Positions 1 through 64,000 of a stretch of DNA of 64,000 nt are shown here, in pieces. The notes beneath the pieces were generated by a model. It was not told the DNA's origin. It did no database searches and saw nothing but the letters and a program-made list of their open reading frames with translations. Source of the DNA: Bdellovibrionales bacterium (lineage in GTDB: Bacteria; Bdellovibrionota; Bdellovibrionia; Bdellovibrionales; UBA1609); NCBI GenBank assembly GCA_041690295.1, contig JAWLHR010000011.1:1-64000 (forward strand), given 5' to 3'. Within the stretch, counting starts at the first letter, position 1. The number at the start of each line of letters is the position of its first letter. Position numbers and translations under genes: made by a program.

Positions 1-217
1 TGGCAAAAACCATGAGAGCCGAATATACGATCGATTGCGCGACTCACTTGGCCAGGAAACTTTTTGTTGCACCGGGGCGGGTCCATATACGGGCACAGTG
101 ATGGCGGAACCTCGCGCCCCAGGCGGCCCAATGAAGTGTAAAAGAATTTGTGATTTTATCTCATTATGAACAGCTGTCTTGAGTCGAATCACTTAAAGTT
201 TTGGTTCATGCCAGTGA

Positions 218-260
218 TATCAATAAGTTAGATGCGATCGCCATAGGCATCCACCCTGCA
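218..260 (+). promoter_or_regulatory. IHF-like site plus sigma54-type -24/-12 promoter
   Basis: TATCAATAAGTTA (218-230) fits the IHF consensus WATCAANNNNTTR. AGGCATCCACCCTGCA (245-260) has the GG-N10-GC spacing, just upstream of the ORF at 272. Confidence 0.55.
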
Positions 261-271
261 ATTGAATCGTC

Positions 272-898
272 TTGATGCAAAGGTTTGCCCTGTTAATCGC
301 CATTTTGGCGGGGTCCTTTTATTTCACTTCCGCGGAAGCGCAATGTAGGCGTGGTCAAACCATGCGGGATTGCAGCCGGAGTAACGATACCCTGCGATGC
401 ATGACTTGCAATGCCTATCACGAGGCCCGGGGTGACGCGAGTATCGTCGAAGTCAATCGCACGGTCATCGCACGCACGGAGTCGGGGCAGTACCCCAAGA
501 ACATCTGTGATGTGATTTATCAGCGCAAGCAATTCAGTTGGACATTTCAGAATAAGTTACGGGCCTGTCTTGACGATGCAAGTTGGAACAAATCAGCCCA
601 AGCCGCGGCTGAGGCGATTAAGAAAGGTTCGAACGGGCATCTGAATTATTACAGATTCGACATCAATCCCAAGTGGGCAAGAAACTGCCATCCCAAAAAA
701 AGAATTGGTGACCATTTATTCTGTACGGCGGGCGCGGGAAGGGTCGCCTCGAGAAGCTCGTCCAATAGCGGTAAAATAAAAACAAGCAGCACAAAGCGTC
801 GCTCCGCCAAATCGAAATCGAGATCGAGTCGCGCGAAGAGGAGCCGAGTTAAAACCGCCACATATGGTTCCGGTGGCTTCGGAGGAGCTGTGCGGTAG
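272..898 (+). CDS. Secreted cell wall hydrolase (SleB/Hydrolase_2 family) with basic Ser/Lys/Arg tail
   Basis: Signal peptide; 'CMTCNAYHEARGD', 'YPKNICDVIYQRKQFSW', 'PKWA...RIGDHLF' are SleB-type motifs. Confidence 0.85.
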   Translation: MMQRFALLIAILAGSFYFTSAEAQCRRGQTMRDCSRSNDTLRCMTCNAYHEARGDASIVEVNRTVIARTESGQYPKNICDVIYQRKQFSWTFQNKLRACLDDASWNKSAQAAAEAIKKGSNGHLNYYRFDINPKWARNCHPKKRIGDHLFCTAGAGRVASRSSSNSGKIKTSSTKRRSAKSKSRSSRAKRSRVKTATYGSGGFGGAVR

Positions 899-959
899 TA
901 TGAGTGCCATGAGTATGGTATATTTCAAATTTATGAAATGGCTCTCAAATGAGGGAAAA

Positions 960-1640
960 ATGAAACTGATTTACTTGTTAATGATCGCGGGTTTCACGGG
1001 AGCGGCTTCAGCGCAGCCCACGATTGAAATTCATGAGGGCCGGTTGGGTGAATTGAAACTTGGACCAGTGGTCGAACAAGCGCTGAAAAAATTCAATCCC
1101 AACTTTCAGGTTTATAACAGCTCGGATTTTATTCAGTCCTTGCAGGATGTGTATGTGGCGCCGACCCGCGAACAGCTGGCCGCGAACAAAAATAAAACCA
1201 ATTGTGATGAAATGATCCCGCCCGCCGATAAGTCGCTCCCTCAGGCGGTCGTCGGTGATTTCAATGGCGACAAAATCGATGACGTGGTCCTCTTGGGTCA
1301 CGACCAAAAAAGCCATTACGTCTTGGGTGTTCTCTCGTCGGGAAAAACCTATGAGGTTTCAATCATCGAAAGATCCGAATATGTTCCGCCCACGCAGTCC
1401 ACCTTTCCCCCGAAGGAAGCCGGCGAGCCGGAACCGCAAGATGTGGAACGCGGCCTCACGGAGTCCTTGACCCTAGTTGAATCCGAAGCCGAAGCTCGCA
1501 AGTCGGAATACATCAAAAAGTGCGTTTCACCGGATGTGAAGCGATTTAAAAATGATGCGGTTTTGGTCAGCGAATACATGTCACCGGCCAATCGCCTCTA
1601 CTATGTTAAGGGCAAGAAATTCGTCGAATACAAGCCGTAG
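960..1640 (+). CDS. Secreted hypothetical protein with FG-GAP-like Ca-binding loop
   Basis: ATG 960 after GAGGG; signal peptide MKLIYLLMIAGFTGAASA; 'VGDFNGDKIDDVVLLG'. Confidence 0.65.
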   Translation: MKLIYLLMIAGFTGAASAQPTIEIHEGRLGELKLGPVVEQALKKFNPNFQVYNSSDFIQSLQDVYVAPTREQLAANKNKTNCDEMIPPADKSLPQAVVGDFNGDKIDDVVLLGHDQKSHYVLGVLSSGKTYEVSIIERSEYVPPTQSTFPPKEAGEPEPQDVERGLTESLTLVESEAEARKSEYIKKCVSPDVKRFKNDAVLVSEYMSPANRLYYVKGKKFVEYKP

Positions 1641-1770
1641 AATGCGCGACTGTTCCCAGGCACAGTGTGGGCGCGTGGGCATACAATCCGCCTTGCTCCC
1701 CTCTTATGAGCCGAAAAATGGCAGTTTGTCGGGTTCCTGACCGCCAAACCCAATAAAACCTAATCCCGGC

Positions 1771-1786
1771 TGGTACTTAAATCGCA
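1771..1786 (+). promoter_or_regulatory. sigma54-type promoter candidate
   Basis: TGGTACTTAAATCGCA, GG-N10-GC, upstream of the AGGAG RBS of ORF 1817. Confidence 0.45.
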
Positions 1787-1816
1787 AAAGTCAGTCACTG
1801 CACAGGAGAATAGGTC

Positions 1817-2428
1817 ATGGTTGGGCAATGGCGAGTCTTCGGAATCGCGGCGGTCGCCGGACTGTTGATTTGGTTCGGATCGGCGGTGGAATCTTCAGTT
1901 TCTTTCGCGTCCGTTTCCCAGGAATCAAGTCTGGATATCGTGGAATCGCGCATAGAGAAGATCCTTTCGGAAGCCACGGGTTCGCGCGCCCGAAGTGTTA
2001 TGTATCGCTGTTATCAATTCGGCCGCCTGCAAGCGGTCGCCGACCAGTTGAAATTTGATTTGGCCAAGCTTTCAAAAATCCAAACGGCGAATCCCACCAA
2101 ACAAGCGCAGACCATTTACGAGGGCCAGCAGATTCACTTGCAATTGGATACGAAACTCAAAGACTGGAGCGCGACTTGCGACGCGCAGTTCGCCTCGGCG
2201 AACGCCAATTCTCTTCTTGCGTCGATTCGCGACGCTCGCTCACGTCTCATGACCGTGGGCGGTGAAGATCCTGTGGTGGGTTGTTATCACGCCGGCCGCC
2301 TTAAAATCCATCTAGAGAGATTGCAAAACCAGATGAACAAACTCACGGCCAGCGGCAAGAACGTCAAACCCGAGATTCACTCGTTGTTGACGGATTCACT
2401 CCGATTATTGAAAAGAAGTTGCGATTAG
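1817..2428 (+). CDS. Exported helical hypothetical protein
   Basis: AGGAG RBS; N-terminal hydrophobic segment; internal repeat CYQFGRL / CYHAGRL. Confidence 0.65.
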   Translation: MVGQWRVFGIAAVAGLLIWFGSAVESSVSFASVSQESSLDIVESRIEKILSEATGSRARSVMYRCYQFGRLQAVADQLKFDLAKLSKIQTANPTKQAQTIYEGQQIHLQLDTKLKDWSATCDAQFASANANSLLASIRDARSRLMTVGGEDPVVGCYHAGRLKIHLERLQNQMNKLTASGKNVKPEIHSLLTDSLRLLKRSCD

Positions 2429-2655
2429 CGGGATCGCGCGGACTTGGATCGGGAATTTTTCTTGATCACTCCCGACTTGGACAAGAGGGCGTGAACATTG
2501 AATCCCCAGCCGATACCAAAGTGCTTGGGCGGAAAAACTCGTTTATCCTTCGGATTCCAAATGTCTTTATGCAGGTTTTTCCAATCCCACTGCATGGGCA
2601 TTCCCAAGAAAGATTTCATTTTTCCAGCTCCTTTTTTGGATCGCCTTTTTTTCAT
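2425..2655 (-). CDS. Small DUF5808-like protein
   Basis: 'WNPKDKRVFPPKHFGIGWGFN' resembles the NP.D..LFVPKRFG.GWT.N motif; start uncertain (2655 or 2619). Confidence 0.65.
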   Translation of the reverse strand: MKKRRSKKGAGKMKSFLGMPMQWDWKNLHKDIWNPKDKRVFPPKHFGIGWGFNVHALLSKSGVIKKNSRSKSARSR

Positions 2656-2720
2656 CGTCTGCCAGTTTAACGGCCAAGCGTGCGCAAAGCAACCTGGCCG
2701 TTCGGCTCGACTAAACTGAT

Positions 2721-4685
2721 CTACATGCTGGAAAAACACTGAACATAATAAACACGACCCTGAGTGTCGACCGCCACACCAACGCCGCTTGATTTATAAA
2801 CAGAATTTAACAGGTTGTTGCGATGCGGTTCCGAACTCATCCATAAATTCACGATGTTGGCCGGATTGCTTCCGCCGCGAGCAATGTTTTCACCGGCGTA
2901 TCCGGATAAACCAACAGCGATCGCACGCGTCCGAAAATCACCGTGCGTCGGACTTTCATGGGATAAGAAATTGTTGGTCGCCATATCTTCCGTATGATTT
3001 TGCGCCAATTGCACGCACGCATCGGAAACCTTCAACGGACTGCGACCATACCGGGCCCGCATCTGATTGATACCTTGGAATACCTGACAGGCCGGCGCAT
3101 TCATACCACCGCATCCCGGTTGGGGTGTCGGTCCAGGTTGAGGAGACGGAGTCGGTGAAGGCGATGGACCGGGTGACGGTGAAGGACTCGGTGAAGGTGA
3201 TGGGCTTGGCGACGGAGAAGGTGACGGCGACGGACTCGGCGACGGAGAAGGTGACGGCGAGTTCCCCGGATATTTTGAATTGATCACCTGAGCCAGCATT
3301 CGCAGATTCAAACGATTTCCGCTATTGAACACGGAAGCCAATCGCGAATCTTTGACGGAGCCTTCTTTCAATATCTGTTCAACCAGTGCCGGCGTCGGAT
3401 TCACTCCGCGAGCTTTTAAAAGTCCGAAAGCCAGACCAGCGGCACCCGCCACGATCGGAGTGGCCATGGACGTTCCATCCATATTTCCGTAGCTGCCGTT
3501 CATAAGTGTGGAGAGAATCCCCGAACCCGGTGAACCGAGATCCACGTAGGTGGTGCTGTAATTGGAAAAGCTGCTTCGACTTCCGCTTGAAGTCAGCGCA
3601 CCAATGGACAACGCTCCATTGATGGAAGCGGCATAAGATGCCGGGCTCACCCAATTCGATGAGGTTAATTGAGTGTTTTCATTACCGGCGGCGATGACAA
3701 CGGTCGCGCCTTTGGCCACCGCATTGGCGACCGCGTTTCCGAAAGCCGCGTTTTTACCGGGACCACCCAAGCTCAATGAAATCACATTGGCGCCGTTTTG
3801 CGCGGCCCAGTTAATCCCGTTCACGACGGACTCGGACGAACCCGAACCACTCCGCGAAAGGACTTTCACCGCCATGATCTTCGCCCGCTGACCCATGGTT
3901 CCGGCGATGCCGACGCCGTTATTGCTGACGCCCGCGGCAAGACCCGCGCAATGGGTGCCGTGGCCGGCGTCGTCCATGGGATCATAGTCGTTATTAATGA
4001 AGTCGCGGCCATAACCATTCGGGCCGCGCCACATGTTGGCTTTGAGGTCTTGGTGATTGTAATTCACCCCGGTGTCGACGATGGCGATGATCACATCGTC
4101 TTTGATTCCGTTGGTGCCATAAAACGTATCATATCCGGCCGCGGCCTCGATGAACTGCATGGCCCATTGGCGGGAGTAATTCGGATCATTCGGTACGGCG
4201 ATGGCGTGAACATCCGAGTCGTTGGCGACCTGCACGACACATTCATCCGCCGCCGCTTTTTCTTCAAGCTCGGCGAGATCCATGTCGTCGGTCAATGTGA
4301 AGGCGTAAGCCTGTTGTTCCAACTCACGAGTCCGAAGAGCGGAAACTTCGGCGGAGAGACCTTGATGGGCCCCACGCCGCTCGTAACATTCATTGTCCAC
4401 GATGGCGAGAAGCCGTGAGCCTCTTTGCAGTCGCACGTCGTTGCGACGGGCCTTCGCGGAATATCCACTCATCACACCCTCAGGTGAGACGGCGGGCTTT
4501 CCCTGATCCGCCAGAATATCAAAATCCAATTCCACTTTTGCTGATTCGAGAAGCGTGGCTCCGCCGCCCGAAGCACTTTCAGGCAATTCCCATTTCGCCG
4601 TCTCAAAACCATACGGCGAACAGCCGGCCATCGCCACGCTTAGAAAAATCGATATCCATTTTCGCGATTGTTTCCCACACAACAC
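2721..4685 (-). CDS. Lipoprotein S8 (subtilisin-like) protease fused via Ser-Pro linker to a CAP/SCP domain
   Basis: Lipobox MAGC; catalytic motifs IVDTG, GHGTHCAG, GTSMATP; C-terminal 'HTEDMATNNFLSH', 'GENIA', 'WMSSEPHRNNLL' (CAP). Confidence 0.92.
   Translation of the reverse strand: MLCGKQSRKWISIFLSVAMAGCSPYGFETAKWELPESASGGGATLLESAKVELDFDILADQGKPAVSPEGVMSGYSAKARRNDVRLQRGSRLLAIVDNECYERRGAHQGLSAEVSALRTRELEQQAYAFTLTDDMDLAELEEKAAADECVVQVANDSDVHAIAVPNDPNYSRQWAMQFIEAAAGYDTFYGTNGIKDDVIIAIVDTGVNYNHQDLKANMWRGPNGYGRDFINNDYDPMDDAGHGTHCAGLAAGVSNNGVGIAGTMGQRAKIMAVKVLSRSGSGSSESVVNGINWAAQNGANVISLSLGGPGKNAAFGNAVANAVAKGATVVIAAGNENTQLTSSNWVSPASYAASINGALSIGALTSSGSRSSFSNYSTTYVDLGSPGSGILSTLMNGSYGNMDGTSMATPIVAGAAGLAFGLLKARGVNPTPALVEQILKEGSVKDSRLASVFNSGNRLNLRMLAQVINSKYPGNSPSPSPSPSPSPSPSPSPSPSPSPSPSPSPGPSPSPTPSPQPGPTPQPGCGGMNAPACQVFQGINQMRARYGRSPLKVSDACVQLAQNHTEDMATNNFLSHESPTHGDFRTRAIAVGLSGYAGENIARGGSNPANIVNLWMSSEPHRNNLLNSVYKSSGVGVAVDTQGRVYYVQCFSSM
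3115..3262 (-). repeat. Coding (Ser-Pro)n low-complexity linker
   Basis: Translates as SPSPSP...PGPSPSPTPSPQP with varied synonymous codons. Confidence 0.9.
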
Positions 4686-4830
4686 TTGAATCCCCCTCGT
4701 AACGCGGGGGAAATGTGCAACCTCGATGCAAGGCGAGCGACAAAGGGCTAGCTCAAGTCTTAAGACTTTTGTCGAATGAAATGCGGGTGATTAAGGTTTC
4801 GACTGTCTGAAGAAAAATTGTCTGGACGTG

Positions 4831-5532
4831 TTAATTTTCGGTGCCGAGGGGCGTGGTCTCGATCGTCTTCAATTTTTCGAAGTCACTCACATCGCCGGTG
4901 ACGGCCTTTTTTTCTTTTGGTTTTTCGGAGTACTTCTTGGAATAGAGACGGAACAACTCATTGAACTCTTTGGTTCTTTCTCTCATGTACGAATCAAAAT
5001 CTTTGGATTGCGCGTTCAGTTCGGACTCGAAACTTCGGCGGCGCTCCCGCTCATCGGCAAAAAACCGGTTTCTTTGCTTTTCCTGATCCGCGAAAAATTC
5101 CCGGTTCGCCTTCGAGTCCCGGCGGCGCTTAAGAAAAGCGTCCCGTTTCAATTTGAGATCCTTCAGGAATTCATCGCGCCGTCGGGTCTCTTCGGTTTTG
5201 TAATCGTCACGCAATTGTTGAACCTTTTCGCGAAACGCGGAACGGCGCTTTTGCACAAGCGCCTGAAACTTCTCTCTGACGATGTGGGGCGGCTCGGTCC
5301 CCTGCCCCATTAAATTAAGAAACAGCGCGAGTTCATCGTTGGACTTTTGTTTGTCCTCGGGGATTTCTTTTCGCAGCTCGGCCAGTTTTTCGCGATCCGC
5401 TTTTAAACTGACTTCACCCTCAAGGGTTTCCTCGATCTTGCGGCGATCGTCGCGAATGTCTTTCATGGGATCGCGGCGCAGGGCGCATCCGGCTGTCATA
5501 ATCAGGATCAAACCGAGGACAATTCGATTCAT
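4831..5532 (-). CDS. Coiled-coil charged lipoprotein, hypothetical
   Basis: Likely start MNRIVLGLILIMTAGC (lipobox); the longer ORF-track extension overlaps smpB. Confidence 0.7.
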   Translation of the reverse strand: MNRIVLGLILIMTAGCALRRDPMKDIRDDRRKIEETLEGEVSLKADREKLAELRKEIPEDKQKSNDELALFLNLMGQGTEPPHIVREKFQALVQKRRSAFREKVQQLRDDYKTEETRRRDEFLKDLKLKRDAFLKRRRDSKANREFFADQEKQRNRFFADERERRRSFESELNAQSKDFDSYMRERTKEFNELFRLYSKKYSEKPKEKKAVTGDVSDFEKLKTIETTPLGTEN

Positions 5533-5590
5533 AAATATAATGATAGGGAACACGTGCTTCTCCCTCAAGTTCGGTCGCGGGACTGGACCT

Positions 5591-6046
5591 TTAGCGGGAT
5601 CGCCGTAAACTCCGCTGCATCTCGCGAGAAGCCTCGCGGGATTTAATGGATTGGCGCTTATCCCCTTTTTTCTTTCCGCGGGCCAAGGCGATTTCAACTT
5701 TGGCGCGGCCACGTTTGAAATACATCTTAAGTGGAACGCAAGTGAGCCCCTTCTCCGTGGTCGCCGCACGGATCTTATCCAGTTCATGTTCATGAAGAAG
5801 AAGCTTTCGCAATCGTTCCGGTTCATGATTGTTGTAACTGGAGGCTGAATAAACCGGAATGTGGGCGTTTTGCAAATAGGCTTCGTGCCCGCGAAAAGAC
5901 ACGTAGGCATCCTTGAGCGTCGCCGTATTCACCCGCAACGATTTGACTTCACTGCCCCGCAAAGCCAATCCGGCTTCGAAGGTTTCGAGAATCTCGTAAT
6001 CGAAACGCGCTTTTTTGTTTTCCGTAATGATCTTAATCGCGCTCAT
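5591..6046 (-). CDS. smpB: SsrA-binding protein SmpB
   Basis: 'NKKARFDYEILETFEAGLALRGSEVKSLR', 'RKLLLH', 'ARGKK'. Confidence 0.98.
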   Translation of the reverse strand: MSAIKIITENKKARFDYEILETFEAGLALRGSEVKSLRVNTATLKDAYVSFRGHEAYLQNAHIPVYSASSYNNHEPERLRKLLLHEHELDKIRAATTEKGLTCVPLKMYFKRGRAKVEIALARGKKKGDKRQSIKSREASREMQRSLRRSR

Positions 6047-6824
6047 ATATCTTATTGTATAACTTCACCCAGTCAGCGGGGCTTAATTCTTCCGCCCGCG
6101 CCTTGGCCGGGATCAGCCGCTCCAACTTGGACTTATCCACCGTGCCGCTCAGGTTTTTCAACAGAAACTTGCGCCGAAAGGCGAATCCCGCCTTCAACAG
6201 CCGCAAGAATCGCGGGCCGAGGTCCACTTCCGGGAGGCGTTCAAAGGAAAGCACCCGGCTCGCCACCTTCGGCGGAGGATAAAAATCCCTCTGTGAAGCC
6301 TCGCAAATCCGCGCGATCTTGAAATGAGTTTGCGCCATCACCGAAAGCATTCCGTAATCTTTCGTGCGCGGTTTGGCCTGGATCCGCTCGGCCACTTCTT
6401 TTTGAAACATCAAAATCATATAAGTCAGATCCTTTGGGCCAAGGCAGCGATCGATCACGATGTGGGTGGAAATTTGATAGGGAAGATTACTGACCAGAAG
6501 GGACCCTTTTCTTAATCCCAGCTCGTCCCAATTCAGGCGGAGCGCGTCCGCTTCAATCACCTCAAGATCACGCCCGCGCCAGTAGCGGGCCAAGTCCCGG
6601 TCCAATTCGATCAACCGTGGCCTGAACCCTTCTTCAAGCAGTCGCTCAGTCAAAGCGCCCACGCCCGGACCGATCTCCACCAGATCGGAGAACTTTCGGG
6701 CTTTCACGGCGCTAATGATCTTTTCAATCACCGTGGGGCTCACGAGAAAGTTCTGGCCCAACGCTTTTTTGGGCGTAATGCCCAATTCTTGAAGTCGGGA
6801 TTTTAAATCGAATCCCCCACTCAT
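6033..6824 (-). CDS. rsmA: 16S rRNA dimethyladenosine transferase
   Basis: 'KKALGQNFL', 'EIGPGVGALT', 'NLPYQIS', 'MFQKEVAERI'; ATGA overlap with the tsaD stop. Confidence 0.96.
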   Translation of the reverse strand: MSGGFDLKSRLQELGITPKKALGQNFLVSPTVIEKIISAVKARKFSDLVEIGPGVGALTERLLEEGFRPRLIELDRDLARYWRGRDLEVIEADALRLNWDELGLRKGSLLVSNLPYQISTHIVIDRCLGPKDLTYMILMFQKEVAERIQAKPRTKDYGMLSVMAQTHFKIARICEASQRDFYPPPKVASRVLSFERLPEVDLGPRFLRLLKAGFAFRRKFLLKNLSGTVDKSKLERLIPAKARAEELSPADWVKLYNKIYERD

Positions 6825-7855
6825 GCCGGAGACCAATCGCCAGGAAGCGCGTGAGCGGATGGCGAAAGATCTTGGCACGAGACTTCACCACGTTGCAATC
6901 GATAAAGCCCGGCCAAAGCGATCATGGCCGCGTTGTCCGTGCAGTAGCGAAGAGGCGGTAGCGCCAAAGTCGCGCCCGCTTGTTCGGCGAGTTCAGACAT
7001 TCTTTGGCGCAATCGCGAATTCGCGCTCACGCCACCCGTGACGGTCCAGTTTTTAAGCCCCGTCTGAAGCGCGGCTTTTTGCATTTTGATCGCCAGCACA
7101 TCCACAACGGCTTCTTGATAACTGGCGCAAAGATCCGCTTTGCGAGCGTCCACTTCCGACGGCGACATCTCCTCGATCTTTCTCGCCGCCGCCGTCTTCA
7201 ATCCGGAGAAACTAAAGTTCAGATTGTCCTCGTTGACCAAACCACGGGGAAATCGAAACGCGTTTTTGTCGCCTTTTTGAGCCCATTGATCCACCTGAAC
7301 TCCACCGGGAAAACCAAGGCCCAGCATTTTGGCGAATTTATCGAACGCCTCGCCGGCGGCATCGTCCACCGTTTGACCAAGCAGTTTATACCGCGTCGGC
7401 TCTTCGACAATGAATAAATGCGTGTGACCCCCACTGACCGCCAAACCTAAATAGGGAAATCCGAAGTTCGCCGGTGGACAGTACTCGCGATCCTTGAGTA
7501 AGGGCGCGAGCAAGTGTCCTTCAATGTGATTGACGCCGACAAAGGGAATCCCTTTGGCCAGACTCAAAGTTTTCGCCGTGACCACGCCCACGAGAAGCGA
7601 GCCGATCAATCCAGGCCGCGATGTGACCGCGATTCCCGTAATGGACGACCAGTCCAACCCCTGATCCATTAAAAGCCGGTCGATCATCGGCAATAAGGTT
7701 TCCGTGTGCTGGCGGCTGGCGACTTCCGGCACGACTCCACCGAACGGCCGGTGAGCCGAATCCTGGTTCGCCGAAGAAAGCGCGATGACCTCACCCTCGA
7801 CGCTGATCACGGCCGTCGAGGTGTCATCACAACTGGTTTCCACTCCAATAATCAT
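6821..7855 (-). CDS. tsaD: t6A tRNA modification protein TsaD
   Basis: 'GVETSCDDT', 'GGVVPEVASRQH', 'HIEGH', 'DDAAGEAFDK', 'CTDNAAMI'. Confidence 0.97.
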   Translation of the reverse strand: MIIGVETSCDDTSTAVISVEGEVIALSSANQDSAHRPFGGVVPEVASRQHTETLLPMIDRLLMDQGLDWSSITGIAVTSRPGLIGSLLVGVVTAKTLSLAKGIPFVGVNHIEGHLLAPLLKDREYCPPANFGFPYLGLAVSGGHTHLFIVEEPTRYKLLGQTVDDAAGEAFDKFAKMLGLGFPGGVQVDQWAQKGDKNAFRFPRGLVNEDNLNFSFSGLKTAAARKIEEMSPSEVDARKADLCASYQEAVVDVLAIKMQKAALQTGLKNWTVTGGVSANSRLRQRMSELAEQAGATLALPPLRYCTDNAAMIALAGLYRLQRGEVSCQDLSPSAHALPGDWSPA

Positions 7856-8523
7856 TTGATGGATTTTAACCTAAGAGCCGCTTTTTTGGACTCCTTGGAC
7901 TTGGGAAATTTGGTCACCACCTCGTCAAAAAAGACTTTGGCTTCATCTTTCATCCCAAGTTCCTGAAAGCAGATCCCCATTTTGTAAGTGGCTTCGGCGT
8001 ACTTTTTCCCTTTGGGGTTCTTATTGCGGTATTTCTCATACGCGAGAATCGCATCTTTCCACTTTTTCTGATTAAAGAGCTGGTCCCCTTCTTCCATGGG
8101 TGACTTCGCTGCCTTGCCCTTGCCGGCGGCCTTGTTGTTATCCGCTTTGGCCTTGGCGAGTTCTTCATTCAATGCGAGCACCTGAGCCTCAAGCTTCTTC
8201 AAAGCCTCTTCATAGGCCAGAAACCTTTGTTCGATTTCCTGGCGTTGGCGCATCTGACTTTCTTTTTCGCTGGCATGGGCGGCATTGAACTGCGCGAGTT
8301 GATTTTCAACCACATCCACCCGTCCACTCAGCTGGCGCATCTGCTCGTCGATCTCTTCAGCGTAGGTCGGAACCGGAGGACGCGGCGGAGGCGTTCGCTG
8401 GTCCCGCTGAGCGACGACCGCCTGCCGATTGACATCGACCCCTTCACGCCGAAGATCCGCGCGGGTTTTCAAACATCCCACCACGAACATCCCGGATAAA
8501 CCGACCAGAATCACACGATTCAT
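7852..8523 (-). CDS. cpoB: CpoB/YbgF-like TPR lipoprotein
   Basis: Lipobox VVGC, coiled coil, C-terminal TPR 'AEATYKMGICF...VVTKFPKS'; downstream of pal. Confidence 0.75.
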   Translation of the reverse strand: MNRVILVGLSGMFVVGCLKTRADLRREGVDVNRQAVVAQRDQRTPPPRPPVPTYAEEIDEQMRQLSGRVDVVENQLAQFNAAHASEKESQMRQRQEIEQRFLAYEEALKKLEAQVLALNEELAKAKADNNKAAGKGKAAKSPMEEGDQLFNQKKWKDAILAYEKYRNKNPKGKKYAEATYKMGICFQELGMKDEAKVFFDEVVTKFPKSKESKKAALRLKSIK

Positions 8524-8858
8524 GGAAAATTCTCCCCTGTCTGAAATTTTTTAAGACGCGTGAGGTTTTCGGCTTTCTCCGCGAATCGAAGCGCCAACTG
8601 AAAATGTTTTTTAGCTTCTTCGAAATTGGCTTCGCGATAGGCCCGTTGGCCGTTGCGAAAATTCTCTTCCGCCTTATTCCATAAAGAGGTCGCGAACCGG
8701 GCGCTATCCGCATCTTGGGCGGCCCGGACAGCCGCCTTCGCCAGGGCATACTCCTCGTACGGAGGAGGAGCCGCCACTATTCTGCACCCGCAAAGTGTCG
8801 TGAACAGGATCGCGCTAGTTAGCGAGCGGCACAAAGTTCGCGCGGCGGTTTTTGGCAT
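8520..8858 (-). CDS. DUF4398-like lipoprotein
   Basis: Lipobox LCGC; 'EYALAKAAVRAAQDADSARFA...KAE' pattern; next to an OmpA-family gene. Confidence 0.65.
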   Translation of the reverse strand: MPKTAARTLCRSLTSAILFTTLCGCRIVAAPPPYEEYALAKAAVRAAQDADSARFATSLWNKAEENFRNGQRAYREANFEEAKKHFQLALRFAEKAENLTRLKKFQTGENFP

Positions 8859-9324
8859 AGGCCTCTTCCGTGTCGGCCGGATCAAGCGGCTTTTCCTCTC
8901 CATAACTGATGATGGTCAAGCGCTTGGAATCCACACCCAAACTCACAAGATAGTTTTTGACCGCCTTCGCACGCCGTTCACCGAGGGCCAGGTTGTATTC
9001 CGATGATCCCCGGGAGTCGCAATGACCTTCGATCTGCACCGTGTGGTTGTTATTTTTGATCCACTCGGCGTTTTCGCTCAGCTGGCGGCGGGCATTTGTG
9101 GTCAACGTGGAAGAGTCATAATCAAAATTGATTGACACCAAACCAGCGATCTTTCCGCTATCGCTTCCCATCGGATCAATGTTGCCGGAAGTGATCGACG
9201 GATCCATCGTTCCACCTTCAACACCACCCACCGGAGTGTCTGGCGCTTTCTTTTTACTGCCGCAGGAGATCGTCAACACCAATGCGGTTAGGAGTCCGAC
9301 AATCAATGAAAAGCGCTTTAACAT
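8815..9324 (-). CDS. pal: Peptidoglycan-associated lipoprotein Pal
   Basis: Lipobox; 'FDYDSS', 'IEGHCDSRGSSEYNLALGERRA', 'ISYGEEKP', 'KNRRA'. Confidence 0.93.
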   Translation of the reverse strand: MLKRFSLIVGLLTALVLTISCGSKKKAPDTPVGGVEGGTMDPSITSGNIDPMGSDSGKIAGLVSINFDYDSSTLTTNARRQLSENAEWIKNNNHTVQIEGHCDSRGSSEYNLALGERRAKAVKNYLVSLGVDSKRLTIISYGEEKPLDPADTEEAYAKNRRANFVPLAN

Positions 9325-9508
9325 GTTGCAATTCTCCTTTTGAATTTCTTCACATTTTTTAGAAATCCCGTGTCCGTGTCTATATCTGTCGCTGAGCAAC
9401 ATTAACGAATCTCGGACACCGGACTGTCCGCCGAGCCAATGAAATCACTCTGACACCTGCACCGGTAATTGCACAGTTCCATCCCAAACTCATTAAGGAG
9501 GACTGAAA

Positions 9509-9916
9509 ATGAAGAGTATGAATCGGGTTTTTCTGATTGGCTACCTTGGACAAACCCCCGAACTGCAGATTTCCAAATCAGGACGGCCCTACGCGCGATT
9601 GAACGTGGCGACCCACCGCCGCTGGCGTGATAGCGACGAAGAAGTGAAATCCTTAACCGACTGGCATTCGGTTTTCGTGTGGGGTCGCTTGGCTGAACGG
9701 TGCGCGGAATCGCTGAACAAAGGCTCCCTGGTCTTGGTTGAAGGCGCGCTCACCTATTGGCAGGCCGATTCCTCCGGTCCCTATCGTAATGCGATACATG
9801 GATATGATGTACGTTTCCTCGATTCCCGTAAGTCGCCTGGAACCTTGTCCCAGACTGACGATCTTGACATTCGCGAGGAGGCGGGAAATCATGATGCTGT
9901 GGCGCATCTTTCGTGA
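9509..9916 (+). CDS. ssb: Single-stranded DNA-binding protein (short, no acidic PF tip)
   Basis: AAGGAGG RBS; 'MNRVFLIGYLGQTPE', 'TDWHSVFVWGRLAE', 'KGSLVLVEG'. Confidence 0.88.
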   Translation: MKSMNRVFLIGYLGQTPELQISKSGRPYARLNVATHRRWRDSDEEVKSLTDWHSVFVWGRLAERCAESLNKGSLVLVEGALTYWQADSSGPYRNAIHGYDVRFLDSRKSPGTLSQTDDLDIREEAGNHDAVAHLS

Positions 9917-9934
9917 TCGCGCGCGGGGGGTTTC

Positions 9935-10429
9935 ATGGAAAAACTCAGTTGGATCAAGGAACTCGTCCTGGCTGAACAACAAATGGAAGAAGCCGGTGTC
10001 GTCGATATGGAAGCCGGTTTTGATCCAAGTCGCCAACTCGAAGAAGCCACGCTGGAATTCATGCAAGATTTGAAGGCCTCGTTCATCGAGGCCGCCTCCG
10101 CCTTCAATCAAATGAAGGGGTCGACTCATGGCCACCTTCGCATCTACGGCATCTCAAAAACCAAAGCGGACTTCATGTTGTTCCGCAATGGATACAAACT
10201 GATCTTTACCTTACGCCAACCGGGATTGATCGGAATTTCCTATTCCACCGCCGGTTCCCATTACATTCCCGGAGCGGCGAAAAACGACGAAGAGGAGACG
10301 AAGGATCTCCTTCGTGCCAAGTGGGCGGCCTTTGGCCAACTGATTTGGACCTATAACGACCACACCATTAATATCGATTACATGGTCCGCTACTACATGA
10401 GCCGGTTCGTCAAAGATTCGGCCCGGTAG
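9935..10429 (+). CDS. Hypothetical protein
   Basis: 164-aa ORF with GGGGG RBS-like run, directly after ssb; protein-like composition. Confidence 0.75.
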   Translation: MEKLSWIKELVLAEQQMEEAGVVDMEAGFDPSRQLEEATLEFMQDLKASFIEAASAFNQMKGSTHGHLRIYGISKTKADFMLFRNGYKLIFTLRQPGLIGISYSTAGSHYIPGAAKNDEEETKDLLRAKWAAFGQLIWTYNDHTINIDYMVRYYMSRFVKDSAR

Positions 10430-10435
10430 CCCTCT

Positions 10436-11410
10436 TTATTTCTGAATCCGAGGAAAAACCACTTTTCGAACCGACGGCGGCGGCAGATTGAGCCGGGTGG
10501 CCGGGTTCGGCGTTTTGGCCGGCGGGGTTGCTGACGGCGCGGGCGGCGCGGCCGTGGCTTGAGGCTCGGTATTCGCATTCACGCCCGCCGCCTCTTGTGT
10601 GCGCAACATATCTTCCGCGGTGGACACAAGTTTGTCCTTCAACGTCTGCGCCGTGGCCTTGACCGCCATTACCGCTGGCTGCATGGATTCGACCTTATTC
10701 GATAGTGAAGCCCGGATGGACTCGGCGACCTTGCTTTCCAAAATGGCGGGATTGATCGGCGCCGTCTCCGCTTTCTTTTTCTCTTCCACCGCTTTTTTGA
10801 ACTCGTCTTCGATTTTCACCATTTGCGACAAATCCGGGCGTGGACGGTCGAGGTCGGCGACAAAATCCATTTTTCGCAGTTGATGGGACGATTGATTCGA
10901 AGTGGCCCAATCCGGCAATTGATTCTCATCGAACATCAACTGGTCACGATTGAATTTTACGATCAACTCCAGTTCTTCGCGCGGCAGGAGAACCTGCTCG
11001 GCGATCTTATCGATACTGAGGCCAGAGTTGGCCATGCGCGCGGCCTTCACATACTCGATCGTGCGCTGGCGTTCGACGATATCATGATGGGAAATCTCCG
11101 GCTCCGCCGCGGCTCCCGCTGAGACCGAACCGGCATTGTGTTCCAACTTCAAAATTTGTTGTTCCGCCTCGAGCACTTTGTTTTGCAGCAGCCGGGTTTT
11201 TTGATCGATCATCGAGGTCAACTGCCGCACCTGCGCGTCGGTGCGATCCGATAGATCTTCAAGCACCGTGATTTTGGTTTGCAAGAGCTGCAAACCACGG
11301 CTCAGTCGCGGATCATCTTGCGGAGGTCGGCGCAATCGCCACCACATGATGAGAAGGGTCGCGAAAACAAATAGATCAAATATGACCTGTAACAAAGTCC
11401 AGTGCGACAC
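10436..11410 (-). CDS. Single-pass membrane coiled-coil protein (DUF2802-like HTH segment)
   Basis: GGAGG RBS; N-terminal TM; 'YVKAARMANSGLSIDKIAEQVLLPREELELI'. Confidence 0.7.
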   Translation of the reverse strand: MSHWTLLQVIFDLFVFATLLIMWWRLRRPPQDDPRLSRGLQLLQTKITVLEDLSDRTDAQVRQLTSMIDQKTRLLQNKVLEAEQQILKLEHNAGSVSAGAAAEPEISHHDIVERQRTIEYVKAARMANSGLSIDKIAEQVLLPREELELIVKFNRDQLMFDENQLPDWATSNQSSHQLRKMDFVADLDRPRPDLSQMVKIEDEFKKAVEEKKKAETAPINPAILESKVAESIRASLSNKVESMQPAVMAVKATAQTLKDKLVSTAEDMLRTQEAAGVNANTEPQATAAPPAPSATPPAKTPNPATRLNLPPPSVRKVVFPRIQK

Positions 11411-11487
11411 GGATTCCTCCTATTCCTCAATGGTAGGTTGAGGCGAAGGTCTTCACAAGTTGGACGCGCCCTTTGTACAGGGGGAAA

Positions 11488-12684
11488 TTATGTGGAAAAT
11501 GCGCGAAGGCGTTTCAAAGCCTCAACGAGATCATCCTCGTGAACGGCGAAACTGAGTCGCAGGTAGCCTTCCAGACCGCTTTCATTTCCGGGAACCACCG
11601 CCACCTTTTGCTCCTCGAGAAGAGCGGCCGCCAATTCCGAGGAATTTTCCAAAGTGCGACCGCGGAGATTTTTGCCGAGCAGTCCGCGCACATCGACCCA
11701 AACATAAAAAGCGCCGTCGGGTAAAGCCGCTCGCCATCCCGGAATCTGGTTCAATCCTTCAACGAAAAGGTCCCGGCGTTTTTTCAGGACCGTTAACTGG
11801 CGCTGAAGTTCCGAACGATAACTCCGGCCTTCCAAAGCGGCGAGAACAGCCGCTTGCGTGAAAGGAGCGGCACAGCTCACGGTCTGGCTTTGGTAATTGG
11901 ACATCGCGGAAATCACGTTTTCCGGGCCCAGCGCCCAACCGATACGCCAACCAGTCATCGATAACGATTTCGAGGCGCCGTTCACCACGATCATTCGATC
12001 TTTGAGGCTTGGCGCCACATGCAGTAAGTGAGGCGCCACTTCCTCGCCATTAAAGATCAACTCATTGTAAATATCGTCACTGATGATTGAGATCCCCGGA
12101 TGTCGTTCCAACATTCGCGCGATGTCCGTGATTTCTTCGCGCGAGTACATCGCTCCCGTGGGATTATTGGGGCTGTTCAACAACAATAGTTTTGTCTTTG
12201 AGGTGATCGCCCGTTCGATTTGAGCCGCGCTCGATTTAAAACCGGTCGATTCGTCGCTCGGCACGATCACCGGGACCCCGTCCACCAGTTCAACCATGGT
12301 GGGATAGCTCACCCAATAAGGCGCGGGGATTAAAACCTCATCGCCCGGATCCACCAAACTTTGCAAGGCGGAGAAAAGAATGAATTTGGCGCCCGCGCTC
12401 ACGGTCACCTGTGAAGCCTTGTAATCCGTTTTCAAAAACTCATTGGTGTTACGGGCGATGGCCGCGCGCAATTCCGGAATGCCGTTCGAGGGCGCGTACT
12501 TGGTCTTGCCTTTTTCAATCGCGGTTTGGCCGGCGACTTTGATTTCAGCGAAAGTGTCCCAGTCCGGCTCCCCCACGGAGAGAGAAATCACTTTGTGACC
12601 TTGGCTCGCCAGCTCACGGGCCTTGGCGGCGATCGCCAACGTCGGAGATGGTTTCAATTTCCGGGCTTTTTTTGAAAGTTGCAT
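11488..12684 (-). CDS. PLP-dependent class I (aspartate) aminotransferase
   Basis: 'GEPDWDT', 'PYWVSY', 'NSPNNPTG', 'SDDIY', 'SKSLSMTGWRIG'. Confidence 0.95.
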   Translation of the reverse strand: MQLSKKARKLKPSPTLAIAAKARELASQGHKVISLSVGEPDWDTFAEIKVAGQTAIEKGKTKYAPSNGIPELRAAIARNTNEFLKTDYKASQVTVSAGAKFILFSALQSLVDPGDEVLIPAPYWVSYPTMVELVDGVPVIVPSDESTGFKSSAAQIERAITSKTKLLLLNSPNNPTGAMYSREEITDIARMLERHPGISIISDDIYNELIFNGEEVAPHLLHVAPSLKDRMIVVNGASKSLSMTGWRIGWALGPENVISAMSNYQSQTVSCAAPFTQAAVLAALEGRSYRSELQRQLTVLKKRRDLFVEGLNQIPGWRAALPDGAFYVWVDVRGLLGKNLRGRTLENSSELAAALLEEQKVAVVPGNESGLEGYLRLSFAVHEDDLVEALKRLRAFST

Positions 12685-12685
12685 T

Positions 12686-13177
12686 TTATTTGGACCTCTT
12701 GCCGGCCAGCTTCGTTTCAAGCGCGCGTATCACGTTCGGCGGCACCAAATTGCTTAAATCGCCGCCATGATAGGCGATTTCCTTCACCATATTCGAAGCC
12801 ACGAAACTGTACTCCGGCCGTGTGAACACGATCATGGTTTCAATGGAATCCCTCAAAGTCTTGTTCATGTTGGCCATGGCGAATTCGTATTCAAAGTCGG
12901 AAACCGCGCGCAGTCCGCGCACGATCACTCGAGCGCCGATCTTTTCCGCGTAATCCGTAATCAATCCTTCACATTTGTCGATTCGGACTTGGGGAATTTC
13001 CTTCAACGTCTCCTGAATCAGCGCCACCCGTTCTTCCAACGAAAACAAATATTGTTTCCGTTGGGAGTTGGCGACCACCACGGTCAATTCGGAAAATAGC
13101 GGGTGAATTCTGCGTATGATGTCGACATGACCAAGTGTGATCGGATCAAAACTGCCAGGGTAAATGGCTTTACTCAT
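12686..13177 (-). CDS. coaD: Phosphopantetheine adenylyltransferase
   Basis: 'YPGSFDPITLGHVDII', 'RGLRAVSDFEYE'. Confidence 0.98.
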   Translation of the reverse strand: MSKAIYPGSFDPITLGHVDIIRRIHPLFSELTVVVANSQRKQYLFSLEERVALIQETLKEIPQVRIDKCEGLITDYAEKIGARVIVRGLRAVSDFEYEFAMANMNKTLRDSIETMIVFTRPEYSFVASNMVKEIAYHGGDLSNLVPPNVIRALETKLAGKRSK

Positions 13178-13725
13178 TCAGCTTCCGGGGCAAAGAAAAG
13201 CAAACGTTTATCACCAAATTTGCGCTCCTCCAAGAAAATTAAACCCGGATAAGCCTCTGAAGTCGGCTCCTTGGAGGCCGCCTCGATCACCAGAATTCCA
13301 TCCTTGGCTAATAGATGGGCGGCACCGATGGCGCGCGCCAAATCATCGGCCCAAGCCCGGGTGAACGGTGGGTCGGCGATGACGATGTCGTAGGGCTCGC
13401 CCTTAAAATTTTTTATATACTTAAACGCATCCACCGGATGGATCTTGAACCCTTCGGTCACGCCGAGATTCTCCAGGTTCCTGCGAATGAGCGCCAAACT
13501 TTTGGGATGGCTTTCAACCAGATCCACAAAACCCGCACCCCTGGATAGACTTTCGATGGCCAGATTGCCCGTGCCCGAAAACAAATCGAGAACCCGAGCC
13601 CCCTCAATCCGGTTTTGTAGAATATTAAATAAAGATTCCTTTACTCGATCCGTCGTCGGACGAATGTGTTTGGCGTCAAAACTGACAAGTTTTCGGCCTT
13701 TGTACTTGCCCGAAATGATTCGCAT
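13174..13725 (-). CDS. rsmD: 16S rRNA m2G966 methyltransferase
   Basis: 'MRIISGKYKGRKL', 'RPTTDRVKESLFN', 'DLFSGTG', 'DPPF'. Confidence 0.96.
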   Translation of the reverse strand: MRIISGKYKGRKLVSFDAKHIRPTTDRVKESLFNILQNRIEGARVLDLFSGTGNLAIESLSRGAGFVDLVESHPKSLALIRRNLENLGVTEGFKIHPVDAFKYIKNFKGEPYDIVIADPPFTRAWADDLARAIGAAHLLAKDGILVIEAASKEPTSEAYPGLIFLEERKFGDKRLLFFAPEAE

Positions 13726-14099
13726 CAGCGCTGCTGCCCGATGGCGTTCATGAAAGAAACTATTTTTTCCCGGTCGCTGTCGTTCAATTTCAAAAAGAGC
13801 ACTTCCACCATGCGCTCGACGGAAAGCTGTTTCCTGCCCACCGCCCGGTCCGATGTTTTTGAAACCTTGCCCTCCACCTGAACCGGCGCCCGGGTGTTCG
13901 GTAACTCAAACTGGCAAACATAATGGACACCGACATGGCAAATTCCCGAATCCACCTTCGCCACCAAACCCTGGGGCGAAACGCGTAAGATGGAAAGCCG
14001 CACTTTAGAGGTATTGAAGGTCATTTCGCCCGAAATTGGATACGGGGCCTTCAACTTTTTTTCTGGAGCGGCTTTCTTTGCCTTGGTATTACCCGCCAA
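13725..14099 (-). CDS. Small PilZ-like beta-barrel protein
   Basis: 'CQFELPN...VQVEGKV...VEVLFLKLNDSDREKI' resembles a PilZ C-terminus; no clear RxxxR. Confidence 0.55.
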   Translation of the reverse strand: MAGNTKAKKAAPEKKLKAPYPISGEMTFNTSKVRLSILRVSPQGLVAKVDSGICHVGVHYVCQFELPNTRAPVQVEGKVSKTSDRAVGRKQLSVERMVEVLFLKLNDSDREKIVSFMNAIGQQR

Positions 14100-14454
14100 C
14101 TGTCAATCCCTCACCTGTGTCGATAACCGCGAAAACGTCGGCGAATGGTTTCGCGATGAAGAGATCGGCACCTAACGATTTCGCTCTCTCGAGATCATAC
14201 TCTCCAGCAAAGGCGCTCATCAAGACAACTTTGGCGTGGCCCCTCAATTCCGGATCCAGGTTTTTCAGTAAGTCCGGTCCAGAAAGGCGCGGCATTAAAA
14301 TATCTAGATAAACCAAATCAGGCCGAAACTTCGGCCAAATTTCCAGAGCCGCCTGACCGTCCTCACATTCATGGACCTCGTGGCCGCGCTTTTCCAAGGC
14401 GCGCCGAAGGGAAATACGGACCAGGGGCTCGTCGTCAACCACCAACACTTTCAT
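14089..14454 (-). CDS. Single-domain response regulator
   Basis: 'VLVVDDE', 'LDILMP', 'MSA', 'KPF'. Confidence 0.95.
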   Translation of the reverse strand: MKVLVVDDEPLVRISLRRALEKRGHEVHECEDGQAALEIWPKFRPDLVYLDILMPRLSGPDLLKNLDPELRGHAKVVLMSAFAGEYDLERAKSLGADLFIAKPFADVFAVIDTGEGLTVGG

Positions 14455-16358
14455 GATTGCGGTTCCATTTTTAATTCCACGCGAAACACGGCGCCAGGCG
14501 TGGTCTTCGGCTCACACCTGAGATCACCACCGAATCCGCGCACGAACTCGCGCGAAAAACTTAAACCAAGACCGGTTCCCTCACCTTCGGATTTCGTGGT
14601 GAAGAACGGTTCGAAAATGCGCTCGCGCAATTCCTCGGGTACACCCGGTCCGTCATCTTCCACTTCCAAAATCGCCCGATCACCCCGCTTGAGGGTACGG
14701 ATTTTGATTTCCCCCGACGGGCTCACCGCCTGACAGGCATTATTGATGAGATTAAAAATCACCTGCTGCAAGAGATGGGGTTCTATACGCACGGGTAAAC
14801 TTTCTTCGCACAGTTCAACGTCCGTGCGCAGGCGGCCCAGAGCCGACTTAAGAAACGGCAGGGTTCGGCGCACGACTTCGTTCAGATCCATGACATGGAT
14901 TTTCTGTTCGATCGCGCCTTTGGAGAAATCCAGGAGATTATTTATGATCCCCTGGCAACGGGCGGCGGCCCTTTCAACCTCGTTCAAGTCGTTGGCGATT
15001 TGCGACTCATCTTCCACCTCGGTCAATAGGACCTGAGCCAGCGATCGGATGCCGGTGAGAGGATTGTTCAATTCGTGCGCCACGTGCCCCGCCAGCTGCC
15101 CCACCGCCGACATTTTCTCCACCTGCACCATCTGGCTTTTCAGTTTCCATGATTTCGTTTCATCACGCAGATACACCACCCAGGAGAGCGGCCGCGAGTC
15201 GGCGCTGACGCGAATGGGATAGCGCTCGACGACAAAATACTTTTCACCGAGCCGAATGCGGTCGCGCGCATCCTTTAGGGCCGTGGTCAGCTCGTCGCTC
15301 CAATGGGAGTTGGAACGAAGTACAGTCCCGTCATGATCGATGATGGCGATGGGCTCCGGTAATTCATCAAACGTCATCTCCCAGTTGCGGGACGTGTTCT
15401 TGAGCTCCTGTTCGAGAATCAGGCGATCCAGCGCCCAACTCACCGGTTGCAGCTTCTCACTCAAGTCGGCCAGTACGGCGTCGATTTGCGTCTCATCAAG
15501 TGTATGGGGAAAAAACAAAACCGGCGCGCGATCGGCGTCGGATTGATGCCGTCCGGTGATGAGGGGAATTCGAATCACTTTGCCGAAAGGACGTCCCAAC
15601 GAATTGGCTAGAAAGCGGCTGTCCTCCGTTTGATTCACCTGAATGCGGGACGAGCCCTTCCAGGTTCCGCGTAATCGGCTGCGCACGGACTCCGATCCGC
15701 GCAGATAATAAATGTCGCCGTTTTGCTCGCCCCTCGGAACAAAGAGAATGGGGGCCTCAAGCCCGTGATACTCCTTGATTTGCCGGCGGAGCAGGGGAAG
15801 CAAGTCCCCGATCTCAAACAACTGGGCCAGGTCTTTAATGAACGAAATGATCTCGCGCACACGTGAAATGTTCTTCTGACTGGCCTTGCGCGATTCCGCT
15901 TCCGCCGCCACGCGCTCTTTCATCACCCGTTCCAAGTCGCGATTGACTTCGTCGATCTGGCGGCTTTGCGTGCGCATGAGATGCATCAGTTCTGTCTGGC
16001 GGGCGCGCTCCGCCTGCCGTGAAAGCGCCAGCTGGAGTACCCGTTTGGAGTCCTCGGTCGATCCCGCGGAATCAAAAAACAACGCGCCCCGTAGAGCGCT
16101 CAAACTCCGCCGCAGATTCTGCACGGTCCAATTTTCATCAAACAGCACGTAGACTTTAGAGGGAGAAAGGGCTTCCTTGCCGAAACGCAGCTCCAGTTCA
16201 CGGCGCGAAAGCAGCACCACATCCGCATCAGCGGTGAAATCGGCGCTCACTGTCCAACGGCATTCGCTTAAATCTTTCAGTCCGCTGAGCCGGGCCCACC
16301 ACTGCGGGGGATCTTCATGTGTCAGAAGCTGAATGGTTTGCGACGAGCTCACTCTCAC
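14451..16358 (-). CDS. Cytoplasmic sensor histidine kinase (NtrB-like)
   Basis: H box 'AHELNNPL', N box 'NLINNA', 'DDGPG', 'FEPFFTTK..GEGTGLGL'; PAS-like segment; no TM seen. Confidence 0.93.
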   Translation of the reverse strand: MRVSSSQTIQLLTHEDPPQWWARLSGLKDLSECRWTVSADFTADADVVLLSRRELELRFGKEALSPSKVYVLFDENWTVQNLRRSLSALRGALFFDSAGSTEDSKRVLQLALSRQAERARQTELMHLMRTQSRQIDEVNRDLERVMKERVAAEAESRKASQKNISRVREIISFIKDLAQLFEIGDLLPLLRRQIKEYHGLEAPILFVPRGEQNGDIYYLRGSESVRSRLRGTWKGSSRIQVNQTEDSRFLANSLGRPFGKVIRIPLITGRHQSDADRAPVLFFPHTLDETQIDAVLADLSEKLQPVSWALDRLILEQELKNTSRNWEMTFDELPEPIAIIDHDGTVLRSNSHWSDELTTALKDARDRIRLGEKYFVVERYPIRVSADSRPLSWVVYLRDETKSWKLKSQMVQVEKMSAVGQLAGHVAHELNNPLTGIRSLAQVLLTEVEDESQIANDLNEVERAAARCQGIINNLLDFSKGAIEQKIHVMDLNEVVRRTLPFLKSALGRLRTDVELCEESLPVRIEPHLLQQVIFNLINNACQAVSPSGEIKIRTLKRGDRAILEVEDDGPGVPEELRERIFEPFFTTKSEGEGTGLGLSFSREFVRGFGGDLRCEPKTTPGAVFRVELKMEPQS

Positions 16359-18006
16359 AGGATATCGTCATCGAGCCGCCGTGCAACTGCTCGGGAAAAT
16401 CGTACTCGAGGATGTCCGCCGCTTCGATGAAATCCTTCCGCTCCAGAGCCGCTTTGAGCGAGGTCAAGACCGAAGCCCAGGGTGAATTTTCGACCTTCGT
16501 CGAGTTCAACAGGATCTCAATATCCGCGCTCGCGGACTCAATATCGAACTCGCGCAATTTCGCCGCGACGGAGCGGGTCAGTCCAAGAAGCACTTTCAAT
16601 TCAGGACGGTAATAAACCTGCGCGATGGTTCGAAGCTGTTCAAAAAGATCATAAGTGGCTTCCAAGGTTTTCTCGATCGGTGCCGGTCCCATGCGCAGTC
16701 TCTGACATTGAAACCAATCGATCACGGGCGCGGAGTATTCATCGAGTTCCCGCAGTTTCACGAGAATGTCGTCCACCGAAGCCAATATGGACGTGATCGT
16801 CGGCGTGGGGCCTGATTTTCGCCACTGCTCCAGTTGCAAGAGAGCCAATTCGGCCACTTCGAAGAGACGTTGAAAGCCGGTGGCCGGAGTTGAATTCGGC
16901 CAGCTGGGAAAATCCGACTCGGTGTAAAGCGCTTTCACCAATTGCCACAGGAAAGGGGACTCGCTTCGACCGTGCCAACAAAACTCGTCGCGCGCGCGGA
17001 TCACACATTCCCCCTCGGGCCCGCGCCCCTCCAGCATGGCGATGGCTTCTTCCGTGATCCTCGCGGGCGGAATCTGATCCATCTCGGCGGCGACAAGCAC
17101 ACGGCTTCCATTCACAAGGGGGCCGGTTTCCCAGAAACTAACCGAGGCGCAAGACAGGTTTAAGACCGGCGTTCCGGTCAACGAGGCGATTTGCATGGGT
17201 GAGCTGTCGGCTCCAATCACCAAACGGCTCTCGGCGATCCATCGCCAAAGATCGGCGAGACTTGAGCGGCCAACGCGATTTTCAACCCGCTCCGCGTCTC
17301 CCAAGCCATTCATGACGGATGTCGCGAGCCCGATTTCAGCGGTGTTTCCCACCAAGATCACGCGACCTGAGAATTTCTCATGCAAATCCCGAAGGACCGT
17401 GACCCATAATTCCCCCGGATAGGTTTTAGCCGCCTGACTCGCTCCCAAATGCACAATCACTGAATCTGTTTTTTCGAAGGCCTCTTGAAATCGCCAGTCG
17501 CCGGGTTCCAAATCCACACCGGCCACCGAGGCGAAAATCGACGTCAGATGAAACCGATTGGGTTTGCCGATCCCCACCTGTGCGTAAAAGTAAGCGCTCG
17601 GATCGTCGGGAATCGCCAGATAACCATCATCGAATCGCGTGTACCCGCGAATTTCGGCTTCACCCGAATCCAACTCCTGCGTGAGATAACTGGAGAAAGG
17701 TGAAAACGAAAGATTGATAACACGTTCGAAGCGCCGGTCTTTGAGCGGTTTCAAAAAGGCTTCCAACTCGGCGAGCGCTTCGCTCTCACCCTTGTCAATG
17801 AAGATGGGTTTTAAGATTTTTGCCGTGGGAAATTTATGCAAGTGAACATCAAGGTCCCTTGCCACGTCTTCCGCCGCTTCCGCGAAACGCTCTCGCACTA
17901 AAAGATGAATCTCCCCGTCCGGTTGAGTTCGCCGCAGGGCTTTCAGCGTCGGTAACGTCTGGTAGATGTCACCGAATCGAGCGAGTTGAATGACGAGTGT
18001 GGCCAT
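16315..18006 (-). CDS. GT9-family glycosyltransferase with C-terminal helical extension
   Basis: 'QLARFGDIYQTLP', 'HLGAS..KTYP', 'GADSSPMQIA'; tail 'DFIEAADILEYD'. Confidence 0.85.
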   Translation of the reverse strand: MATLVIQLARFGDIYQTLPTLKALRRTQPDGEIHLLVRERFAEAAEDVARDLDVHLHKFPTAKILKPIFIDKGESEALAELEAFLKPLKDRRFERVINLSFSPFSSYLTQELDSGEAEIRGYTRFDDGYLAIPDDPSAYFYAQVGIGKPNRFHLTSIFASVAGVDLEPGDWRFQEAFEKTDSVIVHLGASQAAKTYPGELWVTVLRDLHEKFSGRVILVGNTAEIGLATSVMNGLGDAERVENRVGRSSLADLWRWIAESRLVIGADSSPMQIASLTGTPVLNLSCASVSFWETGPLVNGSRVLVAAEMDQIPPARITEEAIAMLEGRGPEGECVIRARDEFCWHGRSESPFLWQLVKALYTESDFPSWPNSTPATGFQRLFEVAELALLQLEQWRKSGPTPTITSILASVDDILVKLRELDEYSAPVIDWFQCQRLRMGPAPIEKTLEATYDLFEQLRTIAQVYYRPELKVLLGLTRSVAAKLREFDIESASADIEILLNSTKVENSPWASVLTSLKAALERKDFIEAADILEYDFPEQLHGGSMTISCESELVANHSASDT

Positions 18007-18145
18007 TGGTCAATTGCTCCTGAATCAACTCCGAAAGGAGTTTGAGCGCGCGGGTTTCCCTCGAATAACCCCGCGTCTCGATGACCTTTCGTATGGAATG
18101 CTCCAACCGCGCCAGTGCGGCCTTGAGTTTTTCTTCTTCGCTCAT
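17969..18145 (-). CDS. Small 58-aa helical protein missing from the ORF track
   Basis: MSEEEKLKAALARLEHSIRKVIETRGYSRETRALKLLSELIQEQLTNGHTRHSTRSIR*; ATGA-coupled to the upstream GT9 stop; fills the gap between the two GT9 genes. Confidence 0.6.
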   Translation of the reverse strand: MSEEEKLKAALARLEHSIRKVIETRGYSRETRALKLLSELIQEQLTNGHTRHSTRSIR

Positions 18146-19674
18146 GATGACTCCGCTAAATGTGATTTGAGTGTTCGGATAATTTTACTTCGAATGGATC
18201 TTGCCTGTGTTTCCGATTCCAACCGGGTTTGCACCGAGCGCAAGCGGCTCAGATCCAGCGTTTTTTCGCGCTGGGCCTCGGCCTTCAAACGGGCGAATAT
18301 TTCCTGATCGCCGGAGGAAGTCCGGCTTTGATCCTTTTCAAGAAAATCCAAATGGGCCAAAACCGGCTGAAAATTTCCATCAGGGTGCAACTCACGAAGA
18401 GCGTGATAAATTCCGTACGCCTCACTGCCCACGGCGGGAACAGGACCTTTACGTTTGGGCGCGAGCGTGAATTTCCAGGTGGATCTTTCAATCCACCGGC
18501 TGATGGTCACCGGCCAACTCTCATGCAAATCCAGGGCGTACCAAAAACCGATTCCCAAGAAGTGCGTCCGTCTGAGGGCGATGTCCTTATGATCGCGGGC
18601 GAGTTTCACTAAATCCAGGTTCTTTCTTTGACACTCGATGATCCGAGCGACCACGTCCGGACGGAGATTTTCAGCGCAGCGGTGGCTGGCTTGATGGCAA
18701 GGGCTTGAGTGCGGGCATGGAGCGCACTCGGTCCGTCCGCTCAAGATGAGCGCGCCTTCCTTATAGATGCCGGTCCTTCGATGATCACTCGGGCCCAGCG
18801 CCAATTCGATCACTTGGCAGCTCGCCGCATTGGCTAAATGCTTGATGCTCGTATCGCCGGTGATCAACATCTCACTCTGGTTGAGCACGGCTAAAGCTCC
18901 ATCCAATGAAACAATGGCCGGCGTGAAGGGAACGCCATTCAGGCGATGAAATAAATCTTCCAGTTTGGCCCGCTCGGACGGCGCGCCGAGTATGACGAAA
19001 TGGCACTCGGGATTTCGGCGCGAGACTTCAATCAAACATTCCGCCCATCGCTCAAGTCCCCAATTTTTCTTCTCATCCGAAGTGAGCGGTTGAACGGCGA
19101 TCACGTTTTCGCGCGGCAACCCCAAGGCTTTGAGTTCCTCATGGCCTTTTTCCGTGGGACGAAGATTCCACACGCGCTCGGATTCACCCAGATCACAGGC
19201 GTACATAAAAACGTCGGTGTAGTGAAATACGTCTTTGACCGACGGGTCCGCGTGTTGATCCAGATACCGGAACCACGGCGAATGAAATTCCGCCTGTCCG
19301 CGCGGATTGAAACCTAAACCCAGCTTGGTTTTGCAACGAAGATAGCCCAGAAGCCAGGCGGAAAACCGGGTTTGCGTCACATTGATGATCAAGTCATAGT
19401 TTCGGTGATTGATCTCATCGCATTGTTCACGCAAGACATCAAACGACGTCAGAAGCGGAAGATCCGCGCGCCCCAGGCCGGCTTGCAGTTCATCCCGATC
19501 GAGAGCCCACCAATGATTGATCGATGGAATCAGGTGGCCGAGCGACTTACTGACCGGCGCATGAACCCAAACATCGATTTCCGCGTCCGGGTGTTTTTGT
19601 TTAAGACCCTCGATGACCGGAAGAATCTGAATGAAGTCGCCCAAACGAAGAAGGCTCATGACCAATATCTTCAT
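18142..19674 (-). CDS. GT9-family glycosyltransferase
   Basis: 'LLRLGDFIQ', 'KKNW', 'ITGDTSIKHLA', 'CAPC...C...HRC'. Confidence 0.87.
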   Translation of the reverse strand: MKILVMSLLRLGDFIQILPVIEGLKQKHPDAEIDVWVHAPVSKSLGHLIPSINHWWALDRDELQAGLGRADLPLLTSFDVLREQCDEINHRNYDLIINVTQTRFSAWLLGYLRCKTKLGLGFNPRGQAEFHSPWFRYLDQHADPSVKDVFHYTDVFMYACDLGESERVWNLRPTEKGHEELKALGLPRENVIAVQPLTSDEKKNWGLERWAECLIEVSRRNPECHFVILGAPSERAKLEDLFHRLNGVPFTPAIVSLDGALAVLNQSEMLITGDTSIKHLANAASCQVIELALGPSDHRRTGIYKEGALILSGRTECAPCPHSSPCHQASHRCAENLRPDVVARIIECQRKNLDLVKLARDHKDIALRRTHFLGIGFWYALDLHESWPVTISRWIERSTWKFTLAPKRKGPVPAVGSEAYGIYHALRELHPDGNFQPVLAHLDFLEKDQSRTSSGDQEIFARLKAEAQREKTLDLSRLRSVQTRLESETQARSIRSKIIRTLKSHLAESS

Positions 19675-20282
19675 TTGACCAACTCCCGGAGCGCTTTTAA
19701 CAACAGCCGCTCCCTCTCGGTGGAGTCTTTCACCAGCTCGGTCCCGTCCAAGTCATGTATGGTGAGCGGGTCTTCGCCGGTTTGCACCCGAGGCTCGGAA
19801 TCCAAACTGGGAAAGCCTTTGAGTTTCCATTGCCAAGTGAGATTGATCCAATCCCGCCCCACCAGAATCGCGCGGCACTCTTTATAGAATCCGGGATTGA
19901 GCGAAACCGACGCGGGATGGTCTAGAACCACGAAGCTTTCCCGAACCGTCTCGCGCACGAGAGCGTGTCCGCGCAGTTCACAGGCGCGCTCCACATTGAT
20001 GGTTGTCACGGGAAAGGCGGAGAGATCAGGTGACACCGCTTTAATAATGGGGTGATGATACTCGACCACGATGATCTCCGCCGAAGTGGTCTCCGCCAAT
20101 TCGCGGACATGATATCCACTGCCCAGTCCCAAGACAAAAACCCGGCGAACGCGATTGATGAAGGTCCGCCGCCGCGCCAACCAATCCTTCGCTTCTTTTC
20201 GCGGATCCACCCGGGACGCCAATAATCGTCCATCCCAGCGAAGGATTCGATCACCTGACTTGGCGATTTCGATCTCAATCAA
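19671..20282 (-). CDS. Maf (motility accessory factor) N-terminal-like protein
   Basis: 'LASRVDPRKEA', 'VLGLGSGYH', 'IIVVE' resemble the N-terminal domain of Maf/DUF115 proteins. Confidence 0.55.
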   Translation of the reverse strand: MIEIEIAKSGDRILRWDGRLLASRVDPRKEAKDWLARRRTFINRVRRVFVLGLGSGYHVRELAETTSAEIIVVEYHHPIIKAVSPDLSAFPVTTINVERACELRGHALVRETVRESFVVLDHPASVSLNPGFYKECRAILVGRDWINLTWQWKLKGFPSLDSEPRVQTGEDPLTIHDLDGTELVKDSTERERLLLKALRELVK

Positions 20283-21172
20283 AGCGAGGCCCTTATCTGT
20301 TGATGAAGTTCAATGGCGCGGGCGTGGCCGGGATTGACGGCCAGCAACCGCTCCAATTCACATAGAGCGATATTCGTTTCACCACGTCGCCAGCTCAGCC
20401 AAGCGAACGCCAGACTGAATTCCTCATTCCAACCACCCAGAACCAGGTAAGCCCGCAGCATTTCCCGCACGCGGGATTCTTTGTCGGTACCGCCCCAGTT
20501 CAACGCCAACGTCAGCGCCACATCATTGAGTGGATTGTACTCGAGCGCCGCTTCCAGATTTCCCCACGCCAGTTCAAAATCACCTTTGGTGCGGTGGCAA
20601 ATGGCAAGCCCGATCCAGGCTTTGTCATTGCCGATGTTCAAACTCAGCGCGGTTCGGAACCGTTCCAGCGCCAAATCCCATTCCTGTCGCTGCACACATA
20701 ACGTTCCCAAATTCACCAGCAGAACGTCCGAATCCGGTTTGAGCCGATGAGCTTTGTTGTAACTGTCTTCGGCCGAATCAAAATCACCACGACGGACGAA
20801 GATATTGCCGAGTGTTTTAAAAATTTCGAAAAGCTCGGAGCATTCGCCGGGCGCGATCAAAAGCGCCTCTTGCAGGTGAGTGAAGGCCTCGCTGTCCATT
20901 TCCAGCTGGTATTCAAGACGAGCGAGCGTGAAGACGGTCTCGAAGCGGGAATCCATCTTGATCACACCCCGAACGACCTTCAACGCCTCTTCAAGACGGC
21001 CGAGTTCTTCAAGCCGGTGGGCCAGTCTCATGGCGGTCAACGAATCGTACGGATTCGCCTGTAACATGCAGTAAAAATCTTCGAGATCCAGAGGCGCGGC
21101 GCTCGGCCGTTCGGTCAATGTTTCCAAGCGCTCGTCACGCTGGTCATTGGCCTTGTGATTTATTAGCTCCAA
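20279..21172 (-). CDS. TPR repeat protein
   Basis: Multiple TPR units, e.g. 'LGNIFVRRGDFDSAEDSYNKA'. Confidence 0.85.
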   Translation of the reverse strand: MELINHKANDQRDERLETLTERPSAAPLDLEDFYCMLQANPYDSLTAMRLAHRLEELGRLEEALKVVRGVIKMDSRFETVFTLARLEYQLEMDSEAFTHLQEALLIAPGECSELFEIFKTLGNIFVRRGDFDSAEDSYNKAHRLKPDSDVLLVNLGTLCVQRQEWDLALERFRTALSLNIGNDKAWIGLAICHRTKGDFELAWGNLEAALEYNPLNDVALTLALNWGGTDKESRVREMLRAYLVLGGWNEEFSLAFAWLSWRRGETNIALCELERLLAVNPGHARAIELHQQIRASL

Positions 21173-21199
21173 AGTTGATTCCCCCGATGCGAAGTGGAG

Positions 21200-21215
21200 A
21201 GCAACACGGATGCCA
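21200..21215 (-). promoter_or_regulatory. sigma54 promoter
   Basis: Minus strand TGGCATCCGTGTTGCT, near consensus TGGCAC-N5-TTGC, upstream of the TPR/Maf/GT9 operon. Confidence 0.75.
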
Positions 21216-21300
21216 GTGGCGAAATGAAATTAGATGAAATTAGGGACCGCGATCAGACCGCGGTCGGGCCAGATTTCACGGGTCCGGTGTCAAAGATCCG

Positions 21301-21726
21301 TCAGGCCTTTTCGTCCAGTTTATTGATGGTCTCGCCGGACTTGTAGGCTCCAACCGCCTTTTTAGCCGATTGGACTTGCCGCAGTTCCTTGATGATGTCC
21401 GATTTTTCTTTCTCGATCATCGAGAGGACTTGAAGATCTTGGGCGAGAATACGCGTCACGAGATCATTCTTTTCGTTCATGCACTTCAATATCTGGTGGC
21501 GATCTTCCTCGGAGATCTTTATATCGTCACCTTGCGCGACGGCCGCGGCTTCGAGCAGCCGGTCGATACAACGGACAAGGTCGAGGATCGTTTCCCGGGC
21601 CTCGTAAAAGGTCTCGAGATTCTCGAAATTCCCCTCGGCGAAGTTCAACAGCTCGGTCTCATTGAGCTCATGGAATTTCTGAAGATGATAATTCTTATCC
21701 TTGAGCAGGTTGATGATTGTTTCCAC
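21301..21726 (-). CDS. FliT/FlgN-like flagellar chaperone
   Basis: All-helical, directly after fliS, GGAGG RBS, C-terminal 'AY.......D.K'. Confidence 0.6.
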   Translation of the reverse strand: METIINLLKDKNYHLQKFHELNETELLNFAEGNFENLETFYEARETILDLVRCIDRLLEAAAVAQGDDIKISEEDRHQILKCMNEKNDLVTRILAQDLQVLSMIEKEKSDIIKELRQVQSAKKAVGAYKSGETINKLDEKA

Positions 21727-21739
21727 AGACCCTCCTGGC

Positions 21740-22132
21740 CTATTTGTTCAGTTGATCTTCGCGCTTGAGTTTCTCAATCGCTTCGACCCATCCTGAGTAA
21801 AGTGTTTCCATAACTTTCAAGGCGTCCTCGAGCGGCTTTTTATCACCGGTCGCGTTCGCTTTGACCAATTGTTCGTTCACGAAAATGTAGAGCTGTTCCA
21901 AATTGGCGGCGATTTCCTTGCCGGCCTCATGATTCAACGTATTGTTCAGCTCATTGACGATGTCGAACGCCCGCCCGATGTTCATTCCTCGATCGGCGAT
22001 GTCCTTGCGGTCGATCGCGGCCATGGCTTGCTTCATGAAACGGATCGCGCCTTCATAAAGCATCAGCAGGAGTTTTTCCTTGCTCGCGCTCTGCACCGAG
22101 GTCTGTTTGTATTTCTGATATGCGTTCTTCAT
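21740..22132 (-). CDS. fliS: Flagellin chaperone FliS
   Basis: 'AYQKY', 'LLLMLYEGAIRF', 'IAANLEQLY', 'GWVEA'. Confidence 0.97.
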   Translation of the reverse strand: MKNAYQKYKQTSVQSASKEKLLLMLYEGAIRFMKQAMAAIDRKDIADRGMNIGRAFDIVNELNNTLNHEAGKEIAANLEQLYIFVNEQLVKANATGDKKPLEDALKVMETLYSGWVEAIEKLKREDQLNK

Positions 22133-22167
22133 ATTCCCTGTATCAATCGGTTACAATTTTCTCGAAC

Positions 22168-23550
22168 TTAACCCATTCCTCCGCCGAACGGTCCGCCGCC
22201 GCCGCCGAAAATCGCCGCGACCTGTCCGCCCTGGCCTTTGAGCCGGCTCATGGTTTCTTCAAGCTTCGCGAACTTGGCGCGCAAGTTTTCTTCCTTTTTC
22301 GCCAACTGTTTTTCTTTGCGCGCGATCTGATCGTCCATGCCGCGAATCCGGTCCTGCAAGGCGCGTTTACGAATCGCCACGGGACCGAAGGCTTGATTAA
22401 GAAGGTTGTTCACTTCCCGTTTCAACGTCGGAATGAAACCCGTGTTAAAACCGTCGCCGGCGAGGAACTTCTGGACCGCTCCCGGATTTCTGGCCAAAGC
22501 GTCGTTGAACTTCTTTTCGTCAAAGTCGAGCGTTCCGTTGCGGTTGAACGTGACTCCCAGCTGATTCAGGCGTGTCACTTCACCGTTCACTCCCACGATG
22601 GGGTTCTGCACGAGACTTCGGATGCGATTCTCAATCGTGCGCAGAAGGGAATCGCCGCCCAGCGTGCTTGACGTGTCGGTGTCTTTGGTCAGGGCGTTTT
22701 GCTGTTGAATGAAGGACAGAACCGAGTTCATGCCGTCGACGAAGCTTTTGACTTTACCGACGACGACTTCCATGTCCTCTTTGACACTGATGTTGACCGT
22801 GCGTCCGGGCGTGGCCTGCCGGAGTTCAAGTGTCACGCCCGGAATCACGTCCTTGACGGTGTTATCACCGACTTCAAATTCGAATCCGTCGATCTTAACG
22901 CGGCCGTTTTTCGCTTCTTTTTCTTTATCGAAGTAAATGTCCTGGTCACCATCGAGAAAATACAGCGTGGGATAATTGATGCTGTTGTCACCGCCCACGG
23001 AATCACCGGAGATCATCAGTCTATAAGGCGCATCGGGATCCGAGCGGTCGTTAATCACGGAAGCTTTCACGCCGATGTTCGCCCGGTTGATGGTTTCAGC
23101 GACTTTTTCAAGCGTGTTGTTGCTGCCGTTGATGTAAATTTCCTTGCGCCCTTCCGGCGTGTCGAAGCGAAAATAACCGACTCCGATTTGCGATTTATCT
23201 TTGTCGGGAAATCCATTGGTGATGGCGCCGGCTTTTTCCGCCAACTCAATCACTTCAATGTTCCAACTGCCGTTGACGGCGGAGCTGGGATCCACCGTTC
23301 CAGCCACCACATTGGGATCGCCGGAGAGAATTTTGATGTCATTGAATCCGCGAGTGCTGGCGAGCTCACGAATGGAGCCCACCATTTCATTGAGTTTCGT
23401 CTCGAGATCCTGAACCAGTTTCAGGCGGTTTTCTTGTTTGCCTTTGTTGCGCTCGATGTTTTTGATAGGAATGCGTTCGGCATCGATCAGTTGATCGACC
23501 AAATTGGGTGGTAATCCTGAAGCGATACCGCCAATGTTGATTCCAGCCAC
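22168..23550 (-). CDS. fliD: Filament cap FliD
   Basis: 'GIASGL', 'VIPGVTLEL', 'LGGDSLLR', 'LRAKFAKLE'. Confidence 0.95.
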   Translation of the reverse strand: MAGINIGGIASGLPPNLVDQLIDAERIPIKNIERNKGKQENRLKLVQDLETKLNEMVGSIRELASTRGFNDIKILSGDPNVVAGTVDPSSAVNGSWNIEVIELAEKAGAITNGFPDKDKSQIGVGYFRFDTPEGRKEIYINGSNNTLEKVAETINRANIGVKASVINDRSDPDAPYRLMISGDSVGGDNSINYPTLYFLDGDQDIYFDKEKEAKNGRVKIDGFEFEVGDNTVKDVIPGVTLELRQATPGRTVNISVKEDMEVVVGKVKSFVDGMNSVLSFIQQQNALTKDTDTSSTLGGDSLLRTIENRIRSLVQNPIVGVNGEVTRLNQLGVTFNRNGTLDFDEKKFNDALARNPGAVQKFLAGDGFNTGFIPTLKREVNNLLNQAFGPVAIRKRALQDRIRGMDDQIARKEKQLAKKEENLRAKFAKLEETMSRLKGQGGQVAAIFGGGGGPFGGGMG

Positions 23551-23612
23551 TCGTCACTCCTCTTCATCCATTTTCCCTCGAGGAGTGCTGATCCAGTGAG
23601 TCAATAATATGA

Positions 23613-23981
23613 CTACATCGCTTTGTCTAGAATCCGACCGGTCTGGCGATCACGGTCGCGGGTGGCGAGCCAGAGCTGGCTCTCAGACAGCCGTCGAATG
23701 ATTTTCCCGTCCGGATCAATGATAAAAACAATTCGGCCCTCGGGCCGCTCTTCGACTTTGATCTCAAGATTATTGGTTTTAAGTCCGGGATGATCATTGA
23801 GGACACGCAAAGCATCGTCAAATTCTTGTTGGGTCAGGTGACGCTTGGGAGCTTCTTCCTGTTGTTCCCGCTTGCCATCCGCATCACGATCCGCGCTGGC
23901 CTTCGCGCGCTGATTGACCTCAGTCCGTGCCTTCGGATCGATTTGCAGTATGGGGTTGGGGCTTACGGTTTTTACATTCAT
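23613..23981 (-). CDS. flaG: FlaG family protein
   Basis: Upstream of fliD; 'IIDPDGKIIRRL...GRILDK'. Confidence 0.8.
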   Translation of the reverse strand: MNVKTVSPNPILQIDPKARTEVNQRAKASADRDADGKREQQEEAPKRHLTQQEFDDALRVLNDHPGLKTNNLEIKVEERPEGRIVFIIDPDGKIIRRLSESQLWLATRDRDRQTGRILDKAM

Positions 23982-23990
23982 CCGAATTCT

Positions 23991-24019
23991 AATTCGGAAT
24001 CACTGCAAAAAAACCTAAA
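23991..24019 (-). promoter_or_regulatory. sigma28-like promoter candidate
   Basis: Minus strand TTTAGG...TCCGAATT, 9 nt before the flaG ATG (near-leaderless); spacing slightly long. Confidence 0.45.
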
Positions 24020-24054
24020 GCACCCCGCCCCATTCTGGACTTGAGTCCCTGACT

Positions 24055-25341
24055 TCAGTGAGCGGGAGTTTCCGCGAATTGTTCCGCTTCGGTGGAATGT
24101 TTCAACGCGCCCGTGGACGCGCGGCCTTCACTGATTGTCATGAGAATCTGATCGAAGTAGCCCGTGCCCACTTCCCGTTGATGGCGGGTGGCCGTATAGC
24201 CTTCGGCCTCGCGCGCGAATTCCCGCTCTTGCAAATCCACGTAAGCCGGCATTCCGATTTCCGCGTAAGCCGCGGCCAACTCGAACGAGTGGAGATTGAG
24301 TAGGTGCCAGCCGGCCAGCGTGATGAACTGGAACTTGTATCCCATCGCGCCGAGCTCGCGTTGAAACTTGGCGATGGTGTGCGAATCCAGATTCTTTTTC
24401 CAATTGAATGAGGGGGAGCAATTGTAGGCCAGCAGTTTGCCCGGATAATTCATGTGAATGGCTTCGGCGAATTTCCGCGCTTCTTCCAGATCCGGTTTGG
24501 ATGTCTCCACCCAGAGCAAATCGGCGTAAGGCGCATAGGCCAGGCCGCGTGCGATCGAAGCTTCAAGACTGGGTTTCACGCGGAAATAGCCTTCCGACGT
24601 GCGTTCGCCCGTGAGGAACGGACGATCGTAGGGATCAATGTCACTGGTCATCAAAGTGGCGCCGAGCGAATCCGTGCGCGCGATGATCAGCGTGGGAACA
24701 TCCAATACATCCGACGCGAGTCGGGCCGCCACCAAGGTGCGGACGAACTGCGATGTGGGGATCAAAACCTTTCCACCCAGGTGACCGCATTTCTTTTCCG
24801 CCGCCAATTGATCCTCGAAATGAACACCGGCCGCGCCGGCCTCGATCATGGATTTCATCAACTCAAAGGCGTGCAGCGGTCCGCCGAAGCCGGCTTCCGC
24901 ATCGGCCACGATCGGCGCGTACCAATGAGTCGTGCACTTGCCTTCGGATTTTTCGATTTGATCCGCGCGCATGAGCGCATTGTTGATCCGTCTCACCACC
25001 TGAGGAACGCTGTTCGACGGATAAAGACTCTGGTCCGGGTAAGTGTTTCCGCTGAGATTGGCGTCGGCGGCCACCTGCCAGCCACTCAGATAAATCGCTT
25101 TCAATCCCGCTTTCACCATTTGCACGGCTTGCGCGCCAGTCATCGCGCCAAGGGCATTGATGTAATCTTCTTTGTGCAGCAGCTCCCAAAGCCGGTTCGC
25201 TCCCGCCCGGGCGACGGAATATTCGATCGGCAATGAAGTGCGCAGCCGCAAAACATCCTGAGCGGTGTAGGGCCGCTTGATGCCTTGCCAGCGAGGTTCA
25301 GTGGTCCAGGACTTCGTCATCATCTCCGCGCTGATGCTCAT
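24055..25341 (-). CDS. aceA: Isocitrate lyase
   Basis: '[10 protein letters not shown]', 'KKCGHLGGK', '[11 protein letters not shown]', '[11 protein letters not shown]'. Confidence 0.98.
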
Positions 25342-26951
25342 ACTTGTTCCTCCAACATCTCGTATGCGGGTAAAGTTAAGAAATCAGTGAAGTTCGAATC
25401 CAAGACAAGATCGCGTAAGAGACGGCCGGCGCGCTGAACATGAGCGTGCTGTTTGTGAGTGGCGATTTCGCGCTCCAGTTCGCGCTCGAAAAGTTGCGGC
25501 GTGATGACCGTGCCGTCGCGAAGTTTGGCGCGATGACGAATCCAGAACCAAAGTTCCGCCCGCGCGATTTCCGCGGTGGCCGCATCTTCCATTAAATTGT
25601 GAATCGCGACCGCTCCGGTGCCGGCCAACCAATTGGCCATATAAACAAGAGCCACGTGAATGTTGTTCCGCACTCCATCCATCGTGATCCCGGTGCCTTC
25701 GATCGTGCGGGGAATGAGGTCACGCGAGCTGATTTCAAGAGGAATGCGCTTGTCTTTTTGATGCGGGTTCGTACCGAGGACGGCGTCGAACTCTTTGAGC
25801 GCGACGGGTACTAGGTCCGGGTGCGCCACCCAGGTTCCATCGAACCCCTCACCCGCTTCCCTTTTTTTGTCTTCAGTCACTTTGGCGAGCGCGATTTCGT
25901 TCACCTTTGGGTCCCGGCGCGAGGGAATAAATGCCGACATCCCGCCGATGGCGTGCGCGCCGCGCTTGTGACAAGTATCGACCAGAAGATTGGTGTACGC
26001 CCGCATGAAGGGCACGGTCATTGTGAGTTCATTGCGATCGGGAAAGTTAATGTCGCCTCTGTGGCGGAACTTTTTAATCATGCTGAAGAGATAATCCCAG
26101 CGTCCCGCGTTCAATCCGGCGGCGTGTTCTTTAAGTTCGAAGAGGATTTCTTCCATCTCGAAGGCCGCGGTGATGGTCTCGATAAGAACCGTCGCTCGAA
26201 TCGTGCCGCGCGGGATGGAGAGATAATCCTGGGCGAAATTGAAAACATCATTCCATAGTCGCGCCTCGATGTGGGACTCAAGTTTGGGCAGGTAAAAGTA
26301 AGGGCCCGATCCTCGCGCGATCAGTTCATGCGCGTTGTGGAACATGTAAAGACCGAAATCAAAGAGCGAGCCCGAAATGGGCTCGTTGTCGATCAGAACG
26401 TGCTTTTCGGTCAGGTGCCATCCGCGCGGTCTCACCACCAGGGTGGCGATCTCCGGTTTCAGCGTGTACTCCTTGCCTTCCGGACTTCGGTGGCGGAGTT
26501 CACGTCTCACGGCCGCGCGCAAGTTAGCCTGCCCTTCGATAACGTTGGCCCAAGTCGGCGAGGTGGCGTCTTCCAGATCCGCCATGAACACCTTCGCACC
26601 CGAGTTCAAAGCGTTGATCATCATCTTGGCGTCAACGGGACCGGTGATCTCGGTGCGACGATCGGTCAAATCCCGCGGCGAGGGTGCGACCTGCCATTGG
26701 CTGTCGCGGATTTTCTCGGTGTTTTGGAGAAACTCCAGCGCCATCGCTCCGTCGCGCAACTTTTGATCGCGAATCGCGCGTTCCCGGAGAATGGCTTTGC
26801 GCCGGCTTTCGAAGTGAACATGCAGTGAAAACAAAAAGCGCTGGGCCTCTGGAGTGAGGACGCCCGCTGCAGACGGCGTGGTCTTCCGAACTTTCATGAC
26901 AGGGGTTGGCTTCAATGTCAGTTGAGATCCAGTATTCACATCCGTCTGCAT
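25338..26951 (-). CDS. aceB: Malate synthase A
   Basis: 'DRRTEITGP', 'VRPRGWHL', 'YLPKLES', 'GLNAGRWDY', '[10 protein letters not shown]'. Confidence 0.98.
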
Positions 26952-27032
26952 CGGGCACCTCTCTGATTTGGCGATTGTTCTCCTCTCCGAAGAATTTTTG
27001 CAAGCGCAAAACAAAAAAATTTTGCATGACTT

Positions 27033-27090
27033 TTTAGAGTTTCAACTCTAAATTGAGCGAACTTTGTTTACGTCTAGAGCTATAACTCTA
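27033..27090. promoter_or_regulatory. Two palindromic operators, TAGAGY-N4-ACTCTA
   Basis: TTTAGAGTTTCAACTCTAAA (27033-27052) and TAGAGCTATAACTCTA (27075-27090), between divergent aceB and tetR. Confidence 0.75.
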
Positions 27091-27104
27091 AAAGGAAGTT
27101 GCGA

Positions 27105-27689
27105 ATGAGAAAAGGAACCAATCGAGAAAGAATTCTTGAACACAGCGTGCATCTTTTCAACCAATCGGGAACCGTGGCGGTGACGACCAATCACATCGCC
27201 CGTCATCTCGGTATCAGTCCGGGAAACTTGTATTTTCATTTTCGTGACAAGGAAGAAATCATCCGGTTGCTTTACGATCGCATGTGCCAGGAAACTTACG
27301 AAGTTTGGCGCGTGCGGCCCGGTCAGGCGGTGCGCCCGCCGGAAGAGTTCGTGCGGCAAGCGTTCGAAGTGTTCTACAAATATCGTTTCTTCCACCGCGA
27401 GATGTACCACCTGCGGCGCTCGGATCCGCAACTGGCATTGGATTGGAAGCGCCATCTGGCGAAAACCAAGCGTCTAATGCTGGCGGTTTACGCCCAGTGG
27501 GTGCGCAAAGGCTGGATGCGCTCTGTGCGCGACCCGCGCGAGTTGGCCTTCATCGCCGAAACCGTGCTGATCACCTCATCCTCATTCCTGAACTTCTTCG
27601 AAAGCGCGGAAAAACCCGCCCGCAACCGCTACATCAGCATGGGCGTGGAATACATCCTTCGCTTTCTGCAGCCCTATCGCCTGCAGTAA
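27105..27689 (+). CDS. TetR/AcrR family regulator
   Basis: 'RERILE..VHLFN..G...VTTNHIA..LGISPGNLYFHFRDKEEI'. Confidence 0.95.
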   Translation: MRKGTNRERILEHSVHLFNQSGTVAVTTNHIARHLGISPGNLYFHFRDKEEIIRLLYDRMCQETYEVWRVRPGQAVRPPEEFVRQAFEVFYKYRFFHREMYHLRRSDPQLALDWKRHLAKTKRLMLAVYAQWVRKGWMRSVRDPRELAFIAETVLITSSSFLNFFESAEKPARNRYISMGVEYILRFLQPYRLQ

Positions 27690-27772
27690 TCACAGGCGTG
27701 GCCAGCGGCCGAGGCATCGCATCCGCGTTTCTCCCAGCGTGGGCTGTAAAACTCCGGCCCGCGCCGTAAATA

Positions 27773-28060
27773 TTATGACCCGCGGCCCGATGTTAAGCCT
27801 TGTTGCGGCCGACAGGCCAGATGTTCAGCCCTGTGATGTCCCGAGCAGAGAAGCTGAAGGTTGTCGAGTGTGTTCCCTCCGCCCTCAACGACAGGTTTAA
27901 TGTGATGGATGTGGAGAAACCGCTTCTGCGCACAACGCTTTCCCGCTAGATCACGGTGCGAACATTGGCCATTATACTTTAGGAAGACACGATGTTTTAA
28001 TGGGGCGGGAATACGTTCGCGATATTTGACTTCCGTTGGCTGGGATCGCCGCCCAACTGT
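27773..28060 (-). pseudogene. HNH endonuclease domain remnant
   Basis: 'RIPAPLKHRVF...QC......KRC..KRFLHIHHIKPVVEGG.N..DNL..LCSGHH'; no convincing start or RBS. Confidence 0.6.
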
Positions 28061-28229
28061 GCCCGGGCACGGATTGTATATAAATATTGTTTGTCTAAAG
28101 GCGTGAGTGAAACTGACAAGTGACAAAGCGAGCAGCTTATAGCTCGCCTCGAAGCCAAGGGGTGAGTTCCGCGGCCTCAGTTTTTCCTAAGTGTCCGCCC
28201 GAAGCGAAAGGGCGAGCATCAAGAAAAAA

Positions 28230-30686
28230 CTAGCGTCTCCGACCTTTCGCCTCGGGGCGGGCGGTGAGAGGGTCTTCAGGCCAGGAATGTTTGGGGTAGC
28301 GGGCGCGGAGTTCTTTGCGGACTTCGACGTAACCGGTGCGCCAGAAATTACCAAGGTCGGACGTGACTTGGACCGGGCGGAAATTTGGACCGAGCAAGCG
28401 GAAAGTCAAAGGCACGCGACCGAACACGAGGCTCGGTCCCTCGCGCAAACCAAAAACCTCTTGCAAGCGAACGTCCACGAACGCTGAATGCATCTCCGAG
28501 TAATCGATCTTGTGACGAAACCCCGAGGGCGCCAGCCAATCCGCCGGCACTTCGCGGTTCAACACCGCCATCGCTTCCGAACCAAGAACAGTGGCAAAAA
28601 TCCCAACCAAGTCGCCGGATAAAACCTGCTCGATGCTCGTGCAACCGTAACCCGCCATGCGCAAGGCTTCGCGGATTTTCTCTTCGCCAAAAAGCTCGGC
28701 GGAACCCGGATCATGATGAGCTAAAAACTTCCAACGCCGCACCAGCGATCCAAGTCCCGCATGACGCTCCACCAGCTGATCCCAGCGCCGCCAAAGCTCT
28801 TCACCCATTAACTCGCTCACCTGGTCGGCCGCCACTTCCGTTAACGTGGGACGGTCGATCGGTAAATCGAGAATAAAACGACAACGCCGGCCGAAGAACC
28901 GCTCCTTCTCCTCGTCAAAATAAACATCTTCGCGCGTTTCCACACGATCGCCGAGATGACGAAGCAGAAAATCTTTGTCGAAACCCGACGCCAAACTCAC
29001 CAGCGTATCGGCCTGACCGCCCTGATCCACGCCCTGCAACGCCACAAAGAATTCACTTCCGCGCGCCAAAGATTCGGGCACTAAACGCACACCGCGACCC
29101 CCGACCATCAATCCGCGGTCTCCGCTGTCGCGCCGGCGGCACAAGCGATCGAGCTGTGACAACAAAAGCACTTTTTGCACATCTTCCAACTCGGCCTCGC
29201 GGGAATCCGCCGCAACCAACCCGCTCAACTGCTCCGCACTCTGCCGAATCCAACCTCGCGCCCGACCCCGACGGGCCTCTTCAAGCCGAACCCATAAATC
29301 GCAATTCACTCCGCCGAATCGTTCATAATTTCCCGCCAACGAATCCCGTTCATTCAAGATGGCGCAAATCCAAGCCGCGGTCTGACCGACTCCCAGCTCT
29401 TCACCTTTCGCCAAAATCGCCCCTAACCGGGGCGGCAAAGGAAAATCCGCGAGACGCCGGCCGAAGTTCGTGATCCGATGATCCTGACCGATCGCCCCCA
29501 AGCTCATCAAAAATCGTCGGGCAAAATCCAGCAAAGCCCCGGGCGGAGGATCAAACCACGAAAACGAACTGAAATTGGAAATCCCCATTTGCGAAAGCCA
29601 AAGCAACGCCTGACTCAAGTCCACACGCTGAACTTCAGGCACCGACTCTTCGGACTGAGTCACTTCTTCGTGGGGCGTCCACAATCGCAAACAAAGTCCG
29701 GGCCCAAGGCGGGCCGCGCGGCCCGCGCGCTGGCGGGCGCTGAAAAGAGAAATCCGTTCCAGCTCCAGGGCCGAAAATCCCGTGCGCAGATGACAGTGCA
29801 TAACTTTCGCAATCCCCGTGTCCACAACGGCATCCACACCGTCCACCGTCACCGAAGCTTCCGCCACGTTCGTCGCCAAAATGATCCGCCGCCGGCCGGA
29901 ACCGCCGCCACGCAAGACCTGATTCTGTTCGGCCAACGGCAAAGAACCATGAAGTGGAACACGATCGCCATCCAAGCCTTCGAGCTTTCCGCTCAACCGT
30001 TCGATCTCTCCCCGCCCCGGTAAAAACACAAGTACATCCCGCCGGGTACGATGAAAAACGTCTCGAACGGCGGAGGCCGCGCGACTGTAAAACTCCTCAT
30101 CGGTCCGCAACCGCAGCGGCTGATTCTGATGTTCAATGGTCAGCGGAAAGGTTTCGCCGGCGATATCCAAATGAACCGAATCGTCCAAATAAGACGTCAA
30201 TCTCTCCGCATTTAAAGTGGCCGACATGATCATAAGTTTCAAGGGCGAGCCCACCATCTGTTGCTCTTTGAGATAGGCCAGCGCCAGATCCTGATTCAAA
30301 TTCCTTTCGTGAAATTCGTCGATGACCACCAGATCCACGCCACGCAATTCGGGATCGTCCAGCAGTTTGCGCAGGAACAAGGCATCGGTCATGAAAATCA
30401 ACCGGGTCTTCGCGCTCACCCGCGACTCAAACCGAACCTGATAACCGGCCTCTTCGCCGACCTTCCAGCCGCGCTCTTCACACACACGATGACAAGCGGC
30501 CACCGCCGCTATCCGCCGCGGCTGCAAGACGAGAATCCGCCCGCTAAAAACACTCAGCATTTGCGGAGGCAATCGGGTCGTCTTTCCCGTACCGGGCGCA
30601 GCCGTGAGAATTAAATTTGAACATCCGCGAACCGCCGAAACGATCTCCGGCAACCGCGAATCTATGGGTAATGGAGTGAGATTCAC
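28230..30686 (-). CDS. hrpB: ATP-dependent helicase HrpB
   Basis: 'GTGKTT', 'DEFHER', 'MSAT', 'QRAGRAAR', C-terminal 'RYPKHSWPEDP'. Confidence 0.96.
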   Translation of the reverse strand: MNLTPLPIDSRLPEIVSAVRGCSNLILTAAPGTGKTTRLPPQMLSVFSGRILVLQPRRIAAVAACHRVCEERGWKVGEEAGYQVRFESRVSAKTRLIFMTDALFLRKLLDDPELRGVDLVVIDEFHERNLNQDLALAYLKEQQMVGSPLKLMIMSATLNAERLTSYLDDSVHLDIAGETFPLTIEHQNQPLRLRTDEEFYSRAASAVRDVFHRTRRDVLVFLPGRGEIERLSGKLEGLDGDRVPLHGSLPLAEQNQVLRGGGSGRRRIILATNVAEASVTVDGVDAVVDTGIAKVMHCHLRTGFSALELERISLFSARQRAGRAARLGPGLCLRLWTPHEEVTQSEESVPEVQRVDLSQALLWLSQMGISNFSSFSWFDPPPGALLDFARRFLMSLGAIGQDHRITNFGRRLADFPLPPRLGAILAKGEELGVGQTAAWICAILNERDSLAGNYERFGGVNCDLWVRLEEARRGRARGWIRQSAEQLSGLVAADSREAELEDVQKVLLLSQLDRLCRRRDSGDRGLMVGGRGVRLVPESLARGSEFFVALQGVDQGGQADTLVSLASGFDKDFLLRHLGDRVETREDVYFDEEKERFFGRRCRFILDLPIDRPTLTEVAADQVSELMGEELWRRWDQLVERHAGLGSLVRRWKFLAHHDPGSAELFGEEKIREALRMAGYGCTSIEQVLSGDLVGIFATVLGSEAMAVLNREVPADWLAPSGFRHKIDYSEMHSAFVDVRLQEVFGLREGPSLVFGRVPLTFRLLGPNFRPVQVTSDLGNFWRTGYVEVRKELRARYPKHSWPEDPLTARPEAKGRRR

Positions 30687-30735
30687 GCAAGAGAATTATG
30701 CAAAAGGAATGGAAGAAGACAAAGGAATAATCGCC

Positions 30736-30768
30736 AAAAACTCCCCGGAATTCCGAAGAACTCCGGGC
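30736..30768 (-). terminator. Intrinsic terminator of flagellin 1
   Basis: Minus strand CCCGGAGTTC-TTCG-GAATTCCGGG-GAG-TTTTT. Confidence 0.65.
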
Positions 30769-30823
30769 AGGTAGGCACCGCGGGAGCGGAGAACCTACTC
30801 CCGCGAAAACAATCTCAATTCAA

Positions 30824-31657
30824 TTAGCCGATCAACTTCAGCGCCAAGCTCGGCTGAGTGTTGGCCTGAGTCAAAATTCCCACCGAGGCGTTCAACAGGA
30901 TGTTATTGCGGGAAAGCTCGGCGGAACTTTGCGCGATGTCGGCATCCCGGATCCGCGAATTCGCGGCCGAGAAGTTTTCAACCGCCACACCCAGATTCTC
31001 GGTGGTGGAAACCAAACGGTTTTGGATCGCACCGAGAGTCGCGCGATGGCCGTTCACCATCCGTTGAGCGTCTTCGAGGACTTCAAGAGCCTCGCGGGCG
31101 CCGGCCTTGTCGGAAAAGTCGAAACCATCAATCCCTAAGGCGGCGGTTGTCGCGTTGATCTCCGAGGGAGAAAAACCAATTCGGTCCCGGAAATCATTAT
31201 TGTTAATGTCGATTTGGAAATCGAAGTGTTCGCCTTCACCGTTAATGAGCGTTGTTTTTCCGAAGCGGGTGGTTTGAGCGATACGTTCCGATTCCATTTT
31301 CAATTGTTGAATTTCTTTATCAATGAATGAGCGCTCCACATCACCGACTGTATCGGAGGCCGCCTGCACGGCGAGTTCCCGCATACGAGTCAAAATATTG
31401 GAGATCTCACCCAATCCGCCTTCCGCGACCTGCACCATGGAGATACCGTCGTTGGCGTTACGCTGAGCTTGCGCGTAACCGCGGATCGTCGACTTCAAAG
31501 CCTCACTGATCGACAGACCAGCGGCATCATCGGCCGCTTTGGTGATGCGGCTTCCAGAAGCCAACTGCGCGAAGCTTTTGTTGATTTCACGTTGTGTGAC
31601 ACCCATCGATCGTTGTGCATTGATCGAGGCCACGTTGGTACTGACTCTGAGTCCCAT
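30824..31657 (-). CDS. fliC: Flagellin 1 (277 aa, D0/D1 only)
   Basis: 'LASGSRITKAADDAAGLSI', 'NANDGISMVQVAEGGL', 'SRIRDADIA'. Confidence 0.97.
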   Translation of the reverse strand: MGLRVSTNVASINAQRSMGVTQREINKSFAQLASGSRITKAADDAAGLSISEALKSTIRGYAQAQRNANDGISMVQVAEGGLGEISNILTRMRELAVQAASDTVGDVERSFIDKEIQQLKMESERIAQTTRFGKTTLINGEGEHFDFQIDINNNDFRDRIGFSPSEINATTAALGIDGFDFSDKAGAREALEVLEDAQRMVNGHRATLGAIQNRLVSTTENLGVAVENFSAANSRIRDADIAQSSAELSRNNILLNASVGILTQANTQPSLALKLIG

Positions 31658-31833
31658 TTTGTTCTCCTTTTGCCCTCGCGGGGCGATGGTAAAAGAAGTC
31701 CCTTTCCCTTCCGCGCGAAACCGTACCTACTCAGTCGCACGCTGAAGAGCTCTAAAAATCCATGAGCTTGGGTTGATTGTTTTTGTTTTCCTCAACACCG
31801 GACCGGCTAGGTCCTGTGCTTCAGACGACAAGC

Positions 31834-31860
31834 TATTCGGCGAGTCGGGTGAAGGCTTAA
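31834..31860 (-). promoter_or_regulatory. sigma28 promoter, flagellin 1
   Basis: TTAA-N15-GCCGAATA; implies a ~170-nt leader. Confidence 0.75.
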
Positions 31861-32146
31861 GTCGCGTCCTGTGAATCTGGACGAAAGATGGAAAATTTCT
31901 GGACGATCGCCCTGGAATTCCCGACCTATCGCGGGATTCTTCAGGACGACGGACGAGTCTTAGGACGTTTCGGTTAAGACCTTGAGCACCTCACCCATGG
32001 GCGGTGCGGACCAACACCGAGTCGAGCCGCCTCCCATTAGTACCCCGAGGAACAAAGTTGCTCCCCGGGTAGGTCAGGTACCGCCGCGGAATTTCCGCGA
32101 CCGGGAGAGCAAAGGAGCAACTCTCCCGTTTTCAAAGTTCAAATCA

Positions 32147-32980
32147 TTATCCAATCAGCTTCAGCGCGGCCGCCGGCTGCATATTCGCTTGCGTCAACAC
32201 GCCGATGGAGGCGTTGAGCAAAACGTTGTTGCGCGCCAGTTCCGCCGAGCTTTGCGCCACGTCGGCATCGCGGACCCGTGAGTTCGCGGCCGAGAAGTTT
32301 TCGATCGCGACGCCGAGGTTTTCGGTGGTCGAGATCAATCGGTTTTGGATCGCGCCCAAATTCGCGCGGTATCCGTTCACCTGGCGCTGAGCATCTTCGA
32401 GAATTTCCAATGCCTCACGCGCGCCGTCTTTGGTCGAAAAATCGAATCCATCCACGCCAAGAGTGGCGATCGTGGCGTCTTGTTGGCTGGCATCGAACGA
32501 AATCCGGTCATTGAAGTCATCATTGTTGATGTCCACTTGGAAAGTGTACTCGGAACCGGTTCCGTCAAGCAGAGTTTGTGATCCCCAGCGAGTGGTTTTC
32601 GCGATACGTTCCATTTCATTTTTCAACTGTTGAACTTCTTTATCGATAAATCCCCGCTCGATCTCACCGACCGTGTCGGAAGCGGCCTGCACGCCCAATT
32701 CACGCATGCGGGTCAAAATGTTTGAGATCTCGGCGAGTCCGCCTTCGGAAACCTGAACCATCGAGATACCGTCGCTGGCGTTTCGTTGCGCCTGCGTGTA
32801 ACCGCGGATCGTGGATTTCAAGGTCTCACTGATCGAGAGACCGGCGGCATCGTCCGCGGCTTTCGTGATCCGCGAACCGGTGGCGAGCTGCGCGAAACTC
32901 TTGTTGATCTCGCGGCTCGATCCGCTCATCGCGCGTTGTGCGGCGATGGACGGGATATTTGTAGTAATTCTCAGACCCAT
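32147..32980 (-). CDS. fliC: Flagellin 2 (277 aa)
   Basis: Start MGLRITTN after AAGGAGG; close paralog of flagellin 1. Confidence 0.97.
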   Translation of the reverse strand: MGLRITTNIPSIAAQRAMSGSSREINKSFAQLATGSRITKAADDAAGLSISETLKSTIRGYTQAQRNASDGISMVQVSEGGLAEISNILTRMRELGVQAASDTVGEIERGFIDKEVQQLKNEMERIAKTTRWGSQTLLDGTGSEYTFQVDINNDDFNDRISFDASQQDATIATLGVDGFDFSTKDGAREALEILEDAQRQVNGYRANLGAIQNRLISTTENLGVAIENFSAANSRVRDADVAQSSAELARNNVLLNASIGVLTQANMQPAAALKLIG

Positions 32981-33203
32981 GGAGGTCCTCCTTTGCAGTT
33001 GAGGCGAACCATCGCCCGGCTCTCCCGACTCGAACCTACTCAAGTCCTAATGAGGAAAGCGACGCTTCCATGCGCTCTTGGGTTGAACACGTTGGAGCAG
33101 TAGATGAATTTAATGAACGCCAAAGCTTCAAGCGAGCATCTCACGGGCAGTCACTCCCGAAGGCGCTCTCACCTGGCGTGAACCCATTCACTGCACGCCT
33201 AAC

Positions 33204-33230
33204 CATTCGGCGAGGTCTGGGCGAACTAAA
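33204..33230 (-). promoter_or_regulatory. sigma28 promoter, flagellin 2
   Basis: TTTA-N15-GCCGAATG; implies a ~215-nt leader. Confidence 0.72.
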
Positions 33231-33334
33231 GTCTCGTCCAGTGAAACTGGACCATGGTCCGACCAAAACTGGACCTTCGATCGGGATTTTCACATGAAAT
33301 CAAATTTGTTTAATGACATCGTGTGTTCGGACTT

Positions 33335-34087
33335 TTATCGCCCGGACGAATGACTTTCAGACGTGGGTCCAAGAAGGTGTTCTTCACACGCGCGGGCGGC
33401 GAGCCAGAAATTGAGTTTAGCCCGCGCCCCGGAACTTAACGATTCCGGCCATTCAGGAACCAACTCTATGATTTTGAGGACTCCGCGAACCACCGATTCC
33501 GGTGTGCGGGCATCAATGGTTTTCACCAGTGAGTCGGGCTCACGAAAGCGCCTATACGCCCAGTCCATGACCAAGGCTTCGATTTCGTCCTTGAAGAGAG
33601 GATCCCGCTGCCTGAGGAGTTTCAATTGATAGAAATAGGAGAGACATTGTTTCGCACACCGCCCGATCAACGGCGGCGCGGATTCCGGATCGACATGGAT
33701 CACGGGAGCGCCAATGTGTTCAAGAATGGCCGTTATGGCCTCAATATGATTCTGCAGCCAAAGGAGAAAAACCAACTCACGCTCAAACGCCGGAGTGAAC
33801 ACGCCGTCTTCCAAAAAGCGCGCGAGGAATCGGATTTGGATCAAAGGATCGAGCGATCCACCTTCGGTCATCAAAATGCGTGTGAGATCGACATTATCAC
33901 GGACCCGGATTTCCGCCGGCACATCCAGGGATCGTCGCTTCTCCAGAAACTCGCGCAGGTTCTTGACCGCCGTCGCGGCGTTCCCCTCTCTGGCTTCACG
34001 AATGAGCTCGTTACCGAGGGCCGCAAGCCACACGGAAGCCCGCGACTGGGTGGAGGAGGAGAGAAGAAACCACAGCAAAAGTTCCAC
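33335..34087 (-). CDS. Hypothetical helical protein, possibly secreted
   Basis: 250-aa ORF divergent from the radical SAM gene; short hydrophobic N-terminus. Confidence 0.55.
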   Translation of the reverse strand: MELLLWFLLSSSTQSRASVWLAALGNELIREAREGNAATAVKNLREFLEKRRSLDVPAEIRVRDNVDLTRILMTEGGSLDPLIQIRFLARFLEDGVFTPAFERELVFLLWLQNHIEAITAILEHIGAPVIHVDPESAPPLIGRCAKQCLSYFYQLKLLRQRDPLFKDEIEALVMDWAYRRFREPDSLVKTIDARTPESVVRGVLKIIELVPEWPESLSSGARAKLNFWLAARACEEHLLGPTSESHSSGR

Positions 34088-34143
34088 AACGCGAGAAGCT
34101 GCAAGAGCTAAGCCAGGCTTTTTGTGTTATAGAATCGGCGTCT

Positions 34144-35178
34144 ATGAGCATAAAAGGGCGAGGCACGTCCACCAATCCATTCAATCGCTTTGATAAACAT
34201 CAAGTGAAACTTGACGATAGCGAACCGGCTGTCGCGCCCCGCACGGAGATCCTGCGCGACATCTCCCGCAGTATCGTCGCTGAGAACGACAGTCCCGACA
34301 TCGGGTTTCGTTATTCCATCAACCCCTATCGCGGATGTGAGCACGGCTGCGCCTATTGTTACGCCCGTCCCACTCACGAGTATCTCGGATTTTCCGCGGG
34401 ATTGGACTTCGAAACGAAAATCCTCGTTAAGGAAAATGCCCCGCAATTGCTGCGTGAAAAATTGATGTCAAGAAGCTGGAAACCTGAATTGATCGTGATC
34501 AGCGGCAACACGGACTGTTATCAACCGCTGGAACGAAAGTTCCGTCTCACGCGGGGACTTCTTGAAGTGCTGCTCGAGTTCCGTAATCCCGCGGGCTTGA
34601 TCACAAAAAATCACTTAATCACCAGGGATTTGGATCTCCTTTCTGAAATGGCGGCTTTGAACATCGTATCCACCACCATTTCCATCACCTCTCTCGATAA
34701 CGATCTGATCGCCGCGCTCGAACCGCGAACTTCGCGGCCGGCGGCTCGCCTTGAGGCGGTCGCGGCCCTCGCCCAAGCCGGCGTTCCGGTGCATGTGAAT
34801 GTGGCACCGGTCATTCCCGGCCTGAACGATCACGAGATTCCAAAAATCCTAAAAGCCGCGGCCGAGGCCGGCGCGAAAACCGCGGCCTTCACGCCGGTGC
34901 GATTGCCGCTCGCGGTTTTACCTATATTTACGGATTGGCTGGAGACTCACCGGCCACTGAGAAAAGACAAAGTTTTGAATGCGATTCGCGACGTGCGAAG
35001 GGGAAAACTGAATGATTCCAATTTTGGAACACGAATGCGTGGCGCGGGTCCGGTTTATGATCAGATCTCTCAGCTGTTTAAAATTCATTGCGCTAAATTA
35101 GGTTTGAATAAAGAAAAATCCAATCTCACCACCGAACATTTCCGGCGACCGAGCGATCAGCTTTCGTTTTTTGATTGA
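34144..35178 (+). CDS. Radical SAM protein (PA0069/Rv2578c, spore-photoproduct-lyase-like family)
   Basis: 'SINPYRGCEHGCAYCYARPTHEYLG..GLDFE', 'NTDCYQP', 'LEPRT', C-terminal 'QLSFF'. Confidence 0.92.
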   Translation: MSIKGRGTSTNPFNRFDKHQVKLDDSEPAVAPRTEILRDISRSIVAENDSPDIGFRYSINPYRGCEHGCAYCYARPTHEYLGFSAGLDFETKILVKENAPQLLREKLMSRSWKPELIVISGNTDCYQPLERKFRLTRGLLEVLLEFRNPAGLITKNHLITRDLDLLSEMAALNIVSTTISITSLDNDLIAALEPRTSRPAARLEAVAALAQAGVPVHVNVAPVIPGLNDHEIPKILKAAAEAGAKTAAFTPVRLPLAVLPIFTDWLETHRPLRKDKVLNAIRDVRRGKLNDSNFGTRMRGAGPVYDQISQLFKIHCAKLGLNKEKSNLTTEHFRRPSDQLSFFD

Positions 35179-35190
35179 GAGTGCGCCCGG

Positions 35191-35226
35191 AAAAAAACCC
35201 CGGGGCGTGTGGGACGACCCCAGGGC
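35191..35226 (-). terminator. Intrinsic terminator of flagellin 3
   Basis: Minus strand CCCTGGGG-loop-CCCCGGGG-TTTTTTT. Confidence 0.75.
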
Positions 35227-35334
35227 GGGCTTAATTCAGGCGGCGATTGTCTGTGGGCGTCGCCGCCCTAATAAGGGACCATGATTCCAGCCGGTGGCGC
35301 GAGGGGCACCACCGGCCGAACTTAAATTCTTTGA

Positions 35335-36165
35335 TTAACCGATCAATTTGAGAGCCGAAGCCCCGTTCTGATTGGCTTGGGCCAGAACCCCGACCGATGC
35401 GGCCTGGAGAATTTGCGCCGAAGTCATCTCGGAGGTTTCGTACGCGATGTCCGCGTCAGAGATACGAGATTTCGCGGCGGTCAGGTTTTCGTTCTGAATG
35501 TCGAGGTTACTCGTGGTCATCTGCAACCGGCTTTGAACCGCACCGAAGTCAGCGCGCATCTTACCGATTTTAACCAACGCTTCGTCCACCGCGCTCAGGG
35601 TATCCCGGGCGGAATCTTTGTCGGCGATGCCGACTCCATCAATCCCGAGAGTGCTGGTCGTGGCGTCCGCCTCGATTTTGTAACGGATCACGTTTTCTTC
35701 TTCATCGGCGAAGGGTCCGACATGGTATTCGAATTCCTCACCGTTTCCATCGAGCAATGCTTTGTTACCGAATCGGGTGGATCGGGCGATACGATCGGAC
35801 TCGGCCACGAGCTGTTGCGCTTCCTGATCGAGGAACTCACGTTCCACGTCACTGACCGTATCCGATGCGGCTTGCACGCCCAATTCACGCAAACGGATCA
35901 AGATATTTGAAATCTCATTGAGTCCGCCTTCCGACACCTGAATCAATGATTGCGCGTTGAAGGCGTTGTTGCGCGCGGCTTTAATACCGGCCAACTGACC
36001 GCGGATGTTTTCAGACACCGCGAGTCCCGCGGCGTCGTCCGCGGCTTTTACGATACGCGAACCAGACGCGAGAGCCTGTTGCGCGTGTTCCAAACGGGAT
36101 TGCTGTTTAGACAACACCCGGTGCGCCGACACAGCGGCGATATTTGTATTGATCCTTAAGCCCAT
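35335..36165 (-). CDS. fliC: Flagellin 3 (276 aa)
   Basis: 'MGLRINTN', 'SGSRIVKAADDAAGL', 'SRISDAD'; TAAGGAGG RBS. Confidence 0.97.
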   Translation of the reverse strand: MGLRINTNIAAVSAHRVLSKQQSRLEHAQQALASGSRIVKAADDAAGLAVSENIRGQLAGIKAARNNAFNAQSLIQVSEGGLNEISNILIRLRELGVQAASDTVSDVEREFLDQEAQQLVAESDRIARSTRFGNKALLDGNGEEFEYHVGPFADEEENVIRYKIEADATTSTLGIDGVGIADKDSARDTLSAVDEALVKIGKMRADFGAVQSRLQMTTSNLDIQNENLTAAKSRISDADIAYETSEMTSAQILQAASVGVLAQANQNGASALKLIG

Positions 36166-36401
36166 TGTGGCCTCCTTACTTGCTTGGCCCAGATTCCGTC
36201 GAGCCGCTGCTCAGATCGCCCGCCCACAGTCGTCCATCGGCGACGGCGAAAAGAACAGGTCGTCCCTGTCGTTTAAGTTTTTAGTTGTCGTTGGGAGGCC
36301 TCCGGTACAAAGGGGTGACTGACCCTTTGATCCGGAGTTCTTGAGGCAAGGTCACTGCTGAAATGAACCTGCCCGAGAGTGCTCCAACGTGTTCGCTATA
36401 C

Positions 36402-36428
36402 TTCTCGGCTTAGGTCCAGGAAGCTTTA
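36402..36428 (-). promoter_or_regulatory. sigma28 promoter, flagellin 3
   Basis: TAAA-N15-GCCGAGAA; implies a ~230-nt leader. Confidence 0.85.
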
Positions 36429-36531
36429 GGCTTTGGTCTAGTCTAGGTAGGTATGCAGCGCGTCTAGTAATTGAATAGACTGATTAAACGATGCAAAAAA
36501 TTTTTTGCTCTGCGCATCACAACGCAGAGCA

Positions 36532-37362
36532 TTATGTTTCTAAAAGACGCATCGCTCGTCGCGAAGAAAGGTTTGATTGGGCCACCACGGAGATGGCGGC
36601 TTCTTGCACCAGCTGAGCTTGAGCCAGCTTGGCCACTTCATCAGCCATGTCCACGTCCACAATATGCGCGCGGGCCGTATCCAGGTTTTCACCTTGAACT
36701 TCAAGCGCGTTGATCGCGTATTGCAGTCGGCTTTGCATGGCGCCGAAGCTGGCGCGTGTGCCCGCCACTTTTGACATGGCATCGTCGATATATTCGAGCG
36801 CATCCAGCGCGTCGTCTTGATCGGCGATTTCCAAATCATCGATGTCTAAATTGCTGGCCGTGGTATTGGCGTCCAGACGAAACTTAATCACATTGTCTTC
36901 GCCTTTATAAGCGCCGACCTGGAATTCGAAATTCTCGCCTGAACCGGTAAGCATCTGTTTATTTCCGTAGCGGGTGGTTTTGGCGATTCGGTCGAATTCC
37001 GCCACTAATTGGGTGAATTCATCGTTAAGGAACTCTCGTTCTTCTTCACCCACCGTGTCCGAGGCGGAATACACCGCCAACTCACGTAAACGCACGAGAA
37101 TATTGTTTTGCTCATTAAGCCCACCCTCGGCCGTTTGAATCATGCCGATGGCCGCCTCGGCGTTAAATTTCGCTTGTTTAGTACCCGCATGTTGCGCGCG
37201 CAAGGATTCGGAAATGGCGAAACCCGCGGCATCATCACCGGCCTTCACAATCCGCGAACCAGAGGCAAGGGACGATAATGATTTATCGATGGTTTGTTGC
37301 GCTCGATTTAAGAACCGTCCCGCTTGCATGGGGACAATGGATGAGGCAATTCGAAAAGCCAC
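36532..37362 (-). CDS. fliC: Flagellin 4 (276 aa, divergent termini)
   Basis: 'LASGSRIVKAGDDAAGFAI', 'QTAEGGLNE'; GTG start after AAGGAGG. Confidence 0.95.
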   Translation of the reverse strand: MAFRIASSIVPMQAGRFLNRAQQTIDKSLSSLASGSRIVKAGDDAAGFAISESLRAQHAGTKQAKFNAEAAIGMIQTAEGGLNEQNNILVRLRELAVYSASDTVGEEEREFLNDEFTQLVAEFDRIAKTTRYGNKQMLTGSGENFEFQVGAYKGEDNVIKFRLDANTTASNLDIDDLEIADQDDALDALEYIDDAMSKVAGTRASFGAMQSRLQYAINALEVQGENLDTARAHIVDVDMADEVAKLAQAQLVQEAAISVVAQSNLSSRRAMRLLET

Positions 37363-37471
37363 GTGGGCACCCTCCTTCTCCCTGTTCCAAAGCCATGACC
37401 CCCGCCCAGCTTTGAATCAGAAAGTTTTAGCGCCCACAGACTTAAAAGGTTCATTTCAGCAGTTATGGAGC

Positions 37472-37498
37472 TTATCGACGCATCGAGTTATAACTTTA
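37472..37498 (-). promoter_or_regulatory. sigma28 promoter, flagellin 4
   Basis: TAAA-N15-GTCGATAA; implies a ~100-nt leader. Confidence 0.85.
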
Positions 37499-37532
37499 GG
37501 ATTTTTTTATGCGCCACGTTAATTTTATGGAA

Positions 37533-37844
37533 TTAGGCATAAATATCTAATACTTGGCCACTGTCATCGAGCCTTTTCAGGTTCTCTTGAGCCCGCAGAT
37601 AGGGGTGCGTGATTGGCTGGAACTTCGACACCCTCGGACGGTTTTTCTGCTCTTTTTCTTTGCTTTCTTTATGGATGAATCGTGCGAAACGAAGAAGCGC
37701 GTTCTGCGTTTCTTCGTCCAATGTTAACTGAGGTTGCTGCGGTGACGCCGCCGGTTCCACCTCTTTAGGTACAACCTTTAGCTTTTCACCTCTCTCCAGC
37801 TGCTGACCCGATGTCCTTATTAGATCGGCGCCTGAGTAAAGCAT
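37533..37844 (-). CDS. Small hypothetical protein
   Basis: Ends 'GQVLDIYA', a tail type seen on small flagellar-region proteins; start uncertain. Confidence 0.5.
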   Translation of the reverse strand: MLYSGADLIRTSGQQLERGEKLKVVPKEVEPAASPQQPQLTLDEETQNALLRFARFIHKESKEKEQKNRPRVSKFQPITHPYLRAQENLKRLDDSGQVLDIYA

Positions 37845-37988
37845 TACTACCAGCCTAGCAGGACTTTGGGTCAGTGACCGGGAAATTTTATGGAACGCGT
37901 TAGAGCCGTAAAATTACATCAGAAATCTGTATCAAAATAAAACATGGCCCTTCATTGCGCGCTCACTCGCCTTCGATAGAATGAGCGG

Positions 37989-39017
37989 ATGAAAAGCGCC
38001 CGCTTGCCGGTGATCGATCTGATACGGCTGTTTTCCTTTCTTGCGATCATCATCTTTCACACCAGCTTCACACTTTGGCCGGCGGCTCAATTTGATAGGG
38101 TGCCGGAGCCGAGCCTCTGGATCACACCACTGGAAACTTACGCGCGCGCCCTGAGTTTCAGCGGATTCACGGTTATTTTTCTTTCTTTTTTTCTGTTCGG
38201 CTTCAAAGCGGAATTGAAACAAAATTGGTTTAGACTATGGCTCTTGATGCTGGCCTTTTTCGCCCTGTGGAGATTGGGCGGCGATGACTTTCCTTATATA
38301 TGGGACATTTACCCCTACTTGCTCGTGGTGGTCGCGCTCTCAGCCCTCCTTCGCAATTGGCCGGGTTGGTTGCTGGCCATCCTGGGTGGAATTTTGACCA
38401 GTATTCCGTTTTGGCATTTCGAACCGCGACTGCAGCTGGTCGACTGGTTGAGCGGCCCGATTTTCGGAAACTGTCATCTCAACGATCTTGACGGTGATGA
38501 GTGGCCGCTTTTGCCCTGGATCGGTTACCCGATTTTCGCTTTCGGGATGGGGCGCTTGGCGCGGAAATACGAAAACAAATTAAAATCCATGTCTTTTGGC
38601 GAAATCGTATTTTGGTCGGCGGCATTGGGAATAAGCCTGAATCAAATCGGAGAATATTATGCGACTCCACTGGGCTATCGGTTCGGATGTTTTATCTTTC
38701 GCCGGCCGCCTCTAACGTTCTGGTCGCATCAAATCTGGATTATTTTTCTCGTCCGCCTGGGTTATACACGCGTGGTCAATACCTGGCTAACTCGCAACCG
38801 CTTGGTGACTTGGATCACACAGCGCCCGGTGAATCGGAAATTTTATTTGGCGTACTTTCTACATTACCCTTTTTGTCTGGTTTGGGCGGCGGGCGCATCG
38901 CATTTGAATCTGAACTTGCAACCATGGGTCTTCGCGGCCGGCGTGTTCGCTTGTGTCATCTGGGTTGAGTATTCAACGGTTGTCTTAAGTCGAATACTTC
39001 TAAATAATAAAAAATAG
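37989..39017 (+). CDS. Polytopic membrane protein, DUF1624/acyltransferase-3-like
   Basis: 'DLIRLFSFLAIIIFH', 'WPLLPWIGY', 'YLAYFLH'; many TM segments. Confidence 0.6.
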   Translation: MKSARLPVIDLIRLFSFLAIIIFHTSFTLWPAAQFDRVPEPSLWITPLETYARALSFSGFTVIFLSFFLFGFKAELKQNWFRLWLLMLAFFALWRLGGDDFPYIWDIYPYLLVVVALSALLRNWPGWLLAILGGILTSIPFWHFEPRLQLVDWLSGPIFGNCHLNDLDGDEWPLLPWIGYPIFAFGMGRLARKYENKLKSMSFGEIVFWSAALGISLNQIGEYYATPLGYRFGCFIFRRPPLTFWSHQIWIIFLVRLGYTRVVNTWLTRNRLVTWITQRPVNRKFYLAYFLHYPFCLVWAAGASHLNLNLQPWVFAAGVFACVIWVEYSTVVLSRILLNNKK

Positions 39018-39181
39018 CGGATATAAGAGAGTGCTCGTGAAAAAAGCCCGCGAATCACGGGCGTATTCAAGTGCACGCGACAGCTTCGATGTTCTTATTC
39101 TCATGTTCCTTCTGGCCTGCCTGGCGCTCTCGAATAGCTTGAGAACTTAAAAAATTTGCGAAACAAGGGTCAGCGTCCATC

Positions 39182-40144
39182 GTGAACTTGAGGCATGGTC
39201 ACTCCGGAATGAGCTTGGTTGAAGTCATGGTGGCAACGGGCATATTGTCAGTGGTCATCTATGCCGTGATGTCATCACTCGATCTGGCCCACAGATTAAT
39301 CAAAGGTTCCGCCGAATCTTTGGAACTTTCAGCCCTACAAAACGAAATCGCGCAAAACATGCAAAACAGTTTCGCGCTCGGCGCGGGATATAGCAGTTCC
39401 AACGCCAATGTCATTGACCCTAACTCGACGGCTCCACAGGACATCACGATTTTTGATGCCACGAGCGGAACCATCCCCGCTTACACCGCGTTCAGCGGCC
39501 CGGATCCCGCCGCCGCTCCCGAGACCGCGCGATACAACCAGTATGTGTTCCGGTCGATCCGATTGCGAAAGAAAGATAACGTACCCGGTGCCGGCGACGT
39601 TGGACCGCCACAGGTGGTTTTTGATCCAGCGGGAGTTCAACTCGAGCGGCGCGCGTTAATGATGGATTTGGAACTGGAACTGACTCGGATCGTGAAGGGT
39701 CCCTCGCAAACTCCCGGCTCGATCGTGCGTGTGATTCCGGTTTCCGTACTGGTGGAACGTCGATTTGGTTCCGGAGCCAGCTGGAAAGTCGCCAAGGTGG
39801 GTTCCACGGAAGGTCTCTCGTTCAACATCGGATGGCGTACGACCACGGAAGGCTCGGATTGCAGAGTCGTTGATTCCCGAGGACGAACGATACGACCAAC
39901 GGGGGCCGTGGGATCCGCGCGGGTGTACGGACCCGACGGACGGCGATTGTCTGATTACTGGGTCGGAGAGGATGGCGGAGCAATGACCTGCCCCGCGGGA
40001 TCGTTCATGACGTCACAGGGAATTCATTATCAGGACGACGAAGAAGTGATTTGCGAGAAGTGCGGCAAACGGTGCACGAATTGTTATACCGTACCCGTTC
40101 GCCAATCGATTCCAACGATTAAATGTTGCAAGGTGCGGATGTGA
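39182..40144 (+). CDS. Type IV pilin-like protein with Cys-rich C-terminus
   Basis: Class III signal SG|MSLVEVMVA (E5) followed by a hydrophobic helix. Confidence 0.85.
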   Translation: MNLRHGHSGMSLVEVMVATGILSVVIYAVMSSLDLAHRLIKGSAESLELSALQNEIAQNMQNSFALGAGYSSSNANVIDPNSTAPQDITIFDATSGTIPAYTAFSGPDPAAAPETARYNQYVFRSIRLRKKDNVPGAGDVGPPQVVFDPAGVQLERRALMMDLELELTRIVKGPSQTPGSIVRVIPVSVLVERRFGSGASWKVAKVGSTEGLSFNIGWRTTTEGSDCRVVDSRGRTIRPTGAVGSARVYGPDGRRLSDYWVGEDGGAMTCPAGSFMTSQGIHYQDDEEVICEKCGKRCTNCYTVPVRQSIPTIKCCKVRM

Positions 40145-41094
40145 CAACGAATCAATCAAGTGGATTTTCCTTGATGGAAGTGGTCGTGGCCGTGGGAGTC
40201 GGGGTCTTGGTGTCCTTGGGCGTGGGCCAACTTCTTATCCAGATGCAAAGATCTTCGATTCGCTTCGATAAGCTGGCGGACGCCAACGAATTCTTGGCTC
40301 ATCTCACCAGTCTCATCAATAATCCCCAACAATGTGAGTATGCGATCGGACATGGCTACAGTCCGTTCAAGATCACCTATGGCCCGCTGGGCAGCCAGTC
40401 TTCCATGAATCTTCAAGGTTTGACGTTCAACCCTGATCAGCGAGTGGGCTCCAATCAACCGGCGCCCCAAGATATTGTGATTCGCGATCCGAACAATCCG
40501 ACCCGCAATCTCTACGAACCCGGAGTTAACATTTCACCGAGACTCCAGCTGGGCTCAATGACGCTCACCATGACCCAAGAAATCACCACCGCCACTTACA
40601 GTGCCGGTTTTGGAACTATACGAAAGGGCGAAAAAACACAGTACGATGCCACCCATCCGGTTGTCCGCCGCCTGATCGCCGTGGTGTTGCGGGTGACACT
40701 CAACGATACGAGCACGGCCGAACAAGTGTCATTAAATGACCGAGTCATTCCCCTTGTCGTGGAAGTGGAAACTCCGTTTCCGGTGAACCCCGCCAGCAAT
40801 CCCTGGCGGATCGCCCGCTGTGCCGCGAGCCAGTCGAGCTCTGAAAACTTCGGCTGGTCCAACGATCTGACGACGGGACCCAATCCCACATGCATTGATG
40901 TGGTCGGCCAACCCAATTCCATCGTGGATTGTCCTGAGGGCACCTACATCGTGAAACAGAGTTTCCAGATTAACGGCCCGGTAACGACCGCCGTTTACCC
41001 GGCCTTGTGCACTAAACGTGGGTGCTCCGGCGAAGTCCAGGCTTATGTGACGACAGCCACGCCGACAATCACCTGTTGCCCGGCCGTGAGGTGA
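40141..41094 (+). CDS. Type IV pilin-like protein with Cys-rich C-terminus
   Basis: GTG start coupled (GTGA) to the previous stop; SG|FSLMEVVVA. Confidence 0.87.
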   Translation: MTTNQSSGFSLMEVVVAVGVGVLVSLGVGQLLIQMQRSSIRFDKLADANEFLAHLTSLINNPQQCEYAIGHGYSPFKITYGPLGSQSSMNLQGLTFNPDQRVGSNQPAPQDIVIRDPNNPTRNLYEPGVNISPRLQLGSMTLTMTQEITTATYSAGFGTIRKGEKTQYDATHPVVRRLIAVVLRVTLNDTSTAEQVSLNDRVIPLVVEVETPFPVNPASNPWRIARCAASQSSSENFGWSNDLTTGPNPTCIDVVGQPNSIVDCPEGTYIVKQSFQINGPVTTAVYPALCTKRGCSGEVQAYVTTATPTITCCPAVR

Positions 41095-41098
41095 TGAG

Positions 41099-41794
41099 AT
41101 GATTTTTCGCTTCTTGATCGTCATGATCGCCATGGCCTGCATGATCTATGAATTGATTCTAGCGCAAATGTTCTCGGCACTATTGGGTAACACGCTTTTA
41201 CGATATTCGTTGACGATCGGAATCTATTTGGCCGCTCTCGGCACGGGTTCACTTTTGGTCAAGCCGGGCCCGTCCCCAGCGATCCGCGCGCGATTGTTCA
41301 AAATTGAAACCATGCTTTTGATTTTCGGCGCGCTCAGCCCTTTGCTCGCGCTCGGTGGAGAGTGGTTCCTACGCCAGTTGATTGATCCCACCACACCCGC
41401 GTTCCTTTATTGCGCCTATTTCTACTCGGCGCTTCTGATTTTCGTCGTGGGCGTTTTCGCCGGAATGGAACTGCCGCTGCTCATGCACTGGGGCGAATCG
41501 GAATTCAAAATTCCTTCCGGACAGGTCTTGTTTTTTGATTATTTCGGCACGCTACTGGGAGTTTTGGTTTTTATTTACCTATTGCTGCCGCACACGGGAA
41601 TCATGCTCGCGTCAGGTATCTGCGGCTTGGTCAATGGCTTGGCCGCCGTCGTGACCTTCTCCTATCCCCGACCGATCTCGTTCACTCCCAAATGGTGGGG
41701 AATCTTCACCACGACCTCTTTGATTGTCTTATTCACGGTGATCTTTCACAGCCGAACATGGACATTTTTCGAGGGTATCTATTTTGGAAGCTAA
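41099..41794 (+). CDS. Stand-alone membrane domain of the membrane-bound spermidine synthase type
   Basis: 'IYELILAQ...LGNT..RYSLTIGIYLAALGTGS', 'GMELPLL', 'DYFGTLLG'. Confidence 0.8.
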   Translation: MIFRFLIVMIAMACMIYELILAQMFSALLGNTLLRYSLTIGIYLAALGTGSLLVKPGPSPAIRARLFKIETMLLIFGALSPLLALGGEWFLRQLIDPTTPAFLYCAYFYSALLIFVVGVFAGMELPLLMHWGESEFKIPSGQVLFFDYFGTLLGVLVFIYLLLPHTGIMLASGICGLVNGLAAVVTFSYPRPISFTPKWWGIFTTTSLIVLFTVIFHSRTWTFFEGIYFGS

Positions 41795-43397
41795 ACCCAT
41801 CACGCTGGCCCTCGTGGCCGTCGTCAGTTCAGCTTGCGGTTTGCTGTACCAGCAGCTGATGGTGAAAAATCTCACCGGCGTGGTCAGCGACGTTTTGCTC
41901 GTCCAAACGATCAGTTTGGTGATCTATCTTGGCGCTCTCGGTGTCGGCTCCCTCATCGCCGATCACTTCAGCCATCATGCGATCCTGCGCAAAGTCGCGA
42001 TCATTGAATTGATTCTCGCGTTCGTCGGCGTCTTGATTGGACCTTTGATCCATGCGGCCTATTTTATCTGCAAGTTTTTTCTGCATGAAATCGGCGGCGA
42101 TATGGCCGCGGCCGCGGATCGCTCACGACTTCTATTTTTGTTCGCCAACCAATATCTAACGGTCATTCTCGGTTTCTGCACTGGATTTGAATTCTCCGCG
42201 CTGATTCATGCCGCCCGCCGGGTGAATGAAAAAGCGCAGAACTGGATCATCGCCGCCAATAACCTGGGAGCGCTTCTCGCCTGCTTGACCTTCGCCATTG
42301 TCTTCGGCGCCATCTCCCCGACACTGGCCGCTTGGGCGGTGGCGCTTGTGAATTTCTGTGTGGCCTTGCTCTTAATCCGCATGACATCGTCCAAGCTTTC
42401 TTGGCGCTGGCTGTGGCTCAGCGCCGTGGGAACGTCCGGCTTGGCGCTGATCGTGTTTTTAATTCCCAATCTCCAGCGCTTGGAACAATTTTATCTCAAA
42501 AGTCTATACTCCCCGCCGCGACGTTTGAGTTCACCGCGCGCCACCCTTGATTTCATCCGACACGAACTCCTCCCGAAACCCGATGTCATCCGCATTTACA
42601 CCTCCTATCAAACGGCTGACTTCGTGACCGACTCAACCGGCGGTTTGACCATGTTCCTCGACAATCAGGCGCAATTGAGCGCCGCCTGGAACAAAATTTA
42701 CCATGAAAGCCTGGTACATATGCCGATTCAATTCTTCGGCCAGGTGCCACGCCGAGTGCTGATCCTCGGTGGAGGCGATGGCATCGCCGCGCGCGAACTC
42801 CTGCGCTACGGTGATCGCATTGAAAATATTGATCTGGTTGAACTTGATCCAACCATCATTCAGCTGGCCAAAGAAAACCAATACTTTCTCAACCTCAATG
42901 AAGGCGCATTGACTCATCCGAAAGTCACCATTCACCTTCAAGACGCGATCGCTTTTCTGCGCTTTACGTCAGGTCGGTGGGATGCCATTTACGCGGATTT
43001 CCCGCTGCCGTTTGATTACGATCTGCTGAAACTCTTCAGCGTGGAATTTTATAAGCTGGTGGCGATGCGCCTCGCGCCGGGTGGAACGTTAACTTTGGAT
43101 TCGGGTATTTTGAATCGCGTGCCCGATGAATGGAACGGAATCTTGCTTGAGACATTGAAAGCCGCCGGTTTTCAAACCCGCGCACCTTATCTGGGCAACG
43201 AAGTTTTCGTCACCGCCAGGCTCGACCTGAAACAACCCCAGACGAATTTCAAAGATTGGGGAATAAACTTTGACTATTTAAACGCGAATCGTTTGGCGAA
43301 AGCGTTGGTGGTGGACCTACATCATGAAAACCAAGCTTCCAGGGTGAACAGTATTTTTCGTCCAATGCGGAGGGCACTGCGTGATTTTGACTTCTAA
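41784..43397 (+). CDS. Membrane domain fused to spermidine synthase (SpeE)-fold transferase
   Basis: About 7 N-terminal TMs; 'TSYQ', 'YHESLVH', 'VLILGGGDGIAARELL', 'VELDP', 'LFSVEFY'. Confidence 0.85.
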   Translation: MEAKPITLALVAVVSSACGLLYQQLMVKNLTGVVSDVLLVQTISLVIYLGALGVGSLIADHFSHHAILRKVAIIELILAFVGVLIGPLIHAAYFICKFFLHEIGGDMAAAADRSRLLFLFANQYLTVILGFCTGFEFSALIHAARRVNEKAQNWIIAANNLGALLACLTFAIVFGAISPTLAAWAVALVNFCVALLLIRMTSSKLSWRWLWLSAVGTSGLALIVFLIPNLQRLEQFYLKSLYSPPRRLSSPRATLDFIRHELLPKPDVIRIYTSYQTADFVTDSTGGLTMFLDNQAQLSAAWNKIYHESLVHMPIQFFGQVPRRVLILGGGDGIAARELLRYGDRIENIDLVELDPTIIQLAKENQYFLNLNEGALTHPKVTIHLQDAIAFLRFTSGRWDAIYADFPLPFDYDLLKLFSVEFYKLVAMRLAPGGTLTLDSGILNRVPDEWNGILLETLKAAGFQTRAPYLGNEVFVTARLDLKQPQTNFKDWGINFDYLNANRLAKALVVDLHHENQASRVNSIFRPMRRALRDFDF

Positions 43398-43422
43398 AAG
43401 AATTCCGTTTCACAATTTTTTA

Positions 43423-44157
43423 ATGCACTCCATGGCGTTAAGTCTGATTTTGCTTTTAGTCATGGGGTGCGAGAAAAAAACCGTAACGCCGCCACCTTCC
43501 AAATCGGCCTCGCGGACCACGCCGGACCAAACCCATCCGCCGCCACTGGCTTCGCGTCTTCCTCGCCAGTACGTGCCGTGGAATCCCCAACAAGTCATCA
43601 GCGCTCAGCCGGTGGCTCGTCTGTTCGTGGACAGCAGCCCAACTCAAATCAAGGTGGGATATCCGTTCACCATTAAACTCAGGGCCATCGATGCCGTGGG
43701 CAAGCCCGTAATGAAGTCTGACGTTCCGGCGGTCCTCAGTGTTGTTGAAGGTGGTTCGCGGCTCAACCAGGGACGGACCAGTGCCATGATTAAGAATGGT
43801 GAAATTGTGTTTACCGATGTCGTCCTGGATAAGACAGGGGGCCACGTCCTGTCGGTGGCCGTCGGCGGCACGAGCGTGACGTTGCCGAAAATCTTGTCCA
43901 CGGCCGACAGGAAGGCACCCGCAACCGTGCGCATCGAGGGGCGCGCTTACCAGGCCACCTACATTCCGCCCAATAAATTCGAGGTGGACGGGGACGTTTA
44001 CGAAAACGTGCCGTTCGGCGAATCCTACGCGGTGATCGAGGGCGTTTACTACAAGGTTTTCCGCGACATTAATAACAATCTGGAAGTCCGAAGATTGAAA
44101 GCGCCGCCCGCCAAGTTTTCGAAAAAAATCAAAGAAGAACAGGAGAAGAACAAGTGA
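43423..44157 (+). CDS. Lipoprotein with Pro-rich linker and Ig-like beta domain
   Basis: Lipobox VMGC; 'VGYPFTIKLRAIDAVGKPV', 'GEIVFTDVVLDKTG'; start uncertain. Confidence 0.7.
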   Translation: MHSMALSLILLLVMGCEKKTVTPPPSKSASRTTPDQTHPPPLASRLPRQYVPWNPQQVISAQPVARLFVDSSPTQIKVGYPFTIKLRAIDAVGKPVMKSDVPAVLSVVEGGSRLNQGRTSAMIKNGEIVFTDVVLDKTGGHVLSVAVGGTSVTLPKILSTADRKAPATVRIEGRAYQATYIPPNKFEVDGDVYENVPFGESYAVIEGVYYKVFRDINNNLEVRRLKAPPAKFSKKIKEEQEKNK

Positions 44158-45011
44158 TGAATGATTCCCGCGGCTCGATCATGGGCTACGTATTGATCGC
44201 GATCGTGGGTACGGGCCTGATGATCCTCGCCCTGATGTCACGGGCGGATTTGATCGCCAAACAACAAGGCCATCTTAACCGGATCACCGAAGCCACCATG
44301 TTCATGCGAGGATTGGCCAATATGCTGGATTATTCCATCGGCTGCTCCAACTCGCTTGGCTATGGCTATCACACGTCGACCAGCGCTCAATACGCGAATG
44401 AATTCAATCCCGACATCCCCAATCCCCAGAATACCAATGTGACGATTTATGACCCGGCCGGGAATCACAATGTCCTCTACCGCGCCTGGAGCGGAGATCC
44501 CACGACCGAGGAACCGCCCAAAACCGCGCTGGCGACGCCGAAACTGCTGATCCGGCAAATTGTATTGCAAAAAAATATTCCCCCCGGCGGTACGCTCGCG
44601 GACGCGGACCTGGCTTCGTTTCCAGATGTGCAGATTGAAGATTCAACATTCGATCCCAACCTCAGTGTGACCGGACTGGTGGATGTCCGTGCGGTCTCGG
44701 CTGAATTGATGATGAGTTTTGAAAATATCGGAAACGCGGAGACCTTCTTCAGTCGGAGCTTTCAACGGAAAATCGAAATCATACTTTATGTGGAACGTCC
44801 GAAAGGCTCATCTGAACCGTGGCGGGTGGTCACCTGCACCCCCAATATGGGAGCGGTCATTCTTCCCGGATGGGTCTCAACAAATGATGTCCGAACCCAA
44901 CCGCCGCGGGAAAGGCAAACGGCATGCCCTCAGGGAAGTTATGCGGTCGGGATTCAAGCCACATCGCCGGGGCCACTTCTGCGGATCAAATGCGCGAAAA
45001 TGCGGAAATGA
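44154..45011 (+). CDS. PilX/GspK-like pilin (no E5), paralog of the two upstream pilins
   Basis: RG|SIMGYVLIAIVG; shares 'TIYDP', 'PWRV..C...GW', 'CPQGSY...IKC'. Confidence 0.7.
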   Translation: MMNDSRGSIMGYVLIAIVGTGLMILALMSRADLIAKQQGHLNRITEATMFMRGLANMLDYSIGCSNSLGYGYHTSTSAQYANEFNPDIPNPQNTNVTIYDPAGNHNVLYRAWSGDPTTEEPPKTALATPKLLIRQIVLQKNIPPGGTLADADLASFPDVQIEDSTFDPNLSVTGLVDVRAVSAELMMSFENIGNAETFFSRSFQRKIEIILYVERPKGSSEPWRVVTCTPNMGAVILPGWVSTNDVRTQPPRERQTACPQGSYAVGIQATSPGPLLRIKCAKMRK

Positions 45012-45014
45012 GAA

Positions 45015-46226
45015 TCACGAAGTTTCGGGCATCAAACCCGGCGGCCCCTTGGGCTCATCCGCCACCTGCACCTTAATGACCTCACGTTTTCCACGCCGAA
45101 GAATTTCAAGCGCCACCCGCTCGCCGGATTTCATGCGCGTGATTTTGCGAACCAGCTTATCGGGGCCCTCCGCGGGTTCGTTATCGATCTTGGTGATGAT
45201 GTCGCCTTTTTTAATTCCCGCGCGGGCCGCGGGACTGCGGGCGATGACATTGCGAACCAGAATGCCTTGGCCTTCTTCCAATCCCAACGCTTCCTGCATC
45301 TCCTGAGGCAATGGGCTCACCACCACTCCGAGCCAGCCGCGCCGGACATAGCCCTCGCGGATCAAATCACCAATGATGGCTTTAGCGGTGTTGACGGGAA
45401 TCGCGAATCCAATGCCCTGGGCCCGGGGATCGATGGCCGTGTTGATGCCGATGACTTCGCCGTAAAGATTAAACAAAGGCCCGCCGGAATTTCCCGGATT
45501 AATGCTCGCTGAAGTTTGGATGAATTCCGTTTCCACATTTTCGATGTTTCGTCCGATCGCGCTGACAATTCCCTGAGTCACCGTGTGCGCATGACCATAA
45601 GGATTTCCAATGGCGATCACCCACTCACCCACCCGGGCCAGATCACTATTTCCAAGTGGGGCAACTGTGAGCGGCGTTTTTGGCATTTCTTTAAGCCGGA
45701 GCAGCGCCACGTCGGTGCGGTCATCCACACCGACGATTTCCGCCGTGTAACCGCGGCCGCGTTCCTGCCGCAGGAATTTCACCGAGATCTCATAAGCATC
45801 GCGACCCATCTGCCGCACGACATGGGAATTGGTCACGATGTAACCTTTGTCATTGATCACGAAACCGGATCCCAAGGCGAGAGCATCACGGTCTCTTAAG
45901 GGCGGCCGCTCACCAAAGGGATTGCCGAAGAAAAATTCAAAGAGGTCCTCAGGCAAAGGAACGCTCGGCAGATGAACCTTGGTTTTGGTGTAGACATTCA
46001 CCACCGATGGGGACAACCGCTCGGCCAGTGACGTGAAAACGTAATTGATGGATCCGAGATCCGACTTCGCGTCCACCTCGGGATTTTCAACGGTCCGTTG
46101 TGACTCGATCCAATACGGTTCGGCCTGACTCGGTGTCGGCCACCGCACATGAATTCCGGATAAGACCAAAACAGCGGCGGCCGCCACGACTGAGGAAAAT
46201 GCGAGGACTCGGCCCGACGTTTTCAT
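45015..46226 (-). CDS. HtrA/DegP-family serine protease, one PDZ domain
   Basis: 'LGSGFVI', 'TNSHV', 'DVALL', 'INPGNSGGPL', PDZ 'GWLGV'. Confidence 0.95.
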   Translation of the reverse strand: MKTSGRVLAFSSVVAAAAVLVLSGIHVRWPTPSQAEPYWIESQRTVENPEVDAKSDLGSINYVFTSLAERLSPSVVNVYTKTKVHLPSVPLPEDLFEFFFGNPFGERPPLRDRDALALGSGFVINDKGYIVTNSHVVRQMGRDAYEISVKFLRQERGRGYTAEIVGVDDRTDVALLRLKEMPKTPLTVAPLGNSDLARVGEWVIAIGNPYGHAHTVTQGIVSAIGRNIENVETEFIQTSASINPGNSGGPLFNLYGEVIGINTAIDPRAQGIGFAIPVNTAKAIIGDLIREGYVRRGWLGVVVSPLPQEMQEALGLEEGQGILVRNVIARSPAARAGIKKGDIITKIDNEPAEGPDKLVRKITRMKSGERVALEILRRGKREVIKVQVADEPKGPPGLMPETS

Positions 46227-46310
46227 TCGACCTCCAGGTGAAATGAAAATGTGGGATCAAGTCCATACCGTCAAGCCGGTGGAACGCTCGCCTTGTCACA
46301 GGCAGAATTT

Positions 46311-46772
46311 TCAAGCGAGATTTTTCTCAAGAATCACTCGGGTTTGTCCCTCGCGGTCCTCACAACCCACGACGTCAAACCCATTTCGTAGATTCAGAAT
46401 CATCATGTTCTTCCACTGATTCGTCGTCTTGGTGCGGATCGAACGATAGCCTTGTTTTTTCGCCCACTCGTGTTGCGCGAAAATCAATTCGCTGGCGATG
46501 CCGTAATTGCGCGCGGTGGGAATGACTCCACCCATCCAACTGTAGAATTTATCGCGCTCAAGTTCGTAGCCGAGTTTAAACCCCAGGACTTGCGGCGGAT
46601 CCATGGGCGTGTGCGCGACCCACAACGCCCAATTCAGTCGTTGCGGTAACGTGCGCTCCACTTTCTGCGCGGTTTCCGCGTCGAAAATCTCGCCGATGAG
46701 TTTATAGGTTTCCGCCAAATAAAATTCAGCGCCGGTGCTTAAACTCGTGAACAAGCTGATCTTGAATCTCAT
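46311..46772 (-). CDS. GNAT acetyltransferase
   Basis: 'GVIPTARNYGIASEL', 'MMILNLRNGF'; ATGA-coupled to meaB. Confidence 0.85.
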   Translation of the reverse strand: MRFKISLFTSLSTGAEFYLAETYKLIGEIFDAETAQKVERTLPQRLNWALWVAHTPMDPPQVLGFKLGYELERDKFYSWMGGVIPTARNYGIASELIFAQHEWAKKQGYRSIRTKTTNQWKNMMILNLRNGFDVVGCEDREGQTRVILEKNLA

Positions 46773-47659
46773 GAAAACAAAGCCTTGAATGAATTTATAT
46801 CCACCACCACGTTCAATTTGGAATCGAGATCGCGCTCCCATTCACCCCTGAGCAACGCCTTCGCCTCGTGACGGAGCCGCACGGGTGTTTCCCGTTGAAT
46901 GCGAATTTGGTCTCGCAATTCGAGAATATGTCGCGCCAACTCATCGACCCCTTGGCCTTGATTGGCGATACATTTGAAAACTTTTGGCTTCTTTCCGCCG
47001 CCGTCCTGAAGCGAAGCTTCGATTTCGCGCGCCAGTCCATCCGCCCCGGGGCGATCCGCCTTGTTCACAACGAAAATGTCGGCGATCTCCATGAGGCCGG
47101 CTTTCATGGCCTGAATCGAATCCCCACTTTCCGGCACCAACACCACACAAACCTGATCCGCCACGTGCAGGATATCCAGTTCGGTTTGTCCCACGCCCAC
47201 CGTTTCGATCAGAAGCAGGTCGAAGCCGCAGGCATCGAAGGCGCGCGCCATGAGATAAGCGGAATGACTGAGTCCACCCAAACTCCCGCGGGAACCCAAG
47301 GAGCGGATGAAAACGTTGGGATCCAGGGAATGTTCGGAATAACGAATGCGATCGCCGAGAATCGCCCCCTGGCTGAAGGGGCTCGACGGATCCACCGCGA
47401 TCACTCCGACTTTCAAACTTTGCTGGCTAAACCGCTCGATCAATCGGCCCACCAAAGTGGACTTTCCAGCTCCCGGCGGACCGGTGATTCCCAAACGAAA
47501 CGCCAATTGTGGGGGTTGATAAAGTTCCGCGAGGGCAAAGACCTGATTCAAAGGCGATTGCTCCAACCAGGAGAGAAACTTAGCCAACGCCCGCCGGTCT
47601 CCGGCCCGCGCGGCTTGCAAAATTTTGGAACCTTCCTCGGCACTCGGTCTGCTCATCAA
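46769..47659 (-). CDS. meaB: Methylmalonyl-CoA mutase-associated GTPase MeaB/ArgK
   Basis: 'GPPGAGKST', 'DPSSP..GAILGDRIR', 'ETVGVGQ', 'NKAD'. Confidence 0.95.
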   Translation of the reverse strand: MMSRPSAEEGSKILQAARAGDRRALAKFLSWLEQSPLNQVFALAELYQPPQLAFRLGITGPPGAGKSTLVGRLIERFSQQSLKVGVIAVDPSSPFSQGAILGDRIRYSEHSLDPNVFIRSLGSRGSLGGLSHSAYLMARAFDACGFDLLLIETVGVGQTELDILHVADQVCVVLVPESGDSIQAMKAGLMEIADIFVVNKADRPGADGLAREIEASLQDGGGKKPKVFKCIANQGQGVDELARHILELRDQIRIQRETPVRLRHEAKALLRGEWERDLDSKLNVVVDINSFKALFS

Positions 47660-47777
47660 CCCTCATATCTAAGTAAGCAAAAAGGTTAGGTTTTTTTTGT
47701 TTCATTGTCCAGGTGTCCAAAAACCTTACAGGACGCGTTTTCACCAGGTTTGTCGAGGCCTTAGAAATCCTTAAGGG

Positions 47778-47820
47778 TTTCAATCGCTTATCAAATGCCC
47801 ACGGCGGCATGGAACATGCC
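47778..47820 (+). promoter_or_regulatory. IHF-like site plus sigma54-type promoter candidate
   Basis: TTTCAATCGCTTA (one mismatch to the IHF consensus) and CGGCATGGAACATGCC (GG-N10-GC). Confidence 0.5.
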
Positions 47821-47843
47821 CTTATAGAGGTCTGAAGGAGAGG

Positions 47844-49079
47844 GTGTGCCGCCGTTTAAGGCGTCCCCTGATGAATATGTTTTTGAATAAGGGTGAGTGG
47901 AAATTCTGGATTCTGATCGTGGTGTTCGCGATCGGCGGAAGTTTCGAACTCCTCAAAGCATTTTCAAAAGGCCGATCCGGCATCGCTCCGGTGGAAATCG
48001 CCGCCGAACGCGATGAATCGATTCGTCCGTACAGCGTGCGCGCTCTGCCCCCCGCCGTCCATCCCGCGCGGATGCCGCCTAAGATCGCGCCCGCGAGAAT
48101 CGCCATGACTCAACCCCAAGTTCCCGGCGTTCTTCCTCCGGCGAAGGCCACGCAGTTCGACCATTCCGAATCCGACAAAAAAGACGCTAAAGACAAAACC
48201 GGCAAGAAAAAGAAAAAGAAGAAAAAGAAATTCAACCCTGACGAATATGAAATCGTTTTCGACCCGGTTCGCGGCAAATGGGTCAAACGCCGCAAAAAGA
48301 AGTTACCGGAACTTGATCAGAAAAATTTGGAACTCGCGCAAAAGGACGAGTCCCGCGATGACGACTGGGACCAAAACGATTCCAGCATCGACGATGCGAT
48401 CGCCACCGCCCTGATGACCGGCAATCCGCCGCAGCCATCAGCGGATCCCAATCAAAAAGGCGACGAAGCTTTCATCAGCGCTGAAGAATGGATCCGAAAA
48501 CTTCTGAACCGGCCCAACAAGAATGAAACCCTGCGCTTCATCGAGCATTATAAAAAGCATCTCGTCACGGACGAAGTGTACTACCGGGTGGTCACCATGA
48601 TGATCGAAGATTCCCGTCCGGAAATGAAAAAGCTTGGCGTTTTGGCCGCGGGAAGTGTGACATCCGTTCTCAGTTTTCAACTGCTCGCTCAGGTCACGCG
48701 TGACGAGAAAGCGGACGCCTCGGTTCGCCAGTCGGCGGAAGAATTTCTGGCCAAGTACACCGCTCTCAGCAATGTCCACATTCTCGGTCGCATCCTGCGC
48801 GCTCCCACCAGCAGCCACACGGCGCTGTTGGCCTTGCGCAAACTGCAAGAGTCCATGGAACAACACCTGGCCTCTCGTCCCCAACAAACGCCCAACGCAT
48901 CCCGACCGGTTCGTAACGTGGCCACTTATTTCGCGATCTTTCCACCGATCTTGACCAAGTTAACCGAATCGCCTGAACCGGAAATCAGCAACCAAGCCCG
49001 CCAGACATTGGCCCGACTCCAGGAACTCAGTCCGCCGCTGGCCAACCCGGCCCAGACCGCGACCGCCGCGGCACCCTAA
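47844..49079 (+). CDS. Membrane-anchored hypothetical protein with poly-Lys tract and HEAT-like C-terminus
   Basis: TM near the N-terminus, K9 run, helical repeats; start uncertain. Confidence 0.7.
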   Translation: MCRRLRRPLMNMFLNKGEWKFWILIVVFAIGGSFELLKAFSKGRSGIAPVEIAAERDESIRPYSVRALPPAVHPARMPPKIAPARIAMTQPQVPGVLPPAKATQFDHSESDKKDAKDKTGKKKKKKKKKFNPDEYEIVFDPVRGKWVKRRKKKLPELDQKNLELAQKDESRDDDWDQNDSSIDDAIATALMTGNPPQPSADPNQKGDEAFISAEEWIRKLLNRPNKNETLRFIEHYKKHLVTDEVYYRVVTMMIEDSRPEMKKLGVLAAGSVTSVLSFQLLAQVTRDEKADASVRQSAEEFLAKYTALSNVHILGRILRAPTSSHTALLALRKLQESMEQHLASRPQQTPNASRPVRNVATYFAIFPPILTKLTESPEPEISNQARQTLARLQELSPPLANPAQTATAAAP

Positions 49080-49116
49080 GAGTGACGGCACGCTTTGACT
49101 CCATTATCATGGCTTT

Positions 49117-49905
49117 ATGCTTTTTCTTTTTTGGCTCGCCGTCGGCGTCACCTATTCCGCCTTCGCCTTGGAAATTCCCAAAGGACTGACGGATACCGAT
49201 CGGCGGGAAATCGTTCGCACCTTGGGATTGAATTCCGCACCCAAAGCGTTGAGCAATCCTTATCCACTGGGCGGTTATTCGGGATTTGAACTGGGGATTT
49301 CGTTGGAGGTGATCAACATTCGCGACATCCGGCGTTTGGGTTGTGAACCCGGTACGGCCGGTTGCCCGAATGATAAGTACTCCGATGAAACCGAATGGCG
49401 CGTGCCCCGGCTGACCATCGGAAAAGGATTGTATAACGACATTGATTTTTTCTTCTCGTTTGTTCCGCCGACCAGCGGAACCCGCGTGAGCGACTACGGC
49501 GGGCAAGCGCGCTGGTCCTTTTTTCAAGCTCAATTTTTACCGGTCAATTTGTCGGCGGTGGCTTTCTTTAATCAGATGAACTTCAACGACTTGTTCATGA
49601 ATCGCAACGTCGGCGCGGATCTAATCGCCGGTGTCAACGTGAATAATTTCGCGCTTTATTTCGGCGGCGGTTGGCTGGAAGGCACGGGCACCTTTATCGC
49701 CGGAACCACCAACGGCTGCGAGGACTGCACGGTGAATCCGGCGGATCCTGACGTTCATTCCCTCACGGCCACGGTGGAACAAAGAGTTGAGACCTTTCAC
49801 ACCGTGGTGGGTTTTTCTTTGCACTACCAAAATCTTTTCGCCGCGGCCCAAGTGGATCGCTATCGTGATGCGGTTTACAGCATGAAAATGGGGTTGCGGT
49901 TTTAA
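49117..49905 (+). CDS. Putative outer-membrane beta-barrel protein
   Basis: Signal peptide, alternating beta strands, C-terminal 'MGLRF'. Confidence 0.7.
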   Translation: MLFLFWLAVGVTYSAFALEIPKGLTDTDRREIVRTLGLNSAPKALSNPYPLGGYSGFELGISLEVINIRDIRRLGCEPGTAGCPNDKYSDETEWRVPRLTIGKGLYNDIDFFFSFVPPTSGTRVSDYGGQARWSFFQAQFLPVNLSAVAFFNQMNFNDLFMNRNVGADLIAGVNVNNFALYFGGGWLEGTGTFIAGTTNGCEDCTVNPADPDVHSLTATVEQRVETFHTVVGFSLHYQNLFAAAQVDRYRDAVYSMKMGLRF

Positions 49906-50882
49906 AGCCGGGTCAATTGTTTAAAAACAAGCTCCAACCAGCGCGAAGGTTTCCAACCCGATCCCGACCGGGAAAGGTAACCGACGTGCCCGCCCGTTTT
50001 GGTGATGTGCAAATCCACCGCCGAAGAAAAGCGCGCTCTTCGAAACGGTTCGACGGGAATAAAGGGATCATCTTCGGTGGTTAAAACCAGGCCGGGAACA
50101 CGAATACGTGAGGCGTAGTGGATCGACGAGCACCGCGTGTAATACTCATCGCGCGAGCGAAATCCCGCCATGGGAGCGGTGACTCTTTCATCGAAATCCA
50201 CCAGCCGGCAAAACCGCGGAAGTTCCGGCATGCGGCGAAGAAGACCGGCGTCCACACGCCGGCGCATGGACGCCTTGAGTTCACGGACGAACATCTGATC
50301 ATAAATGAAGTTTCGCGGATGCCTCAGGCATCGAGCGGTCAGATGTAGATCAATCGGCGGATTCACCGCGATCAAGTCGTCGGGCAAATCCCGATCATAA
50401 AGACCCGCCAGATTCAGCAAGAGATTGGCGCTTAAAGAAAAACCAACAGCCGTGATTCGGGTTTGCGGCGACTTCTCGCGAACGTGCCGGATCACCGCGC
50501 ACACATCCGCCATGGAACCGGAATGATAAATCCCCCGCGCGTGGGGATGTCCTTCGCCCGCTCCCCGGTGATTGACCAAAACCACCGATTGGCCGTTGGC
50601 GACGGCCACGCCACCGCACACCTGAATGTAATTGGAGTCGGCGCTTCCCCCTAAACCATGAAAGAAAATGATCGTGCGCCGTTCGGATCCAGGATAATAG
50701 CGGCACGCCAACCGGTCGCCATCTTCCAATGGGATCAAAAATGATTCATAGTCTTTTTGAATTCGCGGAAACGGCAGGAAGTAAGCACAAATGGTTTGCC
50801 AATGGCCTCCGAAGAGAAACGGCCATGATCGGAATTCAGGAAATGAGTTATGCCGTTCAACGGCGACCGTCGATGCGATCAA
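49902..50882 (-). CDS. YheT-like alpha/beta hydrolase
   Basis: 'GGHWQTI', 'HGLGGS', 'YHSG', 'GFSLSAN', 'DDPF', 'GGHVG'. Confidence 0.9.
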
Positions 50883-51327
50883 TCAATTTGGTCGTACTGC
50901 GTCCGGGATGAAAGGGCAAGGAATGGACTTCACCGCCGTGGTCCAAAACCCATTTGGCGCCCTCGATTTTGTCCACGGGCCAGTCGCCGCCTTTTACCAA
51001 CACGTCAGGCGAAATTTTTTCGATAAGTTGGGCCGGCGTATCCTCATCGAAAATCGTCACATAAGAGACCGAGGCCAGAGCCGCCAAAATTTCCGCGCGG
51101 TCCGCTTGCGGTTGAATGGGGCGTTTGGGACCTTTTAAACGCTTAACACTGGCATCCGAATTCACACCCACAACCAATAGATCGCCGTAAGTGCGGGCCT
51201 CTTGCAGATAACGGGTGTGTCCGACGTGCAGGATATCAAAACAGCCATTGGTAAAAACCACCCGCGAAGCGGGCCGGTGGCGATCAAGTTCTTTAAGTAA
51301 TTGCGGGAGCTCGAGAACCCGGCCCAC
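50857..51327 (-). CDS. rfaE2: ADP-heptose synthase adenylyltransferase domain (RfaE2/HldC)
   Basis: '[13 protein letters not shown]', '[13 protein letters not shown]', 'VKGGDW', 'STT'. Confidence 0.93.
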
Positions 51328-51328
51328 T

Positions 51329-52207
51329 TTAAACTCGTTGTTGATAAAGCTTCACGCCGGTGATCTGGCCCGCGATATCGCGACCGATAATGGCGGAAAT
51401 CAACGGCAACAGGACAATTCCGGTGACCGTGACCAGAAGGCTTCGCGCCGCCACCTTGAGCGGATACGTTTCCTTCTTCTGTTCCTCGTCTTGACCAATT
51501 TGGAGGTCAAACGTCCATTCACCGAGCGTGCGGCCAAAGAACGAACGCGAAATCACCACGTACATTTGCATCACGGCCAGGAACAGCACGCCTAAACTGA
51601 CTTGAGTCATGATGTCCGTGGTGAGATTGCGGAAGACGATCTCCAAATCCACCTTGGTGATCATCAGCAGCACCACCATGAAAATCAGCGACAACGCCAT
51701 GACGATCACCAGATCAAGCAAAGCGGATTCCAAACTCATGGTCGCGGGAATCAGTTTCGACTTGGGCGAATCGGCGGCGCCCCGGCGGGTGCCCGTTTGA
51801 ACTTCGGGCGCGGGCGGAGTTTTCTTAATCGCCGGTGATTTATAAGCCTCGGGCCGCGGGAACGGGGACTCGATGCGCGAGCGCGGCACTTCCACTTCGG
51901 TGGCCGCGCGCGGCAGCGTTTCCGTGAATTTCAAATCCGAGTTCCGTGACAGCGGTGTTTTCTCCAATGCCGACAGCACATCTTCGAAGCTGTGTTTTTT
52001 CACCGGGGCGATTGGTGCATCATCGACGATTGATTTGGGAATTGAGGCCGGAACACTCTGCAGTTCGTCGTTCAAGACTCCGGTCTCTTTCAGACCGTTT
52101 TTAAGGTTATAGGCTTTTTTATGAAAACCTAGACCTTCGGTCAGGGGTTTGAATTCAAACTCATCAAAAGGATCCATATTCGACTGGCTCATAACGCCCC
52201 CGCTCAT
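51329..52207 (-). CDS. RDD-family membrane protein
   Basis: Disordered N-terminus; 'ALLDL', 'GRTLGE' and three TMs; TAATG overlap with rsmE. Confidence 0.75.
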
Positions 52208-52968
52208 TAACAAAGCGTTCCAGTTTCATACTTTATGACGCTGACTAGAGCCAAGCAAGCCGTTTCCACCCGCAAAACTTGTGAGCCCATAGACACGGGC
52301 GGCAGGCCGTATTCAGCAAAGAGCTTCACTTCGCGCGGCGAAAATCCACCCTCACTGCCGACAAAAACCCAAATACTTTCCGGATTGTCTTTTTTAATCT
52401 CACGAACCGCATCGGGTAAGGCGCGCTCAGCCTCTCCTTCATAAGGGAATAGACCTTTCACGCCGGGCTTCCGGTTAAATTCATCTAAGAGTTGATTCAA
52501 AGTGACGACCGGATGAATTTTCATCAGATCGCCTCGCCCACTCTGCTGAGTCGCGCTTTTGATCAGTTTTTCCCAACGGTTCATTCGCGACGGCGAAATA
52601 TCGGAAGTTTTTCTCAAGAAACTGTAATCAGAGACGAAGGGACGGATTTCATACACACCGAGTTCCACGCACTTTTCCACAATCCAATCCACTTTCGGCA
52701 GTTTGGGAATGGACAGAGCCAAGGTGATCCAGGGTTTGGCGAGCGCCGGAAGGGTTCGCGTTTCGATGGCGCGCGCACGGATCTCTTTGCCGGAAATCTG
52801 GTCGATCTCCATTAAAATGGCGCGTTGATCGCCGGGCAGCGCTTCGAAGCGATCACCAGGTCCGAACCGACACACATCACGCATATGGTGAAAAAGATCA
52901 CCCCGGATGGTGATCGTACCGGCGTCGTCAATTTCTCGATCGGAAATATAAAATCGTCTCAGCGCCAT
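52207..52968 (-). CDS. rsmE: 16S rRNA m3U1498 methyltransferase
   Basis: 'HHMRDVCR', 'EKCVELGV', 'GSEGGFS', 'VLRVETA'. Confidence 0.95.
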   Translation of the reverse strand: MALRRFYISDREIDDAGTITIRGDLFHHMRDVCRFGPGDRFEALPGDQRAILMEIDQISGKEIRARAIETRTLPALAKPWITLALSIPKLPKVDWIVEKCVELGVYEIRPFVSDYSFLRKTSDISPSRMNRWEKLIKSATQQSGRGDLMKIHPVVTLNQLLDEFNRKPGVKGLFPYEGEAERALPDAVREIKKDNPESIWVFVGSEGGFSPREVKLFAEYGLPPVSMGSQVLRVETACLALVSVIKYETGTLC

Positions 52969-52980
52969 GGCGATCTCATC

Positions 52981-53847
52981 CTATAGTTGAACCGCGAAGA
53001 GCAGCCAATCGCCCATTTCACGCCGGACACTCCAGGATTTTCCGGGGGGAAGCCGAAAGCCCGCGAGAAAATCAGGCTCCCGTTCTTTGATGATTCCTGA
53101 GACCACCAGCCACCCGCCCGGCTTCACGCGTGATTTTAATGAATCTTGTATTCGCACCAACACGCCATCGATGATGTTCGCGACCACAATGTCATAAACC
53201 GCGTTTAAGTTTTCCACCTGGCGAACATCCAAACCCACTTGGACTTTATTGAGGGCGAAATTCTCGTGCGCCACCCGGCGCGCCTCTTGTTCAATTTCGG
53301 TGGCGTCGACCCGGCTGTATCCCATCTTGTACGCCAGAATGGCCAAGATTCCGGTTCCGGTACCCACATCCAACAGCGAATCCATCGGGCCAAGCTTCAC
53401 CAGCTCTTCCGCCACCAGGCGCGTGGTCTCGTGTGTTCCCGTGCCAAACGCCATTCCCGGATCAATCGCGATGGGTGTTCGCGCCGCTTTCGGCGTCTCA
53501 CACCAGCTGGGCACCACCCAGAAGCCTCCGGCCAACGGGAACGGTTGAAAGGACTTCTTCCACTCCGCCAGCCAATCGCGCTCGGCTTCTAAACTCACAC
53601 CGAGATGAATCTCGGGAAAATGGGCGCGGACTTGATCCAAAAATTCCGCGGCGGGGCGATCGGAAAAATAAATTTCCAGACACCGCTCCGATGGAATCAC
53701 CGCCTGGACGTCCTCTTCCCCCTCGGGCTGGTGAAAATCCAGTTTCTCACTCATGCCCGAGGCGCCGGCCGCGAAGGCCGCGTGGCTGAGCCATTCCTCG
53801 GCCTGATCGCTGACATTGCTTAACCGGACGACGAAGTAGTCATTCAT
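52981..53847 (-). CDS. prmA: Ribosomal protein L11 methyltransferase
   Basis: 'IDPGMAFGTGTHETT', 'LDVGTGTGIL', 'VANI', 'SGII'. Confidence 0.95.
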   Translation of the reverse strand: MNDYFVVRLSNVSDQAEEWLSHAAFAAGASGMSEKLDFHQPEGEEDVQAVIPSERCLEIYFSDRPAAEFLDQVRAHFPEIHLGVSLEAERDWLAEWKKSFQPFPLAGGFWVVPSWCETPKAARTPIAIDPGMAFGTGTHETTRLVAEELVKLGPMDSLLDVGTGTGILAILAYKMGYSRVDATEIEQEARRVAHENFALNKVQVGLDVRQVENLNAVYDIVVANIIDGVLVRIQDSLKSRVKPGGWLVVSGIIKEREPDFLAGFRLPPGKSWSVRREMGDWLLFAVQL

Positions 53848-53850
53848 TGA

Positions 53851-54792
53851 TCACTCTTTTCTCACGGCCCCGTTCACCACATCCACTTTAACTTTCAAGG
53901 CTCCGGGAGTGCGCACGCTCGCGAAGTCGTCTTGAACCCCGTTCAAAACGTTCACGTCAAAGTCGTACTCTCTGCGCGAATCGGGACTGATTTTCACTTT
54001 GCCGTTGGTGACATTCACTTGGATATCGCTTTGAGGCTCATCCAACTTGACCGATCCGTTAATGCCGCTCAACTCCGCCTTGGTGCCCGCGGGAATGTTC
54101 AATTCGCACTTGGCGAATTTCAACTTGTCGAGCGCCAAGGTCATCACACCCGCTTGCATGTCCAATTGCGGGTTTTGTCCCATTCGACTTTTGCATTCCC
54201 AGCTGAAAACTCCATCCTGGCTGGCATTCACTTCCAATTTCGCGGTGATGAAGGGGATTTTGATCAGCTGAACTTTTTGATTCTTCAGTTCGGCCCGTCC
54301 CCGGCTCATATGGTTCGAGTCATCGTCGTCGAAATCCAAACCACCGACGGTGAACGAGCCGATTTTCAAATTTCCATTGGCTTCGGACACTTGGATGGCT
54401 TTGCCGAAAAAGCTGACTTTTCCCGCCTTTTCATCCACTTCGATGATCGGTGAAAAGTACCAAATGGCCATGAAGGTGGCGATTAAAGCCGACGCCACCA
54501 CGAACGCCACCGAGCCGAAAGTGGCCAACGCGATCCATTTGATCCAATTGCGTGGAGTGGACGGCGCCCAGTATTTAACACCCTTTTGTTCGAGATACCG
54601 CATGGCCACGGCTTTGGGTGTACCCAAGTCTTCCAAGCGTTTTTGAATATCCACGCTGGGATCCTTTTGGTCCAACTCCAGAATGTGCGATCGGATCTCG
54701 GTGATGATCTCCGCGCGTTGTCCGACCGGGAGCGCCTGAAGCTCGCGATCCAACTGAGAAAGATAATGTTCGAGAATGAGTTCCTTGTTCAT
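53851..54792 (-). CDS. DUF1700/HAAS-type membrane protein with extracytoplasmic beta domain
   Basis: 'YLSQLDREL..LP...RAEIITEIRSHI...LGTPKAVA', then a TM; follows padR. Confidence 0.8.
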   Translation of the reverse strand: MNKELILEHYLSQLDRELQALPVGQRAEIITEIRSHILELDQKDPSVDIQKRLEDLGTPKAVAMRYLEQKGVKYWAPSTPRNWIKWIALATFGSVAFVVASALIATFMAIWYFSPIIEVDEKAGKVSFFGKAIQVSEANGNLKIGSFTVGGLDFDDDDSNHMSRGRAELKNQKVQLIKIPFITAKLEVNASQDGVFSWECKSRMGQNPQLDMQAGVMTLALDKLKFAKCELNIPAGTKAELSGINGSVKLDEPQSDIQVNVTNGKVKISPDSRREYDFDVNVLNGVQDDFASVRTPGALKVKVDVVNGAVRKE

Positions 54793-55136
54793 TTTTGACT
54801 CCCGTTTTTTAAGTTCGAAACAATTTCAACCATGCGAGTGAATTCGCCGCTCATTTCCGTGAGGGCCTGCTCCCCCTTTGCGGTCAGCGAATAAAATTTC
54901 CGTGGATGCCCTTTGAGGTTTTCCGTTTCCCACGTGGCCTGCAACAAGCCATCGTCCGTGAGCCGATTCAAAAGCGGATAAAGAGTGCCTTCTTTCAGAT
55001 TCAATTCCAGGGATTGAAGCTTTTCGAGAATCTCCAATCCATAAAGACGAGTGTGAGTTTGAATGATCAGAAGAAGGCAGTACTCGAGGTAGCCTTTTTT
55101 GACCTGAACTTTCCAATTTTCCAAAATAGGTTGCAT
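54789..55136 (-). CDS. PadR family regulator
   Basis: 'QVKKGYLEYCLL', 'EGTLYPLLNRL', 'PRKFYSLT..G'; start could also be 55154. Confidence 0.93.
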   Translation of the reverse strand: MQPILENWKVQVKKGYLEYCLLLIIQTHTRLYGLEILEKLQSLELNLKEGTLYPLLNRLTDDGLLQATWETENLKGHPRKFYSLTAKGEQALTEMSGEFTRMVEIVSNLKNGSQK

Positions 55137-55140
55137 AACA

Positions 55141-55167
55141 AGCATACCTAGCATTGCAAGGTATGCT
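55141..55167. promoter_or_regulatory. Inverted repeat, probable PadR autoregulatory operator
   Basis: AGCATACCT-AGCATTGCA-AGGTATGCT immediately upstream of padR. Confidence 0.7.
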
Positions 55168-55180
55168 GATCAAGATTGAT

Positions 55181-55738
55181 CTACTGTGAAATCGTAACGG
55201 GAACTGGGTGGGGTGAGATTTCCACCGAATTTACAATAATTTGACCTTGCGTCAAAGCGGCTGTGTCGGTGGTTGGCGGAGGGCTCGCCTCGGCTTTGGG
55301 TTCCTCAGTGGGTTGAGATTCGGACGCCTGCTTGCCACCCTTTTCCATGACGGCCGTCGCTAAATCCAATCGATCACCAAGCATGATGAAATTGTCTTCG
55401 AGAAGTGGTGAGTTTTCCCGTCCGAACTCCGTGTGCAGGCGGGCCACCGCGAGACCTTTCTGCACATGAATGATCTTTACCCGCGCCACTTTCAGTTCGA
55501 GATCACCAGCGGACCGGTTTTGATAATTATCGTAGAGCGGAAGTTTGCGCTGCACGGTGATCACCATCCCATTCGCGAGTCCCGCTTCACTTCCGGCGTT
55601 GATATAAAAATCACGATAAACTTTGTCGGTGTCGGAGAGGGGAAGATTTTTGCGCACATCGAAGATCGTGATATCCGCCAAAGCTTGGCCGCTCACCAGC
55701 AGGATCGCTAAAAGGACATTGAATTGACCCAATGACAT
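55181..55738 (-). CDS. Secreted hypothetical protein (FlgT C-terminal-like)
   Basis: Signal peptide; 'FYINAGSEAGLANG...VARVKIIHVQ...AVAR......GDR'. Confidence 0.6.
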   Translation of the reverse strand: MSLGQFNVLLAILLVSGQALADITIFDVRKNLPLSDTDKVYRDFYINAGSEAGLANGMVITVQRKLPLYDNYQNRSAGDLELKVARVKIIHVQKGLAVARLHTEFGRENSPLLEDNFIMLGDRLDLATAVMEKGGKQASESQPTEEPKAEASPPPTTDTAALTQGQIIVNSVEISPHPVPVTISQ

Positions 55739-55762
55739 GTAACCTTCCTTGTTACATGTCCC

Positions 55763-55790
55763 ATATCGGGAAAATTTTGCCGCAACTAAA
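55763..55790 (-). promoter_or_regulatory. sigma28-like promoter
   Basis: TTAG-N15-CCCGATAT upstream of the AAGGAAGG RBS. Confidence 0.55.
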
Positions 55791-55811
55791 GCTCGGCAGT
55801 GCGATGCATCC

Positions 55812-56339
55812 TTAGGCCTCGACTTCAGGCGGGCGCTTCAGCTTGACGGCGACATCCGTGTAAACCGATTGGTTCTTGATGATGGCTCCGGGATTCTGCA
55901 CCACGCGCTGCTGCAGGCGGGTGAAAATCGGTTCGCGAATGGCCAATGAATTGTCCTGGAGAACCACTTGACGGGCCACTCGACTTTGCACGTGGATGAC
56001 AATCGGAGCCTTAAGGTTCGCCGTCATTTGAGTGGGATCGGACGGAATGGTGATGATCGAGAAAAACCGGATCCCTTCCGTCGACTTAAGTCCCATGATT
56101 TCCAGATCATGCTTGGTTAACTGCACCGTGTAGTTATTGGTGAACAGCTCCGGCTCAAGAAGCGGAAAAGCGATATTTGGGTCCTCACAACTTTGGAGCC
56201 AAGCGAAAATTTCATCGGTGGGGTCATCCAGCAGGACGAAGCGACGGAGTTCGTTGAAGCCCAATAGGCCTTCGGGAAAGTGAATAATGTCCTCTGACGT
56301 AATGGCCACCGCACCAAAACGGCTAGTTGAAATCACCAT
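55812..56339 (-). CDS. fliW: Flagellar assembly factor FliW
   Basis: 'FPEGLLGF', 'WLQS', 'TANLKAPIVI', 'QVVL'. Confidence 0.95.
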   Translation of the reverse strand: MVISTSRFGAVAITSEDIIHFPEGLLGFNELRRFVLLDDPTDEIFAWLQSCEDPNIAFPLLEPELFTNNYTVQLTKHDLEIMGLKSTEGIRFFSIITIPSDPTQMTANLKAPIVIHVQSRVARQVVLQDNSLAIREPIFTRLQQRVVQNPGAIIKNQSVYTDVAVKLKRPPEVEA

Positions 56340-56420
56340 TTCTTTCCCCCCCGGATCCAGGATGCCCCTAAAAAGGGGGACACTTCAAGATCTAATGAGG
56401 GTTAATAACGCGAAGCCGTG

Positions 56421-56651
56421 TTATTTGTTTTTAAGAAGCTCGGCGACCTGCTTAGCCCTGTCCGGATTGGCGGAGACGGATTCTTGGTTTTGATTCTGAA
56501 TCGCCAGGTAGACTTCCTCGCGGTGAATCTTGGTATCCTTGGGGGCCTCGATACCAAGCCTGACCTGTTTACCCTTTATCTGAACGACCCGAATTTTGAT
56601 ATGGTCATCGATCGCGATACTTTCGCCAAGTTTCCGGGTCAGAACCAACAT
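56421..56651 (-). CDS. csrA: Carbon storage regulator CsrA
   Basis: 'MLVLTRKLGESI', 'VRLGIEAP...IHREEVY'. Confidence 0.98.
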   Translation of the reverse strand: MLVLTRKLGESIAIDDHIKIRVVQIKGKQVRLGIEAPKDTKIHREEVYLAIQNQNQESVSANPDRAKQVAELLKNK

Positions 56652-56994
56652 TGGAAAGCTCCTTCAACATCCTAGTCAAAGTCACCGTTTCAGCGGATGT
56701 GCAACAAACGGCGATAACGAATCCTTTAACGGACGATCCGTAGAAAAACCTTAGCTAGTCGTAACCGGGTCCAAAGTCAAGAATGGGTCAAGGTCCACGA
56801 AGAGATCACAGACGACAAAGGGTGAGAATCCCCAGGACCATGAAAGGGCGCGGCAGTAAACTTGTTTAGAAACGGGACACTCCGGCGCCCAGGTGCTGTC
56901 GAACTTTTCGTCAAACGTCAATACCGCGATCGCCGAAACCCCGGATAAAAGTCATTCACAGGCCCCGAACCTGCAGTTCAATTATGTTTGAATT

Positions 56995-57288
56995 ATGAGA
57001 CGATTCTTTTTCGCTCTCATTTTAATCGCGTTCAGTTCACCGGCGGCGCTGGCTGGGGAAATCTCCACTTATCTTCAAGGCACAATTATTAAACGGACGC
57101 GACACGAACTCGTCGTGCAAACGGCCCGCGGCACCTATTGGGTGCGCACCAGCCGTCGCCCGCCGAGCTACACCCGCAAAGTGTCTGAAATTGAGACGGG
57201 CTTTTGGGTGAGACTGCGCGACATCAAGCGCTTCCGCCCCCATGTGATGGACGCGCGGAACTCGACGACCACCAACTACGCCAACTGA
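56995..57288 (+). CDS. Small secreted hypothetical protein
   Basis: Signal peptide MRRFFFALILIAFSSPAALA; GG-N10-GC element at 56961-56974. Confidence 0.6.
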   Translation: MRRFFFALILIAFSSPAALAGEISTYLQGTIIKRTRHELVVQTARGTYWVRTSRRPPSYTRKVSEIETGFWVRLRDIKRFRPHVMDARNSTTTNYAN

Positions 57289-57290
57289 TT

Positions 57291-58373
57291 CTATCTGAGA
57301 AAATCCAATAAACTGGGTTGAATGAGCTTTCCCGACGTTTGCAACGTGGCTTGCAAGGTGCTCTCGGTTTTATTGATATCGCTCACCGTTTCGAAAATAT
57401 CAGCGTCTTCCAACTGAGAAATCGAAACCTGATTTTCCACCTTGGCCTTCTCCAAGGTGTGTGTCAGATTATCGAGCCGCATCCCGCGCGCGCCGATTTG
57501 GGCGCGAGTCAACACCACTTGTGATAAGGCATCGTCCAAGAGATCGAGCGAATCCTGAATGCCCGCTTTGTCATTAGTGCGCAACGAAATCTCGAGGCCC
57601 TTGAGAATCCGGAACAGATTCACACCCTGAAGTTCCTTTTCCGCCTCGGGTTCGCTTGAAACTTCGGGCGTTCTCGCCGACATGCTGGCCGGTCCACGCA
57701 GGGCGGGCGCTTGAGTTTCATTGGACGGCGCGGGCTGAGACTTGGCGTTCGCCATTTGTTCCTGGAACTCTTCGATGGTTCGCGCCTGATTTTCCGTCTT
57801 CTGGACCAGCCCTTCGCGGTTCATGCCGATGCCGAGAAACACGCGCGATCCTGGCACGTTCATCGGAATGAAGGTCTCTTTTTCAATATGGATATTCATC
57901 TCGCCCGCATCACCGGAGTAACGGCCATGCTCGTCAAACGGAGGGTTGGTGGTTTTGTAACCGGCGAAAATGAAGCGATCACCCAGTTTGCGGTTACCGA
58001 TGCTCACCGCCGCGTTATGCAGCTGTTCCACTTCGGTGGCCACCACGCGACGGCTTTCTTCGTTGGCGCTGGCATCGTTGGCCTGATTGATCGCCAGTTC
58101 TTTGGCCCGCATGAGAATTTCACTCAAATCCGACAGCGACTGGTCGGTGATCTCAAGAAACGACTTGGCGTAGTTCAAGCTCTTGCTGAATTGGCGGTTA
58201 CTCTGCAAATCAATCCGGTTGGACAAAACCCTTGAAGCCGCCAGGGGATCATCGGAAGGCTTGGTCACCCGCTTTTGGGTCGCCGCCTGATTTTGCAATT
58301 CGGCCATTTGCGCGCGATTTTTCCCCACGTTGCTTTTGACTTGTTCAAATTGCATTTTATCGGCGACACGCAT
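57291..58373 (-). CDS. flgL: Hook-filament junction FlgL
   Basis: 'KRVTKPSDDP', 'FIFAGYKT', 'SLLDFLR'. Confidence 0.96.
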   Translation of the reverse strand: MRVADKMQFEQVKSNVGKNRAQMAELQNQAATQKRVTKPSDDPLAASRVLSNRIDLQSNRQFSKSLNYAKSFLEITDQSLSDLSEILMRAKELAINQANDASANEESRRVVATEVEQLHNAAVSIGNRKLGDRFIFAGYKTTNPPFDEHGRYSGDAGEMNIHIEKETFIPMNVPGSRVFLGIGMNREGLVQKTENQARTIEEFQEQMANAKSQPAPSNETQAPALRGPASMSARTPEVSSEPEAEKELQGVNLFRILKGLEISLRTNDKAGIQDSLDLLDDALSQVVLTRAQIGARGMRLDNLTHTLEKAKVENQVSISQLEDADIFETVSDINKTESTLQATLQTSGKLIQPSLLDFLR

Positions 58374-58386
58374 TTTCAATCACCTA

Positions 58387-59814
58387 TTAATAACGCCTTA
58401 AGTTCAAAACCGTATCCATCATCTCGTCCGCGGTGCGCACCAGTCGCGCGGAAGCGTCGAACGCTTTTTGGAACTCGATCATTTTCGTGGCTTCTTCGTC
58501 GAGACTCACGCCGCTGATACTCTCACGGATGTTTTTCAGCTGGCTCACGATATCTTTTTGCGATTCAGCTGAAGTCATTGATCGCTGGGCCTCAATACCG
58601 ATGGTGCCCACGATGGAGTTATAAAAATCATCAAAGGTGGCGCTTTTATCGTCCATCACCGCTTTATACTGAAGACCCGAAAGGACGTTCGCGATCCGGT
58701 TGTCGCCCGGCGCGCCGGGTTCACCGGCGGCGGCGATGAGGCTGACGTCTTCACTGATTCTCTCGTTCAGATTAATGACTTTCGAGGCTCCGGCTTTATC
58801 GCCGAGGTGAGTGAAGAACAATTCACCCGCGCGCCCTTTGCGGTCGTAACCCTGAACATGCGCCCTGTTCACTTCTTCGGAGAGCGTGTACGCCAGTTCA
58901 TCCATCTTACCGATCAATCCATTGCAAACTTCATCGCGAACCTGCAAAAGTCCGCCGATTTCGCCGCCGGTCAGCTGGCTGGTGACATTCACGGGCGTCG
59001 AGTTTTCAGTGGCGCGATAAAAAATGTCAAAACTCCCCTCGGCTTTACCGTCTCGGCCCGGTGTGGATCCCACGGTGAGTTCGGTGTGCGAATAACCCGA
59101 CACCAGAACCGCCGTGTTTCCGGCGGTGATCGTGAGGGAGCCGTCTTTGCTCTCGGCGTAGCGGATATTGATCTTCTGGCCGAGCTGTTTGATCAGTTCG
59201 TCCCGGCGGTCGCGCTCATCATTGGCCGGCACGCCGGTCACTTCCACCATCTGCACTTTTTCATTGAGACTGGCGATTTCTTTGGTGAGCTGGTTGATCT
59301 CCTCGATCTTCACCGCGATCCGAAAGTCGGCGTCTTTTTGAATCTCTTCAATCTGATGCGTGACCCGATGAAAGTCCTTGGCCAGATTTTCCGCCGTCTC
59401 TTTCACCTGAGTCCGCGTGGCGAGACTTTCCGGATTGTTGGACAATTCACGAAACGCATTAAAGAAATTGCCGAGCGAATGATTAAGACCTTTATTCACC
59501 TGCTCGTTATAAACTTCCTCGACCCGTCTCAACATGTCGGAGCGGCCGGTGAGGTAGCCGAGCTGCGCGCCCTCGCGTTCAAGTTGTTTTTCCAGGTATT
59601 CATTGTTCGTGCGCGTGACAAGACCCGCGCGCGCGCCCATGCCGATGCGGAGCTTGCCATGGCCGATCGGCTCGTTGGTGACCATCTCAACGCGTTGACG
59701 TGAATATCCCTCGGTGGATTTATTGGCGATATTATGTGCGGTCGTCTGTAAAGCCGTCTGTGAATTCATCATAGAACGGCGACCGACGTCCATCATGGAC
59801 CAGATTCGTGACAT
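58387..59814 (-). CDS. flgK: Hook-filament junction FlgK
   Basis: 'HNIAN...GYSRQRV', 'SGVSLDEE', 'FQKAFDASA'. Confidence 0.97.
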   Translation of the reverse strand: MSRIWSMMDVGRRSMMNSQTALQTTAHNIANKSTEGYSRQRVEMVTNEPIGHGKLRIGMGARAGLVTRTNNEYLEKQLEREGAQLGYLTGRSDMLRRVEEVYNEQVNKGLNHSLGNFFNAFRELSNNPESLATRTQVKETAENLAKDFHRVTHQIEEIQKDADFRIAVKIEEINQLTKEIASLNEKVQMVEVTGVPANDERDRRDELIKQLGQKINIRYAESKDGSLTITAGNTAVLVSGYSHTELTVGSTPGRDGKAEGSFDIFYRATENSTPVNVTSQLTGGEIGGLLQVRDEVCNGLIGKMDELAYTLSEEVNRAHVQGYDRKGRAGELFFTHLGDKAGASKVINLNERISEDVSLIAAAGEPGAPGDNRIANVLSGLQYKAVMDDKSATFDDFYNSIVGTIGIEAQRSMTSAESQKDIVSQLKNIRESISGVSLDEEATKMIEFQKAFDASARLVRTADEMMDTVLNLRRY

Positions 59815-59853
59815 ACTGTCCTCTCCTCTCGGCCATCCTGGCCGGAGGCGTGT

Positions 59854-60351
59854 TTATGCTTCCCGGCTCACCAGCTGGCCGGCGGGAGCGACTCCTTCAA
59901 CCTCTCCTTTTTTCTGATAGGTTGGTTTTTCCTGTAACGAGTTCTTAATCGCATTCATCGCGCCCGTCACATTGGATAAAGCGGATTGCACCAACGCTTC
60001 ATTGTTGCGGTTGTACTCCTGCACCCGCCGCAACAAGAGTTCCAATACCGAATGCAAATTGCGCAGTTTTTCGGCCGTGTCTTCCGGCACGTGGCGCGCG
60101 ATCTCTATGAGACGCGGTTCGGTGCCCGCGAGTCCCAGAGATTGATGAACTTGCAGCGCCGCTTTGATGCGCTCCTCTTCGAGCGTGCGGATCTTGATCA
60201 GCATGGCCTCTTTGGCGCGATTGTTTTCATTGAGGTCGTCGAGATTCGCGGAAATAAGGATTTCTTTTTCCTTACGAACGATATCCAGCAGATGGCGGTA
60301 AATTTTCACCTGCTCATCGAGAATCTGAACTAATGATTCAACTTCCCCCAC
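59854..60351 (-). CDS. flgN: Chaperone FlgN
   Basis: Between flgM and flgK; helical; 'N..N..L'. Confidence 0.88.
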   Translation of the reverse strand: MGEVESLVQILDEQVKIYRHLLDIVRKEKEILISANLDDLNENNRAKEAMLIKIRTLEEERIKAALQVHQSLGLAGTEPRLIEIARHVPEDTAEKLRNLHSVLELLLRRVQEYNRNNEALVQSALSNVTGAMNAIKNSLQEKPTYQKKGEVEGVAPAGQLVSREA

Positions 60352-60373
60352 CTAACGGCCCCCTCAAACCTTC

Positions 60374-60697
60374 CTAGTCCGGTAAGCTTAAATGCTCATC
60401 GACCAAGCGATCCGCGATCGCTTCGGCGTCGACTTTGTATTTTCCTTCATCAATCAACTTCTGCAATCGGGCGACTTTCGCTTCATCCACTTCCATCGGC
60501 TGGCTGGCGATCTCTTTCGCTTTTTGCATCAGCTGCGCCCGCTCCGAAAGATGAACGTTGGCCTTGGCGGCCCGTCCGGCTTCCGTTCCGCTGAGTTTCT
60601 CGCTCGCGGCGGAGTTTTTTCCGCTTTCCGCTTTGCCGGTTTTGACAGTGTCGAGTTTTCCCGTCATCGGTCCGATTTTATTATTCGTCACTTTCAT
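60374..60697 (-). CDS. flgM: Anti-sigma28 factor FlgM
   Basis: 'VHLS', 'KVARLQKLIDEGKYKVDAEAIADRL'. Confidence 0.95.
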   Translation of the reverse strand: MKVTNNKIGPMTGKLDTVKTGKAESGKNSAASEKLSGTEAGRAAKANVHLSERAQLMQKAKEIASQPMEVDEAKVARLQKLIDEGKYKVDAEAIADRLVDEHLSLPD

Positions 60698-60756
60698 TCA
60701 AGACCACCTTATTAATACTAGCGTATCATATTGAGACGAGCGCCGCACGCTCTACC

Positions 60757-61446
60757 CTATCCCCAATCCAATTTCCAGGCCAGAACGGGACGTCCGGGAT
60801 CCAATACACCCAACTTTCGTCCAGTCTCAATCACATCTCCCGCGCGCACATTGAGTTCATGGCCGGGAAATGTCAGTTCCGAGCGCAAATCTTGACCATG
60901 GTCCAAACGCACCATGTTCCATCCTTCTCCCAAGACGCGGGCTTCGCGGACTTCACCGTCGAGCGGCGCCAGCGCGTTCATCGGGGCGCCTGAAGCGTCG
61001 GGCACCTCAAAACGATAATGCAGTTTCGCTTCCGGCGTGGAGGGAAGAGTTTTCATTTGTATCGAGTCCACGGATTTGGGCTTATGAGCGCCATTGTCCG
61101 GTCCTATGGGGATCGCGCCTTTGGGCGGCGGCGTTCGTCCGCCGTTTCCGGTGGCGAGGTAGCGCTCGCGAATTTGATTATAAATCAAATCGGCAAGTCC
61201 CACGCCGCCTTGATTCGCCCACTCCTCCACGTATTTTTGATCCAGTTGTTCGGTGAAAATTTTCTCGGCGAAATTGGGTTTGAGAAATCCATTTTCGCGA
61301 TCAACCGTCTTGCGCATGGATTTCACCATTTCCTGCAGGAAATGGGATTCATACATTTTGGCCGCTTCACGTAATCGCCGGTCGTCTTCGGCGGCCTTAA
61401 CCTCGGGAGATTGCGGCCTGATGGAGAAGGAACTTTGGATTTTCAT
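60757..61446 (-). CDS. flgJ: FlgJ rod-binding domain plus degenerate M23-like domain
   Basis: 'LREAAKMYESHFLQEMVKSMRKTV', 'GLADLIYNQ'; C-terminal 'APLDGEV...VRLDHG...VRAGDVIETG'. Confidence 0.8.
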   Translation of the reverse strand: MKIQSSFSIRPQSPEVKAAEDDRRLREAAKMYESHFLQEMVKSMRKTVDRENGFLKPNFAEKIFTEQLDQKYVEEWANQGGVGLADLIYNQIRERYLATGNGGRTPPPKGAIPIGPDNGAHKPKSVDSIQMKTLPSTPEAKLHYRFEVPDASGAPMNALAPLDGEVREARVLGEGWNMVRLDHGQDLRSELTFPGHELNVRAGDVIETGRKLGVLDPGRPVLAWKLDWG

Positions 61447-61531
61447 CGAACACTTCCATTTGTTCGAAAGCCAAACAAAAAAAAGGGGAAAGTGAGTCAG
61501 ACCATTTTTTTCGCGCATCCTGCGCTATTTC

Positions 61532-61547
61532 AGCAACTCAAGTCCCG
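61532..61547 (-). promoter_or_regulatory. sigma54-type promoter candidate for flgJ
   Basis: Minus strand CGGGACTTGAGTTGCT (GG-N10-GC). Confidence 0.45.
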
Positions 61548-61689
61548 TGAGCCATCCTTGGCCCGCGACTTAAATTCGGTTTTTCGAGTTTCCTGCGAGA
61601 GAAAAACTTAAACCATTTATTGAACCGTCCTGGTCCTTTACGACTCTAACTCACCAACCCCCCCGGACGAGACATCCTGTCCACGTCCA

Positions 61690-62685
61690 TTAAAGTATTT
61701 CCAAATCCCCGTGCAATGCTCCAGCCGCTTTGATGCTCTGGAGAATTGTTATCAAATCCCTCGGCGACACTCCCAATTTGTTCATGGCTTTGACGATGTC
61801 GCCGACATTCGCCGACTCCTCGATCACCATGACTTTGTCGCCGTCTTTCTTCACCCCTTCGCCGGCCACTTTCACGGTGAGATCACCGTGACTGATCGCC
61901 ACCCGCGAAACTTTCACTCCGTGGCCGATCACGACCGTTCCCGTTTTCTCATTCACCACGACACGGGCCGCTTGATCGGGATTGATTTCAAGCGACTCGA
62001 TCAGCGCCAAAAGCTCCACGCCTCGGCCTTCATAGGGCGGCGGTGAAACCACGTCGACCGTACCCGCATCGAGCGCGGTCGCGAATTTTCCGGCCAGTTC
62101 CCTATTTATAATCTTGACAACGCGAGCGGCGGTTGTGAAGTCCGGGTTATGTAATGTGAGCCTAAACATCTTCCGGCTCGCGAACTCTTGGCCAATGTCG
62201 CGTTCGATGATCGCTCCGTTCGGCAATCGCGCCGAGGTTTCGTGCACACCGGCGCCCGAATGCCCGACGATCAGCGAACCTTGAGCGACGGCGTAGACTT
62301 GCTGGTCGGCCGCCCGAAGCGGCGTCTGCACTAAAGTTCCGCCCTTTAGGCTTGTGGCATCGCCCAAGGTGCTCACGGTGACATCCAGTTTGTTACCCGC
62401 GCGCGCGAACGGCGGCAGGTCGGCCGTGATGATCACCGCGGCCACGCTCTTACTGCTCACTTCCTTGCCTTGCACCTTCACGCCCAAGCGGTCCAACATG
62501 CGTTCGATGCTTTTGTTGGTGAATTCGGATTTGCTGTCACCCGTGCCATTCAAACCCACGACCACGCCGTAACCCACGAGTTGGTTGCTGCGCACGCCAC
62601 GAATATTGGCGATGTCTTTAAGCCGTGCCGCTTGCACGGCGGGCGCGAACAGGAAAACTAAAAGCGCCAGGAGCAATTGCTTCAC
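61690..62685 (-). CDS. flgI: P-ring protein FlgI
   Basis: 'RLKDIA..GVRSNQLVGYGVVVGLNGTGD', 'ARVVVNEKTGTVV', 'AGALH'. Confidence 0.98.
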   Translation of the reverse strand: MKQLLLALLVFLFAPAVQAARLKDIANIRGVRSNQLVGYGVVVGLNGTGDSKSEFTNKSIERMLDRLGVKVQGKEVSSKSVAAVIITADLPPFARAGNKLDVTVSTLGDATSLKGGTLVQTPLRAADQQVYAVAQGSLIVGHSGAGVHETSARLPNGAIIERDIGQEFASRKMFRLTLHNPDFTTAARVVKIINRELAGKFATALDAGTVDVVSPPPYEGRGVELLALIESLEINPDQAARVVVNEKTGTVVIGHGVKVSRVAISHGDLTVKVAGEGVKKDGDKVMVIEESANVGDIVKAMNKLGVSPRDLITILQSIKAAGALHGDLEIL

Positions 62686-63467
62686 AGTCCCTCCTCCTTG
62701 CGGCGGGCGCTCACGATATCAAACTTGGGATCCAACAATTTCGAAGCGGATATCCCTTCTTCATTGAAATCCTCGGCGCGAACGATTCCGGTGACGATCA
62801 CCTTGTACTCGCGCGATCCGATCATGAACGGCTGCGATCCTTTCACCCTGTAATTGCCATCCGTGGTGCGCTCGATAATGCGCGTGGGTACGGTCTTCAC
62901 GTTGAAATCCGCGAGCAGGTCTTCCTTGGATTTGTTCGGAGTTTCAACTTTGGCGGTTTCGGCCTTTTCTTTTTCTTTTTTGGTCTTATCGTCCTTGGAA
63001 TCGTCGGTCTCATTTTTCGCGTCGGCCGCCGCGGCCGCGGGACCGCGCAAGCGCGCCCGTTGCCGCTCCTCGATCCGCGCCAAGAGTTTCTTGATCACAC
63101 CCACTTTGGTGGTGAGCTGCTCGCGCGGATCCCCGTCAAGAGTCACGGCGATGGGATCGCCGACCAGACGAATCACGTTTTGCGCGAACAGGTAAGCGCC
63201 TTGGCCTTCCATCACCCACAAGGATCCGGCCTTGGCGTCGAGCGCGGATTCATCACGCAGACTTTCCTTGGTGGTCCGGCGGTACTGCCGCCGCACCCGG
63301 GGCGGCACATCCGGCGACTCGGAAAATTTCGTCAAGGTGGTTTTCGTGGTCGCTTCCGAAGTGGAGTTGCCGTTCAAAAAGGCTTTCAGCTTGCGATTGA
63401 AGCTCGCACATCCCGTCAGCGCCGAAACCATGAAGACCAAAACGGTCGAAGTGATCAAAAGTCTCAT
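62682..63467 (-). CDS. flgH: L-ring lipoprotein FlgH
   Basis: Lipobox LTGC; 'GSLW', 'VGD', 'GNYRVKG', 'TGIVRAED'. Confidence 0.88.
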   Translation of the reverse strand: MRLLITSTVLVFMVSALTGCASFNRKLKAFLNGNSTSEATTKTTLTKFSESPDVPPRVRRQYRRTTKESLRDESALDAKAGSLWVMEGQGAYLFAQNVIRLVGDPIAVTLDGDPREQLTTKVGVIKKLLARIEERQRARLRGPAAAAADAKNETDDSKDDKTKKEKEKAETAKVETPNKSKEDLLADFNVKTVPTRIIERTTDGNYRVKGSQPFMIGSREYKVIVTGIVRAEDFNEEGISASKLLDPKFDIVSARRKEEGL

Positions 63468-64000
63468 TTGAGCACCACTTCTCCCGGCCTCACCACCTGG
63501 CCGACGAGGATGTTGTTGGTTTTAGGATGTTTTAGATTAATCACGTCACCGATCATCGCGTCCTGTTGGGCCACGGCCGTCACCGAGACTTCCCACGCGC
63601 CTTCACCGGATTTCACTTGCACCAAATCGCCCCGGCGAACGGCTTTTTCCTTTTCCATGTTCGCCGCCCAAATCACATCACCGGCGCGAAGACCCTGCCT
63701 GAGTTTTCGGCCGATCAGTTCATCTTCCGCCGGCACGCCGTCGAGGGCGAAACTTGTATCGCGATAAGTCCACTCAAAATCATTCGCTTGCACCCGATCA
63801 CCCGGCGCCATCACCCGTTTCGCCACCGGCACTTTCTTGCGCACGATCAGGCGGCCGGTGATCCAAGCTTGAACCGGAGCCTGATCCATGCGGATGATGT
63901 CCACGGGAATGGAAAAGCTTCCGCGCGGAAGTTCCGATTTCACTTTCAATGTCCAATCGCGCACGCCTTGAATGGCCGGAAGACTCAAGCCCTCGATTTC
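63464..64000 (-). CDS. flgA: P-ring chaperone FlgA (5' end outside window)
   Basis: SAF-like 'VPVAKR...GD', 'VRRGDLV...A.QDA.IGD.I....P'; upstream of flgH. Confidence 0.9.
   Translation of the reverse strand, partial: EIEGLSLPAIQGVRDWTLKVKSELPRGSFSIPVDIIRMDQAPVQAWITGRLIVRKKVPVAKRVMAPGDRVQANDFEWTYRDTSFALDGVPAEDELIGRKLRQGLRAGDVIWAANMEKEKAVRRGDLVQVKSGEGAWEVSVTAVAQQDAMIGDVINLKHPKTNNILVGQVVRPGEVVLK

Follow-up and report, generated by a model that had tools for sequence, protein, structure and literature searches.

How several flagellins expressed under one sigma factor come to be assembled in ordered blocks is an open question; in Bdellovibrio bacteriovorus the filament order FliC3-5-1-2-6 has been mapped, with no mechanism given (PMC2791853). 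The locus described here, which lies in a window of 64,000 nucleotides (the whole stretch of DNA analysed) from a Bdellovibrionales genome of 2.88 Mb and 99.89% completeness, raises the question of whether sister flagellin mRNAs base-pair with one another in trans through their 5′ leaders, and of what such pairing would control.

Antisense blocks at the 5′ end of the flagellin-3 transcript

The minus strand carries all four flagellins of the window, and the genes and promoters relevant to the analysis are as follows.

30824..31657, minus strand: flagellin-1, whose leader has no site and serves as an internal negative control
32147..32980, minus strand: flagellin-2, 277 aa, FliC2 clade
33204..33231, minus strand: predicted sigma28-type promoter of flagellin-2, predicted +1 at 33196
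35335..36165, minus strand: flagellin-3, 276 aa
36402..36429, minus strand: predicted sigma28-type promoter of flagellin-3 (−10 box 36402-36409), predicted +1 at 36394
36532..37362, minus strand: flagellin-4, 276 aa, GTG start, divergent clade
37472..37499, minus strand: predicted sigma28-type promoter of flagellin-4, predicted +1 at 37464

Each predicted +1 is the eighth base past the −10 octamer, a spacing copied from the start reported as mapped for the Bd0606 promoter of B. bacteriovorus (PMC3627812). From synteny, length and C-terminus we infer that flagellin-3 is the orthologue of B. bacteriovorus FliC1. Its transcript start is referred to here as the hub. All three genes are co-oriented neighbors, with flagellin-4 and flagellin-2 at 1.2 and 3.2 kb from flagellin-3 and the partner sequences at 1.1 and 3.3 kb from the hub, respectively. 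The elements involved in pairing are listed below.

36284..36394, minus strand: hub module, comprising a free 5′ toehold, a closing helix P1, a hairpin H1 (with block C) and a hairpin H2
36380..36394, minus strand: block A (+1..+15), antisense to the flagellin-2 leader and made up of the toehold together with the 5′ strand of P1
33085..33099, minus strand: flagellin-2 leader site for block A (+98..+112)
36354..36370, minus strand: block C, antisense to the first flagellin-4 mRNA nucleotides, and forming the 5′ arm plus the loop of H1 in relatives
37447..37464, minus strand: flagellin-4 transcript 5′ end, which is complementary to block C
36369..36379, minus strand: middle block, matching 33140-33150 at 10/11 and pairing in cis inside H1
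36315..36322, minus strand: H2 loop (8 nt), 7 nt of which are complementary to the flagellin-2 leader hairpin loop
33148..33155, minus strand: flagellin-2 leader hairpin loop (+42..+49), the kissing partner of H2

The original prediction, that the 5′ end of the flagellin-3 mRNA is antisense to the leaders of two siblings, proved correct for both of its long blocks. Specifically, 36380-36394 is an exact 15-nt reverse complement of 33085-33099, and 36354-36370 is an exact 17-nt reverse complement of 37447-37463. Neither block is a dispersed repeat, as each occurs at only two places in the genome, and the claim that such matches exceed chance is borne out by dinucleotide shuffling of the four flanks (330 nt each): among 3000 shuffles, the longest perfect complement was at least 15 nt in 6 cases and 17 nt in none. 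With respect to position, block A begins at the predicted flagellin-3 +1 (36394) and the flagellin-4 block at the predicted +2; the predicted +1 sites thus coincide with or adjoin the blocks, and none lies downstream of them.

A third partner was rejected within the source genome, where no perfect complement longer than 10 nt was found between any other pair of different leaders, and neither flagellin-1 nor flagellin-7 leaders gave a pairing signal. The cross-genome search for a third partner consisted of the flagellin-7 leaders (n=22-28), with the leaders of the C1 flagellin pair left out, and reached as far as nt 85 in the leaders of flagellin-3 and flagellin-4 and nt 125 in the flagellin-2 leader; apart from four windows that lacked valid energies owing to short leaders, 25-nt windows showed no cognate advantage, the best reaching 79/2000. 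Palindromes located 3′ of the flagellin genes were also considered as REP-like repeats, which was ruled out by their single-copy occurrence.

Compensatory change in the leader contacts

Orthologous leaders retain the complementarity, and do so through compensatory changes. The helix between block A and the flagellin-2 leader is kept in 38 of 41 loci, and in the three loci without it a block A site lies 87-102 nt ahead of another flagellin-2-clade gene, which accounts for these misses. Pairing of block C with the flagellin-4 5′ end is retained in 44 of 46 genomes from the Bdellovibrionales (43 of 45 at 11-16 of 16 positions, together with L027 at 17 nt). Cognate duplexes averaged −33.3 kcal/mol against −22.9 kcal/mol for non-cognate ones (n=45), a difference reached in 0 of 20000 permutations, although this and the other permutation counts given here overstate significance because the genomes are related. 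Three genomes (L072, L076 and L077, with hand-set offsets) maintain the block C fit with entirely different letters. The two genomes that have lost block C (L026 and L031) have diverged flagellin-4 5′ ends, and in six genomes of genus g38 for which no flagellin-4 is listed, block C is gone with block A and the loop contact described below retained.

Parsimony reconstruction gave 46 double-sided changes, 7 G-U changes and 4 breaking changes (n=37), and 20, 6 and 5, respectively (n=38), for totals of 66 double-sided changes versus 9 breaks. Internal non-canonical helix positions, read on the transcript strand, comprise 25 G-U, 1 A-C and 2 other mismatches. Moreover, in L030, L070, G024 and G041 the partner sits on the opposite DNA strand and the fit is still present. 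The G-U bias and the survival of the fit through gene inversion indicate RNA pairing rather than DNA symmetry, and together with the compensatory changes they support the original proposal of base-pairing in trans between flagellin mRNAs. We consider it very probable that leader pairing in trans is real.

The second contact with the flagellin-2 leader was found to differ from the one first proposed. The 10/11 match of the middle block to 33140-33150 is present as claimed, but it is not conserved: the other 37 of 38 genomes score 6-8/11, as shuffled sequences do, and even 10/11 was reached in 1 of 40 shuffles. The middle block was accordingly rejected as a conserved contact. In its place, the comparison identifies a covarying 7-nt loop-loop kiss between 36315-36322 and 33148-33155. 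A G-C to A-U swap in both RNAs is seen in 5 of 38 genomes and represents three independent events, and two more double changes and three joint losses were recorded in the same set; genome G126 carries the identical swap. At the level of sequence comparison, three contacts are thereby demonstrated to be kept by compensatory change, namely block A with the flagellin-2 leader, the H2 loop with the flagellin-2 leader loop, and block C with the flagellin-4 5′ end.

Beyond these loci, a pattern combining the promoter with block A matches 54 of 401 genomes of the phylum. Among 20 matches inspected, 11 lie at or near a flagellin-3 gene; the other 9, of which 7 are outside the order and 2 in genus g38, have no flagellin within 16-17 kb. 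Genomes L035 and L036 have no hub module, and G063 was left out of the genome comparison.

A candidate switch at the flagellin-3 ribosome-binding site

The hub module is predicted to be highly structured, with a folding z score of −4.5 and no equally stable fold among 200 shuffles. P1 is predicted in all 52 modules when these are folded alone, and the six nucleotides at the hub 5′ end are predicted to be unpaired at a mean of 0.91; the consensus structure rests on sequence-only alignments. In the source genome no U-tract follows the module on its 3′ side. One sequencing run examined for RNA evidence yielded five short contig pieces, none of which covered the module. Two further elements link this fold to translation of flagellin-3 itself.

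36290..36300, minus strand: 3′ strand of P1, doubling as an anti-Shine-Dalgarno strand for flagellin-3
36169..36175, minus strand: flagellin-3 Shine-Dalgarno (SD) region, the alternative partner of the P1 3′ strand

In the comparison, the P1 3′ strand covaries both with block A and with the flagellin-3 SD region, and these two mutually exclusive helices are each cognate-favored (n=57). Pairing of the anti-SD with its own SD scored −13.5 versus −11.4 (0 of 10000 permutations, n=52), and is weak in L057, L058 and L063. Against the SDs of four other flagellin classes, which served as controls, the anti-SD showed no cognate advantage, and an action in trans on other flagellins was rejected. The flagellin-3 SD is predicted to be unpaired at 0.41 with P1 enforced versus 0.08 with block A occupied, and holding P1 gave greater SD opening in 41 of 51 leaders and smaller opening in none. 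When the complete leader is folded without constraints, however, SD pairing already stands at 0.86 and rises to 0.91 after masking of block A, with a shift above 0.2 in only 5 of 59 leaders. The clearest predicted effect of pairing is on the ribosome-binding site of the hub mRNA and not on those of its partners.

These predictions suggest a displacement switch. In this view, the flagellin-3 transcript opens with a folded antisense module of ~110 nt, through which it pairs in trans with the mRNAs of two sister flagellins. During RNA synthesis P1 would close first and keep the anti-SD away, such that flagellin-3 is translated; because the SD is mostly paired in the unconstrained whole-leader fold, this ON state must be a kinetic, co-transcriptional one. 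The flagellin-2 mRNA could then dock, using both the kissing loops and the unpaired 5′ toehold, and strip block A from P1, and the freed anti-SD would cover the SD and stop flagellin-3 translation. For flagellin-4, the single-stranded mRNA 5′ end may enter H1 by way of the loop, and probably acts on stability or as a second input. As to whether shut-off of flagellin-3 translation by flagellin-2 mRNA is the main output, our judgment is evenly divided. A likely purpose would be a hand-over from one flagellin block to the next along the filament, in which FliC1 is followed by FliC2 (PMC2791853). In its fullest form, the proposal is a chaperone-free circuit in which the mRNA of the next flagellin silences the previous one by kissing and toehold displacement, so that the block order of the tapered Bdellovibrio filament is partly encoded in pairing between mRNAs, and the 5′ end of flagellin-4 mRNA provides the module with a second input; we put this forward tentatively, and with more doubt than the switch alone.

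Published data on B. bacteriovorus bear on the direction of control. One transcriptome study describes APsRNA3 of strain HD100, a 128-nt attack-phase RNA with a FliA promoter and a start 276 nt before fliC1, and names no target, partner or mechanism for it (PMC3627812). Hub leaders of the six-flagellin genomes of genus g38 measure 277-278 nt where a promoter was called (2 of 6), and judging from position the hub module is probably the same element. Attack-phase values given there are 14,726 RPKM for the hub RNA, 11,984 for fliC1 and 1,932 for fliC2 (PMC3627812). The hub RNA and fliC1 thus stand six- to eightfold above fliC2, which suits an action of the hub on fliC2 better than the reverse, and the calling of APsRNA3 as a separate RNA counts against the switch, as a module released from the mRNA would no longer have an SD of its own to act on.

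Control might accordingly run in the opposite direction, with the abundant module, either as a released ~110-130-nt sRNA or as part of the mRNA, regulating the rarer flagellin-2 and flagellin-4 mRNAs. The duplex could be marked for cleavage, the flagellin-4 5′ end shielded, or CsrA access remodeled. A discrete, FliA-driven APsRNA3 several-fold above fliC2 mRNA fits this reading (PMC3627812), as does the status of FliC2 as a minor filament component (PMC2791853). The very first nucleotides of the flagellin-4 mRNA would be covered, reminiscent of the protective contact described for hly-prsA2 (PMC8722363), and in the source genome, which carries csrA and fliW, the flagellin-2 site is followed 14 nt downstream by an ANGGA loop. 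The partner sites are, however, ~100 nt upstream of the start codons, and masking them left predicted ribosome-site access flat (0.34 to 0.33 for flagellin-4, n=40; 0.49 to 0.49 for flagellin-2, n=38), leading us to reject an effect on the partners' ribosome sites. The anti-SD/SD covariation is also left unexplained, and we regard this direction as rather unlikely to be the main one, yet both directions can coexist.

The remaining readings fare worse. Because blocks A and C are separate, a single hub could bind both partners and tether three flagellin mRNAs in one complex for co-localized polar translation and export, with amounts little changed; CsrA-FliW control of polar flagellin mRNA localization has been reported in Campylobacter (PMC4894983). 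This is improbable given that flagellins are laid down in consecutive blocks and not mixed (PMC2791853), and a tether has no need of a covarying anti-SD. Pairing in cis inside long read-through transcripts running from flagellin-4 through flagellin-3 to flagellin-2 would suit the co-oriented genes of the window, but every gene has its own predicted sigma28 promoter with the block at +1, distances elsewhere are long (flagellin-2 at ~16 and ~21 kb from the hub in two genomes, flagellin-4 at up to 8.8 kb), and the idea is contradicted by the four genomes with an opposite-strand partner, which makes it highly improbable. On the DNA of the window the blocks are inverted repeats, and could in principle be inversion sites, operator half-sites, relics of mobile elements or products of chance. 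The G-U excess on the transcript strand, the conversion of the blocks into direct repeats at inverted loci, the complete turnover of letters with persistence of fit, the presence of just two copies in the source genome and the silent flagellin-1 and flagellin-7 leaders leave a DNA-level origin the faintest prospect of all.

Taken together, matching mutations that preserve the fit point to an undescribed RNA-to-RNA coordination of flagellum building blocks in predatory Bdellovibrio-like bacteria. The hub supplies exact nucleotides for mutation and rescue in a culturable model, and its pairing would assign targets to the orphan RNA APsRNA3.

Comparison with known RNA systems

In CopA/CopT, RNAI/RNAII and synthetic toehold switches, a loop-loop kiss comes first, after which a single-stranded 5′ tail is invaded and the RNA changes conformation. 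The plasmid antisense RNAs among these are encoded in cis on the opposite strand and are complementary by construction. The hub resembles the CopA type in its covarying 7-nt loops and predicted unpaired 5′ tail, and differs in that its partners are separate genes whose complementarity is held by selection. The sigma28-dependent sRNAs of E. coli are Hfq-dependent. They share with the hub a UTR origin and a place in the sigma28 regulon, and tune flagellar synthesis (PMC10578931), but do not make up a network in which the leaders of flagellin paralogues pair with each other.

Closer in target is FlaX of Vibrio cholerae, an RNA from a flagellin transcript that is described as having several pairing sites in the leader of a second flagellin mRNA and as altering filament composition (PMC11879080). 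Unlike the hub, FlaX is cut from a 3′ UTR, is bound by ProQ and blocks the ribosome site of its target (PMC11879080). The hub pairs 5′ leader to 5′ leader through long, perfect helices that lie well away from the start codons of the partners, its partner sites lying ~100 nt upstream rather than over ribosome-binding sites, and its predicted switch acts on the hub itself. Neither PF17209 (Hfq) nor PF04352 (ProQ) had a match in the source genome at its 99.89% completeness. In Listeria monocytogenes, hly-prsA2 likewise involves trans pairing of one mRNA to the 5′ end of a second mRNA, as a single 3′ UTR to 5′ UTR pair between unrelated genes (PMC8722363). The hub shares with it conserved complementarity between two transcripts, and differs as a three-member network among paralogues. 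Rfam gave three matches in positions 30000-38500, all far under the gathering cut-off and none on the hub module, and the literature searched contained no leader-to-leader flagellin pairing system. Pairing of mRNA leaders in trans that is held by covariation across a whole order, if coupled to a switch that works by strand displacement, would give synthetic toehold devices a rare counterpart in nature.

Exact complements at predicted flagellin transcript starts

The 2.88-Mb genome containing the window, whose named relatives are Bdellovibrionales, carries seven flagellin genes, and the protein tree across the fetched loci resolves three clades, namely f3, f4 and f1/f2 (numbered by flagellin). 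The genes concerned in the window are as follows.

31657, minus strand, flagellin-1 (f1)
32980, minus strand, flagellin-2 (f2)
33335-34087, 250-aa ORF without a Pfam match, between f3 and f2
34144-35178, radical SAM gene (PF04055), between f3 and f2
36165, minus strand, flagellin-3 (f3)
37362, minus strand, flagellin-4 (f4)

The f3-f2 interval varies in length among relatives. The window also holds fliW and csrA, adjacent at 55926-56651 and ~19 kb from the flagellin cluster; neither Hfq nor ProQ was found in our search.

Two complements had been described, block A (36380-36394 at the f3 5′ end with 33085-33099 in the f2 leader, 15 nt) and block C (36354-36370 in the f3 leader with 37447-37463 at the f4 5′ end, 17 nt). 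Both proved exact, and each occurs in the genome only at its two places. When the four flanks were shuffled 3000 times, 15 nt was reached in six shuffles and 17 nt in none. With +1 set by the mapped Bd0606 promoter, prediction also agrees with the proposed placement at transcript starts: f3 +1 is the first base of block A, and f4 +2 that of the f4 block. The contig of locus L013 has the predicted f3 +1 as its very first base, possibly by chance. Rfam has no family over the region.

Covariation of the pairings

Of 40 relatives searched, 35 gave a flagellin match; 40 regions from these were fetched together with 41 named loci, and duplicates were removed by identical protein. For block C, 45 genomes had both promoters called, with L027 held apart. 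The mean f3/f4 duplex energy was −33.3 kcal/mol for cognate vs −22.9 for swapped leaders (0 of 20000 permutations, a count inflated by kinship among genomes, an effect that does not extend to the proportion of double vs breaking changes). Pairing at 11-16 positions of an ungapped 16-nt register was found in 43 of the 45, the exceptions being L026 and L031; L027, with a longer leader, has a 17-nt helix, giving 44/46 overall. L072, L076 and L077 keep the helix with wholly different letters (offsets set by hand). On the f3 tree, parsimony counted 46 changes as double-sided, 7 as wobble and 4 as breaking (n = 37, leaving out these three diverged loci, the two losses, L034 and L079).

Block A has a site of at least 10/15 in an f1/f2-clade leader at 38 of 41 loci (best paralogue taken); in the other three the site is present too, 87-102 nt ahead of an f2-clade gene that lay beyond the fetched region. 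Here parsimony gave 20 double-sided, 6 wobble and 5 breaking changes (n = 38). Thus, complementarity in orthologous leaders, which the original prediction had put forward for checking, is kept, with double-sided changes exceeding breaks in both helices. Two f2-clade paralogues each carry a block A site in L070 and in G024 (C2:274159 and 278143), which suggests that the f3 leader can have duplicate targets. In L031 (6627) that leader is down to 61 nt and retains nothing but block A and the strand it pairs with in cis; a search ahead of the flagellins listed in that genome found no block A site.

A second f2 contact had been assigned to 36369-36379, which is not conserved across genomes. The conserved one joins two 8-nt hairpin loops, at 36315-36322 in f3 and at 33148-33155 in f2. 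Among 38 genomes, this loop-loop kiss uses the common pair in 24, a double-sided G-C to A-U swap in 5 (3 tree events) and other double changes in 2; both loops are absent in 3, and 4 score partially. Three partial scores are pattern-window artefacts (the swap is present in L024, and the common pair in both L044 and L078), and in the fourth, L019, only the f3 loop is missing. L019 combines this loss with an f2 gene (~3900-4721) whose alignment is split between two frames, apparently through a frameshift or an assembly error.

Read on the transcript strand, isolated non-canonical positions within the helices comprise 25 G-U, 1 A-C and 2 others. An inverted partner gene in L030, L070, G024 and G041 makes the DNA repeats direct, while the transcripts remain complementary; pairing in cis within a read-through transcript is therefore excluded at those loci. 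The f1 and f7 leaders, as negative controls, gave no pairing signal, and no third partner turned up among the leaders compared. These sequence patterns indicate that the complementarity acts at the level of RNA and not DNA. The pairing system is very probably real, and it is order-wide among the genomes searched.

The f3 module and its possible action

The first 111 nt of the f3 transcript fold with a z of −4.5 into a predicted module comprising a free 5′ tail, a closing helix P1, and hairpins H1 (carrying block C) and H2 (carrying the kissing loop). P1, in which block A pairs with a pyrimidine strand at +95..+105, is predicted in 52/52 modules folded alone (from 59, omitting two that lack the element and five whose automatic pick was doubtful). 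Its 3′ strand also complements the f3 SD, and prefers its own block A and SD over those of other genomes (n = 57); no such preference was seen when the SDs of f2, f4, f7 or f1-like non-partner genes were tested instead.

We favor a co-transcriptional switch in f3. P1 would close first, leaving f3 translatable; f2 mRNA would then kiss H2 and invade from the toehold, releasing the anti-SD strand and closing the f3 SD. The covariation is established by comparing genomes; we infer the timing, direction and outcome of the switch. The predicted unpaired fraction of the f3 SD is 0.41 with P1 enforced vs 0.08 with block A removed, and enforcing P1 leaves the SD more open in 41/51 and less open in none. 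Counting against the switch, the SD is already 0.86 paired in the unconstrained full leader. The main rival, that an abundant module acts on rarer partner mRNAs, draws support from hub RNA six- to eightfold above fliC2 RNA in B. bacteriovorus (PMC3627812), and may operate alongside the switch; site masking left predicted access to the f2 and f4 start regions unaltered. In the f4 leader, a predicted stem (37363-37370 with 37430-37438) covers the interval from SD to start codon, which suggests translational damping of f4.

Further elements and known systems

Two further motifs recur in the window.

~33235-33255 and ~31865-31885, GTCYAG-N4-6-CWVGAC element, also at f1/f2-clade and f3 promoters of relatives
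33034-33041, 31725-31732, 36222-36228 and 37430-37438, WGTRGGB word

Of 71 f1/f2-clade promoters, 50 have the inverted element directly 5′ of the -35 box. Mean half-sites per promoter are 2.3-2.6 for f1/f2 and f3 vs 0.04 for f4 and 0.09 for background, making it a candidate transcription-regulator site separating flagellin classes. WGTRGGB occurs in 37/45 f4, 22/38 f2 and 31/58 f3 leaders (raw counts), sits in a predicted hairpin loop in f2, and is possibly a protein-binding site. The long, conserved f7 leader (L082, G000:C2 upstream of 177762; L085-L113) averages 4.5 ANGGA words (n = 28) vs 0.16 in f4; we take these to be the CsrA motif, and the leader is likely a CsrA target or sponge. Outside the order, seven genomes of genus g78 (family f22) have a near-identical 25-nt word fitting the promoter-plus-block-A pattern, with no flagellin near it in the four loci fetched (L114, L115, L117, L118).

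L078, titled uncultured Bdellovibrio sp., has the gene row f4, f3, Y1 transposase, f2; the HD100 order is fliC1, putative transposase, fliC2. Among six genus-g38 genomes, f3 ends like published Bd0604 in three and f2 like Bd0606 in two. All six keep block A pairing of 11-13 nt, with several compensatory changes in G150, and the kiss is kept in the five whose f2 leader was examined; block C is absent from the six, and f4 is not listed in them. APsRNA3 (PMC3627812) is a 128-nt RNA with a FliA promoter, starting 276 nt before fliC1. Position, gene order and the published protein ends together suggest that f3 is FliC1, f2 belongs to the FliC2 clade and the module is APsRNA3. In the filament, FliC2 directly follows FliC1 (PMC2791853).

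In the literature searched, which had most subscription journals outside its coverage, no account of flagellin leaders pairing with one another was found, and one of the papers listed used APsRNA in the Bdellovibrio sense. The system is a variant of trans RNA-RNA regulation, and the closest cases to the f3 module pairing in this literature are FlaX (PMC11879080) and hly-prsA2 (PMC8722363).

Follow-up and report, generated by a model that had tools for sequence, protein, structure and literature searches.

The flagellin genes of the window

Four flagellin genes, F1–F4, are encoded on the minus strand of the 64,000-nt stretch of DNA analysed here (the window), while three further flagellins, F5–F7, lie elsewhere in the 2.88-Mb genome. 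The close homologues of F3 carry the label Bdellovibrionales; among solved structures, no Bdellovibrio flagellin was prominent as a match to F3. Most of the features discussed below (Table 1) belong either to the stretch following the F3 stop codon, which we call the tail and which presumably shares the F3 promoter, or to the leaders of F3 and F4. Sequencing run X1 gave two short contigs from this region, both inside the F3 coding sequence and neither over the tail.

Both csrA and fliW are found inside the window, and genes for an RNase E/G family protein and for RNase III are present in the genome. Neither Hfq nor ProQ (no match to PF04352) was found in this assembly, which is 99.89% complete. 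When positions 30000-38500 were compared with Rfam, none of the elements had a match at the gathering score; the one sub-threshold match (E = 0.96) fell outside them.

Table 1. Positions of the flagellin genes, predicted promoters and putative regulatory elements in the window.
Feature	Position	Strand	Remark
F1 flagellin	30824..31657	-	
F2 flagellin	32147..32980	-	
F2 leader site	33085..33099	-	complements the F3 5'-end arm
F3 3' tail	35191..35334	-	variable spacer, seed-A hairpin, seed-B linker, terminator
Terminator-like hairpin and U run	35191..35225	-	loop CCCAC conserved in many genomes
Seed B, extended	35222..35235	-	matches the F4 coding site
Seed B, linker UUAAGCCC	35227..35234	-	complements F3 codons 1–4
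Seed-A hairpin	35239..35267	-	stem varies between genomes; loop 35247-35259 conserved
Seed A (loop)	35249..35259	-	complements F4 leader site 2 and, with 9 nt of it, the F3 leader
First tail hairpin	35286..35320	-	sequence not conserved
F3 flagellin coding sequence	35335..36165	-	276 aa; carries tail and leader elements
F3's own seed-B target	36156..36163	-	last AUG base and codons 2–4; fixed synonymous codons
Secondary seed-A target in F3 leader	36221..36229	-	-64 to -56; mostly genus-confined
F3 leader hairpin	36308..36329	-	loop CAGUCAC (36315-36321); by eye
F3 leader arm	36354..36370	-	17/17 complement of the F4 5' end
F3 5'-end arm	36380..36394	-	15/15 complement of the F2 leader
Predicted sigma-28-type promoter, F3	36402..36428	-	consensus agrees with the FliA motif in PMC3627812
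F4 flagellin coding sequence	36532..37362	-	276 aa; GUG start
F4 coding target of seed B	37114..37127	-	E-G-G-L codons; 14 bp, one G-U
F4 start region	37356..37371	-	predicted to pair with site 2 in the absence of the tail
F4 leader site 2	37431..37441	-	seed-A target; predicted start-blocking strand
F4 leader site 1	37447..37463	-	predicted 5' end; F3-arm target, 5 nt from site 2
Predicted sigma-28-type promoter, F4	37472..37498	-	consensus agrees with the FliA motif in PMC3627812

The tail module of F3 and its relatives

Loci of F1, F2, F3, F4, F6 and F7 were collected across the same genus, family and order and sorted by tree; F5 was sampled in three genomes only. To these we added 40 loci from named genomes, which include Pseudobdellovibrio-type loci and not HD100, compared solely through the published tables of PMC3627812. 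A module composed of a seed-A hairpin, a seed-B linker and a terminator is present 3' of 41 of the 47 F3 orthologues. The remaining six showed no linker by the pattern used: G014 (at a contig end), G047 (none within 400 nt), G037, G049, G059 and G056. Leaving out four genomes without an F4 leader (G008, G013, G030 and G044) gave a set of 37, whose counts of F4-leader opening and pairing include G027, with its F4 start mis-set. The statistics of seed A against the F4 leader rest on 35 genomes, since the pattern used initially had not caught G009 and G018. Whole-mRNA folds cover 19 genomes, taken from every second genome (21), and the seed-B position counts cover 63 loci (the 41 plus 22 named ones, duplicates and module-less loci being left out).

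The position of the module is flexible, the linker lying 57–244 nt from the F3 stop. In the source genome, the tail is predicted to fold into three hairpins with a z-score of -4.24, and 0 of 200 shuffled sequences were equally stable. The trailer hairpin described in the earlier note was recovered as drawn there, with the 11-mer of seed A in its loop and an opening cost of 0.4 kcal/mol. Such an arrangement recurs among the relatives: the core loop word sits in a hairpin loop in 22 of the 26 tails bearing it, over 18 different stem arms. RNAalifold, applied to 30 tails, recovered the terminator alone and not the seed-A stem, because these stems do not align. The linker is about half unpaired (mean 0.46) in the tail folds across relatives.

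Seed A and the leader of F4

Read on the minus (mRNA) strand, seed A is an exact 11/11 complement of site 2 in the F4 leader, just as had been claimed from the sequence, and the match lies beyond chance, being reached in 0 of 100 leader shuffles; the 11-mer occurs at two places only in the whole genome. Across relatives, we scored the longest match between the 60 nt before the linker and the F4 leader. This run is at least 9 nt long in 32 of 35 genomes, as against 1 of 79 leaders of other paralogues, and averages 11.4 nt against 6.2 nt in shuffles. Pairs taken from the same genome reach -34.5 kcal/mol against -28.5 ± 0.7 kcal/mol for permuted pairs, a value attained in 0 of 10,000 permutations of what are, as kin, not independent genomes.

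The partner sites also change together. Paired substitutions were seen in G055, G042, G048 and G050, a paired deletion in G046 and a paired insertion in G040 and G052, while in G038, G060, G028 and G022 the seeds are rewritten with the target following. Exceptions exist: G045 has F4 and no seed-A match, and the run in G031 is only 8 nt. Five genomes hold no F4-like match better than F3 itself, and the seed-A word is absent from all five; three of them lack the module, the loop of G056 is a different one, and G044 combines a GAAA loop with an intact seed B. G013 and G030 retain seed A though F4 was not found in their fragmented assemblies, which counts against a strict link. Judged from these alignments, the complementarity between seed A and the F4 leader is real and is kept by paired mutations. 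For seed A and F4, the enrichment over shuffled controls and the covariation among relatives that the earlier note had asked for were found, and covariation holds for seed B as well (see below).

What might such pairing do? Folded alone, the F4 leader of the source genome places site 2 in a 15-bp helix over the GUG start, and pairing of site 2 with the start (at least 4 expected pairs) is predicted in 27 of 37 genomes and not in the other 10. Net seed-A binding is predicted at -5 kcal/mol or below in 34 of the 37. With site 2 held open, the opening cost of the F4 ribosome site falls from 21.5 to 13.8 kcal/mol in the source genome; it drops by at least 1 kcal/mol in 28 of 37 genomes and by less than 1 kcal/mol in 9. 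The mean cost over these 37 goes from 13.1 to 9.2 kcal/mol, as compared with 11.8 for control windows, and in the source genome 5 of 19 control windows are no worse than site 2 at opening the ribosome site. The predicted effect is weaker outside the family. Since site 2 is predicted to hide the F4 start codon, its capture by the tail would free the start and so activate F4. The idea of a regulator derived from the 3'UTR keeps its ground in the covariation with F4, with activation as its predicted effect.

Seed B, the start of F3 and the coding region of F4

The most conserved pairing of all is one that the earlier note had not seen, namely that of the linker with codons 1–4 of F3 itself. The match is at least 8 nt long in 32 of 41 genomes and in 2 of 124 paralogues. 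The target is written in fixed synonymous codons: GGC UUA AG is used by 36 of the 43 F3 genes starting with G-L-R and by 2 of 64 paralogues. Among the 63 loci, one position of the duplex is G-C in 42, A-U in 19, G-U in two and never mismatched, while a second is U-A in 55, G-C in two and mismatched in six; the 19 A-U pairs come mostly from one clade and so represent few independent events. In folds of the whole mRNA (1.2 kb), the linker pairs with the start with a probability of at least 0.5 in 15 of 19 genomes, the source genome giving 0.60, where the duplex is short (8–9 bp) with a net energy of about -6 kcal/mol. Conservation and predicted folding together support the view that the F3 mRNA closes on its own start through the linker. 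It is well established that an sRNA pairing just after a start codon blocks initiation. We infer that the pairings described here form in cells and that the one over codons 1–4 does the same.

Seed B has another target inside the F4 gene. Codons 79–82 of F4 match it and are fixed as GAG GGY GGG CU in 15 of 16 F4 genes of the genus; the same codons are used by 4 of 15 F4 genes from other genera and by 1 of 56 paralogues. Paired changes were seen in G038, G060 and G048. In the Pseudobdellovibrio-type loci, the loop is altered to a word complementing F3's own Shine-Dalgarno sequence, with a mean match of 6.2 nt, or 7.7 nt when G-U pairs are allowed (26 loci, taken without a shuffle control).

The earlier note had relied instead on several shorter matches within the F3 message. 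Nine nucleotides of seed A (35251-35259) do complement the F3 leader at 36221-36229 without error, a match that on its own is borderline (2 of 60 shuffles; 28 copies in the genome). Within the genus, at least 8 nt of it persist at this position in 13 of 17 genomes, and beyond the genus in 3 of 24; its probability in the whole-mRNA fold is zero, as given by a program that cannot draw loop-loop pairs. The complementarity of GGUCGUCCC (35211-35219) to 36258-36266 is likewise exact over 9 nt, and the two 9-mers are indeed in nested antiparallel order. The description of GGUCGUCCC as mostly loop did not survive folding, with five of its nine bases paired in the predicted terminator. As to GCCCGCCC (35223-35230), its 8/8 match to 36218-36225 is exact in the source genome and is a full 8 nt long at this position in just 2 of 41 genomes; the match of 7 nt of it to 37401-37407 is exact too. 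The target at 36218-36225 overlaps that at 36221-36229, so that both cannot be paired on one molecule. We discarded the pairing of GCCCGCCC with the F3 leader or with the F4 leader loop, which spans 7–9 nt in a few close relatives and is not general. The closed loop proposed for this mRNA is supported by way of the linker and codons 1–4, and not by way of the two nested 9-mers.

Putative contacts between flagellin leaders

Two matches longer than any in the earlier note, and missing from it, join the leader of F3 to those of F4 and F2 (17/17 and 15/15, Table 1). The F3 arm and the F4 5' end are complementary along at least 11 nt in 35 of 39 genomes; for the F3 5' end and an F2-type leader, the match is at least 10 nt long in 28 of 41. 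Paired changes in these leader-leader contacts are visible in G010, G026 and G032 and in G016, G031 and G044. By eye, the loop CAGUCAC of the F3 leader hairpin complements a loop of the F2 leader at 33148-33154, with a paired change in G008, G026 and G044.

Sites 1 and 2 of the F4 leader are close neighbours: in 26 of 37 genomes, the gap between them measures -2 to 11 nt; in G022 and G046, the arm and site 1 are both lost and site 2 is retained. Opening site 1 alone lowers the F4 opening cost by at least 1 kcal/mol in 14 of 37 genomes.

An all-against-all map of six paralogues compared 36 combinations of tail and leader and 15 of two leaders. Four pairs stand out by their means—F3 tail with F4 leader (11.0), F3 tail with F3 start (9.3), F3 leader with F4 leader (15.8) and F3 leader with F2 leader (13.2)—and all four involve F3, the remaining pairs forming a background of 7.0–9.0. 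Some candidates were set aside. The F6 tail complements the F3 leader 13/13, but this match is unconserved, with 1 of 19 genomes reaching at least 10 nt. Opening of ribosome sites by the F3 leader arms was unsupported for F2 (8.7 to 9.4 kcal/mol) as well as for F3 (8.1 to 11.4 kcal/mol) in the source genome.

A probable two-seed regulator and its alternatives

Overall, we consider it fairly probable that the F3 tail is a two-seed riboregulator, in which seed B shuts the F3 start and seed A frees that of F4. After transcription of the tail, its linker would pair back with the first codons of F3 and damp F3 translation, while the hairpin loop would pull off the strand hiding the F4 start codon and turn F4 on. 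The F4 mRNA has sites complementary to the leader arm and to each of the two seeds, and thus could also release F3: by occupying both seeds, it would free the F3 start. The tail might act as part of the intact mRNA or as an sRNA cut from it, and its purpose would presumably be to set the order or the ratio of the flagellins.

It is tempting to go one step further, to a chaperone-free docking of full-length flagellin mRNAs, which we regard as a tentative and on balance rather doubtful extension. The F3 mRNA, self-shut after transcription, would then grip the F4 leader with both of its ends at adjacent sites; such a handshake would free the F4 start and reopen that of F3, so that the two would be translated as a pair, and from complete transcripts only. 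If true, a contact between two mRNAs would set the ratio or the order of subunits in a multi-flagellin filament.

Several other readings have to be weighed against the two-seed regulator. The same pairings might govern mRNA lifetime rather than initiation, the F3 ends shielding the 5' end of F4 from nucleases and the closed loop marking F3 for cutting. Site 1 does lie at the predicted F4 5' end, genes of the RNase E/G and RNase III families are present, and both hly-prsA2 (PMC8722363) and icaR (PMC3868564) offer precedents; yet pure shielding needs no pairing between site 2 and the start, which is nevertheless predicted in most genomes, and we hold this account to be unlikely, with the proviso that effects on stability and on translation do not exclude each other. 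Still less probable, in our opinion, is that the tail represses F4 at several leader and coding sites, as FlaX does with flaB. The parallel is there, given the three FlaX sites on flaB (PMC11879080) and the several targets on F4 (site 2, the coding site and, in some genomes, a weaker third one for the terminator loop). Against it, all conserved tail targets lie off the F4 ribosome site, which is predicted to become more open when site 2 is bound.

The proposal of the earlier note, in which the nested 9-mers close the tail on the F3 leader and compete with CsrA, we judge very improbable. It can point to two exact 9-mers, to csrA and fliW in the window, to the presence of the -64 site in 13 of 17 genomes of the genus and to the repression of a flagellin reporter by CsrA of B. 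bacteriovorus (PMC13443453). However, the match of GGUCGUCCC to the GGGA hairpin, 9 nt long here, shrinks to 3–5 nt in the other 15 genomes in which the site could be placed, exposing GGUCGUCCC would cost 10.8 kcal/mol, and the whole-mRNA fold gives the pairing a probability of 0.01. With the GGGA-site match unconserved and no GGA in the tail consensus, competition with CsrA finds no support. The least credible reading of all, which we would hardly entertain, takes the matches for chance or for protein-binding or DNA motifs present in both orientations. The seeds are indeed short and G+C-rich and the genomes related, but the partner sites co-change, including indels and synonymous codons, and a shared protein motif would not give co-changing partners.

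The model predator HD100

In HD100, Bd0604 (fliC1, PMC2791853) spans 562130-562954 and is framed by two attack-phase RNAs (PMC3627812). APsRNA3 starts 276 nt upstream of it with a FliA promoter; APsRNA4, 98 nt long, starts 30 nt after its stop without a FliA promoter and is expressed at 3,500 RPKM, as compared with 11,984 RPKM for the Bd0604 coding region (PMC3627812). In the parts of that paper available to us, both are listed as intergenic sRNAs, and no target or link to flagellins is given. By eye, the published APsRNA3 has its 5' word and its hairpin loop in common with the F3 leader, the arm directed against F4 being absent, and the Bd0606 promoter resembles the F2 promoters. Because of these two likenesses, taken from published tables rather than from HD100 DNA, F3 is probably the orthologue of fliC1. 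By its position, APsRNA4 is apparently equivalent to the F3 tail. Its printed sequence ends before any linker or terminator, and the data are compatible with a separate tail RNA and with a plain 3'UTR. The HD100 flagellins are all at least 55% identical to FliC2, whereas F4 and F2 share 41.5% identity in the source genome; HD100 may therefore be without F4. B. qaytius carries both F3 and F4.

Bdellovibrio filaments are built of several flagellins in ordered blocks, the genes of which are transcribed together (PMC2791853). The tail element offers base-level contacts for how flagellin order and ratio are set, and such a switch could help to determine the make-up of the flagellum in Bdellovibrio-like predatory bacteria. 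It also suggests targets for APsRNA3 and APsRNA4 of the model predator. No description of a tail element of this kind in Bdellovibrio was found in the open-licence literature.

Comparison with known systems

RNAs that sequester CsrA, of the CsrB/Rsm type, carry several GGA motifs in hairpin loops. The F3 tail is not of this kind, as the consensus of 30 tails contains no GGA at all.

The closest parallel is FlaX of Vibrio, an sRNA from a flagellin 3'UTR that pairs with the leaders of sister flagellins (PMC11879080). It represses flaB via three sites (PMC11879080), and in V. parahaemolyticus it activates flaB and flaD by opening a structure that hinders initiation (bioRxiv 10.64898/2026.08.28.747715). 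FlaX uses the promoter of its flagellin gene, is set free in stable form by RNase E, and is both bound and stabilised by ProQ. Like FlaX, the F3 module lies in a flagellin 3'UTR and, to go by its sequence, has conserved, covarying complementarity to the leader of a paralogue. Unlike FlaX, it belongs to a different phylum and to a genome in which neither ProQ nor Hfq was found, and the F3 leader additionally matches F4 beside the tail's site. Furthermore, in the available portion of the FlaX work, the sRNA had no effect on the reporter of its own flagellin, whereas the best-conserved seed of the F3 tail matches its own start. Since ProQ was not found and the two were compared by description, we do not class the tail as FlaX. 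It appears instead to be an independent solution to the same problem, in a genome where neither Hfq nor ProQ was detected, to which a self-closing seed has been added, with synonymous codons fixed across an order.

This self-closing seed recalls icaR of S. aureus, in which a 3'UTR motif complements the initiation region of its own mRNA (PMC3868564), the pairing blocking 30S binding and making a substrate for RNase III (PMC3868564). However, icaR pairs at the Shine-Dalgarno sequence, while seed B of F3 would pair with codons 1–4 in a duplex of 8–12 bp, and the F3 seeds, unlike the icaR motif, have alternative targets on another mRNA. The third parallel is that of hly and prsA2 in Listeria monocytogenes, where the 3'UTR of a full-length mRNA pairs with the 5'UTR of an mRNA of linked function and raises the output of the latter (PMC8722363). 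That case concerns stability, one contact and unrelated genes; the F3 system concerns paralogues and up to three contacts. Keeping in mind that these are analogies drawn from the accessible parts of the cited reports, we might conclude that the F3 tail would work like a combination of the three, uniting a FlaX-like action with an icaR-type closed loop and an mRNA contact of the hly-prsA2 type.

Complementarity among the flagellin leaders

Two stretches of the F3 flagellin leader are complementary to the leaders of other flagellin genes: one matches the 5' end of F4 in 17 of 17 positions, and another matches the F2 leader in 15 of 15. Both matches show paired changes across the order. It is also worth mentioning the genome G022 (contig C6, near 210626), where the F3 leader is shortened to ~63 nt and only the anti-F2 arm is kept. 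In the same genome, F4 has lost site 1, the 5'-terminal target of the F3 leader, while seed A (the loop of the F3 tail hairpin) and its F4 leader counterpart, site 2, are altered in step.

Hairpin loops of the F3 and F2 leaders are mutually complementary, a possible kissing pair, and, judged by eye, co-vary in three genomes (G008, G026 and G044). A conserved hairpin loop, GAGUAGGU, is common to the leaders of F1 and F2, and the tails of both genes contain ACCUAC words complementary to it.

Coordinates of the features (window positions unless a contig is named)
Feature	Position
F3 leader, matches to F4 and F2	within 36354-36394
F4 5' end	37447-37463
F2 leader match	33085-33099
F3 leader loop	36315-36321
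F2 leader loop	33148-33154
F1/F2 shared loop	about 31724-31733 and 33034-33043
F3 leader CUCC	about 36292-36300
Conserved DNA words beside sigma-28-type promoters	36430-36470; upstream of F1, F2
ORF with CxxxCxxC motif, converging on F3 terminator	34144-35178
fliW and csrA, adjacent	55926-56651
F6 tail, conserved and structured (loci L112-L131)	G000:C1 after 105117

To judge by eye, most orthologues conserve a CUCC word directly 3' of the second F3 leader hairpin; it could base-pair with the Shine-Dalgarno sequence of F3 itself. In the named Pseudobdellovibrio-type loci (L155-L186), the sequence of the tail loop has changed to a word complementary to that Shine-Dalgarno sequence; seed B, the tail linker complementary to F3 codons 1-4, is retained.

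Tails, promoters and neighboring genes

In the F6 tail there are two words, UUARCUCAC and GUUUCCUGCG, together with a GGAUG hairpin and a terminator; no partner stood out among the tested flagellin leaders, of which F5 was hardly sampled. The gene next to the F3 terminator, here an ORF that we take from its translation to be radical-SAM-like, differs from relative to relative.

Several flagellins have conserved DNA words (CUAGAC-like repeats and GACGC) directly 5' of their sigma-28-type promoters; these words are possible activator sites. Finally, besides the fliW-csrA pair, the leaders of F6 and F7 contain hairpins with a GGA loop, which are typical of CsrA targets.
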